Positions 1 to 64,000 of a DNA stretch of 64,000 nucleotides are shown here, piece after piece. Location: the IMG/VR virus record IMGVR_UViG_3300027801_001493, positions 55,028 to 119,027 of that record; one strand, 5' to 3'. Numbering within the stretch: the stretch's first letter is position 1; each line of letters opens with the position of its first letter. The DNA is from a virus. Below the pieces are notes generated by a model. It was not told the DNA's origin. It was given only the letters and a program-made list of their open reading frames with translations, and did not search any database. The translations under genes were made by a program, and so were the position numbers.

Positions 1-475
1 AGCCTACTGGAGTCATTGCAAATATAACAAAGTCTCCATCTAACATTATTTCGACTTCTACAATCTTTTGTTCTAAGTTACCACATACTTGGATAACACC
101 ATTGCCATCTGTTAAGTGTTCTAATTCTACACGTTTGTTCTTTTCATCTCTTTGAACTACTCGTTTTGTTGTACCATCTTCTTGTGCAACTTGGTCGTAT
201 GCAAATCTTTCTGTGGTGTAATACCACTTACCTTGTGATAATGTTTTCTTGCCTGTTGCAGGTTTGCATGGAGTATTAGTAATAACTTTCCAGTCTACAT
301 CATTTAAGTTAATTGATTGTGGTAAAGGTGGTGCGTATATTTCTACTTCAACAGTTTCAGTAATTACTTTAACTGGAGGTAAAGGTTGGAAGCCAGTTGA
401 AGCACATGATGTCATAAGAAATGCTAGTGCTAGAATTGATGCTGTCTGTATTGTTTTTCTGTTTAAAATATCCAT
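1..475 (-). CDS. Lipoprotein, putative o-spanin (Rz1-like); runs off window edge
   Basis: Not in ORF track; read manually: MDILNRKTIQTASILALAFLMTSC (lipobox Cys) then Pro-rich ASTGFQPLPPVKV...APPLP; open to position 1. Confidence 0.55.
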   Translation of the reverse strand, partial: MDILNRKTIQTASILALAFLMTSCASTGFQPLPPVKVITETVEVEIYAPPLPQSINLNDVDWKVITNTPCKPATGKKTLSQGKWYYTTERFAYDQVAQEDGTTKRVVQRDEKNKRVELEHLTDGNGVIQVCGNLEQKIVEVEIMLDGDFVIFAMTPVG

Positions 476-615
476 TGTATAATAAGTGTTAGTAGCACTC
501 CTTTCGAAAATGCCATCCATAAGTATGTGTAGTCGTTAATATTGTATTTGTCTTGAAAATCTTCAACCGCGTCTTTGTGCCAGTCTATAATGTCGTTTAA
601 TGTTTCTTTAATCAT
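463..615 (-). CDS. 50-aa membrane protein
   Basis: Manual translation MIKETLNDIIDWHKD...YLWMAFSKGVLLTLIIQWIF; overlaps both neighbours and fills the gap exactly. Confidence 0.6.
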   Translation of the reverse strand: MIKETLNDIIDWHKDAVEDFQDKYNINDYTYLWMAFSKGVLLTLIIQWIF

Positions 616-1045
616 CTGCTCTCTCCACTTCATTTAAATTAGCAACTTCCTTGCTGTCTTGTTCTACTGCTCTAAATATACTACTAGTAGCATCATTGGC
701 TCTACTTTCAATCATGCCAGGTCTTAATCTAGACAGTTTAGTAAAGTTATGGTCACTGAATATCTTCTGAGCTTCTTTTGCCTGTCTTTCCCACTCATTG
801 GATTTAACTGTAAGGTCTCCAATTTGTGCTATTTGTTTGCTGTTACTCTCTTCTAAACCTCTAATAGTTGATTCGTTAATATCTGCCGCACTTTGTAACG
901 AAACGTTGTGTTGGTTAAGTACATTGATTTGAATTTGTTGTTCTTCTACTTGCTTTGTTAAGCCGTTAACTATAAACGTATGGGCTCCATAGGCAAATAA
1001 AAGTGCTATCCCTACAAAGGGTAATGATTTAATAAATGCTAACAT
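608..1045 (-). CDS. Putative i-spanin (N-terminal TM helix plus coiled coil)
   Basis: Hydrophobic N-terminus then Q/E/N-rich heptads; next to lipoprotein gene. Confidence 0.55.
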   Translation of the reverse strand: MLAFIKSLPFVGIALLFAYGAHTFIVNGLTKQVEEQQIQINVLNQHNVSLQSAADINESTIRGLEESNSKQIAQIGDLTVKSNEWERQAKEAQKIFSDHNFTKLSRLRPGMIESRANDATSSIFRAVEQDSKEVANLNEVERADD

Positions 1046-1797
1046 GGTTTTGCAACTAACACTTGGTCAGTAGCAGGATTGTGGAATACAATATGCTTAT
1101 TGATTGGAATGATGTTTAACTCTCCTCTCATGCTTTCTAATGTACTCACTAAAGTCTTATCCCAATCGTAATCTATTGCCGCTTCGGATATGCCTGCTTC
1201 TTCTAGTGTTACCTTTCCTTCTCCAAATTGTACAAATTCTAGTTGTAATTTATACTTATAGTCTCTAATTGTTAAGACGTTGTTTTCAAGAACACAATCT
1301 TTGATAAACGTATTGTTCAGAATAAAATCTTCTATTTCTACTATTTTCATATTCTCATCCGCTTTTGTTTTTTGTTCTTTTGTTTGGTAAGTCTCAGGTG
1401 ATTGCTTAATAAGTGTTTCGAGCATAGGATCACTTAGTGAAAGTTCTGAATCAGATAGTAAAGGTTTAACTTGCCAATCAAGGTTACCACTTACATTAAT
1501 AATATCTTTACAAAGGTTTCTTAAGCCTTCTATCATACCTTCTGTTCTGTCTACTTCAACAAACACCATATAAAGATTATCTTCATTTGGGTTTGGTGTT
1601 ACTTCAACATCTCTGTGTTCATGTATACTCTTTGAAATAAATTTTGCTAAATCGTCTCCAGCATTTTGTTCTGTTACATAAAATCCTATAACTGCAATGT
1701 CTTCTTTCTCTCCAGTCTTTGGTTCGAATTCATCTACACTAACTTTATTTGTAACTACACCTTGTAGGTCACCATGTTTTAATGCTTCTTTTATCAT
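1039..1797 (-). CDS. Hypothetical phage protein
   Basis: 252-aa ORF packed in operon. Confidence 0.7.
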   Translation of the reverse strand: MIKEALKHGDLQGVVTNKVSVDEFEPKTGEKEDIAVIGFYVTEQNAGDDLAKFISKSIHEHRDVEVTPNPNEDNLYMVFVEVDRTEGMIEGLRNLCKDIINVSGNLDWQVKPLLSDSELSLSDPMLETLIKQSPETYQTKEQKTKADENMKIVEIEDFILNNTFIKDCVLENNVLTIRDYKYKLQLEFVQFGEGKVTLEEAGISEAAIDYDWDKTLVSTLESMRGELNIIPINKHIVFHNPATDQVLVAKPC

Positions 1798-1799
1798 TA

Positions 1800-2144
1800 T
1801 TATTCTCCTGGATGATCTTTTTGATGTTCTTTCATGTGTTCATCAAACTCTGTCTGAATTTTTGATATTTCCTTTTGTAGGTATTCAATGTTTAAATCTT
1901 GTACAGCATCATCAGGTAACGCACCCAACTCACCTCTTGGCCATTTGATTCTAAACTCTGAATTAATCTCTACAGAATCTTGCATTCTAACTGTGTCTAA
2001 TTGTAATTGAGAAATCTCTCCAGTCAGTGTAAAATATACACCTGCTATAGACAATATAGTAATCAGTATTCCTACTAGACTTTTTATATCTATTGTTAGT
2101 TGACTCCTGTCGTTCAACGCTATTGGTTTGATGTCTTCACTCAT
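1800..2144 (-). CDS. Single-TM coiled-coil membrane protein
   Basis: SLVGILITILSIAGVYFTL helix followed by coiled coil. Confidence 0.65.
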   Translation of the reverse strand: MSEDIKPIALNDRSQLTIDIKSLVGILITILSIAGVYFTLTGEISQLQLDTVRMQDSVEINSEFRIKWPRGELGALPDDAVQDLNIEYLQKEISKIQTEFDEHMKEHQKDHPGE

Positions 2145-2701
2145 ACTAAAGGTGCCTCCGCTCCAGGTACAGCCATGTTAGGGTCTGGATTAACGTTAGG
2201 TTGTTCTAATGCTTGGTCCTGAGCACTTTGCATTGCTTCTAAATCAACATAACTATCTTCTGCCGCTTCTACTTGTTCTCTGCTAAACTCATCTACATAA
2301 CGTCTTGGCATTTTAATCTCAACTATCCAAATAGGATGGTCTTGTTTTTTTGCAACACGTCTTGGATTCATACCTCTAACTTTAACTTCTGTGTCCTCTA
2401 TGCTTTTGATAGGTCTCGAAGTAACTAATGTATCTTTGTACATTTTAACTTCACAGTCGTTTTCTTTTAAACGTAATAGCCCTTCTGGATCAGGCATTCC
2501 CTTATGCTTGTACATTAAAGCAACTTCTACAAAGTATCTACCTAACTTAGGGCCAGCAATTACTTCGCCTTGATCCCAATTCTTGTATGCATATAAGTCA
2601 AAGTTGTCAATTACACCTTCAAACTCGCATAACATATCTAAAAGAGTGTTAGTATCTGATATCTTTTTTACGTTATCGTTAATAATTTTAATAGTTTGCA
2701 T
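2141..2701 (-). CDS. Hypothetical phage protein
   Basis: 186-aa ORF, ATGA-type overlap, upstream TAAATA motif at about 2724. Confidence 0.7.
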   Translation of the reverse strand: MQTIKIINDNVKKISDTNTLLDMLCEFEGVIDNFDLYAYKNWDQGEVIAGPKLGRYFVEVALMYKHKGMPDPEGLLRLKENDCEVKMYKDTLVTSRPIKSIEDTEVKVRGMNPRRVAKKQDHPIWIVEIKMPRRYVDEFSREQVEAAEDSYVDLEAMQSAQDQALEQPNVNPDPNMAVPGAEAPLV

Positions 2702-2916
2702 TTTATATATTTCCTAATTACATGTATTTATGCAAAAAAGATAAACTCCAGCCGTTTTTTAAAACAGGTGTTTAACATTTTACACCTGATGCTAAATATT
2801 TTATGTATTATGATAATCAACCATATAAAAAGTTGTCGACAAACATTACATCCAACATATACCGTGATGGGGCAATCCATTTACGGTTTTTTTATGGCTC
2901 AACCAAGGAGACTATT

Positions 2917-3663
2917 ATGTCAAGAAGTAAAAGAAAAGACAAGAAGTTTAAAACTAGATTCAAGGAGAACGCACATTTGAAAATAATCGCAGGCGGTCAA
3001 GTCGAGACTATAAAACGACAAACCAAAGTAAACATAGTTCCACGTAACTTTAAACAAGACGATTTATTAGGATTGTTATCCGATTCCACCAAACCCATTG
3101 TATTCGCTACAGGACCAGCAGGAACTGGTAAGACCATTGTGAGTACATTATATGCTATCAAGCAATTCAGGGAAGGGAAGTGTGATAAGATAATAATTAC
3201 GAGACCAGCAGTAAGTGTAGATGAGCAACACGGATTCTTGCCCGGTACATTAGTGGAGAAGATGGCTCCATGGACACGCCCTATAATGGATGTGTTCGAA
3301 GAATTCTATCACCCCAAAGAGATTGAATATCTTGTTGAGGAGAACAAGGTAGAAATAGCACCGTTGGCATACATGAGAGGTAGAACATTTAAAAATGCTA
3401 TCATACTTGCAGATGAAATGCAGAATGCTACAAAAGAGCAGATCAAAATGTTATTAACAAGGATAGGAGATAATAGTAAACTTATTGTTAATGGCGATTT
3501 GAATCAGCACGATAGAGGTTATGAGACCAACGGCTTAAAGGACTTTCTGGCTAGGTTAAAGGAAAGTAGTTCTAGTATGATGGGTTTAATTGAGTTTGAC
3601 CACAATCAAATTGAAAGGCACCCGGCAGTTAGTGAGGTACTTAGGATTTATCAATCCGAGTAA
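2917..3663 (+). CDS. phoH: PhoH-family ATPase
   Basis: GPAGTGKT Walker A, RGRTF, ADEMQN, GDLNQHD motifs; AGGAG SD places start at 2917. Confidence 0.95.
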   Translation: MSRSKRKDKKFKTRFKENAHLKIIAGGQVETIKRQTKVNIVPRNFKQDDLLGLLSDSTKPIVFATGPAGTGKTIVSTLYAIKQFREGKCDKIIITRPAVSVDEQHGFLPGTLVEKMAPWTRPIMDVFEEFYHPKEIEYLVEENKVEIAPLAYMRGRTFKNAIILADEMQNATKEQIKMLLTRIGDNSKLIVNGDLNQHDRGYETNGLKDFLARLKESSSSMMGLIEFDHNQIERHPAVSEVLRIYQSE

Positions 3664-3853
3664 GTAACTCTCTTAACACGTTCTGACACAGTTCACCGAA
3701 TTGGGAGTCTTGTATATCATATAAGTCTCTCATTCGGTCTACTGCACTTTGTACAGCTCTTAACGGATCTGGATTTCCACCAACAACATGTTTCCAAACA
3801 AACCCACCTGGCTTAAACTCTGGTTCTTTTAAAATTTCTTGAACATTGTCCAA
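3641..3853 (-). CDS. Hypothetical protein
   Basis: 70-aa ORF following 3855..4373, convergent with phoH. Confidence 0.55.
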   Translation of the reverse strand: MDNVQEILKEPEFKPGGFVWKHVVGGNPDPLRAVQSAVDRMRDLYDIQDSQFGELCQNVLRELLTRIDKS

Positions 3854-3854
3854 T

Positions 3855-4373
3855 TTAATTTAATACTGATGCAATATAATGATTACCATCACCTTGGTCA
3901 ATCAATGGAGTAATCTCTAAGTTAAGTTCTCCAATTGCTTCGCGTATCTGGTCTGTGTTGTAATCTACTGTAATTATTCTGCCTGGTCTTCTTAATAAGC
4001 CTGACAGTTCATACATTGTTCTGTTTAATATTTCCTGGTATTCTGCATCCTGCATATCACCTTCTGTAGGTACAACAAACGGTAAACTACAAAATATAAG
4101 ATCTGTTTTGTGCGTTAGGTCGTCCCAGCCCTCTGGACTTAACACATTATGTGAAATAGTTATATCCTTATATTCAGCATAATCTTCCCATTTTGCTTGG
4201 AATATTTGTTGTCTGAAATCTTCAATAATTGTAACTTTTTTACCTAGGTCTAAATATTTTTTTGCAAGGGCACCGTTGCCTCTGCCAAACTCTACTAGAG
4301 TGATGTCTGTTGCATCCTCCATATAGATGTCTAAAATGTTGATTATACTGGATTCATAGTTTTCGATTAGCAT
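3855..4373 (-). CDS. Class I SAM-dependent methyltransferase-like protein
   Basis: LVEFGRGNG motif I; DLIFCSLPF motif IV-like. Confidence 0.55.
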   Translation of the reverse strand: MLIENYESSIINILDIYMEDATDITLVEFGRGNGALAKKYLDLGKKVTIIEDFRQQIFQAKWEDYAEYKDITISHNVLSPEGWDDLTHKTDLIFCSLPFVVPTEGDMQDAEYQEILNRTMYELSGLLRRPGRIITVDYNTDQIREAIGELNLEITPLIDQGDGNHYIASVLN

Positions 4374-4487
4374 TTATTGTCCCTCATTAATGCATGTATT
4401 TAACTTAACTACTCACTTATCTTCTCTAGAATTGGTTTAAATAATATTGCTGGTTATAATTGTAACTGGCATTTAAGGGAGAATAAA

Positions 4488-4721
4488 ATGGATATACTTA
4501 AAAAGATTAGCGATTGGGCTAATAGTTTAACACAAACAGGTTTATCCTTACTAGCACTAGGTGTAGTATTAGAAGTACTATTCAACGGAGTCGGAATTCC
4601 ATTCTGGCCCGACATTAGTGTAGTCGGAAATATAATGGGCATACTGAAAGGACTATCCTCAGAAGGATTGCTTGGTCTCGTAGGCGTTGCTGTTTTATAT
4701 CATCTCTTTACCCGTAAGTAG
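4488..4721 (+). CDS. Small two-TM membrane protein
   Basis: Two hydrophobic helices; AAGGGAG SD. Confidence 0.7.
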   Translation: MDILKKISDWANSLTQTGLSLLALGVVLEVLFNGVGIPFWPDISVVGNIMGILKGLSSEGLLGLVGVAVLYHLFTRK

Positions 4722-4740
4722 GTGAAGTAGGTAAAACTTT

Positions 4741-4768
4741 GAAAGGGTCATAATGGCCCTTTCATTTT
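4741..4768 (+). terminator. Intrinsic terminator
   Basis: GAAAGGGTC-ATAAT-GGCCCTTTC then ATTTT. Confidence 0.7.
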
Positions 4769-4821
4769 ATAATACATACAACACAGACTTCCTTAAATTA
4801 TAACTGCTTAAAGGGGTAACT

Positions 4822-5025
4822 ATGTCTAAGCATAACAGGAAGGTAAGTGCCTTCAAAACATTAACGTGGCGTATTGTCGCATCAACTGATACATTCTTAA
4901 TCGGGTGGCTTATATCTGGTAGTACAAGTATTGGATTAAGTATAGCAAGTATCGAAGTAGTAACCAAATTAGTTCTATACTATTGGCATGAAAGACTCTG
5001 GGAGAATCACGCCAGAAAGATTTAG
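4822..5025 (+). CDS. DUF2061-like membrane protein
   Basis: S..KTLTWRIVAS.DT...YYWHERLW pattern. Confidence 0.75.
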   Translation: MSKHNRKVSAFKTLTWRIVASTDTFLIGWLISGSTSIGLSIASIEVVTKLVLYYWHERLWENHARKI

Positions 5026-5031
5026 GTTATA

Positions 5032-5101
5032 GGAGTGTAAAGCATTACGGAAGTGCAAGTGTCATAGGCATAGCGGTTGGGTTCGACTCCCAATACACTC
5101 C
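5032..5101 (+). tRNA. tRNA-like element with non-canonical short anticodon arm (pseudo-tRNA or mimic)
   Basis: Acceptor GGAGTGTA/TACACTCC, D-arm GCAT-TACGGAA-GTGC, T-arm TTGGG-TTCGACT-CCCAA; only 14 nt in anticodon arm; no encoded CCA. Confidence 0.5.
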
Positions 5102-5103
5102 TA

Positions 5104-6126
5104 CTAACTTATAACGTCATCAAATATGTCTTGAAAGTCTTGTGCTGTAAATGGAACAGGATGACTGATGTATGCACTATCTCTTACAGCCTGAGCTATA
5201 AATCTATCTTGATGTTGTTTTCTATATCTGGATATCAAATCCCATTCAAGAATATACTGTCCGTATACTGCTAACACTTGTTGAATCGGTGTGTGCTGAT
5301 ATGCATCAACATCTTTCTCTAAAGTCTTTGCAATGACATATGGAGCAAATAGTGTGTTAAGTTCTCCATGTGATAAATCTGTGTTGTTAGCAATAGCATA
5401 CGTGATAGTATGTATGTGTCCTAGTCCACAGTCCATTGCCTTGCTACCTAGCAATCCTACAATAGCCATATCCTCACGCCATTTATAGTTTATTTCGTAT
5501 GCCGGTAAATGTTTTATTGCTAGTTGTATACCATACAATGCACTACCCTCTGCTATAGGGTTCCTTAGACTGCTTACAGCTCCTTCTAAGCAATGGGTCA
5601 TGGCGTCTAGGGCAATTACCTCACTTATTCTTTTAGGTAAAGTTAATGCCAACGTAGGGTCTACGATGATAACATCTGGCTGTACACCTATATCATACAC
5701 ACTTTTCTTAGTATGGTCTGGTCTTACAATCATAAAACCTTTTGTAAGTTCTGTGCCAGCATAAGTTGTGGGTACGAGTATTAAGTTAGGTCTATTGGTC
5801 AAGTTGAAGTATACTACTGCTTTGGCTAAGTCTATTACACTACCGCCACCTATACCAATAATAGTATCTGCTTCACTTTGTTTGAATGCCTCTATGGCTT
5901 GATTAACACTTTCCTCACTTGGGTCTACAAATGAGTCTACATACATTACAGCATTACCAAAACGTGCATTGTCTATAACATGGTTAAGTTTGTCTTGGTC
6001 TAAACTGCTTGTAGCAATTACAAATACCTTAGACATATTAAATTCATCTCTAAGGTCTTTAAGAAAGATACTGAATGCATCCTTCTCTATAATTATGTCT
6101 ACATTCTGTTCTTTAAATCTCGCCAT
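5104..6126 (-). CDS. Iron-containing alcohol dehydrogenase family
   Basis: GIGGGSVIDLAK, PTT.AGTE, DAMTHCLE, GHIH and HG metal ligands. Confidence 0.85.
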   Translation of the reverse strand: MARFKEQNVDIIIEKDAFSIFLKDLRDEFNMSKVFVIATSSLDQDKLNHVIDNARFGNAVMYVDSFVDPSEESVNQAIEAFKQSEADTIIGIGGGSVIDLAKAVVYFNLTNRPNLILVPTTYAGTELTKGFMIVRPDHTKKSVYDIGVQPDVIIVDPTLALTLPKRISEVIALDAMTHCLEGAVSSLRNPIAEGSALYGIQLAIKHLPAYEINYKWREDMAIVGLLGSKAMDCGLGHIHTITYAIANNTDLSHGELNTLFAPYVIAKTLEKDVDAYQHTPIQQVLAVYGQYILEWDLISRYRKQHQDRFIAQAVRDSAYISHPVPFTAQDFQDIFDDVIS

Positions 6127-6721
6127 TTTTCTGCAGAGCAATCATAAAGTGGTCTTCTTCAAGATCCGGTCTATCCCAATTTGTGTTAAAGTATTTTTCT
6201 GTGCTACAGCCTTTTGCTTTTACCCAACCGTCTACACTACGTCTGATGTTTGCTTTGTTATAGTCTGGTATAAGCATTACTCCGCCTTCTTCTAATGCCC
6301 ACCACCATAACTTAACTGTTTCTGATACAACCATTTCAACTGTGTTTGGACTTTGCTCTAGTCTCCAAGGCAAATTTACATACAATAAATCATATGGACC
6401 ATCGTCCTCTATTTGTTTTTGATTTACTTCTAAAGGAGTTGTGTTGTTAAACTGTACACCATCGAGTGATATATCTCTAACTTTTAAATGCTCATGTAAG
6501 TCTAGTTTATGTTGGGCACCTTGTGGGTGTAAGTCAAATACATCATGTAAATGTATTTTAACTTCTGTCATTGCCCTAATCTTTTCTACAGTACTTGCTT
6601 TAGTCTGCATGAACTCGTTGATTAATATTTGGCTTTCGCTTAATGCACAATAATTCATGAGGACCATATAACTGTCCGTACCTAACATTCTGTTTAGGTC
6701 TTTCTCCTCAAGTAGGTGCAT
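6113..6721 (-). CDS. Hypothetical, weak methyltransferase-like C-terminus
   Basis: YDLLYVNLPW and LEEGGVMLI resemble class I MTase strands; no clear motif I. Confidence 0.45.
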   Translation of the reverse strand: MHLLEEKDLNRMLGTDSYMVLMNYCALSESQILINEFMQTKASTVEKIRAMTEVKIHLHDVFDLHPQGAQHKLDLHEHLKVRDISLDGVQFNNTTPLEVNQKQIEDDGPYDLLYVNLPWRLEQSPNTVEMVVSETVKLWWWALEEGGVMLIPDYNKANIRRSVDGWVKAKGCSTEKYFNTNWDRPDLEEDHFMIALQKNGEI

Positions 6722-6975
6722 TAATATTTCTTCAGTATCTGGAAGTCAAAGGGTTTAACTGTTTTAATCTCTAGAGGATTATCGTTGATATCAACACCTA
6801 CAATATGTGTTGCAGTTTTCTTTGATATACTCTTTAAGTCAAATACCTTTTTCTTTCTAGTTGTAGTTTGAGTGCCATCTTCTACTTTAGTAATGACCTC
6901 ATCTTCAAACCATACTGTTAGTTCGTAGTGTTCGACCCATAAGCCGTGCCACCAGTCTTTTATACGTTCTAACAT
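6721..6975 (-). CDS. Hypothetical protein
   Basis: 84-aa ORF coupled to clamp loader gene. Confidence 0.65.
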   Translation of the reverse strand: MLERIKDWWHGLWVEHYELTVWFEDEVITKVEDGTQTTTRKKKVFDLKSISKKTATHIVGVDINDNPLEIKTVKPFDFQILKKY

Positions 6976-6983
6976 TCTATCTC

Positions 6984-7907
6984 CTATATGCTATTCATTT
7001 CCAGTTCAACAAGTGTAGCGGCTAAATTAATTTCTGGATCTGCCACTGCTACACTTTTAGCAATACCATTACGGATGATAACTATTGCTTGGTCTTGTTT
7101 CATATCTGTGTCACCCCACAGATTAAGGTTGCGGTACATAAACTTGTACACTTCTTCATATTCTTCAGGTCTTGCCTGTCCAACAATCATTCCTCTTGCT
7201 TCTTTGTATTTACCTGCTTTAAACAACTCTACAGCACTGAGCATCCAATCCGATGTATTACCATCACCAGCCTGTGGTTTCTGGAGTACGCCATCAAGTA
7301 CATTCTGCTGAGTAAGATTAATTGCTTTACGCAAGTCTGGGTATGTTGCTTGTACATAAGTGTCTAGTGTTTCTAAATCTACTTCAACACCTTCTTCAAT
7401 ACAGATAGTTGCAATACGAGCCGTGAACTCGTTGGTGTCTAGTTTCTCAATATGAAAACCCTGGCACCTACTATGAAGTGCCGGGATAATCCTTTGTGGG
7501 TAGTTACAAGTTAATATGAATCTACAACTTGTGTGATAAGTTTCCATAACGCCACGTAGAGCCGCCTGTCCATTAGGAGTAATATAGTCTGCTTCATCTA
7601 GTAATACATACTTCATATCACCAAACGGCATTGTGCTACTAAAATTAGTAATCTTACTCCTAATAATGTCTACGCTATTTTCATTAGATGCATTAATCTC
7701 TAGTATGTCCATACTATCAACATCTAATTCTTGCAATAACACTTTTGCAAGTGTTGTCTTTCCTGTGCCAGGGGCTCCGCTGAATAGTAAATGAGGTAAT
7801 GCCCCATCTTCTTTCCAACCGTTCACTTGTCTGCGTTGTTGGTCATCTCTAAACACATAGGTGTCTATGCTACTAGGACGATACTTTTCTACCCACAATT
7901 CTTTCAT
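6984..7907 (-). CDS. Clamp loader small subunit (RFC/gp44-like AAA+)
   Basis: LWVEKYRP, GAPGTGKTT, LDEAD, SRC motifs. Confidence 0.92.
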   Translation of the reverse strand: MKELWVEKYRPSSIDTYVFRDDQQRRQVNGWKEDGALPHLLFSGAPGTGKTTLAKVLLQELDVDSMDILEINASNENSVDIIRSKITNFSSTMPFGDMKYVLLDEADYITPNGQAALRGVMETYHTSCRFILTCNYPQRIIPALHSRCQGFHIEKLDTNEFTARIATICIEEGVEVDLETLDTYVQATYPDLRKAINLTQQNVLDGVLQKPQAGDGNTSDWMLSAVELFKAGKYKEARGMIVGQARPEEYEEVYKFMYRNLNLWGDTDMKQDQAIVIIRNGIAKSVAVADPEINLAATLVELEMNSI

Positions 7908-7910
7908 TAA

Positions 7911-8159
7911 TTATATTCCAGTGTTTAGTATAGTTATTGTTTCTACATCATTGTATTCACCATTTTCGGTAAACGAACGTGTAGTTGTAATTCTTTTAAC
8001 CATGCCAGTAGGAAGATTTTCCATACTAATAAGTTTTTGCTCCATTAGTCCAGTTCTTGGTTGCTCAAATACAAGGTCATTCTTGTAGTCTGAGATAATT
8101 CTTGCAGACTTAGTATAAGTCCCTTTAGTTTTATAATCAGTTGTCATGTACTTCTCCAT
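7911..8159 (-). CDS. Hypothetical protein
   Basis: Start revised to MEKYMTT, downstream of sigma70 promoter at 8172-8200. Confidence 0.6.
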   Translation of the reverse strand: MEKYMTTDYKTKGTYTKSARIISDYKNDLVFEQPRTGLMEQKLISMENLPTGMVKRITTTRSFTENGEYNDVETITILNTGI

Positions 8160-8171
8160 TATTATGTTTTC

Positions 8172-8200
8172 ATTATACATGAATGTAACTAGGAAGTCAA
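8172..8200 (-). promoter_or_regulatory. sigma70-type promoter
   Basis: TTGACT-N17-TATAAT. Confidence 0.75.
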
Positions 8201-8249
8201 GCACTTTTTTGATAAATAATACTGAACGCATGACTGTAGGAGTTAATAA

Positions 8250-10877
8250 GTGGCAAACGAATATAGATTTGGACAAAAAGGTGTTTCAACTGACCTTCAA
8301 TTTGGAAAGAGAGGACCTCGATTAGTAGCAAATGCTACTACATCCGCATTACAAGTAACAGCAACAGATGGAACTACACTCAACAATGTAAGAATTGCTG
8401 ATGGTGTAATAGCCAGTGACGCCGTTACTAAGAGCCAACTAGACGCCAGTGTTGCTAATATTAGCACAAATGCTTATAACATTACACTAGGAACTGGTGG
8501 TGACGGTGATTTTGTCAGCCCAGGTAGTGTAACAACATTAACAAGTTCAACTACAGTATCAGAGTCCATAGATAGATTAAACGAGACTATGGAAAACATA
8601 AGAAACAATACTTATGTTAAAAGTGTAGACGCAACAACTAATGTTAGTTCAGGTGGTAATCCACTTACAGTAACTTTAACAATTAGTACTGTTGGTACTT
8701 CAAATCAATATGATATAGATTGGGGAGATGGAAGTTCAACTACAGCAACTTCAGATAGTACTCCAAGTCATACATATACAGATAATTCAAATTCACCATA
8801 TGATGTCGTAATTGTAGCAAGAAATACAAGCGGTAGTGGTGAAGGTTCTAGTGCTTCAATCACTAAGAGCAACTTTATAACATTGTACACAGCAACTCCT
8901 GTTGCAAACTTTGGTTTATTTACTGCCAGTTCAGGCGGTAGTGCATTAAGTGGTAACAGTAGAGAAATAGATGCTGGTGAGACAATGTACTTAGAAAATA
9001 CAACAACAAATTCAGGTTCAGCAACATGTACATACGAAATTAATTGGGGAGATGGCGGAGCCAATACTTCAGTAAGTTCAGGTGGTACTGGTGATGTTGG
9101 ACAAGCAAGAGCAAGTCATACATACTCAGATGATAGTGGTACGTCAATGTATACTATTACAATGCAACAGACTGCTCATAATACAGCAGACCCAGGTGAG
9201 GTTGGTAGTACAACAAACAATTCATTAAAAGTTTATGACGCTGGAATAAGTGCTCCAAGTGGACTGAGTTCTAAAACAATTTCATTTAGTGAAAGTAGTT
9301 CAGGTTCAAGTCCAAGGGCGGCAGTTGGATTCACAGATAATAGTGCAGAAGATACAGTTGCTAGTGGATCAAGTGTTATAAGAATAACCAATGCAAGTGC
9401 AGGTTCAAATACAGATTCAGATACATTAAGTAGTTTTGCTTATAATGGTGATTCAGGAACATTAACTGCAACAATAGATGCTAGTGCCGATGGTGCTATA
9501 ACATTTACAAATTCAGATGATAGTGGATCAAATGATGGTCTAACAATTACACAAGAAAACGATTACCAATTCTTAAATGCAAGTGGCTCTACTGTATCAT
9601 TTAGTAGTTCAGTATATAGTCCAGGACTATATCAAGGCTTTAAGGCTAAAGTAAGTAAATCAACAACAGGATTAGCAGTAGGTTCACATAGTTATAAACT
9701 AGGACATAGTGCAACTGGCGATACAAACATATTAAGTTTTATAAAAGACGATGTTACAAGCACTCCAACAACTGTTATGGCTAACGTTGTTATTTCAGAA
9801 GCAAGTGCAGGAACATTAAAACATATTTCAGGTGTACCTTACTACACTAACGATGCTACACTAACACTTTCAGGTGTTGAAGTGTACAATTGGATTGGAC
9901 AATGTTACGCAAGTACAAGTACTCCTCTCCAAGTAACAAATGGTACCAACCAAGAATCAACAAGTGGTAGTGCAATAGGTTCACAGTTTTATTCCTATGC
10001 AGACATTGATGGTTCAACAAGTTTCTTAACAGGTGGTGTTCCAGAAGCGAACACTGGTCCTAATAGTAGTAGTGCTTATACACTAGGTTCTTTAACAGTT
10101 AATGTTAATGGCGGTGGAATAGGTATTGAACAACTTAAAGCAAGAATGTTTAGTGTGAATGGCAATGGTAGTTACCAAGAACTAACAGGAAAATACATTA
10201 GTGCATTTAACGGTAGTACAGGAATTGACGAAGAAAGTATTCCAGTAAGTAGTAGTTTAGGTGCTGGCTTTAATGATAACGGAAAAAGAATTACAGGATT
10301 TAGTGGCGTAGCAGATACTCCAGCATTTGATAATACAGTTAATAACTATACAGCAAATGTATGGACAGGTTCACAGACTATAGCAGGTACTCCAGAAGCA
10401 GTAACAAGATGGGGTGACGTAACTCACTTCACAACAGATTTAAGTGGTAGTGCATATCTACCAGCAGGTCCTGATTTAAATACAGGAAGAAGTGGAGCTC
10501 AGTACTTTACTTTTGCATTTAGAAGAACTACAATGGCTAACTTTACAGTAACACTAAGTGGTAAGGTGAGTGGCTTCTTTGTAGCGGCTCCAGGTACAAC
10601 TATAGACAATGCTAGTACATTGAATGGTTGGACAGATGCAAGTATCACATACGGTGGTGCAGGTTGTCCGGGTGCTAACACAGGAGCAGGTGGTAATGGT
10701 TCTAATGGTGTTGCATTTACTTCAGGTGATAGAATTGCAGACGGAACTACATATAATTCAGATAATTTTACATTGACACTTGGTGACCAGAATGGAACAG
10801 GTGCAACAGGAAACAACATCCTGATAAGAATTAAACTAGAGTCCGGTGACGAACTCACAGCATTGAGTATAGCATAA
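8250..10877 (+). CDS. Large S/T/G-rich virion protein with two PKD-like domains (fibre/adhesin)
   Basis: YDIDWGDG and YEINWGDG PKD signatures; TAAATA upstream. Confidence 0.75.
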   Translation: MANEYRFGQKGVSTDLQFGKRGPRLVANATTSALQVTATDGTTLNNVRIADGVIASDAVTKSQLDASVANISTNAYNITLGTGGDGDFVSPGSVTTLTSSTTVSESIDRLNETMENIRNNTYVKSVDATTNVSSGGNPLTVTLTISTVGTSNQYDIDWGDGSSTTATSDSTPSHTYTDNSNSPYDVVIVARNTSGSGEGSSASITKSNFITLYTATPVANFGLFTASSGGSALSGNSREIDAGETMYLENTTTNSGSATCTYEINWGDGGANTSVSSGGTGDVGQARASHTYSDDSGTSMYTITMQQTAHNTADPGEVGSTTNNSLKVYDAGISAPSGLSSKTISFSESSSGSSPRAAVGFTDNSAEDTVASGSSVIRITNASAGSNTDSDTLSSFAYNGDSGTLTATIDASADGAITFTNSDDSGSNDGLTITQENDYQFLNASGSTVSFSSSVYSPGLYQGFKAKVSKSTTGLAVGSHSYKLGHSATGDTNILSFIKDDVTSTPTTVMANVVISEASAGTLKHISGVPYYTNDATLTLSGVEVYNWIGQCYASTSTPLQVTNGTNQESTSGSAIGSQFYSYADIDGSTSFLTGGVPEANTGPNSSSAYTLGSLTVNVNGGGIGIEQLKARMFSVNGNGSYQELTGKYISAFNGSTGIDEESIPVSSSLGAGFNDNGKRITGFSGVADTPAFDNTVNNYTANVWTGSQTIAGTPEAVTRWGDVTHFTTDLSGSAYLPAGPDLNTGRSGAQYFTFAFRRTTMANFTVTLSGKVSGFFVAAPGTTIDNASTLNGWTDASITYGGAGCPGANTGAGGNGSNGVAFTSGDRIADGTTYNSDNFTLTLGDQNGTGATGNNILIRIKLESGDELTALSIA

Positions 10878-11944
10878 TGGCAATATCAGATTCACAAAAA
10901 ATTGATTTACTTTGGAAGAAGATTGGTTTTGGTAAAGCAAAAACTGATACTAACTCAAACAAGAAGGCTCCTAACGAACCTAATGCAAGTAGTTTAATTA
11001 TTAAAGATTCCGATATTTGGAATCAAAGTTCAAGTATTACAGGCATTATTCCTAGTGCTAATTCAAGTATTGCTAATGTCTATTTAGATAGTGTTAGTGG
11101 TGCTTTACAAACAACTGAAGATGGTGCATCTAGTGATAACCGTACATGGAGTACTGGTACCACTAATTGGATTGCTCCTAGTTTTGGTGCAACATATCAG
11201 TTAAAAGTCTATGCCGCGGCAAGTGGTACAGCAAATCCTCAATCAAACGGAACACAGTTATTTGAAACTGGTTCAGGTTCAAGTGATGAATGGTACTTTG
11301 ACTATCAGTCAGGTATACTAAACTTCATTGGTGACAACCTTCCAAGTGCAATAGGCACTTCAAGTGGTAACGTAATTTTTGTAGCTGGTGCAGTATACAC
11401 AGGTAACACTGGTGTTACTAGTACTGGTTCTAGCATGGTTTACAGAACATACGCAAACCTTACAGCCTTGTATGCCGCTAGTGATATTGAAACAGGTGAC
11501 TTTATTAAAGTTACTGATGGCGGAGACGGTGAGTATAGATTATACATAGCCGGACAAGCAGATCCAAGTCAAGCAAGTCATTTAACACTAATTGGAACAG
11601 CCGATAGTGCTGTTACTGATGCTGGTACACTTACAACAACTATTACACATGAAAGTGGTGCTAGTGTTGTTATTGGTAATATTAGTAGCGGTAAGAAAGT
11701 TACAAGTGTTACTGTTAATGTTACAACTGCATTTGATGGTAGTGCACCAACAGTTACAGTTGGTGATGCTAGTGTTAATAACAGACTGCAAGAAGCAGAT
11801 GATAATGACCTAAAAGAAGCATACGCATACGAAAGCACTCCAAACTTTGTTTATAGTAGTGCTACTGATGAAAGTATTTTAGTGTATTTTAATGCTGATA
11901 GTAGTACGACAGGTACTGCTGTAGTTACTGTAACTTATGCTTAA
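10877..11944 (+). CDS. Virion structural protein
   Basis: S/T/G-rich beta protein, TAATG-coupled to previous gene; EWYFDYQSGILNF. Confidence 0.7.
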   Translation: MAISDSQKIDLLWKKIGFGKAKTDTNSNKKAPNEPNASSLIIKDSDIWNQSSSITGIIPSANSSIANVYLDSVSGALQTTEDGASSDNRTWSTGTTNWIAPSFGATYQLKVYAAASGTANPQSNGTQLFETGSGSSDEWYFDYQSGILNFIGDNLPSAIGTSSGNVIFVAGAVYTGNTGVTSTGSSMVYRTYANLTALYAASDIETGDFIKVTDGGDGEYRLYIAGQADPSQASHLTLIGTADSAVTDAGTLTTTITHESGASVVIGNISSGKKVTSVTVNVTTAFDGSAPTVTVGDASVNNRLQEADDNDLKEAYAYESTPNFVYSSATDESILVYFNADSSTTGTAVVTVTYA

Positions 11945-12114
11945 TCGTTAGCTGAACGTCCGCTTTCTAAACCAACACCCATAAGTAATAACATAATACT
12001 AGCAAGTATCCACCATGGATTTAATGCATTAAATACTACGCCTGCTAGTATAATACATCCTGCTAAACCTAATGTGGATAATCCTGTTCTATTGTTTGAT
12101 TCTGGAAATTTCAT
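11941..12114 (-). CDS. 57-aa membrane protein
   Basis: Manual translation MKFPESNNRTGLSTLGLAGCIILAGVVFNALNPWWILASIMLLLMGVGLESGRSAND. Confidence 0.65.
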   Translation of the reverse strand: MKFPESNNRTGLSTLGLAGCIILAGVVFNALNPWWILASIMLLLMGVGLESGRSAND

Positions 12115-12115
12115 A

Positions 12116-12490
12116 TTAACCTTTAATTGAGCCGTCCCATTTAGCCATTCTAACTAAGTCGCCGACATTTGTTGCATTTGCAGTTGGATTGTCATCTGAT
12201 ATAAGCATACATGCTTCTGGATCTACTTTCCAAATTTTTGCGCCTTCTTCTAGTCTATCATCTTTAACAGTAAATCCTTCAGTCCATCTACCATATTCTA
12301 CATATAGCCATTGTCCTGGTGTTACCCAATCAATGTCTGGGCCTACGTCAAATGCTTTGAACCATCTAGGTGCAATACCTTCATCTGATCCAATTGTTGA
12401 TTTGATAATAATGCCTGAAGCAGTCTCTTTGTCTCCAAAGTCTCCTTCAACGCATAGTATGTTATCCTTGTATGCTCTAAGAGTTGTCAT
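12116..12490 (-). CDS. GroES-like co-chaperonin
   Basis: LRAYKDNILC, mobile-loop-like KETASGIII, VGPD..WV.PGQWLYV. Confidence 0.7.
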   Translation of the reverse strand: MTTLRAYKDNILCVEGDFGDKETASGIIIKSTIGSDEGIAPRWFKAFDVGPDIDWVTPGQWLYVEYGRWTEGFTVKDDRLEEGAKIWKVDPEACMLISDDNPTANATNVGDLVRMAKWDGSIKG

Positions 12491-12917
12491 CCCAATCATC
12501 CTCATATACTGGTACCATTTCAATATCACCGTTAGGTAATTCTACTTCTTTGTAACTAACAGGTTGTCTAGTTTCTGCCATTACTGGAGCATCTTCAACA
12601 GCATTCATGACACTTTGGTCTTGTTCTGTTCGTTGTGCTTCAGCAGTTTTTAGTTCAGGTTGTGCATTAGTATCTGGTTGGATTGGTTGGTCAGGCGCAG
12701 GGCCTTTTAGAGTTGTTTGTGCAGTACTGCTCAATGGGTTATCTTGATAGTATGCTCTTACTCTATCTTCTGCTTTCTGTACTATCTCGCCATTCTTTCC
12801 TAGCACATCACCGTTAGCATTCACACCCATATTACCTACAGCAGGTTCATCGCCTTGGGCGGCGATAAGTGCCTCCATATCTACGATAACACCTCTGTTT
12901 GATTTCTTTTCTGTCAT
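12477..12917 (-). CDS. Hypothetical protein
   Basis: 146-aa ORF; AVGNMGVNANGDVLG N-terminal segment. Confidence 0.7.
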   Translation of the reverse strand: MTEKKSNRGVIVDMEALIAAQGDEPAVGNMGVNANGDVLGKNGEIVQKAEDRVRAYYQDNPLSSTAQTTLKGPAPDQPIQPDTNAQPELKTAEAQRTEQDQSVMNAVEDAPVMAETRQPVSYKEVELPNGDIEMVPVYEDDWDDNS

Positions 12918-12925
12918 GTTTTCCT

Positions 12926-13435
12926 CTACTTTAAAAACTCTTTAATGTCTAAGTTATATGTTAGACTATTTATTTTATGTACATCTAAAACGTACAATAC
13001 ATAACTAGCAACACTACTGCCTCTGCCTACACCCCAAACTAAGGAATGCTTTCGCATAGTGTCCACTATGTATATTAGTATTTGTAATACAGGAAATAAC
13101 TTCCTTTCCTCAAACATAGCTAGTTCCATTTCTACTCTTGCTTTTGCGTTGACAGATATATCTGAATCTCTGCATTTGCTTTCAACTAACTTACTAACAT
13201 ACTCCCTTACATCTAACTCTTTGTAGTGCTCTGGAATGTTATATGTATTTATACGGTCGAAGTCCTCACCACCTATAATTTTTAGTAAATTTAAGTCCAT
13301 TTCATGAGCAAACTCTTGAAACTTAGCAATATCTTCGTTTAACGTATATTCAGCATTAGATAATTCTTTACCATGATAAAGCATTTCTACGCCAGTATTT
13401 TCATCACTAATGTATCTATTGTTTTTATCTAACAT
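12926..13435 (-). CDS. DnaE (Pol III alpha)-like fragment
   Basis: WGVGRGSSVASYVLYVLDVHKINSL matches DnaE GPGRGSAAGSLVAY.LGIT; ends before the PDIDID motif. Confidence 0.7.
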   Translation of the reverse strand: MLDKNNRYISDENTGVEMLYHGKELSNAEYTLNEDIAKFQEFAHEMDLNLLKIIGGEDFDRINTYNIPEHYKELDVREYVSKLVESKCRDSDISVNAKARVEMELAMFEERKLFPVLQILIYIVDTMRKHSLVWGVGRGSSVASYVLYVLDVHKINSLTYNLDIKEFLK

Positions 13436-13441
13436 CTTCGT

Positions 13442-13470
13442 ATTGTACTGCCTTTGTGAGGTGAAGTCAA
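13442..13470 (-). promoter_or_regulatory. sigma70-type promoter
   Basis: TTGACT-N17-TACAAT. Confidence 0.7.
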
Positions 13471-13475
13471 CCTTT

Positions 13476-14222
13476 TTATACTAACTTTGGTTTCCACTTC
13501 TTTTGTTTGGTTTTAAAGTCTACTTCTACGACTTCGCCTTCTGGAATAAAGCCTGCTTGACTCATTTGGCTTCTTACTTCTTGTTCAATCATGTTAAAGT
13601 CTGCATCTAATACATCCTTTTGTTCTGCAAGATTTTTTCTAATAAGTATTAGTTCTTGTTCATCTAATGCATAGTTATCGTATGTGCTGATGTCATCACG
13701 TTCCCACCATACAGTATCGTATATGCTTAAATCACCCATAAACTCTGATTGGTAAGGAAGGAATTCTGGTACTTCGCCTTCTTCATCTTCGTAGTCATAC
13801 GTTATACCTGTCTCTAGGTCTACTACTCCAATATTGGAAACTGTTATATGGTTCTTACATATAGCATTAAACTTGGCAAATAAACAATTAGTTAAGTATG
13901 TTATATTAACTTCTGGAGTTATCACAAATACATTGTCTGTAGAAGCAAAATGATTTTCTATTGTTCTTAGTGCAAACTTGTCATACCATAAACTGTCATG
14001 TAAATAGTATTTAATAAAATGCTGAATACGTTGATAACTGATGTTCTGTTCTACACTTAAATCGTTGACGTCTTCAACAGTATCATCAAACGTTGCATAC
14101 ATACCAAACTTAATAATGTATCTGTTCGACTTAATTGCATCTATTTCTAACCCATCATCTCTTCCAAATACAGAGATAATATTTACTTCACATTCGGACT
14201 TTAGTTTAACTTTCTTCGCCAT
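13476..14222 (-). CDS. Hypothetical protein
   Basis: 248-aa acidic ORF. Confidence 0.7.
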   Translation of the reverse strand: MAKKVKLKSECEVNIISVFGRDDGLEIDAIKSNRYIIKFGMYATFDDTVEDVNDLSVEQNISYQRIQHFIKYYLHDSLWYDKFALRTIENHFASTDNVFVITPEVNITYLTNCLFAKFNAICKNHITVSNIGVVDLETGITYDYEDEEGEVPEFLPYQSEFMGDLSIYDTVWWERDDISTYDNYALDEQELILIRKNLAEQKDVLDADFNMIEQEVRSQMSQAGFIPEGEVVEVDFKTKQKKWKPKLV

Positions 14223-14538
14223 TTGTCTTTTTTTCCTTATAAGTATCGACTACTGCTTTAACAAATAACTCCGTGTCATCCATATAGTCTGGTGTATATG
14301 TTTCGGATTCTATTGCACCGATGTCTATTACTTGTGCTGGGTTTTTAATGTTTTCTTTATGCTGAGCAATGTACATACGTTCTTGGTATTCCATTGTGCA
14401 TTGTTCTCGTAAATCCAATATGTAGTTATACAATGGAGTTGAACTGTCCATTTTGTATAATTGCTTTGTGTATTTTTGATTTTCTTTTAACAAATCATCT
14501 GTTGTCATTAAAGTAAAATCTTTGAATGGGTTACTCAT
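14206..14538 (-). CDS. Hypothetical protein
   Basis: 110-aa ORF in operon. Confidence 0.65.
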   Translation of the reverse strand: MSNPFKDFTLMTTDDLLKENQKYTKQLYKMDSSTPLYNYILDLREQCTMEYQERMYIAQHKENIKNPAQVIDIGAIESETYTPDYMDDTELFVKAVVDTYKEKKTNGEES

Positions 14539-14888
14539 ATAGATAATCTAAATAGAAATGCAAACTGCTCATCTTTAAAACGTACTACGTTTCCTTTTAT
14601 TTGATAATCAAGCATTTCTTCTAGTCCGTGTTTGTCTGTAAAATTCTTTGTAAGTGTTTTAGTATCTATATATTCTAGTTCTAACTTATATCGTTGAATG
14701 CCTTTGTGTAACTTTGCTGGACGTACTACTTGGTTTGGTTTCCATTCGTCCCAAAGGTTACCAAAGTGTTCTGCTCTAGTTTGTAAATCAACCTTAGTTG
14801 TACCAAATACTCTTTCTAATTGATGTTCATTAAGTAAACTGTTCACTTTATATAATTCATCTGCGTTATACAATACTGTTAAGTTCAT
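14535..14888 (-). CDS. Hypothetical protein
   Basis: Start revised to MNLTVLY to reduce overlap. Confidence 0.6.
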   Translation of the reverse strand: MNLTVLYNADELYKVNSLLNEHQLERVFGTTKVDLQTRAEHFGNLWDEWKPNQVVRPAKLHKGIQRYKLELEYIDTKTLTKNFTDKHGLEEMLDYQIKGNVVRFKDEQFAFLFRLSI

Positions 14889-15738
14889 GATTTTCCAACT
14901 CGTTATAATAAAAAATAGAATCTTCATTAAGCCCATTATGGTTATGTCTTTGGCTAATAATTAATTCTAAGTTAGGCAATGCTTCTGGAAAGTTCTTCTC
15001 TAACACATAACTTTTATCTTTGCCTGCTATGTTAAACTCCCAACCTCTTGTAACATGCTTAGGTGGTAAGTTCGTATTCTTTTTGTAAATGTCTGCAATA
15101 ATTTTCTTTTGTTCTTTACTAATCTTAGGACTGCTGAAACCTTTTGCTGTTAATAATGCAGTTAAATCTACTATGTCATCTGTTTTAAATACTAATGTAT
15201 TAATTTTAACTGGATCCTTGTTTACATTCCACATGATATTAAATCTATTATTATCACATACTGAAGTAATATAGTTAGGACTCTTTCTTACAACTCTAAA
15301 TTTTAGTCCTTCATTAATGCTGTTTACTGTATTAATATTACTACAGTTAAATACTATTCCAGCAAAGTAATCTAATGGAGATTCGACACCAGCAACACCT
15401 ACTGTAGTAAAATGTTTATCGTAAGTAGACTTAAATTGTTCTACAGGGTATGTGTATATATTTACACCTTGTATTTTAGCAACATTAAGTCCTGTTGTAT
15501 CACAATGTAAACTGCCATCTAGCGAGTTTGTTGCGTTAAAACCTATGCCACTTAAACCCGTTGGTATATCCAAGGAGTTAAGTAGTATGACACATTGATT
15601 AACTGCCCACATACTAGCCTTTCCATTTTTGCTCACACTTATTTGGTTAAACCCTAAGCCAGTTAATTGAATGGTTGTGTCTTCTACGTTATGAGTACTT
15701 GGGTTAACATTGTACTCTATAAAATTAAGCTCTGCCAT
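14866..15738 (-). CDS. HPPD-like / VOC-fold protein lacking metal ligands
   Basis: FIEY...LGF...ILLN...GLSGIGF; INTLVFKTDDIVDL resembles IQHVAFLTDDLV; C-terminal LELIISQR. Confidence 0.55.
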   Translation of the reverse strand: MAELNFIEYNVNPSTHNVEDTTIQLTGLGFNQISVSKNGKASMWAVNQCVILLNSLDIPTGLSGIGFNATNSLDGSLHCDTTGLNVAKIQGVNIYTYPVEQFKSTYDKHFTTVGVAGVESPLDYFAGIVFNCSNINTVNSINEGLKFRVVRKSPNYITSVCDNNRFNIMWNVNKDPVKINTLVFKTDDIVDLTALLTAKGFSSPKISKEQKKIIADIYKKNTNLPPKHVTRGWEFNIAGKDKSYVLEKNFPEALPNLELIISQRHNHNGLNEDSIFYYNELENHELNSIV

Positions 15739-15743
15739 TCGCT

Positions 15744-15938
15744 CTAACTGTCTCCTTCTGCTGTGTCGCATTGCTGACAGCATTCTGGTGTACCACACTT
15801 ATCGTGAACTACTTCTTCTGAAAGATCCTCACCGTAACGTCCACGTTCTCTATTGCCGTCTCCGTTTAATTCGGTTGCATCTTGTTGTATTGCCTTAAAA
15901 TCTTTTTTAAGTGTTACTCTCTTTGGCTCCATCTTCAT
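15744..15938 (-). CDS. Small Cys-cluster protein
   Basis: [13 protein letters not shown] motif. Confidence 0.6.
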
Positions 15939-16524
15939 CCCTTGTGTTAATTATTTCGTCTGCAAGACCCCAGTCCAGAGCCTCTTGTGCAGTAAGGAAA
16001 TTATCCCTATCCATCCCTATCTCAAATTCTTCGTATGTTTTTCCTTTACTGTTATGCTGTACATATATCTCAGTAAGTTCTTTTTTCATACGTTCAATCT
16101 CATGATACTGAATTGCAATATCCGATGCCATTCCTCTAGCACCACCACTTGGTTGATGTATCATTGTTCTAGCTCTAGGCAGTAAATACCTTTTGCCTGC
16201 CGCACCTGCTTGGGATAGTAAACTTCCCATTGATGCCGCTTGTCCCATTACAATAGTTGAAACGTCTGGTTTAATGTATTGCATTGTGTCGTACATTGCC
16301 ATACCTGATGTTACAACTCCTCCTGGACTATTAATATAAAAATTAATGTCTGCATTTGGATCTTCTGCTTCTAAGAAAAGTAACTGAGCACAAATACTAT
16401 TTGATACTTGGTCGTTTACTTCACCGTTTAGAAACACAATACGTTCCTTTAAAAGTCTGCTGTAGATATCGTAACTACGTTCTCCAGCACTTGTTTTTTC
16501 TATTACATATGGTACAAAATTCAT
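15907..16524 (-). CDS. clpP: ATP-dependent Clp protease proteolytic subunit
   Basis: [26 protein letters not shown] (Ser), MIHQP (His), DRD (Asp). Confidence 0.97.
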
Positions 16525-16548
16525 GTTATCCTCTTATTAGTATTTATA

Positions 16549-16896
16549 TTAAACAGATAGCTCTTTAAGTCTAGTTATGAAACTATCTACACCTTTTAAA
16601 CGTTGATATGATACTTTAGCAACGGTTAAAAATTCATAGTTGTCCATGCTAATATTACGGACGTCTTCTATAGTATGTAGTTGTGACGTTATAGCTGTTA
16701 AAAGACCTTTAACAAAGGAACTGTCACTATCAAACACTACGGTATCTTCTTTTAATATTACCCACACACGACTTTGGCAACCATGCACAAGATTATCTTC
16801 ATGCTGTATTGCTTTATTGTTATCTGTCTCTGATAGCTCTATAATTGCTTCATAGAAGTCCATCGGTTCCAGTTCATTTAAATAGGTTATATCCAT
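16549..16896 (-). CDS. sufE: SufE-family sulfur acceptor
   Basis: VHGCQSRVW, FDSDSSFVKGL. Confidence 0.88.
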   Translation of the reverse strand: MDITYLNELEPMDFYEAIIELSETDNNKAIQHEDNLVHGCQSRVWVILKEDTVVFDSDSSFVKGLLTAITSQLHTIEDVRNISMDNYEFLTVAKVSYQRLKGVDSFITRLKELSV

Positions 16897-16903
16897 AGTG
16901 CTT

Positions 16904-16932
16904 ATTATATACTCGACTTATTGTAAAGTCAA
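16904..16932 (-). promoter_or_regulatory. sigma70-type promoter for sufE-clpP
   Basis: TTGACT-N17-TATAAT. Confidence 0.75.
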
Positions 16933-16941
16933 TAGTATTTA

Positions 16942-17325
16942 CTATCTATGGTCTTTGTAAGGATCACCTTTTGGCGCCTTTGGCACCGAAGTGGTAGACT
17001 TCTTTTTCTTCTTTTTCTTCTTCTTTTTGACTGGGCTTGAACCCCATAGGCTGTAAGAGCCTCTTCCTACTGAAGGTGTGGGATTAGAGGGAGCATCGGA
17101 AGAACTTCCGTCGCCTGCAGACCCTCCTCCTCCACTTGAATCTCCGTGGGAACCATTACCTGAACCGTTGCCAGGACCTGCTCCTCCACCTGAACCAGCA
17201 CCTGCACCAGATCCAGCACCGCCGCCGGCTCCACCGCCGCCGCCAGCACCACCGCCTCCACCGCCTCCGGCTTCAGCATCTAATCTTTTGCGTTTAACTG
17301 CTTCTAAAATTTCTGCAAATTTCAT
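16942..17325 (-). CDS. Gly-rich, poly-Lys low-complexity protein
   Basis: MKFAEILE, about 55-aa G/S/A tract, K10 run. Confidence 0.65.
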   Translation of the reverse strand: MKFAEILEAVKRKRLDAEAGGGGGGGAGGGGGAGGGAGSGAGAGSGGGAGPGNGSGNGSHGDSSGGGGSAGDGSSSDAPSNPTPSVGRGSYSLWGSSPVKKKKKKKKKKSTTSVPKAPKGDPYKDHR

Positions 17326-17335
17326 TTAACTTACT

Positions 17336-17752
17336 TTAAACAACGTATCCGCTGTCTGAAAGTAATGTTACTATTTCGTCTGCATCAGTAATTTTAGCGA
17401 GGTTGTCGCTATCACCGTTGTCAGTTTTAAAATAGTCACCTGTAGCATCTTCTGTAAACCACGTTCTGTAGTCTGCACCACTAACTGAATCATCAAAATG
17501 AATTGGAGTGTAACCTGTAAAGTCTCCACCACCTTCTCCACCTGCTGTTTCGCTACCAATTGCAGTAAGTTCTGCAACCTTGGCATCTAGTAAAGTATCT
17601 GCCGCACCTTTGTCTGAATCGTTTGTAATAAACCATGCACTTGGATCGCCATCTGCATTAGTTCCTTGTTCAAAGTATCCAGCATAAGTACCTGCTTCTG
17701 CTATAAGCTCTAAATGAGCTCTTAATTTTTGTTCTTCAACATAACTTGCCAT
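17336..17752 (-). CDS. Acidic hypothetical protein
   Basis: Start MASYVEEQ TAATG-coupled to upstream ORF. Confidence 0.65.
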   Translation of the reverse strand: MASYVEEQKLRAHLELIAEAGTYAGYFEQGTNADGDPSAWFITNDSDKGAADTLLDAKVAELTAIGSETAGGEGGGDFTGYTPIHFDDSVSGADYRTWFTEDATGDYFKTDNGDSDNLAKITDADEIVTLLSDSGYVV

Positions 17753-17913
17753 TATTTGTCCTCTTCTGTATACATTGTCCACGCACCATATATAATCATG
17801 CCGTAGGCAATTAAATTAACAGGTGCTAATATCATCACGATACCACCACCAATAAGTAAAGCGCCATCAAGTGATGTTCTTTCTTTTAATCTTGCTTTGA
17901 TAAAATCTATCAT
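17752..17913 (-). CDS. 53-aa membrane protein
   Basis: Manual translation MIDFIKARLKERTSLDGALLIGGGIVMILAPVNLIAYGMIIYGAWTMYTEEDK; AGGAG SD. Confidence 0.7.
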   Translation of the reverse strand: MIDFIKARLKERTSLDGALLIGGGIVMILAPVNLIAYGMIIYGAWTMYTEEDK

Positions 17914-17938
17914 GTAAATCTCCTGTTATATAACAGTA

Positions 17939-18730
17939 CTATTTATCGTCTTTGGCTATGACGCCGGCTTTTTCTATATAGTTCGGCATACCGTGATCCG
18001 CTACAAAGTCGAAGAATTTAAACTGTTTAGCCGCGGCCCAAAAGCCTCTAAACTGGTCTTTGACTCTTTGCCAAAAAGTACTAACTCGTATCTTCCCGTT
18101 ATGATTGATATACATAAGTCTTCCGCCGTGTACAAACATTAACCAACTCGGTGGTACTTTAGGCACTATATCGTTGTTATTAACATAACGAATGTATGCA
18201 CCAATATCGCAACCTTCTAGGTGCTGACGGAATCTTCTATTACCAACTCTTGGTTGCCCATAGGTTCTAAGTTCCTTCACTGGAATACCTTCGTTTGTTA
18301 ATTGTTCTGCTACTAATACTGCCATTGCTCCACCTAAACTGTGACCAACTACATACACGTTCTCTTGTTTCTTTCTATTTGCTTTAACTGTTTTTAAGAT
18401 TTCATCAAATACTAATTGTGTATACTCATAAAATCCATGATGCACTCTACCATTACGTGGATGCCTAATTGGATATGTCTTTAAATCTGCAAGTATATCT
18501 GAAAACTTTGTAGGTTCTGTTCCTCTACAAGCAACAACTATACCATCATCCTTTGTAAAGAATACCCATGCTTCAGCATCACCGTCTTTAATAAACACGG
18601 CTTTTTTACGTTTCATTTTTATTTTGTTTTGTGCATCCTTTAATTCTTCTGCACTAAGATAGGCTCTACCCGCCAACTTTGCCAAAACTTCGGCTCGCTC
18701 GGACTCAGAGCATTCTGCTAACCATCCCAT
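17939..18730 (-). CDS. Class 3 lipase family alpha/beta hydrolase
   Basis: RGTE, VHHGF, GHSLGGA nucleophile elbow, YGQPRVGN, DIVPKVP, DH. Confidence 0.9.
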   Translation of the reverse strand: MGWLAECSESERAEVLAKLAGRAYLSAEELKDAQNKIKMKRKKAVFIKDGDAEAWVFFTKDDGIVVACRGTEPTKFSDILADLKTYPIRHPRNGRVHHGFYEYTQLVFDEILKTVKANRKKQENVYVVGHSLGGAMAVLVAEQLTNEGIPVKELRTYGQPRVGNRRFRQHLEGCDIGAYIRYVNNNDIVPKVPPSWLMFVHGGRLMYINHNGKIRVSTFWQRVKDQFRGFWAAAKQFKFFDFVADHGMPNYIEKAGVIAKDDK

Positions 18731-18788
18731 AACTACTCCTACATAATTTTAGATTAATTTATTATAGTAGTATTTATCGGATTTGTAT

Positions 18789-18820
18789 AAAAAAGTAGCA
18801 CTCCAATGTTAGAGTGCTAC
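18789..18820 (-). terminator. Intrinsic terminator
   Basis: GTAGCACTC/GAGTGCTAC stem with T6 on minus strand. Confidence 0.75.
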
Positions 18821-18858
18821 TAGTTTTTAAGAGAGAACGGTTGTTCTCGAATTAATTG

Positions 18859-19050
18859 TTAGAATGGTGTAATAATTGGTTTCATTGCAACATACATAAA
18901 AACAAAACAGCCGATTAACAGACCAAACGTGAAAATAGATTCACATGTTTGTCCATCAGGGCAGTATTTGTCTTTGAACTCTTTGAAAGAGTTTTTAGTA
19001 CGAGCTACGAAAGAACTATTATCATTCACTTCATTTGTGATGATAGACAT
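18859..19050 (-). CDS. Small membrane protein with CPDGQTC motif
   Basis: AGGAG SD before MSIITNEV; C-terminal TM helix. Confidence 0.6.
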   Translation of the reverse strand: MSIITNEVNDNSSFVARTKNSFKEFKDKYCPDGQTCESIFTFGLLIGCFVFMYVAMKPIITPF

Positions 19051-19288
19051 TTCTTTTCTCCTGAGTCTAAATTTATTAGCACCCAATTCACGCCTCCTCT
19101 CGAACGACGCTCAGATAAAAAAGTTCCTAAACTTTTATGTATACTCGTATTGTGTTTATTGTACTTTGCATTAAAGCCTATAGAGGATACGCACCTCGAC
19201 AAAAACAACGACATATACCAAATATCTGTTGTGCAAGTAGGATTGCTATTATACTTGCAATCGTATTTATCTATCGTTCTAACAGGTG

Positions 19289-21190
19289 TTAAGTTATTGT
19301 GGTATTTGCGTTGGAAATAGTCTCTTCAGATACTATTTGTGTGATTAATGACTTACCCCAACCCTGTCTACGTCTAAAGTAGAGCCTGTTGTAGTATTCA
19401 TCGTCCTTAACATGTTCTAACATATCTATATTATATGCATTTTGACATGTGACTAATTCGTCATCTATTGTATTCATGTACTCATAGAAGTTAAATCCAA
19501 AGTTTGATTGGAAAGGATACAGTTTATTAGGATCTGTAGTGTATGCTTCTTGGAACTCCAACAAGTGTGAATACATGTATAAATCTAAATTGCAGTACTC
19601 TTGTGTTAAATGCTTGTTTACAAATTGTCTAATCTGTGTGTTATTTCTATGGAAGTCTTTTTGTGCCTCCCACATTAATGTGTGACCACTGAAGCCTTTG
19701 CTTTCTCCAGTTTCTAAATAGTATGTAATATGTTGCTTGGCTTGGTCGAATAACTTGCCTACTATACCATCATCTGTTTTACATGCTTCAAACATTTTAT
19801 CGTATGTTTCTTCATACTCTATGCCTTTGTGTTTATATATTATTCTTGCTATTGCTTGGCTCCATCCAAAGTTATGGAAGTTATTAATTACCCAAGCATA
19901 CAGCCAACTGTCTATAAATTTATCTTTAGGCATGTACTTGGTTCCGGTTATCAACTCGACCTTTTCAGGTATGTTGTCCTCTTCTTCGAATCCACTTATA
20001 TAGTTTTCTACAATCACACTAGTTAAGCCATGCTTTTCTTTTTCGCTTGGTACGTTCATGTGTGCATTTTCTAGCAGTTGTGCCAACCAACTTTCAATAG
20101 CATTGTGTTGCCCTGCTTTAATTATTTCACATAGTCCAGACTTCCAAGTATCAAATGTCTCTAAAGGTAATCCTAATATAAGTTCTGTGTAACTAGGTAT
20201 TCCTTCTCTATTACATTTTTCAAATATCATTGTAAGGTCTGACATTTCCATGTTACGTCTTTTAATCTCTTCTAGTACATCCATGTCCATACTTTGCACA
20301 CTAAGAGTAAGTCCTCTATTGAATCCACTACTAATAAACTTTTTAACAATCTCTAATATCTCATCACTACTGTTCTTATACCATGTAGCATCTACTACTT
20401 TAGGATAACCGTATTGGTTTTGTAAGTCAACTAATTTTTCTGTTACTTCCATATCTCTGTCTGTGAATACACCAAAGTTAGCATCTGCAATAGTGACATA
20501 GTCTATTTGATTCTCAGCCATCCATGTTAGTTCTTGTATTACTTTAGGTATAGGAAACTGCTTAATTTTAGCATAAGTTAAACTACCCCAATCACAAAAT
20601 GTACATGCAAAAGGGCAACCTCTATTAGTTTCTAATGTGCCATTAAACACATACCCAGTGTTGTTTGCTATAATATCGTCGAATACGCCAGTTAAGTAGG
20701 GACTCGGAATGTTTAAATCCACTAGTCTGCCGCCTTCATAGACGTCTTGTAACGGGTCGTTGTTGTTTATTGATGTAAGTATATCCACAAACATCTCTTC
20801 GCCTTCACCTAACACTATGCTGTCTACATAGGGGTGATTATCAAAGAATAGTTCTTCTTGTGGTCTATTTGTAACTTGTGGACCACCAAATATAATTAGT
20901 ATGCTTGGATTTTGTTCTTTTAAGGATTTTGCTACATGCTTGTTGTATTCCCAATTCCACATGTAATTAGAAAAGAAAACAACCTTACAATCTTGTAGTC
21001 TATCTACGACATCGTTTGGTTGTTCTCGTTTGAAAATAATGTCTTTCAGGGTGAAAGACTTCTGTACCCATTCGTATTGATTTGCGTAACTCCATAAGCA
21101 CCCTACCGAGTAAGGTAGCCAATAACCTACGAAACTGCCACCGCCTATTTTGAAGTTTGGTTGAACTAATGCTACTTGCAATTTACTCAT
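19289..21190 (-). CDS. Cobalamin-binding radical SAM protein
   Basis: N-terminal B12-binding-like domain (GGPQ, GEGE), RGCPFACTFCDW CxxxCxxC. Confidence 0.9.
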   Translation of the reverse strand: MSKLQVALVQPNFKIGGGSFVGYWLPYSVGCLWSYANQYEWVQKSFTLKDIIFKREQPNDVVDRLQDCKVVFFSNYMWNWEYNKHVAKSLKEQNPSILIIFGGPQVTNRPQEELFFDNHPYVDSIVLGEGEEMFVDILTSINNNDPLQDVYEGGRLVDLNIPSPYLTGVFDDIIANNTGYVFNGTLETNRGCPFACTFCDWGSLTYAKIKQFPIPKVIQELTWMAENQIDYVTIADANFGVFTDRDMEVTEKLVDLQNQYGYPKVVDATWYKNSSDEILEIVKKFISSGFNRGLTLSVQSMDMDVLEEIKRRNMEMSDLTMIFEKCNREGIPSYTELILGLPLETFDTWKSGLCEIIKAGQHNAIESWLAQLLENAHMNVPSEKEKHGLTSVIVENYISGFEEEDNIPEKVELITGTKYMPKDKFIDSWLYAWVINNFHNFGWSQAIARIIYKHKGIEYEETYDKMFEACKTDDGIVGKLFDQAKQHITYYLETGESKGFSGHTLMWEAQKDFHRNNTQIRQFVNKHLTQEYCNLDLYMYSHLLEFQEAYTTDPNKLYPFQSNFGFNFYEYMNTIDDELVTCQNAYNIDMLEHVKDDEYYNRLYFRRRQGWGKSLITQIVSEETISNANTTIT

Positions 21191-21205
21191 GCAAGTATTT
21201 ATAGT

Positions 21206-21457
21206 CTACTTCTTGGAGGCTTTGAGTACTTCGGCAACTAAAACGTCTTTCTTCTTACGTTTGTCTAGTTCAACACCAAATTCTCTTCCTTTAGTTTCTA
21301 AATCTGCTTTAGTAAGTTTTGATAAACTTGCTGTAGTTAATTTAGCCACTGTAGGTGCAGTTGCTTTAGCAACTGTTTTAGTTGGTGCTTTTGCAGGTAC
21401 TACTTCGTTACCATCGCTGGCTCCAAAGAAATCTGCTAACCATTTAAATAAACCCAT
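21206..21457 (-). CDS. Small basic protein, Rho-N/HeH-like C-terminus
   Basis: LSKLTKADLETKGREFGVELDKRKKKDVLV. Confidence 0.6.
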   Translation of the reverse strand: MGLFKWLADFFGASDGNEVVPAKAPTKTVAKATAPTVAKLTTASLSKLTKADLETKGREFGVELDKRKKKDVLVAEVLKASKK

Positions 21458-22398
21458 TATAAACTCCTGTCTAGTATGTTTAATAGTTCAAACCTATCTT
21501 TATTAATAGGATGTTCTAAGTTAAAAGGATTCGCTCTTTTGAATGCTGTATTCAACACTCTATCTACTAAAAGTCTGACCTTCTTCGCAGTTTGCTCTTC
21601 CGTAATGTTATTTATGTATAAATTAATAGTATTATTGTCTATTCTTGGTAATGAAAGCAATTCAAACAATATAATATCGAACTCTAAGTATGTCATACCT
21701 AATTGATCTGCATCACTATTGCTTATTCCTAAGCCGTCTGTGGGCAATGCATCTAGTGTTGCTTGTGGTATGCCTAACATCTTTGCTAACATAGGCACCT
21801 CCCAACTTTTACTTAAACTTTGTATAGGTGCAACGTCACCTACATCACCATGTAGTGTCCAAAACCCTGCGGCTAGTTCACTAAAGTTATCTGTACTACC
21901 AACACAACCACCTACTTGATGTGCAAGGTTATACAATGTTGTCATTCTTAGCCTTGCTCTAATGTTGCCTTGTCTTTGTAATTCTTTATAAGTCTTAGCA
22001 TCTGTTAATCCTAAAAACTCTGACATGTTATCAAACTGTTCGCTCAAATCAAAACTGTGTGGTACTAGTTCAAGTGCATCTATGGCTTCTTGCCCTCTAT
22101 CAGTTTCTTCTTGTTTTTGATGTATAGGTAATGTTACTCCGTGTACTGTCCAACCTGCTTCTTTAAACAAGGCGGCAGTTAAGGCACTATCAATACCTCC
22201 GCTCATTCCTATTACAACATCTTCTATAAAGTTATCTGCTTTATATTCTGCTAGTTGTCTCACTATTACAGACAATGTTCTTTCTAGTTTTTGATGATTA
22301 CTGTATTTCTCTGATTGAATAAGTTTCTTTAATTTAGTTTCAAACCATTCCGTTAGTTCAATTTTACCTGGAGTTACTGCTAGTATCTCATTTATCAT
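21457..22398 (-). CDS. nadE: NH3-dependent NAD+ synthetase
   Basis: GMSGGIDSA, GNIRARLRM, GSTDNFSE, GDVGD, PTDGL. Confidence 0.9.
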   Translation of the reverse strand: MINEILAVTPGKIELTEWFETKLKKLIQSEKYSNHQKLERTLSVIVRQLAEYKADNFIEDVVIGMSGGIDSALTAALFKEAGWTVHGVTLPIHQKQEETDRGQEAIDALELVPHSFDLSEQFDNMSEFLGLTDAKTYKELQRQGNIRARLRMTTLYNLAHQVGGCVGSTDNFSELAAGFWTLHGDVGDVAPIQSLSKSWEVPMLAKMLGIPQATLDALPTDGLGISNSDADQLGMTYLEFDIILFELLSLPRIDNNTINLYINNITEEQTAKKVRLLVDRVLNTAFKRANPFNLEHPINKDRFELLNILDRSL

Positions 22399-22903
22399 TT
22401 TTTATATCCTCTGGCGATTTTAATTTAATCATTGCCGCAATTTTTTCTCTACTTACACCTCGACGTAACCAGAATTTTAAATCCTTAACGGGTTTGCCAT
22501 CTTCTTCCCTAAAGAATGAACCCATCTTACCATGTTGTCCTTTTACAAAGAATGTAACTGCATGACCACCATCAGGTATAACAACTCTATGGAAATCAGT
22601 ATGAGACCTCCAAGCAAACCAGCCTGGTCCTCTCCACATCATTTCCTTACCTCTAACCTCATAGTATCCTCCCGACAGTATGAGAGTAAAATAACCCCAA
22701 GGGTGATTATGTTCCGTAGGTAAATCACTTCCAAGAATAAGGTTTAAGCAAACTCTACCGCCATGGTAATTGCCTGCAATACCTGTCTTATGGATTTGTC
22801 TACCTAAGAAAACTCTGTGCATGTATTCATGGTCGGTGTATATGTTAGTTAAGGTCTCTGTGCCTCTACGTTTCGCTAACCACCAAAATATTTTTTGCCA
22901 CAT
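22388..22903 (-). CDS. Cupin-like phage protein
   Basis: HNHPWGYFTLILSGGYYE and FHRV. Confidence 0.65.
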   Translation of the reverse strand: MWQKIFWWLAKRRGTETLTNIYTDHEYMHRVFLGRQIHKTGIAGNYHGGRVCLNLILGSDLPTEHNHPWGYFTLILSGGYYEVRGKEMMWRGPGWFAWRSHTDFHRVVIPDGGHAVTFFVKGQHGKMGSFFREEDGKPVKDLKFWLRRGVSREKIAAMIKLKSPEDIKNDK

Positions 22904-22938
22904 AAAGTGTTCCTTTGTAAAGTACATATTTATCGCCC

Positions 22939-22968
22939 AAAAAAAAGCCAAACTGTAAAGTCTGGCTT
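22939..22968 (-). terminator. Intrinsic terminator
   Basis: AAGCCAGAC-TTTACA-GTTTGGCTT then T6. Confidence 0.7.
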
Positions 22969-22991
22969 TGTTATTAAAAACGTTGTGTTAC

Positions 22992-23615
22992 TTAGGTAAT
23001 ATACTCTACACTTATGTTTTTTATTTTTGCTGGAAACGTTAAATTTGCTTTTAAATGGTGTTCTCTTCTAGGTTTAGAATCATCTGCTATACCAACACCT
23101 AATAAAAACACTGGTTTATGAGGTATATCTAACACTCTTTGAACTTCGTCTTTATTAATACAACCACAGAACCCTGTAGTATATCCTAATAATGAACTTG
23201 TAAGGTTAGCATAACCTCCTGCTACACCAATTGCTTGATGCATATCTCTATCCATTTGTTCCCAAACATCACTTATATCTGTTTTCTTTTCTGCATCTTC
23301 TTTATCAAAGTCCCTAGCAAATACTATTAACAGTTGTGCTAAAGTTTGTGGATTAGTAGTAAGGCTGTTTCCCTTTGCTCCTTCATTTCCATCTTTGATT
23401 AAAAATCCAGATGTTTGTCTATGCACTCTTTCTATCTTTTCTCTATTTGTAATAAAGTAAGGTTTGAAAAATTGAATGTTCTGTTTACTAGGTGCTCCAG
23501 TTATTGATTCTGCAATAATATCAATATCTTCTTGCGGAATTGTTTTTGTGAGATCCCAATTACGTTGAACGTGCTGACTTTCTTTTATAGCTTTTCTTAG
23601 CATAGATTTGAACAT
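22992..23615 (-). CDS. Nitroreductase-family protein
   Basis: SQHVQRNW, GAPSKQN, GYTTGFCGC, LLGVG. Confidence 0.8.
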   Translation of the reverse strand: MFKSMLRKAIKESQHVQRNWDLTKTIPQEDIDIIAESITGAPSKQNIQFFKPYFITNREKIERVHRQTSGFLIKDGNEGAKGNSLTTNPQTLAQLLIVFARDFDKEDAEKKTDISDVWEQMDRDMHQAIGVAGGYANLTSSLLGYTTGFCGCINKDEVQRVLDIPHKPVFLLGVGIADDSKPRREHHLKANLTFPAKIKNISVEYIT

Positions 23616-23655
23616 TTGTACTCCTACAATGATAACGTGTGTATGTTAAACATAT

Positions 23656-23829
23656 TTATCGTATAAAAAGTGTTTCGGCTCTGCACACATCTGCACTCCT
23701 ACAGTTTCTAATATTTTGCTCCCATACTACTCGTTCAGGCATCCAATCGAACTCATGCGGACCATTGTAGTCTGAACTAGTGCATCCTGTTATAATAATA
23801 CTACTTACTAGCAATATTAATTTTTTCAT
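23656..23829 (-). CDS. 57-aa lipoprotein
   Basis: Manual translation MKKLILLVSSIIITGC (lipobox) ...RNCRSADVCRAETLFIR. Confidence 0.7.
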   Translation of the reverse strand: MKKLILLVSSIIITGCTSSDYNGPHEFDWMPERVVWEQNIRNCRSADVCRAETLFIR

Positions 23830-25087
23830 CTCGTTCCTCTTTTAGTTTATTGTATCCTTCATCATCTAGATGTGTAATAGCCAACCAAGCATGTGTCATT
23901 TCATCGCCTGTTCTACTGCCTCCCATTACCCACATATCAGGATCCGGATTGTTTGGATTGTTAGAAGTATTATCATACCATTGCTTCAGTATAATAACAG
24001 CACCCGTTGGTATAAGTGGTGCTACATCAGGTTCATACAAATGACTGTGATGCCATGTTGCACTCCAATTACTTACTTGGCTAATCTGTTCTGTTTGTCC
24101 TGTCTCTGGATAGAATATCTCTAGGCTAGCGGCATTCATTCTTAAATGTCCGTGTGGCTGAAAACTATCTAGTCTAACAGGATGGTCAAAACTATGGAAG
24201 CCTTGTGTCATGTAGTAGCCGTTGGGTGGAATAGTTATATCGTCCTGGTCGCCTAGGCGATACAAACTCAAATCTTGTTTGTATTTCAATTCTTGGCTTT
24301 CCTCTTCGCTGTATAACCACAGCCCAATCTCTACTACGTTGTTTTTGATAACTGATCCTGGTGCCATTGCTCCAAGTCCACCTGGGAACATATGAATATC
24401 CCATGCCACTTCTGCGTTGGCTGGTATAGTTCTGCATACTCCTGCAGGAACTATCTCTCCCCACTTTCCCATAGCATACTCAGTTAGCATTCCTTGTCTG
24501 CCTCCCTCAGTTATAATACTGCTGTTAGCATGGTGTACTACTGACTTTGCATTACCACGTGGCTTAACTTGTACTGCCTTAATACATCTATCACTAGTTA
24601 GCCCTGTTGGAACATTGTGTTTGTGCCATAAGTCGTTACCGGTTGCTGGTATGTCAATTGGTACACTTGGAATGATTACATCTGGTAGACCAAAGTCGGG
24701 TTCAAAATTCCATGCTTCTGTGTCTCTAAGCCTAGGGGGAATTCTAAAGACATCCTGGTCTCCGTATTGTGCTCCTTGTTCTACCCAATTATCTATTGTG
24801 TCTATGTCTTTAGTGGACAGTCTCCAATCTCCTTGTAAGTCCTGTATACCAATTCCATGGTCATAAGCATACGGTGGCATTTCTCTTGTTAATACCTTTA
24901 ATTGTATTAGTGGTGCCCACGGTCTGACTTGCTCATAACTTTCAAAACTCATAGGACCTATACCTCCTTGACGGTGACATACTACACAATTATCATTAAT
25001 AATATCTGCTACTTCCGTAACATAATCTGTAGCCCACACTGAAGTAGACCATATGGCTGTTAGAGCCACGGCTATGTGCTTGTACAT
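23801..25087 (-). CDS. Secreted cytochrome c plus copper type II monooxygenase (PHM/DBH-like) protein
   Basis: Signal peptide, CVVCH heme motif, EMPP, VVHHA, PHGHLRM, GDEM. Confidence 0.75.
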   Translation of the reverse strand: MYKHIAVALTAIWSTSVWATDYVTEVADIINDNCVVCHRQGGIGPMSFESYEQVRPWAPLIQLKVLTREMPPYAYDHGIGIQDLQGDWRLSTKDIDTIDNWVEQGAQYGDQDVFRIPPRLRDTEAWNFEPDFGLPDVIIPSVPIDIPATGNDLWHKHNVPTGLTSDRCIKAVQVKPRGNAKSVVHHANSSIITEGGRQGMLTEYAMGKWGEIVPAGVCRTIPANAEVAWDIHMFPGGLGAMAPGSVIKNNVVEIGLWLYSEEESQELKYKQDLSLYRLGDQDDITIPPNGYYMTQGFHSFDHPVRLDSFQPHGHLRMNAASLEIFYPETGQTEQISQVSNWSATWHHSHLYEPDVAPLIPTGAVIILKQWYDNTSNNPNNPDPDMWVMGGSRTGDEMTHAWLAITHLDDEGYNKLKEERDEKINIASK

Positions 25088-25177
25088 TTTATTTTCCTTT
25101 TAGATTGCGTATCAACTACGAGTGAATACTCTGATACTTCAATAGTTTTTTACTATTATGTGTATATTTATTAAAAA

Positions 25178-25963
25178 CTAACGGATTTTTTTATTTGTTT
25201 CGACTGCCTTTTTAAGCATATTAAGTTTAATATTCTTATCATGTGCATACTTTAAAAGTGCTTCTGTATCTTTGGGGAAACAATGTCCTCCAAAGCCAAG
25301 TTCTCCGTCTGGACCTGGTACCTGCATATGGCTACCGCCTATACGTGGATCTCTTGTTAGCATGTCTGTAAACTGTTCCCAACTAACCATACTACTGCCA
25401 CTGTTATGTAACTTATGTAAGTCATTAAAGAACATTACTTTAGTTGCTAAGTAACTGTTAATAGTATATTTGAGTAGACTCGCTGTTGTTAAATCTGTTT
25501 TAAATGTAGGAACAATCTTAACTGAACTGTGTCTAAGATATGCTTTTTCTACTACTTCACAGTCTCTCCATTTACCACCTAACACTTGCATATTAGGATT
25601 TTTAAAATCTTCGTTTGCATTTGCTTCTGTGAGGAACTCTGGATTATAAACTATTTTTAGTTCGTATTCTTTTTTAAATTCCTGTAAATAGTCTGGTATA
25701 ACTGTACTCTTAATTACTACAACACCCTTGTACTGAAGTCTATTAAGCTCTGAGAGTACATCATTTGCTATGGTTGTATCACAACTACCATCTTCTGCAA
25801 CTGGTGTAGGGACACAAACAAATATTAGTTTGCAATCATGCAAGTCATTTATAGTGTTATCTGTGTACTTAGGGTCTACAATAACTTGCTCACAGTCTTT
25901 ATCGAATCCGTTTGCTACTGCTGAGCCTACAAATCCTTTACCTATGATTCCTAACTTTAACAT
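25178..25963 (-). CDS. UDP-glucose/GDP-mannose dehydrogenase family
   Basis: GKGFVG, CVPTP, NPEFLTE, GGHCFPKD. Confidence 0.88.
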   Translation of the reverse strand: MLKLGIIGKGFVGSAVANGFDKDCEQVIVDPKYTDNTINDLHDCKLIFVCVPTPVAEDGSCDTTIANDVLSELNRLQYKGVVVIKSTVIPDYLQEFKKEYELKIVYNPEFLTEANANEDFKNPNMQVLGGKWRDCEVVEKAYLRHSSVKIVPTFKTDLTTASLLKYTINSYLATKVMFFNDLHKLHNSGSSMVSWEQFTDMLTRDPRIGGSHMQVPGPDGELGFGGHCFPKDTEALLKYAHDKNIKLNMLKKAVETNKKIR

Positions 25964-26235
25964 TATACGTTGCCTTTAATCCGTTCTATTATATAGCGGT
26001 CTTCGTATGGCTCATCGCCAACATACTCTGGTGCATTAACTAATGCCTTATCCACTCTCATTTTAATATCCCATAGTCGACGTTTCATGTCACTGCCGGT
26101 CCAGCCATCATTACGTGGGTTCTTCATTTCATGTTCTAGTTCCCATATAATATGTAGGGCTTCGTCGCTGTTAGGGATAATCATTCCTTCTCTGTTATAA
26201 TATATTCGCTCATTGTGAGCATTGTTTTTATTCAC
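25963..26235 (-). CDS. Hypothetical protein
   Basis: 90-aa coupled ORF. Confidence 0.6.
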   Translation of the reverse strand: MNKNNAHNERIYYNREGMIIPNSDEALHIIWELEHEMKNPRNDGWTGSDMKRRLWDIKMRVDKALVNAPEYVGDEPYEDRYIIERIKGNV

Positions 26236-27277
26236 CTACCTGTAAGTTTTCAAAAACTGTATTATGTGTTGACTTACATTGTACAAAAGTTGTACACTTA
26301 GATAAATTCTTTAATTTGTCGGCACCAACGTAAGTGCAACCACTACGCAAACCTCCAAGTAAGTCTGTGACAACATTGGTAACTGGACCTTTACGAGGTA
26401 TTCGTACAATTCTGCCTTCACTTGTTCTATGATCCTGTACTCCACCTGTATTCTCCTGTGCTTGAGTAGTGCTACTACCGTAAAATTCTATTGTATTTGA
26501 TTCACCGTCTATCTTGCCGCCTTCGTCACAACCTGCCATCATGCCACCTAGCATAACAAAGTCTGCTCCGGCACCAAATGCCTTAACTACATCTCCAGGA
26601 CTACTACAGCCGCCATCAGCAATGATGTGTCCGCCAAGACCATGAGCGGCATCGGCACACTCAATAACGGCTGATAATTGCGGATACCCAACACCTGTCT
26701 TAATACGAGTAGTACAAACACTACCAGGCCCAATGCCAACTTTAACGATATCTGCTCCACGTAATAATAACTCCTCAGTTAAGTCTGCTGTAACTACGTT
26801 ACCAGCAATAATTGTAAGTTCTGGATACTGGTCTCTAAACCTTGCTACAAAGTCTAAAAATCGTTCGCTGTACCCATTTGCAACATCAATACACACATAT
26901 TTTATACTGCGTGATAGTTTGATAGTTGCGTCTATTCGTTCTTTGTCTATATCTGTAATGCCTGTGCTTATTGCTATGTTTCTGCATAGGTCTGGTTTGT
27001 GTACATGATTGCCTAACCAATTCCAAATGTCTGCTGGCTGGTAGTTTTTATCTAAACATGTAAACATCGGCTTTCTAACAAGTTCTTCTGCCATTGCAAA
27101 TGTGCCAACGCCTTGCATGTTAGCCGCCATAATAGGAATACCTTCCCATTCTTTACCGCTGTTCCTAAATTTGTATCTACGTTTTAAGTCAACGTCTTTA
27201 CGACTGCCCACAGTACTTCGTTTGGGTCTAAGTAAAACGTCATTGTAATCTAATTTTACGTCTGCTTCTATTCTCAT
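26228..27277 (-). CDS. guaC: GMP reductase
   Basis: [39 protein letters not shown]. Confidence 0.93.
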
Positions 27278-27600
27278 TTTGTTGGAATTCCTAAGCCTTG
27301 TCTAATAACGTCATCTTCTTTTACAAACACTCCATCAATCATCATGCCTTTACGATCCTTGATATCATCGTATGCTTTTTGTAAACATTGAGTAAGTGTT
27401 AATTCATTACGTTCAGCTATGTTAATTAACACAACCATCATGTCACCTATGTCATCACTGATGTCTCTTTCTTTGCAAATGTTGTCTGACAACTCACCTG
27501 CTTCTTGTATAAGTTTAGCAAATTGTGTTTTGTCATCCGATCCTTCTATAAGGTTTCTATCGTAATGCCATTTAGTAATTAGTCTAACTAGTTCTTCCAT
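27274..27600 (-). CDS. MazG-like nucleotide pyrophosphohydrolase
   Basis: KLIQEAGEL, DDIGD, AYDDIKDRKG. Confidence 0.85.
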   Translation of the reverse strand: MEELVRLITKWHYDRNLIEGSDDKTQFAKLIQEAGELSDNICKERDISDDIGDMMVVLINIAERNELTLTQCLQKAYDDIKDRKGMMIDGVFVKEDDVIRQGLGIPTK

Positions 27601-27977
27601 TCGAGTGTATCTCCAAATTCTTCAATATGTGCTGATTCCATTTCACCATACTTTTCTTTATAGTCGGGTCCTAAGAAATACATAACTGCTTTACCCTCAG
27701 TTGTTTCTGTTGGTATCTTATTGTAAAAGTCTGGATAACCTTCTATAGCATCTAACTGATCCATTACTTCATCGTTTACTAACCAAACTTCGCCTTTAAT
27801 CTTTTTTGATCCGCCCATAACTACACCTGGAAATGCACCCAAGTCCATCATATCATAATCTGGATATACAGTTGTAGCCATACCCACAATCTCTACCTTG
27901 TCTGGTCCAAAGCCATTAAGACCTCTAATTTCTCCGCCACTTTTAAGTGTGCCGTAAACAAATACCTTGTTATTCAT
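27588..27977 (-). CDS. Gamma-glutamylcyclotransferase (AIG2-like)
   Basis: VFVYGTLK, GEVW, LDAIEGYP. Confidence 0.88.
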   Translation of the reverse strand: MNNKVFVYGTLKSGGEIRGLNGFGPDKVEIVGMATTVYPDYDMMDLGAFPGVVMGGSKKIKGEVWLVNDEVMDQLDAIEGYPDFYNKIPTETTEGKAVMYFLGPDYKEKYGEMESAHIEEFGDTLEWKN

Positions 27978-28209
27978 ATTCTTTCCTACTGTCTAAATCA
28001 ATAATCTTTGTTTCTAGTGCTTTAATTCTAGCATTCATCCCAGAGATAATAATACTTGTATCCTGGTCTACAATGGTTGAATCTAACGCAATCCTGTCAT
28101 TTTGTAGATTTTCAATTTCTGTTTGTTGCTCTTTAACGGTCTTTTCTAAGTCAGAACACAATGTTATTAGTTCTGCTTTAGTCATTTGTGTTTTAGATTT
28201 TTTGCTCAT
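27970..28209 (-). CDS. Small coiled-coil protein
   Basis: Heptad pattern, 79 aa. Confidence 0.6.
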   Translation of the reverse strand: MSKKSKTQMTKAELITLCSDLEKTVKEQQTEIENLQNDRIALDSTIVDQDTSIIISGMNARIKALETKIIDLDSRKEYE

Positions 28210-28230
28210 AGGTTAATTATACTGCATTCC

Positions 28231-28863
28231 TTAGTTATTGTCAAGTAAATTATTATATATTTTATACTCTGGTGCCAAGTATTCCATAATTGCATCTTTA
28301 TGTGGCGTTAGTTCTTGTGCTATTTGCTGTTTGTGTTCATCTACAGTTTGGTTTACTTTGAGTATATTCATACCTTGTTTGTTAAACCATTCTGTGAGGT
28401 TGTCTGTTTTTACTACAGTTAAAGATTTATACAGCATGTGTTCTGTGATATACAACCAATTTGCTGTATGTCCATCATCATAACTATAATTACCAATTGT
28501 GAATCCATTGTCAATGCTGTTTGTATTTGTTCTTGTTAATTGACAAAATGCACTAACATATCTTTGCCATGGATCTCTAATTATTAAAACAACGTCAGTA
28601 TCTTTCCAAAATGCATTATCGAAAGGTATGTTATCTTGACTTGGTAATTCATTTGGGTACACAGTTCTGTCTATAAGGTAGTTACTGTTTCCACGTGGAG
28701 GTACTTTAGGACTTAGTGGGTCTGGATTACCATGCTGGTATATTGTGCTACTAGAGTAATTTTTCCAATCATCGTAATCATTAAATAGATTAGACAAAGA
28801 CATTAATCCGCATTTACGAGCGGAAATTATAACTTTGTTTTCCTTCTCGTTTAAAAAAATCAT
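28231..28863 (-). CDS. Sulfotransferase-like protein
   Basis: ARKCGLMSL and IIRDPWQRYVSAF resemble PAPS-binding motifs. Confidence 0.6.
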   Translation of the reverse strand: MIFLNEKENKVIISARKCGLMSLSNLFNDYDDWKNYSSSTIYQHGNPDPLSPKVPPRGNSNYLIDRTVYPNELPSQDNIPFDNAFWKDTDVVLIIRDPWQRYVSAFCQLTRTNTNSIDNGFTIGNYSYDDGHTANWLYITEHMLYKSLTVVKTDNLTEWFNKQGMNILKVNQTVDEHKQQIAQELTPHKDAIMEYLAPEYKIYNNLLDNN

Positions 28864-29805
28864 TTAGTATTCCAATTTGTCTGTGTCTTTTAACTTAGTG
28901 TACTTGTCAAAATAGTCATCTACCATGTTGTCATAATGGAATGTAATCCTATGTAGTACTCTATTTGCAATTACTTCAGGTTCCCATTCTACTCTTTTAT
29001 GTAGTGTTAGTACTTGGTCTGATATAACAATATCGCCAGGATGCCATTCATGTTCATATATGTATTTGTGTTGGAAACAATGTTCCATTAATAATTTTTT
29101 AAGTTCTTTATCTTCGAAAGTACAGTTGTTATGATAATGGAAGTATAAACCTTTCTTACCATTAAAGCCTTCGTGTACCAAAGGCATTGTGTACTTGTGG
29201 TCAACTAATCCAAAACCTTTCATCATTTGTAGTTGTGGAGTTGCTACACCTTTTGCCCAATTTTCAGGAGCATATTCATAGTTGCCTATAACACCTTCGC
29301 AACGTGCTTTTAATTCATCTGGCATATCATCGTATGCTTTTACAGTATCCATAAATGCTGTATGTGTTCCTTCACTGTGCCAAGCACCTTGTAAAGCAAC
29401 ACCTCTGGCTCTATCCATATCACCATTCATATTACTGTGCCAATCTAGTTCTCCGTTGCCAAAGATACCAGTTGGTAAACCTTTTTCTGTTTTCTTGCCT
29501 GTTACTCGTTGTAGTGGGAAGTCATTGTCCTCACCTTCAAATGTAAATGGATCTACATATTCAAGATTGCCTATGTTAGCACCATCTTGTTTCCATAGCA
29601 TTTGTTTCCAATTAGCAAAGCCACCCATCTTGTGACATAACTTTGCAAATGGTACTGTTTCAAATGGTTGTTTGACAAAAGCAATTAACAAGTTGTCTAA
29701 GTATATCTCATTAATGTCTTGATAGTCTTGTTCTGTAAGTTTTGATATGTTGCAGTCTATTAGAACTCCTGCATTTACTAATGGTATTACTTTCATTTTA
29801 CTCAC
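28864..29805 (-). CDS. TauD/TfdA-family dioxygenase
   Basis: LDWHSN, DTVKAYDDMP, WHPGDIVISDQ..TLHKR...R.LHR. Confidence 0.8.
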   Translation of the reverse strand: MSKMKVIPLVNAGVLIDCNISKLTEQDYQDINEIYLDNLLIAFVKQPFETVPFAKLCHKMGGFANWKQMLWKQDGANIGNLEYVDPFTFEGEDNDFPLQRVTGKKTEKGLPTGIFGNGELDWHSNMNGDMDRARGVALQGAWHSEGTHTAFMDTVKAYDDMPDELKARCEGVIGNYEYAPENWAKGVATPQLQMMKGFGLVDHKYTMPLVHEGFNGKKGLYFHYHNNCTFEDKELKKLLMEHCFQHKYIYEHEWHPGDIVISDQVLTLHKRVEWEPEVIANRVLHRITFHYDNMVDDYFDKYTKLKDTDKLEY

Positions 29806-30304
29806 TTAAATGTTCGACTACGCATCCACTCTTTTCTAAAAAGTCTCTGCCTGATCCTTTGGCGGCATCATATGTATTTTTAAAATATACTTCTGATATG
29901 CCTGATTGAAATATTAATTTAGCACATTCTATACAAGGCTCGTGTGTACAAAATAGTACAGCATCCTTACAACTTTCACTGCTTTGTGCTACTTTGGCTA
30001 TTGCATTTGTTTCTGCATGTAGCACTTCTGGTTTTGTTTTTAATTTGCTCCAAGTATTACCATGTGGTGAACTATGCATAACAGCACCATCACCAATAAA
30101 CTTGTCTCTCATGTGAGGAATATCATTCCATGTATCAGTAGTTTCGCATTCATTAGTCCATCCGCTAGGCATACCATTGTAACCTATACTAATAATTCTG
30201 TTGTCTTTAACAATAATAGCACCTACTTGGGCACGTTTGGCAGTACTAAGTTCTGCAAACTGTTCTGCTACTTTTATATAGACTTCTTTAAATTTATCCT
30301 TCAC
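29798..30304 (-). CDS. dCMP deaminase
   Basis: QVGAIIVK, GYNG, HAETNA, PCIEC. Confidence 0.92.
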   Translation of the reverse strand: MKDKFKEVYIKVAEQFAELSTAKRAQVGAIIVKDNRIISIGYNGMPSGWTNECETTDTWNDIPHMRDKFIGDGAVMHSSPHGNTWSKLKTKPEVLHAETNAIAKVAQSSESCKDAVLFCTHEPCIECAKLIFQSGISEVYFKNTYDAAKGSGRDFLEKSGCVVEHLSE

Positions 30305-31515
30305 TTGTTATACTCGGTTGTTATACTAACTGCCGCACTTCTTCCACCAAACCCAAATGATGTTTTAAACATCCTGTTGTACTTTGCTTCTTTTACTTCT
30401 GTTGGTAAGTTAAAGTGTCCGTCGTCTGTAAACGGATTTGTTAAATTTGCATTAGCTGGTATGAATCCTTCGACCATTGCTTCTGCACCTAATACAATTT
30501 CTGCAAGTCCACTAGCACCCATCATATGGCCCACTTGTCCTTTGTTGCCGTACAAGTGACTTCCTTCTGGAAAGTAATCTTTCAACACGTTATACTCTAC
30601 AGGATCACCAAATGGCGTACTTGTGGCATGTGCATTTAAAACTGTATATTCGTCAGCACTTGCACCGGCTTGCTTTAATGCTTTATCAATAGCAATCCTG
30701 GCTCCAGTGCCGTCTAAATCTGGTTGTGTTGCATGGGCTCCATCGTTAGCAATGCCTAATCCATCAACTACCCAACGTATATTTGCTCCACGCTCTTGTG
30801 CAAGTTCCAATGGTTCTACTACTAGATAAACACTACCTTCTCCCATAACAAAACCATCTCTGCTTTCGTCCCAAGGAACACTTCTGCCTGTTGGACTAAT
30901 TGCTCCTAACAGTTGGAAGTATATAGTACTCATTGAACTTGTCATGAAATCTGTTCCACCTACAATAGCACTTGTATAGCCTTCTGTTTGCATATACTTC
31001 TTTGCTATATCCAGTGCTTGTAACCCGCTAATACATGTTCCGCTAGTACCCATACTAGGCCCATGTAACTTGTAATGACTGCTTATATGGTTGCTAACGT
31101 ACTCATGTGAGCTACTTAACAGTATCTGAGGATGTACTTTACGTCTTTTATCATTTAGAATTTGTCCGTACCTTGCTAGGTTTGGTGCACCGCCTCTAAT
31201 AGTACCAACTATCACTGGTGTGTCTTGTGGTAAGTCTAATCCACTTTGTTTAACTGCATGGTCAACTGCAATCATACTGGTAACTACAGTAGGATCTATC
31301 CAACGTTTGTCTTTCTTTTTGATGAGATGCTCAATGTCTACATCGTCATAATTACAATGGAATGCTTTTTCTACTTCTAGTATCCAGTCACTGAAATGAC
31401 CTTGTTGCCTGTAATCAGTTATGGGTACTTCGAGTGCCTTTAAGTTTCTGATATTTTCAGAGAGTGTATTGCCCAAAGGCGAGACGATACCTACTCCAGT
31501 AATTGCAAGTTTCAT
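30301..31515 (-). CDS. fabF: Beta-ketoacyl-ACP synthase (FabF/FabB family)
   Basis: ITGVGIVSPLG, catalytic GTCISG, NAHATST, GHMMGA, SFGFGG. Confidence 0.88.
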   Translation of the reverse strand: MKLAITGVGIVSPLGNTLSENIRNLKALEVPITDYRQQGHFSDWILEVEKAFHCNYDDVDIEHLIKKKDKRWIDPTVVTSMIAVDHAVKQSGLDLPQDTPVIVGTIRGGAPNLARYGQILNDKRRKVHPQILLSSSHEYVSNHISSHYKLHGPSMGTSGTCISGLQALDIAKKYMQTEGYTSAIVGGTDFMTSSMSTIYFQLLGAISPTGRSVPWDESRDGFVMGEGSVYLVVEPLELAQERGANIRWVVDGLGIANDGAHATQPDLDGTGARIAIDKALKQAGASADEYTVLNAHATSTPFGDPVEYNVLKDYFPEGSHLYGNKGQVGHMMGASGLAEIVLGAEAMVEGFIPANANLTNPFTDDGHFNLPTEVKEAKYNRMFKTSFGFGGRSAAVSITTEYNK

Positions 31516-31585
31516 AAACGTATTTACCGTGAAATATTAGAGGTAAGGATACAGAATTGGTAACCTTATTTTGAATTTAAAGGGA

Positions 31586-32437
31586 TTAAGACTTTTTGAT
31601 TAATGCGCCTTGCCAAAAACCTGAATTATCTGATTCTGAATTTAAACACCATTCTGATGTCCAATTCTTGCCAGTTAATGTCATAGGGTTCATAGCGGCC
31701 CAAAATGCTTCATTTACATTTGGAATGTGGAAGTTTAATATTGCCATAACTTCACCTGTTTCCATCTTATTAAAGATTGTTGCAAACATTTTTGTTTGTG
31801 TATACACGTCTAATTCTGGGAAGCCCATGTTAGGTATCCAAGGATTAATAACCCAAACATCAGGATTAAAAGTTCCTGCTGTTGTAGAGTCACCTAGTTT
31901 GGTTCCATCATGTGCAACACACAATGATTCACTTGCCCATGTTCTTGTTAACTGTGAGATTTCATTCATTGTCAATGTTGGTACTGCGTCTGCAAGTGTA
32001 ATAGTGGTAATTAACTCTGGGTCTGCATCTGGATCTGTATACGGATCAAAGTATTTAACGGAAACTGCTTCTGCGGCTTCGTTATAAACTACTTCTGCTG
32101 TTGCTGATGTATCATGTTTAAATACGTTTGCTACATTTCCTGTATTAGAAAAGTAATCACTGGTTGTTAGGAATGTATCAATATATGTATCTGATGTAAC
32201 AATTTTAACGCCTGCTTGGTTACTTGCATTGTCTACAATAAACTTTGCAGTTTTACCTGTTGCCGCATACGGTTCAACTATGTTAAGTACTTCTCCAGTA
32301 GCCATCTTTTCTACTACTGATTGAATTAATTTACCTTGTAGTTCTGTTAGTGTTCCATCAAGTAAATCATCCCATGTAAACGCGGTATCATCGATTGCAT
32401 CAATTTCTGCCGCTGTTGGTAATGTCATATTAGCCAT
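31586..32437 (-). CDS. Acidic hypothetical protein
   Basis: 283-aa ORF with GGAG SD. Confidence 0.7.
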   Translation of the reverse strand: MANMTLPTAAEIDAIDDTAFTWDDLLDGTLTELQGKLIQSVVEKMATGEVLNIVEPYAATGKTAKFIVDNASNQAGVKIVTSDTYIDTFLTTSDYFSNTGNVANVFKHDTSATAEVVYNEAAEAVSVKYFDPYTDPDADPELITTITLADAVPTLTMNEISQLTRTWASESLCVAHDGTKLGDSTTAGTFNPDVWVINPWIPNMGFPELDVYTQTKMFATIFNKMETGEVMAILNFHIPNVNEAFWAAMNPMTLTGKNWTSEWCLNSESDNSGFWQGALIKKS

Positions 32438-32470
32438 TCTTTTCTCCAGTGTTAAATGCTTTTACACTTG

Positions 32471-33385
32471 TTATTTATCATTTAATGGCAGTAACTCTAC
32501 GATATTAGGAAACTCAATTACAAGTTTATGCATTTCTTCCATAGTAAAATCTTCTGCAACTTCGCCTAGCCTAATTCTGCCTACCCTATATTCTGGTGCT
32601 GTAAACGGTAAAGGAACATTATGCTCATTGCACCACGCATAATATTCTTCCATTTTCCAATAATCCTGCTCTTCTGTATTCTTAAATTGTGGACCTTGGT
32701 CAAAATTCATTGCAAATGCTGGAGCATACGTTGTTTGTTGTCTTAATTCATCTGCATGTTCTGTTGCTAATACTACATCTGATGTGCCAAAACATGCCGC
32801 TAAATCCTTGCCAACTGTATTATAATCTAACTCTAAAAATCCCCACATACCCCATGGTAGTTTTGAGTCAAAGTCCTCATCTGTTATTGTTAAGTCTATA
32901 CCCTCTAATATGTGCGGTCTATAATATTCTTGCTTTGCCACAATAAGAACTTTATCCATATCAGTTGGAACTGTTTCTAATGTGTGTACTAGTATATTAA
33001 CACGTTCTAGTAGTTCTTGTGTTTCACTACCTTTGCCATGCTCTTCTGTAAACTGTTGAAATATTAAATGTAATTGATTTAGTCTTTCTGGTTGTAAATG
33101 TGGCTCTAAATTTAAGTCTAACAAACAAGTTAGCGGTATACTACATAGACCTAACTGGTTTACTTTGTTAATAACAGAGTTCATTTCCTCTGCTAATACA
33201 CTTGCACTATTGTTATCTTGGTTAAAAGTTTGGTCTATTCTATATAGAACATTACTGTTGGGTTCCGCTCTTGCTATCTCCAACGACTCCATAACTTTCT
33301 TTGCTATAGGTGTATCGTATAGTTTAAAATCTAGGTAACGTTTATCATTACCGATTTCACTCTGTAGTATTATTCTCAGTTTCAT
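32471..33385 (-). CDS. Hypothetical protein
   Basis: 304-aa ORF; LELDYNTVGK segment. Confidence 0.7.
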   Translation of the reverse strand: MKLRIILQSEIGNDKRYLDFKLYDTPIAKKVMESLEIARAEPNSNVLYRIDQTFNQDNNSASVLAEEMNSVINKVNQLGLCSIPLTCLLDLNLEPHLQPERLNQLHLIFQQFTEEHGKGSETQELLERVNILVHTLETVPTDMDKVLIVAKQEYYRPHILEGIDLTITDEDFDSKLPWGMWGFLELDYNTVGKDLAACFGTSDVVLATEHADELRQQTTYAPAFAMNFDQGPQFKNTEEQDYWKMEEYYAWCNEHNVPLPFTAPEYRVGRIRLGEVAEDFTMEEMHKLVIEFPNIVELLPLNDK

Positions 33386-33959
33386 CTTGTTGAGCCATGT
33401 CTTCTTGTTGTTCTGCTAATGCTTGTCTTCTAACATCTTTAATTCCTGTTAAATAATTAAGCATTGATGTTGCATCACTTACATCAAATGGATCGCCGGC
33501 ATAGTTATCTTCTTTGCCTTGCTCTACAAAAATCATTTCAATATAACCATTGTCTACGACCATTGAATATCTGTGGCTTCTTAATCCAAAGTTTACTGCT
33601 TCTTTCTTAACAAGCATACCCATATTTCTAGAAAAGTCACCGTTGCCATCTGCGATTGGTTTAACATTTTCTATACCTAAACTATCTAACCATGCATTCA
33701 TAACAAATGAATCATTAACACTTAGACAAAAAACTTCGTCTACGTCCTGATCAATAATGTCATCATAGTTTGCTTCGTATCCAGGTAAATGTGTACTACT
33801 ACATGTTGGTGTAAATGCTCCAGGTAGTGAAAATACCACAACTCGCTTACCACCGAATAAATCTTCTGTGTTCTCACTGATCCAGTCAAAGTCTACTCTG
33901 CCTTCTGGAATGCCTCTTCTGTTAAACTGTACCATAGGTACGGTCATCTCTACTGCCAT
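33357..33959 (-). CDS. Peroxiredoxin (Prx5/type II)
   Basis: LPGAFTPTCSSTHLP, SVNDSFVM, DGNGDFS, RYSM. Confidence 0.93.
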   Translation of the reverse strand: MAVEMTVPMVQFNRRGIPEGRVDFDWISENTEDLFGGKRVVVFSLPGAFTPTCSSTHLPGYEANYDDIIDQDVDEVFCLSVNDSFVMNAWLDSLGIENVKPIADGNGDFSRNMGMLVKKEAVNFGLRSHRYSMVVDNGYIEMIFVEQGKEDNYAGDPFDVSDATSMLNYLTGIKDVRRQALAEQQEDMAQQDETENNTTE

Positions 33960-33988
33960 GTCTATCTCCGATTTTTTAAAATGTACTA

Positions 33989-35482
33989 CTAATTATCACT
34001 AAATTGTTCAATATCGAATAATTCATGATATTCTTTTAGAACGTCTACCGTTCTTATTCTCTTTAATTTGTCTACGTTGTAAGGTTCTTTAATCTTTTCA
34101 TTTGTATAATTACAAATGTTATCCCAAAAATTTCCTTCTATGTTTGTTAGTTGTGCCATCATACGTTTTCTGTTTTCTTCTATCTTAGGTCTTGCTTTTA
34201 ACCATCTTAAATGCATTTCTGATAAAGGTACTTCACACAATGTAGCAATCTCTTTTGAAATTGCTTTTAAACGTTTTTCACTGTCCACTATGTTATCGTA
34301 ATCTTCACTGAAACCTAACTCTTCTGCTAGTGTATGAAATCCAAGTTTTTTAAACTTTGCAATCATGCCTGGCTGTCCATATAATATAAGACCTTGCCCA
34401 TATACCATAGGCTTTAACACTTTTTCTGTATAAAAAGTATTCACATTTTCATGGTCTGCTACTGTTTCACATGTATACCATACATAACTATTTTCCATCT
34501 GTGGAGCATACTTACTTTCTACTGCACCTATATAAGCATGGTCTCCTGGTATACTTTGCCCAAGTTTGTAATATTTTTTAAATGTATCGAACGTGTCTGC
34601 TGTTAATTGGTTTCTCATCATAGGTGCATTTCTTGCCAATATTTGTTTAAAATAGTCTACTGTAAGAAATTTTCCAACACCCTCTGCTTTACCAATCTTA
34701 TGAAACACTTGTGGTGGAAAAGCACTTACAATACTCTTATACTTCCATGTATTAACTAAAAACAATGCCCAAAGTGCCACAGCCCTAGATTCAGAATAAC
34801 GTCTATTTAAAAATGTAAATGTGTTTCCTTTTGATGTGTACCAATGCTCTTGGTCCCATGATACAAACTTTAGTTTGCCTGGAACACTTCTGTCTATACC
34901 CTTCTCTAAGTCTGCAGTATCTAGATGACCATGCATATTCCATTGTACAACATACTTAACAGGATTTACATTTTCTTTCGATGCATACTTATTAACTTGT
35001 TCTTGCCCATCAAAATTATTACCTACAAGTATAACTTTGTCTGCACTTATATCAAATAACTGCATACAAGAATATAGTTGTGGAATACATTGTTCTAGTT
35101 TAGGACTCTCATCTGCAAAGTTTATAACTAACGGCTTATTTAATATACCGCTGTCTAACCCATCAAAGTATGCAATCATAAAATCTACATGCTGTGGGTG
35201 AAACTCCCATGTTGTTATATGGTTTCCGTCTACAGTTTCACTACGCCCTGGGGTAGGGATAAAAAATGTTATACTCGTTATTTCTTTATTAATCTCTTTT
35301 TGCTTACTTGATAATCCGCCTCTATGTACTTCTGTACAGGAAACTAGTTCATGCCCTAGCATTCCAGCTGGCAATGTCATTGTCCAAGGTTCTCCTTGCC
35401 ATGCATCTGATGATAAATCTACTATAAATTTTTCGCCGGTCTTGTCATGTGTACAATCCAGATACTTGATATCTAAATCCAT
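33989..35482 (-). CDS. Large hypothetical protein
   Basis: 497-aa ORF; FTFLNRR and YTEKVLKP segments. Confidence 0.7.
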   Translation of the reverse strand: MDLDIKYLDCTHDKTGEKFIVDLSSDAWQGEPWTMTLPAGMLGHELVSCTEVHRGGLSSKQKEINKEITSITFFIPTPGRSETVDGNHITTWEFHPQHVDFMIAYFDGLDSGILNKPLVINFADESPKLEQCIPQLYSCMQLFDISADKVILVGNNFDGQEQVNKYASKENVNPVKYVVQWNMHGHLDTADLEKGIDRSVPGKLKFVSWDQEHWYTSKGNTFTFLNRRYSESRAVALWALFLVNTWKYKSIVSAFPPQVFHKIGKAEGVGKFLTVDYFKQILARNAPMMRNQLTADTFDTFKKYYKLGQSIPGDHAYIGAVESKYAPQMENSYVWYTCETVADHENVNTFYTEKVLKPMVYGQGLILYGQPGMIAKFKKLGFHTLAEELGFSEDYDNIVDSEKRLKAISKEIATLCEVPLSEMHLRWLKARPKIEENRKRMMAQLTNIEGNFWDNICNYTNEKIKEPYNVDKLKRIRTVDVLKEYHELFDIEQFSDN

Positions 35483-35838
35483 TGCAATAGATGTCCTAAG
35501 ATTGCTGAACTAAGTATAAACACTAGTACAGAATTTAAAATTATTAATGCTCTATCTTTCCAAAGTATTCCAACCCAAGTCCAACCTATGGTACCTATTA
35601 AACTAAACACTTGATCCATAAATTGGTATTGTGGACCTTGAGCTCTAAATAATACTGCTGTAAGTATAAAGAGACTTGCTGTCCATTTAATATACCAACT
35701 TAAATCTTGTTTAGGAGTAGCACTCTTGTAAACTCTATTGCTGTTTTGTATCTCGCCTATTGTGAACTCTTTGCCTGTTTTTGTTTTGACTATCGTGTCC
35801 TGACTAGGCCCATCAGTAATTTTAAATTCTTTCTTCAT
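35473..35838 (-). CDS. Membrane protein (three TM helices)
   Basis: SWYIKWTAS...WKDRALIILN. Confidence 0.65.
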   Translation of the reverse strand: MKKEFKITDGPSQDTIVKTKTGKEFTIGEIQNSNRVYKSATPKQDLSWYIKWTASLFILTAVLFRAQGPQYQFMDQVFSLIGTIGWTWVGILWKDRALIILNSVLVFILSSAILGHLLQWI

Positions 35839-36194
35839 AGTATGCCGATTTGATATTTGCCTTCGTCACTTATCATTGTGTCTGGATTCCATGGTGGATC
35901 AAACGTTAGTGTAACTTTAACTCCGTTTATACATTCTACTGCTCTTGTGGCAAACTCTATTTCCATAGGGATAATTTCAGCCGCCGGGCAGTTAGGTGAG
36001 GTTAGTGTCATTATGATGTTTGCATCATACTCTTGATTTACTGCTACTTGATATATAAGTCCTAAGTCATAAACATTCAAGTTTATTTCAGGATCATATA
36101 CCCTACGCAAATTTGCTATAATTTGGTCAACCAATTGGTCTTGCAAATTTTCTGGAGGACCTACTCCTTGTTCAGTTTCTTTATCGCCTGCCAT
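35835..36194 (-). CDS. sufT: SufT/DUF59 Fe-S maturation protein
   Basis: VYDPEI, YDLGLIY, MTLTSPNCP, FDPPW. Confidence 0.92.
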   Translation of the reverse strand: MAGDKETEQGVGPPENLQDQLVDQIIANLRRVYDPEINLNVYDLGLIYQVAVNQEYDANIIMTLTSPNCPAAEIIPMEIEFATRAVECINGVKVTLTFDPPWNPDTMISDEGKYQIGIL

Positions 36195-37396
36195 ATTCCC
36201 TCTACTAATTTAACACAATCGTGTTCGTCATTGTATGGTGCAGTACTAACTCTAAATATGCCAGTACCTTTGTTGTTATATCTGTTACTTGCTGGGTAGG
36301 CACACATATGGCCCGTTCTAACACATACATCTGATATGTCTAAGAACCCTGCAATATCACTTGCATTGTAGTCTAACTCTGGATCAACAACAAAACTAAA
36401 AACACTTCTAGGATATGGATCTCCAATTAACTGTAGTTCTGGAATGTCAAACAATCCTTTGTCATGTAACATGTAATAAAATTCTGCTTCGTTCTCTTGT
36501 ATTTCTTTATAGCCGACTTCCATAATCCATTCTGCCGCCGCCCCTATACTGTGTACTCCTGATATATTAGGTGTACCTGCTTCTACTTGACTGACATCAT
36601 TGTTTAATACATATCCTGTTTCAAAATCTACGTGACTAACTGTGCCGCCACCTATACGTGATTCTACATCAGTAAATCCGCCTCTATGAAATAACACTCC
36701 GATACCTGTACCAGCAAACATTTTATGTCCACTAAATGCAATCCAATCAATGTTATTCAGTTTGGTGTCTATTTCTTGATGTGCAATACTTTGACATGCA
36801 TCAAGTATCACTTCACAGTCATGTTCTTTTGCTATGGCTACCATTTGTTGCCACTTCAACATGTGTCCGCTTAAATTACTTTGTGTTAAAAATGCAACTA
36901 TACTACCTGGGTTCTCACTACAAACTTCTACCCAATCCTGCATACTAACATCACCAGTGTCTGTTGCTTTACAAACAACTAGTCCATCATTTTCTGTAGT
37001 CCTGCCTTGTCTCATCCAAGGTAACGCATTACTGTGATGTTCCAATGCTGTTATAATTACTTTCCTTGCATCATCTTTATAATGCTCTGCAACCATGTTT
37101 AAACTTTCTGTTGTACCGCTAGTAAATGCAACCTCAAAAGGTTCGCACCCTATTAACTTTGCTACTGAGTCTCTGGCTTTGTCATAAATGTCTGTTGCAA
37201 TACCGCTAGTCTTAAAGTCTCCCCTATGTACATTTGCTCTGTAGTTATAGTAATAATCGCTAATTGCTTTTACACTGGTGTCCACAGTTTGTGTACTTGC
37301 CGCATTATCTAAATACGTTAAGTCACTATATGCTAGAGCAGGAAAACATGCTCTAATTTGTTTGATTGATTTTGCTTTTTTGTAGGCTTTTAACAT
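36161..37396 (-). CDS. sufS: Cysteine desulfurase
   Basis: YLDNAASTQ, NVHRG, EHHSN, SGHKM (PLP Lys), RTGHMCA (catalytic Cys). Confidence 0.93.
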   Translation of the reverse strand: MLKAYKKAKSIKQIRACFPALAYSDLTYLDNAASTQTVDTSVKAISDYYYNYRANVHRGDFKTSGIATDIYDKARDSVAKLIGCEPFEVAFTSGTTESLNMVAEHYKDDARKVIITALEHHSNALPWMRQGRTTENDGLVVCKATDTGDVSMQDWVEVCSENPGSIVAFLTQSNLSGHMLKWQQMVAIAKEHDCEVILDACQSIAHQEIDTKLNNIDWIAFSGHKMFAGTGIGVLFHRGGFTDVESRIGGGTVSHVDFETGYVLNNDVSQVEAGTPNISGVHSIGAAAEWIMEVGYKEIQENEAEFYYMLHDKGLFDIPELQLIGDPYPRSVFSFVVDPELDYNASDIAGFLDISDVCVRTGHMCAYPASNRYNNKGTGIFRVSTAPYNDEHDCVKLVEGIWQAIKKLNKE

Positions 37397-38682
37397 AGAA
37401 AACTTTCCACTAATATATCTTTGGCACTATCTTTATCAAAACCTCTGCTCTGCAGATAGTACATGTGTTCATTATTAATGTTACTTATCGTACAACCATG
37501 AGAACATTCTATTTCTTTGGTATGTATATCTAGTATAGGTCTGGTATGCATTTTTGTATCTTTAGTAAGCATTAAATTATTGTTATTCATCTCTCCGTTG
37601 AAGCCTATACTGTATGGACTAACGTCGAACTTTCCTATGAAACTGGTATTAGCCTTTTCTCTTCCAACGTTTTTAATATCTATAACACTTTTGTTATTAT
37701 CGTTTTGACTTTTCACTAAAACATACTGATGATACTCATTGCCAGCAAGTATATTATTTCTACCTTTTACATTTATATCTACGTGACTGCTACATTTAAA
37801 GTAAAAGTTTTCTTGTGAGTACTTACTGCCTTCATTGTTAAAATTAATAGTAACTTTACTTCCTGGATGGCAGACAAATCTACTATCAAAAATCCCCCAG
37901 CCGCCACAGTCAACTGTGTTTCTGTCAATTACTAATTCTGCATCTTCCCTAACAATGTATGTTACATAATTCATTTGTCCTGCTTGGGCTTTTACAGTTT
38001 CATTTATTTTGACCTTAGTGTTATATTGTACATCAACTATAGTAGTGTTTGCTTCTAGTATAGGATCTTGTGTGCTGTTCTCATAATATATGTTAAGTGG
38101 CTTATTGTAGTAACGTTCTTTAGATCCTGTTGGAAATATAATTACGTTTGTAAATGGTGTTAATGCGTATGTTAAATTTCTAAAGTCTTCAGTAGGCTCT
38201 ATAATCTTAATATACTCATCTTGTTTTTGTTTATTAAATTTAATATTATCTAATATCTGCACACCAAAAGGTTTTTTGCTACCTAAGTCCATGCTAGTTA
38301 AAATAACACTATCGTTAATAACAATAGATTGTTCTTGATGTGCAACCCATTCAAATCTTTCTAATGCTTCAACTGGATCGTACTGTGATTGTTTTGCTAA
38401 TATATCTAATTGCTTTAGTTTGTTTAAATTACTAAAATTAAATTGTTCATGTTTGTTATTAGGGATACCAACTTCTCTAAGATACATTAAGTTGTCTACA
38501 AAATGATTATGTACTCCTGGAACTTTTTTTTGATATCCGCTTTGTTCTGCCAATGCAATAAAGTCAGACGAACTAATATAGTCTGCCAAATCTTCTAATT
38601 TAAAATAACTTGCAACACCTGTTTGACTGTCTACCAGTCTTTCGCTGTAAAGATTCTTATACACTATCAAACCCTTCCGCAA
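37390..38682 (-). CDS. sufD: SufD-like scaffold subunit, divergent N-terminus
   Basis: TRPILDIHTKEIECSHGCT, YYLQSRG; operon position. Confidence 0.8.
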   Translation of the reverse strand: MRKGLIVYKNLYSERLVDSQTGVASYFKLEDLADYISSSDFIALAEQSGYQKKVPGVHNHFVDNLMYLREVGIPNNKHEQFNFSNLNKLKQLDILAKQSQYDPVEALERFEWVAHQEQSIVINDSVILTSMDLGSKKPFGVQILDNIKFNKQKQDEYIKIIEPTEDFRNLTYALTPFTNVIIFPTGSKERYYNKPLNIYYENSTQDPILEANTTIVDVQYNTKVKINETVKAQAGQMNYVTYIVREDAELVIDRNTVDCGGWGIFDSRFVCHPGSKVTINFNNEGSKYSQENFYFKCSSHVDINVKGRNNILAGNEYHQYVLVKSQNDNNKSVIDIKNVGREKANTSFIGKFDVSPYSIGFNGEMNNNNLMLTKDTKMHTRPILDIHTKEIECSHGCTISNINNEHMYYLQSRGFDKDSAKDILVESFLC

Positions 38683-39352
38683 ATATTTTTTGTGCTAATT
38701 CTTTTCCGCCACCAACTACATGGTCTTTCTTTAACACAATGATTGCATCTGGGTTTAAACTTTCAATAAGTTTTTCGTAATGTGTTACAACAATAAGTGT
38801 ATTGTCTGCTGTTCGCCATTCATTTAGTTGTTTGGATAATGCTTTAATACCGTCAACATCTAAACCACTATCTGGTTCATCTAACATTGCTAGTGATGTA
38901 TTAAGCATCTGCATTTGAATTAGTTCGTTCTTTTTCTTTTCGCCTCCACTAGCATCGGTGTTTAAGTTTCGTTTATCCCACCCTTCAGGTAATCCTAATG
39001 ATTGGCTCAGTCCTTTAAACTTTTCTAGTGTTTCTCTAATTTCAGTACCCTTAGTGTTCAATGCTTGTTTTAAGAATTGAAAGTTGCTTAGTCCTGGTAT
39101 GCTTGTTGGTGATTGAAACCCTATAAACATTCCAGCCTTTGCTCTTTCATCTACTTCAAACTCATTAATGTTTTCACCGTTAAGTTCTACATCACCTGAT
39201 ACTTCTAAATCAGGTCTGCCCATAATACTATGTAGTAGTGTACTCTTACCAATTCCATTAGAACCCATAATAATATATGTACGCCCAACATCAAACTCAA
39301 TGTTGAGGTTTTCTAAAACTGGACTTACTGAATAATTCGTTAATTTTAACAT
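38657..39352 (-). CDS. sufC: Fe-S assembly ABC ATPase
   Basis: GSNGIGKST, FIGFQSP, SGGEKKK, LDEPDSGLD, VTHY. Confidence 0.93.
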   Translation of the reverse strand: MLKLTNYSVSPVLENLNIEFDVGRTYIIMGSNGIGKSTLLHSIMGRPDLEVSGDVELNGENINEFEVDERAKAGMFIGFQSPTSIPGLSNFQFLKQALNTKGTEIRETLEKFKGLSQSLGLPEGWDKRNLNTDASGGEKKKNELIQMQMLNTSLAMLDEPDSGLDVDGIKALSKQLNEWRTADNTLIVVTHYEKLIESLNPDAIIVLKKDHVVGGGKELAQKIFAEGFDSV

Positions 39353-39358
39353 GTGTAT

Positions 39359-39387
39359 ATTGTACTACCTTTTGTTTGTGATGTCAA
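39359..39387 (-). promoter_or_regulatory. sigma70-type promoter between sufB and sufC
   Basis: TTGACA-N17-TACAAT. Confidence 0.7.
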
Positions 39388-39390
39388 GTG

Positions 39391-40851
39391 TTATCCGACC
39401 GCTCCTTCAAGTGTTACACTTAACAACTTGTTGGCTTCGGCGGCAAATTCTAATGGCAGTTTTTGGAATACATCTTTACAAAATCCGTTTACTACTAAAT
39501 TCATAGCATCATCTTCGCTAAATCCTCTAGTTGCCAAGTAATACATTTGTTCTTCACTAATCTTTCCAGCACTTGCTTCATGTTCTACAGTTGCAGTACT
39601 GTTTTGACTTGTTACATATGGTATAGTTAATGCTCTACTGTCTTGTAACATTAAACTATCGCACTTTGTATAGTTAGAAGCATTTGTGGCTCCTGGGTTT
39701 ATTTTAACAGCACCTCTATATACATTTGTACTGTCTCCAAAACTAATGCCTTTGGATATAATGGTGCTCTTGGTATTCTTACCTATATGAATCATTTTAG
39801 TACCAGTGTCTGCTTGTTGCTTTCCTTTAGTAACAGCAACACTAAAAAATTCTCCTGTGCTACCTTCACCTTTTAAAATACAACTAGGGTACTTCCATGT
39901 AATTGCACTTCCTGTTTCTACTTGAGTCCAAGATACTTTTGAATTTTTACCTTCACACTTGGCTCTCTTTGTTACGAAGTTGTAAACACCGCCTACTCCA
40001 TTCTCATCTCCTGGATACCAATTTTGTACTGTTGAATATTTTATCTCTGCATCGTCCATTGTAATTAGTTCTACACAGGCGGCATGTAAAGTGTTCTCAT
40101 CATACGCTGGTGCAGTACAACCTTCTAAGTAACTTACATAACTGCCTTCGTCTGCTATAATAAGTGTGCGTTCAAACTGTCCTGTGTTTCTAGCATTAAT
40201 ACGGAAGTAAGTGTTAAGTTCCATTGGGCATTTAACACCTGGTGGAATGTATACAAATGTACCGTCTGAGAATACAGCAGAGTTCAGTGTAGCAAAGTAA
40301 TTGTCTGTGTAAGGAATTACACTACCTAAATATTTTTTAACTAAGTCTGGGTGGCTTTGAACTGCTTCACTAATACTACAAAACACAATACCGTGTTTTT
40401 CTAGTTCTGCTTTAAATGTAGTAGCAACACTAACACTATCAAATACTGCATCAATGGCTACTGTTGGAATAAGGTTGTCTTGTTTAGGTTTACTTGTATC
40501 TAATCCAAGTAATGCATCTCGTTCGTGTAATGGTACACCTAACTTTTCAAACGTATCTAAAATTTCTTGTGGAATATCACCTTCTTCAAAGAACTTAGGT
40601 GCAGAGTGATAACTCAATGCTTGGTAGTCTATTGGTTCATAGTCTAGTTCTCCCCATTGTGGTTCGCTCATGCCTTGCCATCTTTTAAAAGATTTCAGTC
40701 TAAAGTCTAACAACCATTCTGGTTCTTTTTTTAATTCACTAAGGTTTCTTACAACTTGTTCATCTAGTCCTGGTGGAAAAGAATCACTTACAACATCAGT
40801 TATAAATCCGTCTGCATACTGTTGCTTTGCATTTATGTCAGCATCTTTCAT
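39391..40851 (-). CDS. sufB: Fe-S cluster scaffold
   Basis: [34 protein letters not shown]. Confidence 0.97.
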
Positions 40852-41150
40852 TATTCTACCTGCTTTGTTTTAAGTTGTAATGGATGTCCGTTGCCTCTAG
40901 CAGTTGCTAAGGCTTCAGTAGTTTTTTGTTCTGCTATCTCGAAGTTATAAGTACCAGCCACTGCTTGTCCGTGTTCATGAACAGTTAGTGTTAAGTTTTT
41001 AGCAGTCTCTACGTTCTTATTAAAAATCTCAACTAGCATTTTAATTACGAACTCTACAGGAGTATAGTCATCATTGAATACTATAACATCATACCTGGGT
41101 GGATATCTTAACTCTGTGGTGTTTTTAGTCTTTACTGCTTCTTGTGTCAT
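40851..41150 (-). CDS. clpS: N-degron adaptor
   Basis: [22 protein letters not shown]. Confidence 0.93.
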
Positions 41151-41157
41151 ATTGTAC

Positions 41158-41361
41158 CTATTTGCTGTGTGGTGGTAATTTTGCTTCTACAAACCACTCA
41201 TGTTTTCTCTTTACTGGATTATACTTCTTTAATTTTAACTTCTTATTTTCAATTGTCAAGTTTTTTGTTTTAATAAATGTATAATGGTATGTATGATGGT
41301 CCCTAGTTTCGCCTTCGGGAATTAAATACAATAACGATTTCTTCTTGTCTTTCTTTGCCAT
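41158..41361 (-). CDS. rpmG: 50S ribosomal protein bL33 (Cys-free type)
   Basis: Y...K.K....KLKLKKYNPV.RKH..F.E.K pattern. Confidence 0.82.
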   Translation of the reverse strand: MAKKDKKKSLLYLIPEGETRDHHTYHYTFIKTKNLTIENKKLKLKKYNPVKRKHEWFVEAKLPPHSK

Positions 41362-41368
41362 AATAAAA

Positions 41369-41394
41369 GGGAAGGAGCAAATGTTCTCCTTCCC
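41369..41394 (-). terminator. Hairpin between hsp20 and rpmG
   Basis: GGGAAGGAG/CTCCTTCCC 9-bp stem then TTTTATT ATG. Confidence 0.65.
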
Positions 41395-41412
41395 ACATAT
41401 TTACCGCAAAGT

Positions 41413-41853
41413 TTAAGTAATTTTAATAGATTGTGGTTTCAGAGCGTCTGGGACGTTCCTAAACAACGAAACAACTAAAATACCATCTTCAAGTTTAGCA
41501 CTTTGTACTTCTACATAGTCTGCAAGTTTGAAAGTTCTAATGAAATTTCGTTCTGCAATACCTTTGTGTAAGTATTCAACACCTTCTTCATCTAAACACT
41601 CTGATGTGCCTTTAATGATTAATGTTCCATCTTCTAATGAAATGTCGATATCAGATTTTTTAAATCCTGCAATAGCAAGTGTTACCTGATATGTTTCATC
41701 TTCTAGTTTTGAGATGTTGTAAGGCGGATAGCCTGTTTGTGCTTGAGCGAATGTTGGATCATTGAAAAACTGATCTGCCAGTCTGTCAAATCCGATGCTC
41801 ATTTTGTATAGTGGGGAAAGTGATTCTGATGTGAATCGTATCTGCTTATTCAT
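41413..41853 (-). CDS. Small heat-shock protein (Hsp20/IbpA family)
   Basis: IGFDRL, YPPYNI, LAIAGF, YLHKGIAER.F, LEDGIL. Confidence 0.95.
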   Translation of the reverse strand: MNKQIRFTSESLSPLYKMSIGFDRLADQFFNDPTFAQAQTGYPPYNISKLEDETYQVTLAIAGFKKSDIDISLEDGTLIIKGTSECLDEEGVEYLHKGIAERNFIRTFKLADYVEVQSAKLEDGILVVSLFRNVPDALKPQSIKIT

Positions 41854-41859
41854 AATATT

Positions 41860-41961
41860 CTCCTATATTTAGCAAGTTAATTTCCACTTTTTAAACCCAA
41901 TTGGCGAATAAAAAGTTCGCGGATCAGAGGAGCATTCGATAGTGTGTGTCCTGTTCCTCTG
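41860..41961 (-). promoter_or_regulatory. ROSE-like RNA thermometer candidate
   Basis: CUUGCU-AAAUAU-AGGAG pairs SD with a bulged G; two upstream hairpins. Confidence 0.5.
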
Positions 41962-41989
41962 TTCTACTTGTTGCACTTGTCCATATCTT

Positions 41990-42245
41990 ATAACTCTTGC
42001 CAATTATAAAACGGTTAGTGGGCAACCCAATTTGTTAAGTGTCTGTGCCGTCCGAAAACGTTTCTTACTTAACGGTGTAGTATTGCTACTACTTAATGTA
42101 ACGCCTCTAAGTTTCTTATCAGTCGGTCCGTTCAACTTACGTTTCACATTCCTTGTGTAGGATTCTTATTAACTCTACATACATTTTAAATTTACAGTAG
42201 ACTCCAGTCTCTTACGATTCTTTTGCCCTTGTAGTTTAAATTGCA
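41990..42245 (-). ncRNA. Candidate structured ncRNA or long leader
   Basis: Five or more short stems including GUAGUA-GCAA-UACUAC; promoter at 42268-42297. Confidence 0.45.
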
Positions 42246-42267
42246 AAGTTATTTATATAACTTATAT

Positions 42268-42297
42268 ATTATATAGTGCTTTATTGGCAAAAATCAA
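42268..42297 (-). promoter_or_regulatory. sigma70-type promoter
   Basis: TTGATT-N18-TATAAT. Confidence 0.5.
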
Positions 42298-42420
42298 GAG
42301 CAAAATGTATCTTTTTTAATTATTGTTGATAAAACTAGCATTTTTAATGGGTTTTGCATAAATATTAGCAACTAGGAAATAAACAATAATGTTGTTTCCA
42401 TATAAATTAGGAGTCATAAA

Positions 42421-42789
42421 ATGGCACAAACTCAAAACGCCGGAGCCGCAGTTGCTCCAGGACACGTAGGTGGAAAGGTTATCGCAGGAATTCAAATAGA
42501 TTTCGGTGCTGACGTTTCAGCAAAATTGGCAGTAGGATCAGCCGTAGACGCAACTTTAAAAGCAATAGCAAACGAAGGCTTAACAGCATTCGCAATTGGA
42601 ACAGTAGACGCAGTAGGCGGAACTGGACAAGGACTTAAAGTTCTTTTTGAAGGTGAACACGGAACAGATACTTATGATGGATCAAGCAGTGAAACACTAG
42701 CGGCTCATTTAGAAGACGTTATTATCGCATTAGGTACAGTAGATAGCATTAACTTAGCATCAGCAACTGTTACCGCTTTTGAACTATAA
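42421..42789 (+). CDS. Putative late structural protein (paralog of 42901)
   Basis: TAAATA, AGGAG SD, own terminator, C-terminal IIALGTVDSINL. Confidence 0.75.
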   Translation: MAQTQNAGAAVAPGHVGGKVIAGIQIDFGADVSAKLAVGSAVDATLKAIANEGLTAFAIGTVDAVGGTGQGLKVLFEGEHGTDTYDGSSSETLAAHLEDVIIALGTVDSINLASATVTAFEL

Positions 42790-42815
42790 GCCTTAAAACT
42801 TATTTAAAAGTTAAG

Positions 42816-42843
42816 AAGGGAGCATTTATGCTCCTTTCTTTTT
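42816..42843 (+). terminator. Intrinsic terminator
   Basis: AAGGGAGC-ATTTAT-GCTCCTTT plus T tract. Confidence 0.75.
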
Positions 42844-42900
42844 GACTAAAATACATTAATAGCATAAATACATGTAACAAAACTATTTAGGAGAATTAAA

Positions 42901-43242
42901 ATGGCAATAGCAAAAAATAATCCAGCGGCAACTACTACAGGTTCAGCATCAGAAGTAATCGGAAAAGATATCTCAATCTTTTCTTTAGACTACATCGTTG
43001 CTAACGCAAGTACTGGCCCAGATGGAGCTCAACAAGCCGTTCTAAATGCAATTCAAGAAACTAGAGTTATATTAGCGGCAGGTGCCACTAGTAACTCTGA
43101 TACAGAACAAACTTTCATTATTGAAGGCGAGTTAGATTCAGGCTTAGCGGCTAGAATTGTTGCATTAGGAACAGTTGATGGTGTTGATTTAAGTGGTACT
43201 ACAGCAACCGCTCAAGCATTATCAATCGCCGTAGGCGCATAA
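42901..43242 (+). CDS. Putative late structural protein (paralog of 42421)
   Basis: TAAATA, AGGAG SD, C-terminal IVALGTVDGVDL. Confidence 0.75.
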   Translation: MAIAKNNPAATTTGSASEVIGKDISIFSLDYIVANASTGPDGAQQAVLNAIQETRVILAAGATSNSDTEQTFIIEGELDSGLAARIVALGTVDGVDLSGTTATAQALSIAVGA

Positions 43243-43264
43243 TTTAGAATATAGACATTCTATT

Positions 43265-43294
43265 AAAAAAGCACTCTTAGGAGTGCTTTTTTTT
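43265..43294. terminator. Bidirectional intrinsic terminator
   Basis: A6-GCACTC-TTAG-GAGTGC-T8 between convergent genes. Confidence 0.85.
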
Positions 43295-43297
43295 GAC

Positions 43298-43675
43298 TTA
43301 CTTTCCAGATAAGAATTTGTCTATGTGAGGTTTGAGGTCTGTGATAGGTAGTTTGTCATTGAACTTTAATTTAAAAAACATTTCTTCTTCTTTGGTAAAC
43401 TTTTTATTCTTAGGTCTTATCCAAACATTAACACAAAATGTCATAGCACCCATAGATTCTAACTTAGGTGAGCCATAGTTCATACGCATTTGAGCATCCA
43501 TGTCATTGTCATTTAACCACTTAGTAACAGGAATTATAGCATTGTGTACTGCACCTTCAGTTATAAAGTCGTAGTCGCCATCATCTTTAATAGGAGCACA
43601 TATAACTAGAATACTGTTTTTGTAATCATCGTTAATTTGTCCTTCTAGATAATTCTCAATTTTCTTGTTAGACAT
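43298..43675 (-). CDS. Hypothetical protein
   Basis: 125-aa ORF. Confidence 0.65.
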   Translation of the reverse strand: MSNKKIENYLEGQINDDYKNSILVICAPIKDDGDYDFITEGAVHNAIIPVTKWLNDNDMDAQMRMNYGSPKLESMGAMTFCVNVWIRPKNKKFTKEEEMFFKLKFNDKLPITDLKPHIDKFLSGK

Positions 43676-44069
43676 TCTTTGTTTCGTTGAGTACTTTTAT
43701 AATACCCTCATAACGCCTTATATCTTCGTGTGTAGCATCGTTCTTTAATTTATTACATTGCATACATATAATCCAAAAGTTATCTATTGAATCAGGGCCA
43801 CCCTTGCTTTGTGGTATCATATGGTCAGTACTAGGAGTAGCCACCATTGACTTATCCGTATTGTTCTTACCTAACCCATAATCCAATACATGTCCACAGT
43901 TTACACATTCTGGTTTGCATAGTTCTAAGAACTCGTCATAGTCCACACTCCATTTTCGTGCATTTACAAAAGCCCATACAACTCGCAAGTCTTTGGATTC
44001 GCATACTTGCCTATAAAGTTCTCTGGTATGATATGTACCTGGATCGTATTTAGGATATATCATCGTCAT
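43668..44069 (-). CDS. HNH endonuclease
   Basis: CVNC...DHMIPQSKGG...N...ICMQCNKLK. Confidence 0.88.
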   Translation of the reverse strand: MTMIYPKYDPGTYHTRELYRQVCESKDLRVVWAFVNARKWSVDYDEFLELCKPECVNCGHVLDYGLGKNNTDKSMVATPSTDHMIPQSKGGPDSIDNFWIICMQCNKLKNDATHEDIRRYEGIIKVLNETKNV

Positions 44070-45030
44070 CTGCCATCATAGGTATATCAATAGTAAAAGG
44101 TAATGGCAAAATATCATTGTTTGTTGATTTTTGATATACGTTTATTATACCACTTGCAACTTTTTCTGTATTACCCATACCTTGATAGTTTGTAGGATAT
44201 TTAAGTTTAAATTCATCTTTTATATCCAAATGCAATCTATTCATATCTTCAAAATGTGCATTACACTCAGCAAAGATATCATCCATTAAATCATCTGTAT
44301 ATTTGTTTGCCTGTTCTAATAGTTCTTTTACTTTTAGGAAGCCCATCATTGTTGCAGTATAAATTTTTTCATTGGGCCAATATATTCGCAGTTTAGTTAA
44401 AACTGTATACAAACTATCCGACTGCCATTGTTCATGACTATTATATAAATCTGTTATGTGAGTAATTGAACCTGGGCGTCTAATCTTATAACCTGTTTCA
44501 CAATCAGCACTAGTGACTACTCTTTCAATTTCTACTGCTTGTTCATGGCCCATTTTAATATGTTGTTCATGTATAAAGTATTGTGCCATTGGTGCTGAAT
44601 CAACATTTAATGCTAACAGCATTTCTGTTTCTACATTAGGGTCATCGCTTTCTACATAAAACAATGGAATAGGTTGTCCTGGATACTTGTTTATATAAAC
44701 TAAAATATGTTGTTGCCCGTCTGCTACAAAGTAATTACCTTCGCTATCTTTACGAGCTTGTCCACATGTCACTACATTAGTATTCCATTTCCTATCTAAC
44801 TTCTTTTGATGTGTAGGTTCTGGATAACGTTGACGTTCGTAATTGATATATACAAGTTCTGGATCTACCCAGGCAAATTGTAATATTTGTTGTGGTATGT
44901 CTGTGCCAGGTGTAAATTTACCTGTACGTTGTTTTACCATTCTTGCAACTTGAGTTGCTTTTACTGACCTTACTTTACGACCTTGTGAAGGATCGAACGG
45001 TGCCATTGATAGTTTTTTTCCTGTTGCCAT
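44050..45030 (-). CDS. ParB-like N-terminal domain protein
   Basis: INYERQR, YFVADGQQH. Confidence 0.6.
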   Translation of the reverse strand: MATGKKLSMAPFDPSQGRKVRSVKATQVARMVKQRTGKFTPGTDIPQQILQFAWVDPELVYINYERQRYPEPTHQKKLDRKWNTNVVTCGQARKDSEGNYFVADGQQHILVYINKYPGQPIPLFYVESDDPNVETEMLLALNVDSAPMAQYFIHEQHIKMGHEQAVEIERVVTSADCETGYKIRRPGSITHITDLYNSHEQWQSDSLYTVLTKLRIYWPNEKIYTATMMGFLKVKELLEQANKYTDDLMDDIFAECNAHFEDMNRLHLDIKDEFKLKYPTNYQGMGNTEKVASGIINVYQKSTNNDILPLPFTIDIPMMADDDDIS

Positions 45031-45083
45031 TATTACTCTCCGAGTCTTTGACTGTTAATTAATTTTAACTAGTATAGTATATA

Positions 45084-45287
45084 CTATTCTCCGTCTTTGT
45101 CAACCTTTTCTTCCCAATGTCTCGCCAAACCGTTTGGTAATGGAGGTCCATCGTTTTTAATTGGTTGCAATTCTTCTTGTTTCTTTCCTTTACCAAAGAT
45201 GGTTTCCCAATTATCAGCATACTTTTTATTGTCGCTACTGATTTTAGTTTGTATTGGGTCTCCAGTAATATCGTTTTTACTTGTCAT
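45084..45287 (-). CDS. Hypothetical protein
   Basis: KNDITGDPIQTK...NWETIFGK. Confidence 0.65.
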   Translation of the reverse strand: MTSKNDITGDPIQTKISSDNKKYADNWETIFGKGKKQEELQPIKNDGPPLPNGLARHWEEKVDKDGE

Positions 45288-45580
45288 AAATCTGCTATTC
45301 TCTCTAACAGTTGATCAACTTCAGGATCGTTAAGATGACCTATTACGTCAGATGTAATTTCAGTATCGTAACATAGGCTTCCTTCAGCATCGAGAACTGC
45401 TAGTTCCCATAAGCCACTTTTGCCGCCATAAGAACCTTCATGCTTAACAACACTAGCACCATAGCCATTTTTAAAATGGTATAGTTTTTGCCTACCACCC
45501 CACGTGCTACCGCTTTTCTTATAGCCATCACTTAAATTGATGTCTTCAAATTTTACTAATCTAGTATCACTGTGGTTCAT
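45284..45580 (-). CDS. Hypothetical phage protein
   Basis: FKNGYGASVV..SYGG..GLWELAVL. Confidence 0.7.
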   Translation of the reverse strand: MNHSDTRLVKFEDINLSDGYKKSGSTWGGRQKLYHFKNGYGASVVKHEGSYGGKSGLWELAVLDAEGSLCYDTEITSDVIGHLNDPEVDQLLERIADL

Positions 45581-45812
45581 GTTTCTTTTCCTGTTGTGCA
45601 AATGTAAGCTCTGTTTCCCAATTGCTTTTATTTATGTTATAATAGTCTGTGCCTGATTGAGCAATAATTATTCTGCCACTATCCATATCAACACGAATAC
45701 TATCTGTTATAATTTTTTCGCCATGCCTGCCTATAAATATTCCTTCGATGTTTCCGTTCTTATCTTCTGATCCTAAATTTTCTATAAGGAATATTAATTC
45801 TTCTTTTGTCAT
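45567..45812 (-). CDS. Hypothetical protein
   Basis: 81-aa coupled ORF. Confidence 0.6.
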   Translation of the reverse strand: MTKEELIFLIENLGSEDKNGNIEGIFIGRHGEKIITDSIRVDMDSGRIIIAQSGTDYYNINKSNWETELTFAQQEKKHEPQ

Positions 45813-46240
45813 TTGCCTATATGTTTTATGTCAGTTTTACCAATAACCTGATATGCACCTTTATTATATGCTGGTGCTATAGTGTATTGACTGCTAATAT
45901 CTTTCTTTTCTTGTTCCCACTTCTCATCAATACCATCAGTCCTTGTACCCTTTGACTTGGTCATACTTGGGTACTTATCATACTCTGATACCTTAGTGTC
46001 TTGTACGGGCTTCCTGTTGGGCTTAAATGCCTGTCTGCTACGTGGATCTACCTTAGGTTGTATACCATGACAGTAGTCTACATACTGTTCAAATGTTAAT
46101 TTAGGCATACCTAACTGTTTATTATGCTTGTTTTTCTGAATCAGTCCAGCCTGCCATTTGGCAATATTAGCCTTAGTCATCTTAGGCTTATACTTCTTAT
46201 TCTGGATAGTCGTAAGACCTTGTGCTAAATGCATGGTCAT
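45809..46240 (-). CDS. Hypothetical phage protein
   Basis: C-terminal YTIAPAYNKGAYQVI; start revised to MTMHLAQG. Confidence 0.7.
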   Translation of the reverse strand: MTMHLAQGLTTIQNKKYKPKMTKANIAKWQAGLIQKNKHNKQLGMPKLTFEQYVDYCHGIQPKVDPRSRQAFKPNRKPVQDTKVSEYDKYPSMTKSKGTRTDGIDEKWEQEKKDISSQYTIAPAYNKGAYQVIGKTDIKHIGK

Positions 46241-46241
46241 A

Positions 46242-46562
46242 CTATTTTTCAAATCCTGGAAATGAATGAGAAGTAAAACTGTATTCGTAGTTACCGTCTG
46301 AATAATCAATCCCATCTCTTTCTGAGATGCTGTCAATAACACGATCCATCATCAAATCATGATGTTCTTTATTTACACCAACTGGGTATTCTTTACCAAC
46401 TGGGTGATCAATGTTGTCTTCATGATGCAACCACATAGCTTCTAAGGCTGTTAGTTTAACAGCAACAGGTATGCTTGTTGCAAGATGCGTCATGTGGATA
46501 GTGGTGTTACCACTTCTCGGACTTGAAACAATTTTATCTTTATTTTGTGCGTTTTTATACAT
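46242..46562 (-). CDS. Hypothetical protein
   Basis: AGGAG SD, after sigma70 promoter. Confidence 0.65.
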   Translation of the reverse strand: MYKNAQNKDKIVSSPRSGNTTIHMTHLATSIPVAVKLTALEAMWLHHEDNIDHPVGKEYPVGVNKEHHDLMMDRVIDSISERDGIDYSDGNYEYSFTSHSFPGFEK

Positions 46563-46598
46563 TTATGAACTCCTACATTCTTACTTTGTTATATAACT

Positions 46599-46627
46599 AT
46601 TATACCACATTTCATGGTATAAGTCAA
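46599..46627 (-). promoter_or_regulatory. sigma70-type promoter
   Basis: TTGACT-N17-TATAAT. Confidence 0.75.
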
Positions 46628-46632
46628 CCTTT

Positions 46633-46887
46633 TTAGGATTCGTGTATGCCCAATACTCCGGGATTAATCCACTCTGCAAACAAGCCGTTGGCATCAAGAA
46701 TATCAACTACAACTTGGTTAACACCGAATAGACCAAAGCCCATATCGTAGTAGTCTGCCCAAACAACTGTGTCGTTGTCTTCTGCACTAAGTCGGAAGTA
46801 ACGGTCGTTGCCGTAGTCATCTCCTACGATAACCGGTGCACCTAAGTTAGATAAGGCAGTGAAAGCCTTTTTGTAATTACGTTGCAT
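46633..46887 (-). CDS. Hypothetical protein
   Basis: 84-aa ORF; EWINPG. Confidence 0.65.
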   Translation of the reverse strand: MQRNYKKAFTALSNLGAPVIVGDDYGNDRYFRLSAEDNDTVVWADYYDMGFGLFGVNQVVVDILDANGLFAEWINPGVLGIHES

Positions 46888-47243
46888 TATGCGACCTCCT
46901 CGGTCTTATTTTTGTAACCTTTCATCGCTTCTTTAATCATTGTGCGATACTCACCCATTAACTGCCAACCGTTCAAGTCACCAGTTGATTGGATATCAAA
47001 TCCGTAACCTTCTTTAACTTGTCTGTTAGGTGTATAAGAAACTTGCTCTACAAAACCAAATTCAATTTTGTAGTATTTCTTTTGATGGTAGTTACCTCTT
47101 TTGTCACCGTGTATCCAAAAAGTATCATCTTTGCCTTGGACAGGAGTCATTACAGCACCTGTTGTAGCCTTAATGAACTTCTTCATATCGTCTGTGTCTT
47201 GATACTCTGAAGCAAGAACAGTTGTGTTTCGTTGAGTAATCAT
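46887..47243 (-). CDS. Hypothetical protein
   Basis: 118-aa coupled ORF. Confidence 0.65.
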   Translation of the reverse strand: MITQRNTTVLASEYQDTDDMKKFIKATTGAVMTPVQGKDDTFWIHGDKRGNYHQKKYYKIEFGFVEQVSYTPNRQVKEGYGFDIQSTGDLNGWQLMGEYRTMIKEAMKGYKNKTEEVA

Positions 47244-47244
47244 A

Positions 47245-47529
47245 TTACTTACCTGTGTATCCTTTGGCTTCCATTGCCCCTCTAGGATGAATTGTTGTAG
47301 AAAGATGTAAGTACTCTTCGATAGTGAAGTTCTTTACAATAAAGTTAACCCATGCTTTCCAAGGCTTGTAATTGCCATATTTGAATCTAGCAATAAACTC
47401 TGATCTTGGAGTTCCTACTCTAGTAGGGTGACAAGGTAGTTCATAATACTTAGACTGAGAATGCTCTCCTGTGTACATTAGGTACATTCCGTCCCATGTA
47501 AAGTCTTCTTTGTTAAATGTAGTTTGCAT
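47245..47529 (-). CDS. Hypothetical protein
   Basis: 94-aa ORF, first gene after promoter; FIARFKY. Confidence 0.65.
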   Translation of the reverse strand: MQTTFNKEDFTWDGMYLMYTGEHSQSKYYELPCHPTRVGTPRSEFIARFKYGNYKPWKAWVNFIVKNFTIEEYLHLSTTIHPRGAMEAKGYTGK

Positions 47530-47560
47530 ATTGTCTTTCCCTTTTGCTTAATATACATAT

Positions 47561-47589
47561 ATTATACTAGAAAACCGGGTCCATGTCAA
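47561..47589 (-). promoter_or_regulatory. sigma70-type promoter
   Basis: TTGACA-N17-TATAAT. Confidence 0.8.
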
Positions 47590-47678
47590 CCTTTTTACCA
47601 CGAATCCTGGTAATCTTTTGGTATTTCGCCCAAAAAAATACCCCGCACATTACTGTTTGGGGCATTATCTAAGCTACC

Positions 47679-48323
47679 TTAGAAGGATTTGCTAACTCTG
47701 ACGACAAAAGCGTCTTCATCAACTGCATTGGATCCACTATCTGCTGTGAAATCCACATAACTAGCAACTGCATCTAAGCCCAAAGGCAATTCGAAACTTT
47801 TGCTGATTGTGTAGTGATCACCGACAGTATCCAGTGTACCATACGAGACATCCACAAAGTCCATTACATTGTAACTGACTAATGAATAGTCGTTATAATC
47901 TTCCTGTCCGATTGTGTGTGAAAGCGTAAGATCGCCGAACGAACCAGATACTGTATACTCGGAACCATCCAAAGATGAATCTCCGCTGTATGAGTAGTCT
48001 GTGTATTGTACGCCTACAGAAATCATATCACTTAGTTCGTGCTGATATCCTGCATACATATCAATCTCTGCATCAGCGTCACCGCCTGCAAAGTCGACTT
48101 CACCAACCCATACACCGACATAAGCGCCGTTCTCGAAATCTAAATCAATAGATCCGAAAGCAAAGCCACTGCCTTGTGTCTGAGTCTGTCCTCTGAAAAT
48201 ATAGTCATTTCCATAACCAATACTTCCGCCTAAAGATGCCGCATTGGCACCAAACGCCATTACAGACAATAGTAATACAACTAGTATCTTAAATGCGTTA
48301 TCAATGTTGAATAAATCTTTCAT
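47679..48323 (-). CDS. TorF/TIGR02001-family outer-membrane beta-barrel
   Basis: Signal peptide, DYIFRGQTQT, G.YVGVW, EIDMYAGY, C-terminal Phe (SKSF). Confidence 0.82.
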   Translation of the reverse strand: MKDLFNIDNAFKILVVLLLSVMAFGANAASLGGSIGYGNDYIFRGQTQTQGSGFAFGSIDLDFENGAYVGVWVGEVDFAGGDADAEIDMYAGYQHELSDMISVGVQYTDYSYSGDSSLDGSEYTVSGSFGDLTLSHTIGQEDYNDYSLVSYNVMDFVDVSYGTLDTVGDHYTISKSFELPLGLDAVASYVDFTADSGSNAVDEDAFVVRVSKSF

Positions 48324-48402
48324 TTTATTCCTCCTTTTTTTGTATACTTTGGCTTCCTAGACAGAATAGAATTACCCTGCCAATTGTCCCAAGCATTATT
48401 AT

Positions 48403-48430
48403 ATTATACACATTTTTGCAAACATGTCAA
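48403..48430 (-). promoter_or_regulatory. sigma70-type promoter for porin gene
   Basis: TTGACA-N16-TATAAT. Confidence 0.7.
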
Positions 48431-48507
48431 GTCTTTATATAAAACTATTGGGAGGATAGGATTGATTGGTACTAGTATTTACCATATCTACAAGGTTTTT
48501 AAATCAT

Positions 48508-48532
48508 AAAAAAAGGACCCGAAGGTCCTTTT
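48508..48532 (-). terminator. Intrinsic terminator
   Basis: AAAAGGACC-CGAA-GGTCCTTTT; T7 tail on minus strand. Confidence 0.8.
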
Positions 48533-48548
48533 AATATATCGTAATTAC

Positions 48549-48815
48549 TTACGAATTAGCCATTGCTTTATAACCAGCGGCAATAATAGCTCTTGAAGGC
48601 GTACCTAATCTGTACACGTTTCTTGAACGATTTTTTGTGTCAGTCACAACATTCAAATAGATCGGAAATCCTTTGAATCTTAATGATTGAATTACTGCTT
48701 GTGGGTTACCAGCACCAAAAAATGATTTGATTTGTGCTGAGGATAGAGTTCTGCCTTCTTGTAAAGCTGATAGAACTTTTTGCTCTTTAGTTAGAGTTAC
48801 TGTTGATGTAGTCAT
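48549..48815 (-). CDS. Winged-HTH-like DNA-binding protein
   Basis: KVLSALQEG..LS..QI...FG.GNP...I..LRFKG...Y. Confidence 0.65.
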   Translation of the reverse strand: MTTSTVTLTKEQKVLSALQEGRTLSSAQIKSFFGAGNPQAVIQSLRFKGFPIYLNVVTDTKNRSRNVYRLGTPSRAIIAAGYKAMANS

Positions 48816-48867
48816 ATGACCTCCTAGATCAATTAACTGCTAAGGAACATTCCTTAACATAGTGTAT

Positions 48868-48895
48868 ATTATACAGGTATTAGATTGAATGTCAA
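48868..48895 (-). promoter_or_regulatory. sigma70-type promoter
   Basis: TTGACA-N16-TATAAT. Confidence 0.7.
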
Positions 48896-48902
48896 CCTTT
48901 TT

Positions 48903-49340
48903 CTAAGAATCGTTGCTAACTACACGTTTGCGTAACGAAGTGCTACTAAAACTATGGTCTCTAGGGTTGTATATAACTTTGCAACCACGTTGCTTGGCTA
49001 TATCTTTACCCGTAAAGTCTTTGCTTTTGTATTCATCTCCTAAAACCCTAACATTAATAGGTAACGTTAGTAGTAGGTCGGTTAGGTCTTTTTCAGTATT
49101 GTAAATAATAATTTCATCTACATACTTTACAGCCGCTAGTTGTATTTGTCTTTCAACAATACTTTGTACTGGCTTGTTCTTTTCTGGACGGTCTTCAGTA
49201 GGGTCATTTTGTAAACCTACTATTAAATAATCGCAGTGATGTTTGGCTTCTTCAAGCATAACAATATGCCCTGCGTGTAGTAAATCGAATGTACTACAAG
49301 TGAATCCTATAGTACCGGAACCTTTATAATCAAGTTTCAT
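48903..49340 (-). CDS. Cytidylyltransferase (TagD-like, HIGH superfamily)
   Basis: TFDLLHAGH, VKYVDE, SSTSLR. Confidence 0.85.
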   Translation of the reverse strand: MKLDYKGSGTIGFTCSTFDLLHAGHIVMLEEAKHHCDYLIVGLQNDPTEDRPEKNKPVQSIVERQIQLAAVKYVDEIIIYNTEKDLTDLLLTLPINVRVLGDEYKSKDFTGKDIAKQRGCKVIYNPRDHSFSSTSLRKRVVSNDS

Positions 49341-49518
49341 TGTCTGCCTTTGCTCCGTTTTCTAATAAAAAACCGTAATGACCTTTAGCAACATACTCTT
49401 TGATTCTTTCCCTAGCAACATAACCATAGTTCATTATTTCTTCATCGTGTGGTACTTCTATTTGCACGGTCATTCGTATCATGCCTTTAGGTATTGGAGT
49501 TGTTCTAGGTACAGACAT
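49330..49518 (-). CDS. Hypothetical protein
   Basis: 62-aa coupled ORF. Confidence 0.55.
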   Translation of the reverse strand: MSVPRTTPIPKGMIRMTVQIEVPHDEEIMNYGYVARERIKEYVAKGHYGFLLENGAKADNET

Positions 49519-49958
49519 TATGAGTAATCTTTTAGCATCTTCTTAAGTTCCAATGCATGTTGTTCTTCCTGACCTATCTGTCCACGTGCATATTCTTCTA
49601 AGTAAATACTTGCATCGCTTACTGCTTCTAGTAAGTGTTTATATAGACCAACAGCATGTAATTCGTGTGCTAAACTCTCTTCTAATATTTGTACAACTGA
49701 ATGATTATGTGACTCTTCGATAGGTGCAATCTGTTGACTTGGATGTCCATCTAAGCCTGTAATAAGTTCGCCTGCCGCTAAGGCATGTGCTAAACTTTCT
49801 GTTGCTTGTTCTTGTAGGAATGTTACAATAGGTATTCTATTAGGACCTGTGACCATTAATGAACTGTGAGTGTATCTAATTACTCCAGCCATTTCGTATT
49901 CCATAATCTCGTTAAGTATAATACATACTTTGTTCGTATCTAGATCTTGCATTTCCAT
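49518..49958 (-). CDS. Ferritin/bacterioferritin-like protein
   Basis: Ferroxidase-type E...ExxH...E...ExxH (EYE, ESLAH, ESLAHE, EEQH). Confidence 0.85.
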   Translation of the reverse strand: MEMQDLDTNKVCIILNEIMEYEMAGVIRYTHSSLMVTGPNRIPIVTFLQEQATESLAHALAAGELITGLDGHPSQQIAPIEESHNHSVVQILEESLAHELHAVGLYKHLLEAVSDASIYLEEYARGQIGQEEQHALELKKMLKDYS

Positions 49959-50735
49959 TTATTCTCCGTCATAGTACGATAGTCTTTCGATATCGTCTTC
50001 ATGTGTGTCACCACCGTATTGTATTTCTATTATATGACAATTCTCTGTGGTCCTATTAACTATTTGATGCCATTCGTTACGTCTAACTGTAAACGATTCA
50101 TCTGTGCGTAATGTTCGTAATGTAAAGTTATCTGGATATTTAGGATAAATGCCATGCTTTATTTCGCATTCGCCTTTACTAACAAACCAAATCTCGTCAC
50201 GTTTAAAATGTCTTTGGTAACTGATCCCTTTGCCAGGCTCAATTATAAGTTCTTTAACACGAACTGCTTCATCTTGAAACAAGTCACTAAACTCGCCCCA
50301 TACTCTGCGTTCAGTTGGATACTGCCATTCCTTTAATATCCAACTACTGCTGTTGGACTTAATTTTACTGCCAACACCAAATATAAATTCAATACCTTCA
50401 ACTGTCATTTCTGGTATGTTATCTTTTGAACGGTCGCCGCCATTACAAAATAGTATCTCACGTGAAGGATATGCTTTCTTGGCTTGTTCCAATGCTTTGC
50501 ATACACTTCCGTCGGAGTCATCAAAACCCCATACACTATCTACCATATCTAATCTGTCGATAATACATGCCCTTTCTTCAAAAGACATAAACGGTCTACC
50601 TTTTTTGCGAGTTAACCATTCATCACTGTTAAGTGCTACAATTAACTTGTCGCCTAGTTGGGCCGCCTCTGACAAGTAGGCGATATGACCGCTATGTAAA
50701 GGATCAAATCCTCCACTAACGATTACTACTTTCAC
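49959..50735 (-). CDS. Cytidylyltransferase fused to cupin (PMI type II-like) domain
   Basis: SGGFDPLHSGH, NGGDR, SSS; then SYQRH..RDE.W and WHQI. Confidence 0.85.
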   Translation of the reverse strand: MKVVIVSGGFDPLHSGHIAYLSEAAQLGDKLIVALNSDEWLTRKKGRPFMSFEERACIIDRLDMVDSVWGFDDSDGSVCKALEQAKKAYPSREILFCNGGDRSKDNIPEMTVEGIEFIFGVGSKIKSNSSSWILKEWQYPTERRVWGEFSDLFQDEAVRVKELIIEPGKGISYQRHFKRDEIWFVSKGECEIKHGIYPKYPDNFTLRTLRTDESFTVRRNEWHQIVNRTTENCHIIEIQYGGDTHEDDIERLSYYDGE

Positions 50736-51160
50736 GAATGAAAAGGACCTTTCTTACGAAGTTGAATTTGTAGTTTCGCCTTCACAAGTGCATGTTTCCT
50801 AGTTTTTCTTTTATCTTTCATCCATTTAGTTCCAGTAGGTTCGTACTGTCGTTGAGCTCCGGAGGCTTCCATATCACGTACTTGTTTGCTCCAACGCTTC
50901 TTCGCTTGGTCTTTCATACGCTTTCTTTTCTGACTCGGTTTCTCAAAATATTGTAGTTTAGACATAGTTTTTTGGAACTCTGCTTTTTCTAAACGCTTCT
51001 TCAATATTCTTAATGCTTTACCAACATCACCATTTCTAACTTCTACACCTGGTTTATAGGCGTCAAGATAGTGTGGCTCTACTCTTGGCTTGTCATCACG
51101 TTTTCTAGAATTAAAATCTCTAGTGAACGTTTTATTATTGTTATCTCGATTATAACTCAC
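50732..51160 (-). CDS. rpsU: 30S ribosomal protein bS21 with N- and C-terminal extensions
   Basis: VEVRNGDVGKALRILKK...YFEKPSQKRKR core; GTG start with GAGGT SD. Confidence 0.82.
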   Translation of the reverse strand: MSYNRDNNNKTFTRDFNSRKRDDKPRVEPHYLDAYKPGVEVRNGDVGKALRILKKRLEKAEFQKTMSKLQYFEKPSQKRKRMKDQAKKRWSKQVRDMEASGAQRQYEPTGTKWMKDKRKTRKHALVKAKLQIQLRKKGPFHS

Positions 51161-52421
51161 TTTTACCTCTAAGTTTAATTTTATAGTGTCTATCAATTTC
51201 ACTATTGCCGTTAGTATACACAAATATAGGATGCAAGTCAACCGTTTTAGGATACTTATTAAATATCACTTGTTGCACATTATCCTGTCTTAACATTGGA
51301 GCCCTAAACATTATATTGTGTAAACTGTTTTCTACAATGCTTTTTAATCCTCTCGCTCCAACTTTTTTCGTTACAGCAATCTCGGCAACGTCTTTAAGAT
51401 ATTGCTCCTCAAACTGTAATTCTATTTCATCTAATTCTAATAATTTTGTTACCTGTGTAATACAACTGGATTTAGCATTAGTAAGTATTCTAAACATATC
51501 ATCTTGATCTAAATCTTCTAGTCCTACAATGTTAGGTAACCTGCCAGCAAACTCTGGAATTAATCCATAGCTGATAATGTCATCATGTTCTACATGGTCC
51601 AGCCAATTTATATCTGTTTTCTTACTGTGAACTTTTTGATTGAATCCTATTGATCCTTTCTTTAATTTTTTGTTAACAATCTTATCTAACCCTACAAATG
51701 CTCCGCCTACTATAAACAATACGTCTTTAGTATCGAATTCAATAAAGTCATCCATACGCTTTGAGCCGTTAGTGGAAATCTTTACAGTAGTTCCTTCTAT
51801 TAGTCTTAAGAGTGCTTGTTGTACACCTTCGCCACTAATATCCTTTGTACCGGTGTTAGACTCACTGCTACGAGCCTTTTTATCAATCTCGTCTATGAAT
51901 ACTATACCCTTCTGTGCTTTTTCTACGTTCCAGTCACATGTATTAAGTAGTCGTTCTATCACACTTTCCACATCTTCGCCAACGTACCCTGCTTCAGTAA
52001 GTGTAGTTGCATCTGCTATAGCAAATGGCACACCTAATTTCCTAGCAAGTGTTTGTACTATAAGTGTTTTACCTGTACCAGTGCTACCTATTAATAGTAC
52101 ATTACTCTTTTCGATACTGTCTTTTTCATCGCTGTAGTAAGTTTTCTTATAATGGTTGTATGCACACACACTTAGAATCTCTTTTGCATACTCCTGGCTG
52201 ATTACATATTCATCTAAGTAATCTTTAATTTCTTGTGGGGTGGGGATATCTTCCAGTTCCATGTCTGGAGTAGTATCGTAATCCTCGTTGATAATTTTAT
52301 GACTTATACTTACACATTCATTACAAATATACGAGTTAGGTCCGGCGATTAGTTTACGCACATCATGTCGTTTCTTACCACAGAAACTGCATTCTAGGTT
52401 ACTATCTTTATTATCGGACAT
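51150..52421 (-). CDS. clpX: ClpX ATPase
   Basis: CSFC/CNEC Zn finger, GSTGTGKT, EAGYVGEDVE, DEIDK, IGF loop, GARGL. Confidence 0.96.
   Translation of the reverse strand: MSDNKDSNLECSFCGKKRHDVRKLIAGPNSYICNECVSISHKIINEDYDTTPDMELEDIPTPQEIKDYLDEYVISQEYAKEILSVCAYNHYKKTYYSDEKDSIEKSNVLLIGSTGTGKTLIVQTLARKLGVPFAIADATTLTEAGYVGEDVESVIERLLNTCDWNVEKAQKGIVFIDEIDKKARSSESNTGTKDISGEGVQQALLRLIEGTTVKISTNGSKRMDDFIEFDTKDVLFIVGGAFVGLDKIVNKKLKKGSIGFNQKVHSKKTDINWLDHVEHDDIISYGLIPEFAGRLPNIVGLEDLDQDDMFRILTNAKSSCITQVTKLLELDEIELQFEEQYLKDVAEIAVTKKVGARGLKSIVENSLHNIMFRAPMLRQDNVQQVIFNKYPKTVDLHPIFVYTNGNSEIDRHYKIKLRGKSEL
51213..51241 (-). promoter_or_regulatory. sigma70-type promoter inside clpX 3' end, upstream of rpsU
   Basis: TTGACT-N17-TATACT. 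Confidence 0.6.
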
Positions 52422-53014
52422 TATTTTGTGGTATACCTCAAGTTATCTGGATCTGGTTTATCATTATCGTCTTTTGGTAATGGTATAGCCCAAAACCCTA
52501 ATGTACGATTAACTTCTTCTTCACTTGTCTTTGTAAGCATATTTAATATTTCTTCCTCAGTATACCCTTCTTTATTGAACTCGCTTTCGGACATAATCCT
52601 TGCGGCTTCAATTAAGTTGTTAGCATTAGCCTTTTCAACTACCGAAGGCTTAACTGCTAAACGTTGTTCTAATTCTTCTATCTTGCTGTTATCTGTCCTG
52701 ACTACGACTCGTTCTGCTCCGGGTACTTTAACAATTCGTTCGACGATTCGCTCGGGTCCTGGGACTTCAACAATTCGTTCTGGTCCGGGTACTTCAACAA
52801 TACGCTCGGGTCCTGGCACTTCCTTTTCGACAATGCGAATTGTCTCCTTCTCGACCTCGACTGGTTTCTCAACTGTGATGATCTTTTCAACTTCAATCTC
52901 CTTAGTAACTATTACTTCTTTAATAACTTCAACTGGGACTTCAACTGGTACTTCTACTTCTACTATCTTTTCAACTTGTTTCTCTATTATAACTTCTTTC
53001 GGCTTGTCATTCAA
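52421..53014 (-). CDS. Repeat-rich ORF, probably the -1 frameshifted C-terminus of 53065..54471
   Basis: Only a TTG start, no clear SD; frame open to 53089 across the A9 run. Confidence 0.65.
   Translation of the reverse strand: MNDKPKEVIIEKQVEKIVEVEVPVEVPVEVIKEVIVTKEIEVEKIITVEKPVEVEKETIRIVEKEVPGPERIVEVPGPERIVEVPGPERIVERIVKVPGAERVVVRTDNSKIEELEQRLAVKPSVVEKANANNLIEAARIMSESEFNKEGYTEEEILNMLTKTSEEEVNRTLGFWAIPLPKDDNDKPDPDNLRYTTK
52700..52990 (-). repeat. Coding repeats: about 27-nt units (EVPGPERIV x3-4) and VEV/EKI repeats
   Basis: Visible in DNA and translation. Confidence 0.85.
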
Positions 53015-53064
53015 GAGTTTTAATGTCTTTTCGTATTTTTCGTTTAAGGATTTAAGACTTTCTT

Positions 53065-54471
53065 CTAGTCTTTTTTTTTGGAGGCGCTTTCAGCCATTGC
53101 TGTAGCGGCATCGTCTGATGCATTTTGTTGTGCTAACCTATCTGCAACTAGTTGTTCTTTTAGATGATTAATTTGCCCTTCCATAAGAGCTCGTTCTTCA
53201 TCATCTTCAACATTCCCCAAATCTTTATTATCCCATGCCTGTTCTAATTCATTTTGTGGAGGAGGTTCTGTTGGTGTAGGTGGTACTGGAGGTCCTTTGG
53301 ACTCTAGATTAATTCCGTGCCTAAGTAATGTTTGGTTAGCCGCAATAATTAATATAACTGCTAATGGATCGAACACAAACACCAGTAACAATATAAACAA
53401 TCGTACTGCTTTATCTAATACGTCTGCACTATCGTCACCGTAAACTAATTGAGCCACATATTTAATAGGCCCAACTTCCTTCTCTAATTCTCTTACTATA
53501 CTTTCGGCTTCAAACTTTTCATCTTTAATTACTATTAAGCCATCGTATATTGTATCAATTTGTTCGTTGTAGTCATCTACTTTAACTAATGCTTGATCTT
53601 GGTCAGCACTACTGCTAGTTCGCAATTTGTTAATTTCTGTATTGGCGTTTTCTATTGTTTTCTGTGCCTGTGCTCTATAATTGTCTATGTTTGATTGTTG
53701 AATGTTTATGTCTGTCTGTGCTCTTGTACGCAAATTATCTTTTTCATCTGCTATAGCATCACGTTCTGCTTTCTGTTCTTGTCTTACTTCGTTTGCTTTT
53801 GCAACATTGTCAACTGTTTCTGTTTCAGCACTTCTAAATAAGCCGCCAGCATCTGTTTCTGTAGTAACAGTTCCTTGGCTCGCATAACTGTTTACAATGC
53901 TATCTAACGGTATTAGTTTATCATCTTGTGCTTTGAGATCAATAACTAGTTGGTCTCTTACACTTTGGATTTGTCCTTGTGCATAGTCAATGTCACCTTG
54001 TACTCTTTCCCAAGCACCGTCTCTTATATCTTCCTGTTGTTGTATACTTGAACTAACATCCATACCATCACTATTAAGGAAGTCGGCAATACGGTCTTCA
54101 AGTATTGAAATTTTGTTTTCTTCTCTAGCAACTTTACTTTCTAGTCTTTCGACTATAGCAAATGCATCTCCGCTTTCGCCTGCTTGATCCAAATGTGCTT
54201 TTGAAAGGTATCCAAATATGCCCATTGATGTTATCAACATTAATACTGCTACAGCAACACTTAGATAACTTTTTAATAGTATTCCGGTCTCGTCCCAATA
54301 TCTATACAGCCAACTTGCTGTAAGTAATTTGCCTACTTCTAGTACGCCAGCCATCACTGCTATTGGCATAGCGGCGGCGGAGAAAATACTCATGAGCCCT
54401 ATAATAGAGAACCAAGCGGCTACCCCGGCAATTGCCAAGGCTGTTATTAGTGTTAATATCCCGAATAGCAT
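53065..54471 (-). CDS. Membrane-anchored long coiled-coil protein
   Basis: Three N-terminal TM helices, long coiled coil, TM LLVFVFDPLAVILII, Pro-rich linker. Confidence 0.8.
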   Translation of the reverse strand: MLFGILTLITALAIAGVAAWFSIIGLMSIFSAAAMPIAVMAGVLEVGKLLTASWLYRYWDETGILLKSYLSVAVAVLMLITSMGIFGYLSKAHLDQAGESGDAFAIVERLESKVAREENKISILEDRIADFLNSDGMDVSSSIQQQEDIRDGAWERVQGDIDYAQGQIQSVRDQLVIDLKAQDDKLIPLDSIVNSYASQGTVTTETDAGGLFRSAETETVDNVAKANEVRQEQKAERDAIADEKDNLRTRAQTDINIQQSNIDNYRAQAQKTIENANTEINKLRTSSSADQDQALVKVDDYNEQIDTIYDGLIVIKDEKFEAESIVRELEKEVGPIKYVAQLVYGDDSADVLDKAVRLFILLLVFVFDPLAVILIIAANQTLLRHGINLESKGPPVPPTPTEPPPQNELEQAWDNKDLGNVEDDEERALMEGQINHLKEQLVADRLAQQNASDDAATAMAESASKKKD

Positions 54472-54502
54472 AACATATATTTATCCAAAGCTAAATACTT
54501 AT

Positions 54503-55084
54503 ATGGAACTTAATTGGACACATAATAGAGAACTACAAGAGCTGAAATGCTTTATAAACGACCAACTATGGTACACTACTAATAACGGTGGCAATACTAT
54601 AATTAAACATTATTACGAAGCAGATATTTGTAATCAAACAATACTACAGTTAACAATGGAGCATGATTCTTGGGGTGATGAAAAGTTTTGGCTATCAGAG
54701 AATTATCCAGAGCTAGGGCAATATAACCCTATTGACGTAGCAGATGAATTACAAGAGCAATGGATGGTCAAAAATAACTGGCAATCTGCTATGCCGTTAT
54801 TTGGCATAAGCAGTGATGGTGGATATCTAGACAGGCTTCAACGTACTGATGCTGTACAAGAAGGCATAGACATGACAGCCCACTATCAATCTGAATTAAC
54901 AAAAACTTGGATTGAGAAAGACTCAGATGGTAATTTTTTTAAACGAGAATGGTGTGATGAAAACAATAGTTTTTATAATATTCAGCCTTGTTGCGTATTT
55001 CCAACAAATCCAGGAAGAACACCATTGAGCGATGCAGATGTAAATAGAATAATATCATTAAGTGAAATGGGCCAGCGTTCATAG
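54503..55084 (+). CDS. Hypothetical protein
   Basis: Start revised to MELNWTH after TAAATA motif. Confidence 0.6.
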   Translation: MELNWTHNRELQELKCFINDQLWYTTNNGGNTIIKHYYEADICNQTILQLTMEHDSWGDEKFWLSENYPELGQYNPIDVADELQEQWMVKNNWQSAMPLFGISSDGGYLDRLQRTDAVQEGIDMTAHYQSELTKTWIEKDSDGNFFKREWCDENNSFYNIQPCCVFPTNPGRTPLSDADVNRIISLSEMGQRS

Positions 55085-55110
55085 GACTTACTATTACTAA
55101 CTGGCTATCT

Positions 55111-55136
55111 ACACAAGGCTTGCGCCTTTTTTGTGT
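55111..55136 (+). terminator. Intrinsic terminator
   Basis: AAGGC-TTGC-GCCTT plus T tract. Confidence 0.7.
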
Positions 55137-55149
55137 GCCTTAACTCTCT

Positions 55150-55335
55150 AGGATTACTTGCCCCTCAAGTTTTATCACACCTGTTTCTACTCTAAGTTTT
55201 GATTTAACGTCAGCAAAACTACCTTTCTACAACTTGAACTTAATCAAGGAGATCCGGATCTAAAAGGTGACATCCTTTCGTTTTTGTTGTTTAGAGTCTG
55301 TACAAAACTAGGGCCGAACCCAAAAATCAGACTAT
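55150..55335 (-). ncRNA. Candidate multibranched ncRNA
   Basis: Eight complementary segments in about 185 nt, several nested; no plausible ORF. Confidence 0.45.
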
Positions 55336-55340
55336 AGAAA

Positions 55341-55832
55341 CTATGTTAGAGGAGCATCTATAAAACGCACCTTTGTGTGGTCATTCAGTTCAACCGTTGC
55401 ACTATTATGTTCGTGTTCTCTTACTGTGGTCCGTTGTACCCAACATCTTCCATTTGTTAATTCTTTAACAATTTCATCTGCTTTGTCAAAAGCCATTTCA
55501 GCAAACCGTTCACAACCTGTGTGTGAAACAAGTCTCATGTCAATAAGATTTTTCTCTTGTAACATTTTAATTGTTTCCATCTCTGGATCGTTTTCGGCTA
55601 CCAAGTAAGTATGGTCAAACATATATTTCAACCATTCTTTAAGTGGCTTCAATCCACCAAAGTCTACAATCCAATTACTAGAATCCAATTCGTCACCAGC
55701 AAAGGTGAATTCAAACTGTAATGCATATCCGTGTATTAAATTACAATGACTTTCTGCTTTCCATTGTCTAAATGCACAACTATGTCCAGTAGAATGACTA
55801 TAGGTTTTTCCGCTGTAAAATCTCTTATTCAT
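55341..55832 (-). CDS. queD: 6-carboxy-5,6,7,8-tetrahydropterin synthase
   Basis: HC...HGY, IVDFGGLK, FDH..L, E..A, VRE...NSA. Confidence 0.85.
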   Translation of the reverse strand: MNKRFYSGKTYSHSTGHSCAFRQWKAESHCNLIHGYALQFEFTFAGDELDSSNWIVDFGGLKPLKEWLKYMFDHTYLVAENDPEMETIKMLQEKNLIDMRLVSHTGCERFAEMAFDKADEIVKELTNGRCWVQRTTVREHEHNSATVELNDHTKVRFIDAPLT

Positions 55833-56119
55833 TATAGGCTTACTATTTTAGATGTTTGTTTTTTATATCCTTTGGCAACTTCTTCCATTGTCGCCCCAAT
55901 AGACATAATGTGGCGTGTGGAAATTTTTATTGTTGACTCTGGTTCTACAGTCATCAAGTACGGCATTAGTCCCAAGCCTTTTTCACTACGCCCAACAATT
56001 AATGGCTGTTCGATAGTTACTTCTTTTGTATCTTCTTCTCTGAGAGTGCCAACTAGCTCTTCGCCAGTGCTGAGTCTTAGTGAAACAATCTCACCTTTCT
56101 TTACTATATTTACTAACAT
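55832..56119 (-). CDS. Sm-like fold protein
   Basis: IVSLRLSTGEELVGTL...LMPY. Confidence 0.65.
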   Translation of the reverse strand: MLVNIVKKGEIVSLRLSTGEELVGTLREEDTKEVTIEQPLIVGRSEKGLGLMPYLMTVEPESTIKISTRHIMSIGATMEEVAKGYKKQTSKIVSL

Positions 56120-56146
56120 AAGGAATCCCTTTTAAATTTAAATATT

Positions 56147-56175
56147 ATTATAACGCAATATTTAGACAATGTCAA
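56147..56175 (-). promoter_or_regulatory. sigma70-type promoter
   Basis: TTGACA-N17-TATAAT. Confidence 0.8.
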
Positions 56176-56205
56176 GGAAATTCCTTAGTTATTTTGGTAA
56201 ATGTA

Positions 56206-56679
56206 TTATTCGTTTATAATGCCAGCTTCTGTAGGTGTCATGTCAACTATTCCTTCACGGATTAATTTAGCTCTGTTCACCATATGCTTTGCTTGAACCT
56301 CTTCCTTACTACCGCCGAAGTATGCTACAGCATGACCTTCTTCGATTAGAATGGATGTTGCAGGTCTCCACGAATCTGTCTTAACATCATATACATCAAA
56401 GTCGCCAAGTATTCTACCAAACTTACCTTTCATGTCTTCGCCGTCTTTGTTTATTTGTGTTTTTAGAACACATGTCTCGCCCATCAACGATTGTAGTCTT
56501 GCCTTTGCGGCTTTACCGAATACTTTTTCAACTTCATCTGATGTTCTTGACTCTGGGGTGTCGATGCCCATAATTCTTACTCTTTCATCAGTTAACTGAA
56601 CACCAAAACCTAAATCTATATCTACGTCTACTGTGTCTCCGTCAACAATTTTTACGACCGTGCAATTATACTCGTACAT
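56206..56679 (-). CDS. Thermonuclease (SNase)-like nuclease
   Basis: VVKIVDGDTVDVDIDLGF, RIMGIDTPE, KFGRILG. Confidence 0.85.
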   Translation of the reverse strand: MYEYNCTVVKIVDGDTVDVDIDLGFGVQLTDERVRIMGIDTPESRTSDEVEKVFGKAAKARLQSLMGETCVLKTQINKDGEDMKGKFGRILGDFDVYDVKTDSWRPATSILIEEGHAVAYFGGSKEEVQAKHMVNRAKLIREGIVDMTPTEAGIINE

Positions 56680-56752
56680 TGTTACTCCTTGTGATTTCAA
56701 CCTCCATCCTACTGGAAATTGTATAAGAAGTATTTATCGTTTAACTATAGTT

Positions 56753-57289
56753 TTAATCGTTCCTAACAAGGAATGTATGGTTGTCTATAATAGTTGTTGT
56801 AGGATAGACCGTGCTCCAACTTGGTGTTGAAATATGATGATTATAATAATGTGTTGCTCCACCAGAAACATCTCTACTCCAGCCGGCTTGTACTTGAAGA
56901 GCAGTTTCAACTGAACGTCTCCAATCACGCATGTTGGCTTCGATAACTTTGCCTTGTCTCGGCTTCTGTCTGTAACGTAATTGCACAATGTCTGTTCTAC
57001 CGTCGCAGTACCAACTAAACTGGCACATGTCTCTTATTACACGGTCATTCCATGTTTTTGCCTGTAACACAACACCACAAACGGTGTTAGGATATTTTTC
57101 GTGTGCTACTCTATTTTGTACTACATGGGCTACCGCTGTTTTGCCTTTCCAGCCTTCGCCTCTTGCTTCATAGTAAATGTTAAGCGACATGCAATATGTT
57201 TCTTCTACATTCTTTACGTCCATGGGAGCATTACCTACCATCATAGACAGCATTAGTGTTTTAGCTGTTAATATTGTCGTTTCAAACAT
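56753..57289 (-). CDS. Cell wall hydrolase (SleB family)
   Basis: C...NIYYEARGE, VAHVVQNRV, CQFSW, GATHY, HTF. Confidence 0.9.
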   Translation of the reverse strand: MFETTILTAKTLMLSMMVGNAPMDVKNVEETYCMSLNIYYEARGEGWKGKTAVAHVVQNRVAHEKYPNTVCGVVLQAKTWNDRVIRDMCQFSWYCDGRTDIVQLRYRQKPRQGKVIEANMRDWRRSVETALQVQAGWSRDVSGGATHYYNHHISTPSWSTVYPTTTIIDNHTFLVRND

Positions 57290-57315
57290 AATTGTACCTA
57301 CCTTATTATATGCAT

Positions 57316-57344
57316 ATTATACGTTATTATGTGGTGTATGTCAA
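57316..57344 (-). promoter_or_regulatory. sigma70-type promoter
   Basis: TTGACA-N17-TATAAT. Confidence 0.8.
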
Positions 57345-57377
57345 GAACTTAAACTGATTAGTTTAAGTAATTACTTA

Positions 57378-57728
57378 TCAAGAAATATCAACAAATGGTA
57401 TCCTAGATGCTTTTGCAAATGCTTCATCTCCGGTCATTTTTACATCTTCATACCCGGGCATTGGAGGTTTCACCTTTACTATTACAGGAGCACCAACTCG
57501 GCTCATATCTTCATTAAATTGTAGCCATTGGCTATCTTCAGGTTTTAACTTTCTGTCACTTACTATTGCATCGACCGGGCATTCTGGTTCACAAATAGCA
57601 CAATCAATACAAATATCGGGGTCTATTACCAGAGTGTTCTCTAATTCAAAAAAACAATCTACTGGACAAACAGCGACACAGGCGGTATGCTTACAATCTA
57701 CGCACTCACCTTTTACAACGTATGTCAA
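57378..57728 (-). CDS. FdxA-type ferredoxin
   Basis: CVDCKHTACVAVCPVDCF and CIDCAICEPECP; TTG start. Confidence 0.92.
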   Translation of the reverse strand: MTYVVKGECVDCKHTACVAVCPVDCFFELENTLVIDPDICIDCAICEPECPVDAIVSDRKLKPEDSQWLQFNEDMSRVGAPVIVKVKPPMPGYEDVKMTGDEAFAKASRIPFVDIS

Positions 57729-57938
57729 TTCATTACTCCTATGGTTTAACTACCATTATTTAACCAAATTACACCATAACTCGTCTATTCATTGGTAATA
57801 ATGTAAATATTATTAACTGTTTGTATGAACCAGTTGACAAGTACAATATTGCACCCCTCATTAAGATGTGCTAGATAGATAAGGAACTAGTTGTTCCAAC
57901 AAGCAGTCAACAACAACAGAGTCCGGACTCGATGTTTG

Positions 57939-58991
57939 TTATACATTTATACTTTGCAAGTATAGTTGCTCAGATGCTAGATTCTTAGCCTTAGCTTCGC
58001 ATTGTATATCGAAGTTGTCCCAAAAGGATAACGCCCATGCATTAGCCTCTTCGTTAGGGTAATAGTCACTGTGTGCTCGAAGTTTTTGTTTCTTAGCACC
58101 AGCTTCTAATAGTGCGGGTAAGTTTTGTAACTCACTGTGATTAATTTCTTCACCTTCTTCCAACGCCATTGCTAGTCCATGATCCCTACTATAACTATAA
58201 TGCATAGCAGGACGTACACCACGCCAACTGTCAATAACTCGCTTAACTCTGTCATCGTCAGGCTGTATGTATTCTTCATCTCTAATCCAATGATGGTGTA
58301 TATCTAACACAAGGGCAACATGGTCGGCTAACTTTAACGAAGCATCTAAGCCATGACACATTTCGTCATTCTCTATAGTGATTGTGTTTCTAGCAACTTG
58401 TGATAACTTAGGCAATATGTCTATAATACCTTTGTAGCCTTTCCTACCTGATATATGTACATTAATTTTAAAGTCTTGGAACTCTTTGCCGTAGCCCATC
58501 CAACGTGCCATGTTTGCATGATACTCGAACTCTTCTACAGAACGTTCAACAACTTCCGGGCGATCACTAGCAAGAACACAAAACTGCCCGGGATGAAAAG
58601 AAAGCCTAACATCGCGATCTTTAGCCAACTGTCCAACTTTAGCAAATCCTGTTTCCAACATTTTAACGTTAGTAGGATCTTTCCACATATATTTCCAATC
58701 ATCTTGTGTTGCTCCGGGTAGTTGGTTACTACCTAAACGCACCATCCTACGCTCTGCAGGAAGTGTGCTGACATAGTCTACTAAGTTATATGCACTTTGC
58801 ATATTATGTTCAACTATGTCTAGCATACGCTCTTCAGCAACAGCTTTAGTCTGTCTGTTAAGCCATGTTATAGTAGTCTGGCGCTCTGTGAAGTTAGATT
58901 GTATTTCTTTAAGTACTTTAGGCTTTTGGTCCTGATCTGGATCCATGTACTTACAGCAAAATCCAATACGCTTCTGAGATGTGTCAAACAT
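57939..58991 (-). CDS. uvsE: UV-damage endonuclease
   Basis: RIGFCCK, RLSFHPGQF, ENDE, DIHHHW, HYS, HSD. Confidence 0.9.
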   Translation of the reverse strand: MFDTSQKRIGFCCKYMDPDQDQKPKVLKEIQSNFTERQTTITWLNRQTKAVAEERMLDIVEHNMQSAYNLVDYVSTLPAERRMVRLGSNQLPGATQDDWKYMWKDPTNVKMLETGFAKVGQLAKDRDVRLSFHPGQFCVLASDRPEVVERSVEEFEYHANMARWMGYGKEFQDFKINVHISGRKGYKGIIDILPKLSQVARNTITIENDEMCHGLDASLKLADHVALVLDIHHHWIRDEEYIQPDDDRVKRVIDSWRGVRPAMHYSYSRDHGLAMALEEGEEINHSELQNLPALLEAGAKKQKLRAHSDYYPNEEANAWALSFWDNFDIQCEAKAKNLASEQLYLQSINV

Positions 58992-59023
58992 ATAGTAATA
59001 CCATATCAATTAATTAAGTCCTT

Positions 59024-59052
59024 ATTATACACTACTATGGGATGGTTGTCAA
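59024..59052 (-). promoter_or_regulatory. sigma70-type promoter for uvsE
   Basis: TTGACA-N17-TATAAT. Confidence 0.8.
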
Positions 59053-59064
59053 CTAAATAGTGCT

Positions 59065-59838
59065 ATGGAATATGATTATTTACTAGCATGTGGAGACAGT
59101 TTTACCGAAGGGTGCCAAGAGATTATAGGCAAAGGCCCACAAGGTACATGGCCCGGTATTGTTGCCGAGCATTTCAACATACCATTTTCTAATATAGCTA
59201 GAGGCGGTGCAAGTAATACAGAAATAGCATGGCAACCGTTACAATCTAACATACCGGAGTTTGCTAAAGCAAAACGCCCGTTAATAATATTTGGATTAAC
59301 AGTATCGTATAGGTTGCCTTATATTAACCCATCCACTGGAGTAATTGATACTCAGTACAGTATATTGCCAGAACACATGAAAGATGGTTGGCCCAGGCAT
59401 TTAAGAGCATTTGCGACAGAAATGCTCTATACCTATTATCCCAACCAGAGACGTCCAATTTTTTTAAAGCACCAACTTGGAGTTAGTATCAGCAATTCAG
59501 ATCACATAGATCATGATGTCATAGACAGCTTTTTGTTTGCTACTCAGCAATCTATAAAAATTATGATGCAATATAAAATTATTAATCCTAATGCAGAAGT
59601 TATGTGGGGATGGATACATAATACTGCGAATAACAGTAGAATTGATGAAAAAATATTATTACCTTACAGAGACAATTGCTTTAATAAACACTTAGATTGG
59701 TTACCACTACAACACTTTACCGATGCCGACTCTGAGAAATACTGGCTTGATGAGGATGATTGCCATCCTAACGAAAAAGGCATACAACTATATGCAGACT
59801 TTTTTATAAATTTATTAGAGAACAATAATGGACTTTGA
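59065..59838 (+). CDS. SGNH/GDSL-like protein (paralog 1)
   Basis: GDSFTEG, N.ARGGASN, DCHPNEKG. Confidence 0.7.
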   Translation: MEYDYLLACGDSFTEGCQEIIGKGPQGTWPGIVAEHFNIPFSNIARGGASNTEIAWQPLQSNIPEFAKAKRPLIIFGLTVSYRLPYINPSTGVIDTQYSILPEHMKDGWPRHLRAFATEMLYTYYPNQRRPIFLKHQLGVSISNSDHIDHDVIDSFLFATQQSIKIMMQYKIINPNAEVMWGWIHNTANNSRIDEKILLPYRDNCFNKHLDWLPLQHFTDADSEKYWLDEDDCHPNEKGIQLYADFFINLLENNNGL

Positions 59839-60589
59839 CGGCATAATTACATGTGGCGATAGTTACACACTCGGGCCTGTATATAGAGGTGAATTATATA
59901 CAGATTTTGACGTGGACTTTGCTGGAGATGGCTCTACACTTATACGTGAACCTGATAATGCATGGCCCGTCTTTTTAGCAAAAGAACTAAATGTGCCATA
60001 TATTAATTTGTCTAGGGGCGGTGCAAGTAATACAGAAATATCGTTGCAACCGTTACAAACTACAAGTAAATTTAAAAAGCCTTTAATGATATTTGGATTC
60101 ACTATAGATATTCGCTATCCATTTTTTGGTAAAGACGGAAGAATTACCAGTCAATCAATCGAAGATAACGACTTTAATCTAGCAGACTCTCTAAAAGAAA
60201 ATCAAGTAACACTTGCTAAGGATTTTATGCAACGATTTTTATTACCTACTAAAATGAATGGTTACACTGGTATGGATAACTTATTTGTTGAATCTGTAAA
60301 GAGAGCAATGAACTACGAAAAACTCAATACTAATGCTACTGTGATATGGGGCGACATACATTCTCATGATGTATGGATTGAGCATAGAAGTCCTGGCATA
60401 AAAAAGCATTTTAGCAATAAAACTAAGTCACGTTGTTTTAATAATATCAATAATGGATTTCCATTACAACAATTAACTACAACACCAGACCACAGCTTAC
60501 AGATAAACTATCATGACAGCCATCCTAACAAAGATGGATGTAAACTGTATGCTGAAACAATACAAAAATTTATTGCTAGTATCTCTTGA
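59828..60589 (+). CDS. SGNH/GDSL-like protein (paralog 2)
   Basis: GDSYTLG, N.SRGGASN, DSHPNKDG. Confidence 0.7.
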   Translation: MDFDGIITCGDSYTLGPVYRGELYTDFDVDFAGDGSTLIREPDNAWPVFLAKELNVPYINLSRGGASNTEISLQPLQTTSKFKKPLMIFGFTIDIRYPFFGKDGRITSQSIEDNDFNLADSLKENQVTLAKDFMQRFLLPTKMNGYTGMDNLFVESVKRAMNYEKLNTNATVIWGDIHSHDVWIEHRSPGIKKHFSNKTKSRCFNNINNGFPLQQLTTTPDHSLQINYHDSHPNKDGCKLYAETIQKFIASIS

Positions 60590-60673
60590 AAAGCTGACAT
60601 CTAGCATAAATACAATTATAGAAAGTTTACAGACTTCTATATAATCGATTATGTAAAACGTTGGAGTAACGAA

Positions 60674-61261
60674 ATGGCAGATACAAATAATTTCTCGTTA
60701 AAAGGACTAGGCAATCTTGTCCAGTTTGGAAAACGCGGATTAAAAATTCTAACAGACACAACAAGTGACTATTTCTCTTTCACAGACAATGATGGATCAA
60801 CTTTAGTAGAAGTACGTGGCGCCAACGCTACAGTGGCCTCTGCATTCCTTACCAAAGGACAATTTGATTCGTCGACCCAAGCTGTTGCTCAGTATGTAAG
60901 TACTGAAGTAGCATACAACAGTGGTTCAACAACTTTATTCGAAATACCTGCAGGAGCGATGGTATATGGAGTAACAGTTGATGTAGGTAGCCCGTGGGTA
61001 AGTGCAACAGATTCTACTGCAATTATTGTAGGTGATTCTGGAGACACTGATAGAGTATTTACAACAGAAGATGCAGACATGACTGAGACTTATCAGTTCC
61101 AAAGCAACTACATGGCTAGATATAGTTCAACAACAGATATTGTTGCTACAGTAACGGCTGGTTCAGCTTCTAGTGGCGTTGCTACTATTACAGTACTAGT
61201 TGTAACAGACAGCCTGACTATTAAGGACTTCGGTTCAGTAGCAGATAATGGTAGTGTATAA
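60674..61261 (+). CDS. Virion structural protein sharing modules with 8250 and 10877 proteins
   Basis: QFGKRG N-terminal motif; C-terminal beta-sandwich-like segment. Confidence 0.7.
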   Translation: MADTNNFSLKGLGNLVQFGKRGLKILTDTTSDYFSFTDNDGSTLVEVRGANATVASAFLTKGQFDSSTQAVAQYVSTEVAYNSGSTTLFEIPAGAMVYGVTVDVGSPWVSATDSTAIIVGDSGDTDRVFTTEDADMTETYQFQSNYMARYSSTTDIVATVTAGSASSGVATITVLVVTDSLTIKDFGSVADNGSV

Positions 61262-61296
61262 TATATAGATTTTTAATCAAATTAAAAAGATAAATC

Positions 61297-61325
61297 AAAA
61301 GCAATCCTAAGGGTTGCTTTTTTTT
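61297..61325 (+). terminator. Intrinsic terminator
   Basis: AAAGCAATCC-TAA-GGGTTGCTTT plus T5. Confidence 0.8.
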
Positions 61326-61381
61326 GGTTGAAATTTCTATAATCAGATAAATACAAATAATAAACACACATAGGAGCAATT

Positions 61382-61852
61382 ATGTTTGGTATAGGAAAAG
61401 ATACTGAGTTAGACAGAGAATCAGTATTCGAACAGTTAAAAATCGACGAAGGAGTCGTAAATGAGATTTATAAAGACCATTTGGGCTACCCAACTTTCGG
61501 AGTTGGACACTTGGTCCTTGAATCAGATCCAGAGTTTGGGCAAGACGTTGGAACCCCAGTCTCAGAAGAACGAACAAAAGAATGTTTCGAAAAAGACCTC
61601 GACACAGCAATATCAGAGTGCGTTGCACTATATGGAGACGGTTTCACAGATTGGCCCGGAGTAGTACAAGAAGTCATAGTGAACATGATGTTCAATATGG
61701 GTAGAACAAGATTAGGAAAGTTTAATAACTTTCGCAAAGCCTTAGAAGCACAGGATTGGGAACAAGCTGGCATCGAAGGTAGAGATAGCAGATGGCACAA
61801 ACAAGTAACTAACCGTGCTGAACGACTAATGGTTAGATTAGAGAGCGTATAA
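61382..61852 (+). CDS. T4-like lysozyme (GH24)
   Basis: DEG...YKDHLGYPTFGVGHL (E-D-T triad), NMMFNMG, SRWHKQV..RA.R. Confidence 0.92.
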   Translation: MFGIGKDTELDRESVFEQLKIDEGVVNEIYKDHLGYPTFGVGHLVLESDPEFGQDVGTPVSEERTKECFEKDLDTAISECVALYGDGFTDWPGVVQEVIVNMMFNMGRTRLGKFNNFRKALEAQDWEQAGIEGRDSRWHKQVTNRAERLMVRLESV

Positions 61853-61853
61853 A

Positions 61854-62612
61854 ATGAAACTAAATGATATCATAACTGAAGGAAGAGGCGTTCCACAGAA
61901 GCCAAAGCCTTACGGTGGCAGTAATCCTGTTGCAAAGAATATTGAAAAGTTCAATAGACCAGTAACACATAGGGATAAGAAGAAAGAACTTAAAAAGAAA
62001 GGACCCGAGTTTAATAAGCATGATTATAATAGTCGTGATATGGATGAGGGTACTTACGTTGCCGCTAGAACAGATATTATATCAAACATTGTAGATAAAA
62101 TACGTGATAAAGCGTTAGATGATGACGATTTAGTTAGACAGTTAGCTTCTTTAATTAATATGAAAGCTCAACCTCGAGGCAATGCTTTTAGAGCCCAATG
62201 GCAACTAGATCCTATAGAAGAATCAGACTTAGAAGAAGGCGAAGAAAGATCCGATATTAGAGACTTAATGATTCCTAAAATAAAAGAATATTTAGAAACA
62301 AAAGGTCCGGGATCGTTTATTAGTCTAGAAGATTTAGAAAGCGATTTATACGACTATGCTAGGCAATTAACACATGATGATTTAAATAGTTCAAGAGAAC
62401 TAAGAAACTTTATGAGTAATCCAGGTGACGAAGCAAGTTCGGCTGTTAGTGAACTACTATCAGGAATGTATCAAGCAGAGTTTGAAGACTATATTACTAC
62501 AGAAGGATTAGAAGAACAAGATTGCTGGGACGGTTATAAAAAAGATGGTACTCAAAAAGGTACTGGTAAGAACAAAGGCAAACGTGTTAATAAATGCGTA
62601 CCTAAGGCGTAA
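61854..62612 (+). CDS. Charged protein, putative internal head protein
   Basis: MKLNDIITE N-terminus; C-terminal CWDGYKK...NKCVP motif. Confidence 0.65.
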   Translation: MKLNDIITEGRGVPQKPKPYGGSNPVAKNIEKFNRPVTHRDKKKELKKKGPEFNKHDYNSRDMDEGTYVAARTDIISNIVDKIRDKALDDDDLVRQLASLINMKAQPRGNAFRAQWQLDPIEESDLEEGEERSDIRDLMIPKIKEYLETKGPGSFISLEDLESDLYDYARQLTHDDLNSSRELRNFMSNPGDEASSAVSELLSGMYQAEFEDYITTEGLEEQDCWDGYKKDGTQKGTGKNKGKRVNKCVPKA

Positions 62613-62614
62613 TT

Positions 62615-62872
62615 ATGCATTGGTTATTCATACTATCATTAAAAGCAATATTATCAAGTATTATAGGCAGTAGCTTTTATGCTTGGTTTAAAAACACTAA
62701 AGTAGGTGTATGGTTTCAAGTTAAAATGGACAACACAATGGAATGGGTAGCAAAGAGATACGATATCGAAATCGCTAGTCGAGAAGAGAAATGGTTAGCA
62801 CAATATCCCCTATTAGGCAACCGCATTGTGCAACTTGAAAAAGAAGTTGCAAAACTTAAAAAGAAAAAATAA
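62615..62872 (+). CDS. Small membrane-associated protein
   Basis: Hydrophobic N-terminus, basic C-terminus. Confidence 0.65.
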   Translation: MHWLFILSLKAILSSIIGSSFYAWFKNTKVGVWFQVKMDNTMEWVAKRYDIEIASREEKWLAQYPLLGNRIVQLEKEVAKLKKKK

Positions 62873-62874
62873 AT

Positions 62875-63456
62875 ATGAAAATGACACACATAAACCCTGA
62901 CGTGCCCGTTTGGGAAATTACAGATTTCGATTTGCCTGTAGTAGAGTGGCAACATGACGGTATATTGGATCAAGGTAATAACAATCCTGTTAAAAACCTT
63001 AGACGCTTATGTAAAATAGACGATAACAATTTTATAGAAGCATGGAAAAGTCATACCCGACAATTAGAAACATTTTTAAGTGAAGAGGCTGAAGAAATTG
63101 AAACAGTTAAACCTCTATGGATGGGAAAGATGAAAGGTATACAAGTTGGAGTTAACGACTTAACTATAATAAATGATTTTCCAGGTTTTAAAATGTCTCG
63201 GCATTTAGATAACCGAGGAGTTGTTGGAGTATTAATTATAAATTTACAAGACAACCCCGAAAACAGTAGTACAAATTTTTGGTCACATAATTGGGAAGAT
63301 AAAGATCCATGGTACTCTAGTCCTACCAAAGCAGGCACAGGTGTGTTTATGTTAAACAGTTGGAATACTAGACACGACATAGACTTCAGTGTAGACCAAG
63401 CTGACTCTAGATTAATAGGTTATCAAACGATTGGAATTAATGCACTCATTAAATAG
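62875..63456 (+). CDS. 2OG-Fe(II) oxygenase-like protein
   Basis: HLD...H...R (RHLDN, TRHD, RLIG). Confidence 0.65.
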   Translation: MKMTHINPDVPVWEITDFDLPVVEWQHDGILDQGNNNPVKNLRRLCKIDDNNFIEAWKSHTRQLETFLSEEAEEIETVKPLWMGKMKGIQVGVNDLTIINDFPGFKMSRHLDNRGVVGVLIINLQDNPENSSTNFWSHNWEDKDPWYSSPTKAGTGVFMLNSWNTRHDIDFSVDQADSRLIGYQTIGINALIK

Positions 63457-63510
63457 TATCCGGAACTTTATTCAGGCATAAATATTCCTTGTAACATAAC
63501 ACGGAGCAAC

Positions 63511-63717
63511 ATGCCAGTAAAATTTTCACCATCACAAACTACTTTTGTAAAAGGCAAAGGCAGGGTAACAACCCATTCATATATCAAACAACAGTCTAAA
63601 GAAGACTTAATCAAATACATAAACGACGGACAAAAGAACAAAGTTAAGCAGAAATGCCGCAACGAACTTGTCAGACGTGGTGTAGACTTAGTTTGGACTA
63701 CAAAAGAATCCCAATAA
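63511..63717 (+). CDS. Small basic protein
   Basis: TAAATA and GGAG SD upstream. Confidence 0.65.
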   Translation: MPVKFSPSQTTFVKGKGRVTTHSYIKQQSKEDLIKYINDGQKNKVKQKCRNELVRRGVDLVWTTKESQ

Positions 63718-63763
63718 TTTCATAAAAGTGATAAATACTTGTTAAACGAAACCAGGTATTACT

Positions 63764-64000
63764 ATGAAATTACATGATTTATTTGAAATTAGTGACTTTA
63801 AAAGGCGTGAACTAGAATACGAACTTAGGCACGAAGAACCTAATAGACATCCTAAAAAAGCAACTGACCAAGCAAAAATAAGAGACGCTAAAAAAAGATA
63901 TAGTAAAGCAGTTGGCGTAATGAAAGGTAACACCGACGAAGGCATCGAAGAAGCAGAAGGCGATAAGTGTGAAATATGCAACGGTAGAGGAAAGATAGAT
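63764..64000 (+). CDS. Partial charged protein, putative internal head protein
   Basis: Manual translation MKLHDLFEISDFKRRELEYELRHEE...CEICNGRG; open to window end. Confidence 0.65.
   Translation, partial: MKLHDLFEISDFKRRELEYELRHEEPNRHPKKATDQAKIRDAKKRYSKAVGVMKGNTDEGIEEAEGDKCEICNGRGKID

Follow-up and report, generated by a model that had tools for sequence, protein, structure and literature searches.

The locus raises the question of how o2, an open reading frame that directly precedes clpX and has no ATG or SD of its own, can be translated. The window, the whole 64,000-nt stretch of DNA that was analysed, derives from an uncultured marine T4-type (pelagimyophage-like) phage, and it is not identical with Pelagibacter phage HTVC008M, whose published bS21 peptides differ from its S21. 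In this window, o2 follows the membrane-protein gene o1 (Table 1).

The 3' end of o1 reads TCC AAA AAA AAA GAC TAG and its protein ends SKKKD-stop, with the TAG (53065-53067) falling 3 nt past the A9 run. Upstream, the -1 frame is closed by a TGA (53090-53092) that lies 10 nt from the run, while the TAG closes the 0 frame downstream. Since these two stops bound both frames, any change of frame is confined to the intervening 25 nt, a stretch that includes the A9. The 0/-1 frame overlap is also 25 nt in the related loci L002 and L010, and 22 nt in L125. Past the run, o2 comprises 222 open codons (53089..52424) and ends at a TAA (52423-52421), whose last A is also the first base of the clpX ATG (52421-52419), a 1-nt overlap. 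A protein read from o1 into o2 would have 683 aa, 216 codons of which are contributed by o2.

Re-reading of the sequence reproduced exactly the o1 end, the A9 run, the TGA and the -1 opening 10 nt upstream as given in the first-pass annotation. Its predicted products (468 and about 683 aa) were correct, the TAATG overlap of the long-form stop with clpX is present, and o2 indeed lacks an ATG and its own SD. The earliest ATG, GTG or TTG in o2 is a TTG, 25 codons into the -1 frame, which is not preceded by an SD and lies inside the conserved N-terminal helix of o2; for these two reasons, it is an unlikely start. The remark that this is not a tail-chaperone context was also borne out, since queD, clpX and bS21 lie next to the site and o1 encodes a protein with four TM helices.

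Table 1. Features of the o1/o2 locus (positions in the window)
Feature	Position	Strand	Basis
o1, membrane-protein gene, 468 aa (short product)	53065..54471	-	ORF list
A9 run, proposed slip site	53071..53079	-	run-length conservation in homologs
Shift window	53065..53092	-	bounded by two stops
o2, -1 frame ORF	52421..53089	-	open frame, alignment and dN/dS
TTG, candidate o2 start	53012..53014	-	sole candidate start near the o2 5' end
Hairpin of the first-pass annotation, 6-bp stem and 7-nt loop	53054..53072	-	
clpX, zinc finger and AAA+ domain	51150..52421	-	Pfam matches

The A9 run across three gene architectures

The run is the sole A9 or T9 within the window, where shuffled sequences would hold 4.5 ± 2.5, and the sole A/T run of at least 9 in the entire 119-kb contig; because it stands alone at both scales, it is more than a chance occurrence. 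Among about 120 related loci, frameshifted, fused and two-gene layouts coexist, and the homologs are thus not all single in-frame ORFs. The arrangement of A9, stop and -1 frame is common to the window, L002/3/86, L010, L085, L087, L088 and L089/90/93, and the flanks vary among these members, with GAC, GGC or GTC before the TAG and TCC or GCC before the run. A second lineage, L124 and L125, shows the same arrangement with a run of A10: both read ACC-A10-TC-TAA with o2 in the -1 frame, their o2 has no start codon for 255-390 nt, and the two are only 53-67% identical around the junction. The suggestion to look for a conserved A-run, stop and -1 frame in homologs was therefore answered in two diverged lineages.

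Homopolymers are error-prone on some platforms and in-frame fused homologs exist, both of which would suit a sequencing or assembly error in a genome that truly carries one in-frame ORF. However, the carriers of the A9 layout derive from assemblies of three sources (JGI, ENA and TARA), and the identical frameshift recurs in at least eight independent metagenome assemblies, which stem from different projects and samples and have diverged flanks; all of them show A9, and the in-frame homologs likewise have A9, not A10. Since independent assemblies share the A9, the stop and the -1 frame, we reject an assembly error, to which we assign a vanishingly small probability.

The A9 is invariant among 25 unique homologs, 10 of them frameshifted and 15 fused in frame, and no run deviated in length from its own clade in 12 unique frameshifted and 15 unique fused sequences. 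Neither a length-tolerant pattern nor a separate scan keyed on the upstream motif only detected A8 or A10 variants of the window-type site. None of the three A/G-synonymous sites in the run varies among 20 unique sequences, as compared to 7 invariant codons out of 35 other conserved K/E/Q control codons, which gives about 0.008 for three in a row. Part of this conservation is cost-free, because these AT-rich genomes favor AAA, GAA and CAA (68-80%). Judged by these comparisons, codon bias alone does not account for the conservation of the run and its frame layout among diverged homologs.

The fused homologs carry [C/G]A9G in frame at the junction in all 15 unique sequences, and a +1-frame stop 3-12 nt past the run in 13 of 14. 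A slip in these forms would produce a KKKD/KKKE-type ending, as in the short product of the window. Frameshifted and fused forms differ in the base before the run, while the run length is the same. Across the junction, the slipped reading SAS-KKK-RLEE matches SAS-QKK-RLEE of the fused homolog L007 residue for residue, and the 683-aa slip product is colinear with natural single-ORF homologs. In the two-gene homologs, o2 has its own SD and ATG, placed exactly at the start of the conserved -1-frame motif of the window, and most of these loci lack the run.

A run of at least 9 A's is present in 20/20 unique forms with a start-less o2 versus 4/36 with a separate o2. These four homologs carry an in-frame A9 in the o1 tail, so that A9 is not strictly tied to a start-less o2. 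When corrected for relatedness, the link between architecture and run reduces to 5 contrasts, about 4 pointing the same way and 0 the opposite way (sign test, p 0.125). Recombination, seen in L010, blurs the tree.

We consider it likely that one gene gives two proteins by way of the A9 run, as a slip site that is conserved and under selection. In view of the relatives, which keep A9 unchanged, the two proteins very probably arise by a one-base slip.

Selection on o2 and its possible start

In the window clade, the dN/dS of the whole o2 ORF is 0.12-0.20 at a dS of 0.26-0.52, and between L124 and L125 it is 0.18 at a dS of 1.06. For the 26 codons between A9 and the TTG, dN/dS is 0.10-0.46. By these estimates, o2 is under purifying selection, including the codons directly past the run.

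These values bear on the proposal that the frameshift is an inactivating mutation or a DNA-level phase switch, with o2 silent or expressed only in A10 variants. Long homopolymers are hot spots of replication slippage, and core-only homologs without any tail are known (L054-L080 and Mosig), which makes o2 dispensable in some phages. Nevertheless, o2 stays open for 210-253 codons under the above constraint in members that share the shift, run length is uniform within clades, and frameshifted and fused forms are distinguished by the base before the run rather than by its length. We thus regard inactivation or phase switching as extremely unlikely.

Alternatively, o2 could be expressed independently, from the TTG or from an internal transcript, in which case the A9 would be incidental and no trans-frame protein would be made. 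The TTG is conserved in the window clade, a sigma-70-like match (TTGAAT, 17 nt, TATAAT; 10/12) spans 53014-52986, and a free o2 is able to work, as the two-gene relatives show. On the other hand, the 25 codons upstream of the TTG are conserved and align with both the two-gene and the fused forms; the o2 N-terminal motif of the two-gene homologs falls upstream of the TTG. Neither the missing SD nor the stretch without a start codon in L124 and L125 fits such a start, the number of promoter-like matches in the region (20) does not stand out from chance (15.2 ± 4.1), and the invariant A9 in the fused forms would be left unexplained. Independent expression of o2 is therefore very unlikely.

Signals around the run and the level of the proposed slippage

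The first-pass annotation had proposed a probable programmed -1 shift that joins o1 to the repeat ORF, and had pointed to a hairpin that abuts the site. The joining is strongly supported by the related loci, whereas a ribosomal mechanism is not required. A purely ribosomal -1 frameshift on A_AAA_AAA, with a polymerase that copies the run faithfully, would draw on this X_XXY_YYZ heptamer, which stands in 0-frame phase in all of the frameshifted and fused forms, and on the low-efficiency shifts without stimulators that tailed phages use (PMC5009743). The 6-bp stem is present and one compensatory pair change was found, in L088, but the hairpin does not hold as a stimulator. It starts inside the run and leaves no spacer, its fold z-score is -0.8, and its pairs are broken in the close relatives L002, L088 and L089. 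Across 19 sequences, no conserved RNA structure was detected (consensus fold -3.1 kcal/mol, no compensatory pairs), and we rejected the hairpin, or other RNA structure, as a conserved stimulator. Within 20 nt upstream of the run, the sequence is GCC TCC or GCC GCC, without a GGAG-like element that could act as an SD-like stimulator. In addition, the terminator scan was not above chance, and the T4 late-promoter octamer is not enriched and is absent from the region.

A heptamer would suffice for the ribosome, yet exactly 9 (or 10) A's are kept, so that the two positions beyond the heptamer are conserved as well. Bacterial RNA polymerase slips on homopolymers of 9 A or T (PMC5009743), and it does so without a stimulator (PMC5009743; PMC4256274). 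Because the run is invariant at 9-10 and stimulators are missing, RNA-polymerase slippage appears to fit at least as well as ribosomal -1 frameshifting. The two kinds of slippage are indistinguishable from the sequence alone; as the sole cause, a purely ribosomal shift seems unlikely.

The comparisons show that the run is conserved, that the slip product is colinear with the fused homologs, that o2 is under selection and that it lacks a start codon; from these we infer that slippage occurs, and any efficiency, level (RNA or ribosome) or biological role ascribed to it is likewise inferred. In the slip-site model that we favor, standard decoding would produce the 468-aa membrane anchor o1. RNA polymerase would slip on the 9-nt homopolymer and add one A in a minority of transcripts, and a -1 slip on A_AAA_AAA may occur in some of the ribosomes as well. 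Either the extra A or the -1 slip would lead into o2 and yield the long form, whose added part consists of a helix, a flexible linker of V/E/P repeats and a small domain at the C-terminus. The in-frame fused relatives would use the A9 in reverse, with the long form as the default and slippage giving the truncated form, while the two-gene relatives would make the same two parts from separate ORFs.

The o1 and o2 proteins, clpX and known recoding systems

An AF2 model of the fused homolog L038 folds the o1 part into three N-terminal TM helices, a long antiparallel helical hairpin and a fourth TM, followed by a Pro-rich linker and a helical tail. About 80 loci are homologous to o1. The o2 part has a conserved helix and V/E/P-rich repeats, including three EVPGPERIV units, and ends in a small helical domain with a GFWA-PLP motif and a basic C-terminus, which may resemble the SspB XB peptide. 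Neither o1, o2 nor the fused homolog matched Pfam, PHROG or NCBIfam above threshold. The tetraspanin family was rejected for o1 (Pfam, 17.5 bits versus a cut-off of 32.1), as was DUF4407 for the o1 family (L124, 12.3 versus 31.3). A profile search of PDB sequences returned coiled-coil noise only, the AF2 model had no Foldseek match in the PDB at E <= 0.001, and the ESM Atlas returned only unnamed viral clusters. No o2 was found in cultured phages, and the homologs in the cultured jumbo phages XacN1, SCTP-2, RsoM2USA, Xoo-sp13 and Mosig have no poly-A extension.

At 36 of 46 unique junctions, spread over all architectures, the clpX start overlaps the preceding stop by 1 nt or 4 nt, and in SCTP-2 the o1 homolog also lies directly upstream of clpX. 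clpX carries SD-like sequences of its own, and neither these nor the overlap lends support to the tuning of ClpX synthesis by frameshifting that the first-pass annotation suggested. One possible role of the long form is to equip a fraction of the subunits in a membrane assembly with a module linked to clpX. A more specific and doubtful possibility is that the A9 sets the isoform ratio in both directions, with o2 as a membrane-tethered partner of ClpX and the slip rate setting ClpX. In this scheme, o2 would be a putative adaptor or docking site, with a flexible acidic linker and a conserved basic C-terminal peptide; in-frame versions would make mostly the long form and frameshifted versions mostly the short form. 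Through the overlap of the clpX start with the stop of o2, translational coupling would then let the slip rate set the amount of ClpX.

The A9 site lies in a widespread, uncharacterised membrane-protein family of abundant marine T4-type phages, beside clpX. Gene callers will call o2 start-less or truncated, or miss it. Most known phage recoding sites lie in genes for tail chaperones or capsids, with a few elsewhere; the trick itself is known, and no case has been published for the o1/o2 gene family.

In dnaX of Thermus thermophilus, transcriptional slippage on nine A's gives two products that share their N-terminus. dnaX of E. coli uses a -1 ribosomal frameshift on A_AAA_AAG (PMC5009743). The resemblance to o1/o2 thus lies in the nine A's in the former and in an A-rich heptamer at the ribosome in the latter. 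In contrast to o1/o2, the dnaX shift yields the shorter product (gamma), and the E. coli site depends on an SD-like element upstream and a stem-loop downstream, neither of which was found at the A9 site.

The G/GT tail assembly chaperone of phages is made by a -1 frameshift (Xu, Hendrix and Duda 2004, as cited in PMC6375957 and PMC5009743). As described there, G/GT is likewise a conserved phage recoding site, at which a short product and one with a C-terminal extension arise in a fixed ratio, but it differs in gene, position and role, being located between the tail tube and tape-measure genes. As compared to that account, o1 is a 4-TM membrane protein, and its proposed slip site is not a heptamer but a homopolymer of 9 nt.

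RNA-polymerase slippage at 15-55% is known for Shigella mxiE, spa13, mxiA and spa33, and poly(A) tracts, which AT-rich genomes retain, rescue genes in Buchnera and Blochmannia (PMC5009743, PMC4256274). These are also in-gene A/T homopolymer runs read by RNA-polymerase slippage. However, the endosymbiont tracts mostly rescue decaying genes, whereas the A9 is the only such run of its contig and is conserved both in frame and out of frame.

The closest analog appears to be tssM1/tssM3. A slip at the A11 of Citrobacter rodentium tssM1 gives the long form, while Yersinia pseudotuberculosis tssM3 is in frame and a slip gives the short form; both are transcriptional, with an efficiency of about 20-25% (PMC4256274, Gueguen et al. 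2014). Like o1/o2, tssM encodes an inner-membrane protein with a poly-A run a few bases before a premature stop, an extra A leads to the long form, and out-of-frame and in-frame orthologs carry the same kind of run. The two are unrelated in sequence and fold, the runs differ (A11 versus A9, or A10 in one lineage), and tssM is bacterial whereas o1/o2 belongs to T4-type phages. For tssM, slippage and the need for both forms were proven experimentally, while the o1/o2 case is read from sequence comparison. Unlike tssM, the o1/o2 family has a third layout, that of two separate genes, and thus offers a natural three-way comparison of two genes, a fused gene and a gene split by a frameshift at the same A9. 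This comparison makes it testable with simple constructs why a fixed short-to-long ratio matters.

Sequence and surroundings of the o1-o2 junction

The source contig comes from an uncultured T4-type phage of marine origin. Its membrane-protein gene, o1, has its best named relative in Pelagibacter phage Mosig (family Kyanoviridae); identity of the phage with HTVC008M was ruled out. Neither o1 nor o2, the open frame beyond it, matched a family in Pfam, PHROG or NCBIfam, and o2 is followed by clpX and a bS21 homolog. A plus-strand ORF of about 194 aa (54500-55084), with no matching Pfam family, lies between o1 and queD and breaks the otherwise minus-strand gene block.

The first-pass annotation proposed that a programmed -1 frameshift at a nine-A run (A9) joins o1 to o2, and its description of the sequence, including the o1 end, the run, the -1 frame, the stops, the clpX overlap and a 6-bp hairpin, was correct in every detail. 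A one-base slip within the run is predicted to yield a product of 683 aa. The two frames overlap by 25 nt in window-type loci and by 22 nt in the diverged locus L125, and since this overlap contains the run, a frame change is possible only there.

Features of the o1-o2-clpX junction (window positions)
Feature	Position	Strand	Remarks
o1	54471..53065	minus	468 aa; 3' end TCC AAA AAA AAA GAC TAG
TGA	53090-53092	minus	closes the -1 frame upstream
o2 open frame	53089..52424	minus	222 codons; TAA stop
A9 run	53071-53079	minus	near the 3' end of o1
TTG	53014	minus	first ATG/GTG/TTG in the o2 frame, 25 codons in
clpX	52421..51150	minus	ATG shares one base with the o2 TAA; product with zinc finger and AAA+ domain

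The run is the sole A9 or T9 of the window, for which shuffles predict 4.5 +/- 2.5, and the whole 119-kb contig (36.9% GC) has no other A or T run of at least nine. Six A8/T8 runs are present in the contig; several of them (window 22939, 43287 and 61318; contig C1 42082) come directly after a short GC-rich stretch and resemble intrinsic terminators. Outside such terminator-like sites, the contig avoids long A/T runs. Within the 5' part of o2, a sigma-70-like match (TTGAAT-17 nt-TATAAT, 10/12; 52986-53014, minus strand) overlies the conserved KPKEVII codons, and could be either an internal clpX promoter or a mere by-product of the coding sequence.

Gene layouts and conservation of the run among relatives

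About 120 loci, collected by scanning IMG/VR with o1 and metagenomes with o2, were sorted by script into three layouts. The two-gene layout (41 loci) places o2, with an SD and ATG of its own, in the +1 frame, with an overlap of 8-30 nt at the o1 stop; a few of these loci have three genes, owing to a duplicated head module of about 75 aa. The fused layout is a single ORF of 608-689 aa (21 loci, 15 unique). The window-type layout (13 loci, 12 unique) combines an A run, a stop within 3-4 nt and o2 in the -1 frame with no start codon nearby. Shorter relatives of 384-400 aa terminate just past the fourth TM helix, lacking both o2 and an adjacent clpX, and those o1 homologs checked in cultured jumbo phages have no A run.

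The head module is a helix with an ..ALxxLxxKYxxTLxxL.. motif, whose second copy forms either a separate small gene or a tandem copy within o2 (L011, L021, L022, L031 and L035, at about 5500-6300; L091 and L092). The o2 region behaves like a chain of modules, freely fused or split. One locus, L010 (4001-6142), seems to be a recombinant that joins an o1 core clustering with the two-gene lineages L119 and L120 to a window-type junction, o2 and clpX (92% identical). Such recombination blurs the tree of the relatives.

A sequencing or assembly error at the run was ruled out, because the same A9 layout recurs in separate assemblies with differing flanks. Exactly nine A's are found in the window, L002/L003/L086, L010, L085, L087, L088 and L089/L090/L093, which come from JGI, ENA and TARA assemblies of different samples. 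Their o1 sequences are 65-91% identical to that of the window, dS within o2 is 0.26-0.52, and the run is preceded by TCC or GCC and followed by GAC, GGC or GTC before TAG. The second lineage, L124 and L125, lies much further away: its members are only 53-67% identical to each other around the junction, with ClpX 51% identical to that of the window. Both retain ACC-A10-TC-TAA, o2 again lies in their -1 frame, and no start codon is closer than 255-390 nt. The A run, the stop and the -1 frame are all kept in the window clade and in L124/L125. In a scan keyed on the upstream motif alone, the site had neither A8 nor A10 variants.

We aligned the o2 frames with the fused and two-gene homologs and compared the underlying DNA. 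The window, read in the 0 frame to the run and then in the -1 frame, gives ..AESAS-KKK-RLEESL.., which aligns without a gap to ..QESAS-QKK-RLEEAL.. of the fused homolog L007. The proposed joined product is thus colinear with the natural fused homologs across the junction, and the slipped reading would, on this alignment, be their natural protein. Relative to the fused forms, the window lacks one base just 5' of the run, which is of equal length. The conserved N-terminal helix of o2 starts at the ATG in the two-gene forms and directly after the run in the window, upstream of the TTG. When the natural fused homolog L038 is modelled with AlphaFold, the run-encoded residues lie mid-way in one continuous helix (406-447, pLDDT 80-89).

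All 15 unique fused forms carry [C/G]-A9-G in frame at the site, encoding Q/E-K-K-R, and 13 of 14 have a +1 frame stop 3-12 nt past the run. Loss of one A or gain of two is predicted to truncate their protein at KKKD, KKKE or KKKERKN; KKKD is the end of the window's normal short product. Among 20 unique sequences, other conserved K/E/Q codon columns have an invariant third-position A in only 7 of 35 cases (K, 2 of 12), whereas the three such positions within the run are invariant, with a chance of roughly 0.2 cubed, or 0.008. The homologous ..DDAAxAMAESA.. site is present in the two-gene homologs, mostly without the run. Among unique forms, a run of at least nine A's occurs in 20/20 in which o2 has no start of its own, as compared to 4/36 with a separate o2. 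After correction for kinship, about four of five contrasts agree in direction and none is opposed (sign test p 0.125), making the link suggestive, not conclusive.

For o2, dN/dS amounts to 0.12-0.20 among members of the window clade and to 0.18 for the pair L124/L125 (dS 1.06), implying that o2 is translated. The 26 codons from the run to the sole TTG give 0.10-0.46, on small counts, and with no start codon inside it this stretch is reachable only from o1. The recoding site is real and conserved, and it is quite likely that recoding takes place.

Mechanism of the proposed slippage

The hairpin suggested as a stimulator is present, but is judged not to be a conserved one: it starts within the run without a spacer, the region folds with ordinary energy (z -0.8), and L002, L088 and L089 have a broken stem. 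No consensus structure was found upstream or downstream of the run in 19 frameshifted and fused sequences (-3.1 kcal/mol, no compensatory pairs), and no SD-like element lies upstream of it. Slippage of the ribosome by -1 on A_AAA_AAA may play a part or be the alternative; however, the heptamer would suffice for it, yet nine A's are kept, and ten in L124/L125, and the stimulators expected at such a site were not found. Runs of nine A's or T's slip in bacterial transcription without helpers (PMC5009743), and a poly-A run in tssM1 restores the frame at 20-25% (PMC4256274). Given the missing stimulators, the A's beyond the heptamer and this known slippage, the mechanism is probably transcriptional, in that RNA polymerase, i.e. 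the host polymerase used by T4-type phages, would slip on A9. Comparison strongly supports the proposed joining of o1 to o2 at A9, and slippage of RNA polymerase is favoured as its cause.

Protein architecture, ClpX and known slippage systems

The L038 model (mean pLDDT 70.6) comprises three N-terminal TM helices, an antiparallel helical hairpin, a fourth TM helix and a disordered Pro-rich linker, followed by the junction helix, a disordered V/E/P repeat region and a small helical C-terminal domain. Each arm of the helical hairpin spans about 50-110 residues, with a small beta tip and pLDDT above 90. At this tip (window 53830-53900, o1 residues about 190-215), a nearly invariant G..GG.F motif is predicted to form a small beta hairpin. 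No solved structures resembling the model or the o1 family were found. The four TM helices place the tail and o2 on the same membrane side as the N-terminus; if the latter is cytoplasmic, as we infer, o2 would be cytoplasmic too.

The clpX gene always comes next after o2, and at 36 of the 46 unique junctions, across all layouts, the o2 stop and clpX start share 1 or 4 nt. In Salicola phage SCTP-2 (L152, 3004-6061), a distant halophilic jumbo phage, the gene for the 365-aa o1 homolog gp195 immediately precedes clpX (gp194) and a clpS homolog (gp192), so the o1-clpX pairing extends well beyond marine T4-type phages. Given this constant order and the overlaps, a functional link between o1/o2 and ClpX is likely. 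It is possible that, as initially suggested, the slip rate might tune the synthesis of ClpX. SD-like AGGT motifs occur within the 3' end of o2. The o2 C-terminus (window 52424-52480) consists of an invariant GFWA-PLP motif, an acidic linker and a conserved basic peptide (..LRYTTK, ..KRYIGKK and similar), which may resemble the ClpX-binding C-terminal peptide of the adaptor SspB.

The pelagimyophage literature mentions neither clpX nor any frameshift, and in our homolog search o2 was not carried by any cultured phage. The closest known case is tssM. In C. rodentium tssM1, the sequence after an A11 run is out of frame and slippage produces the full-length protein, its function requiring both forms and their ratio, whereas tssM3 of Y. 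pseudotuberculosis carries a poly-A run yet is in frame, and slippage there produces the short form (PMC4256274). The out-of-frame and in-frame layouts both occur in the o1-o2 phage family, which, unlike tssM, also has a two-gene layout. By analogy, the A9 site would be a further case of known poly-A slippage recoding.
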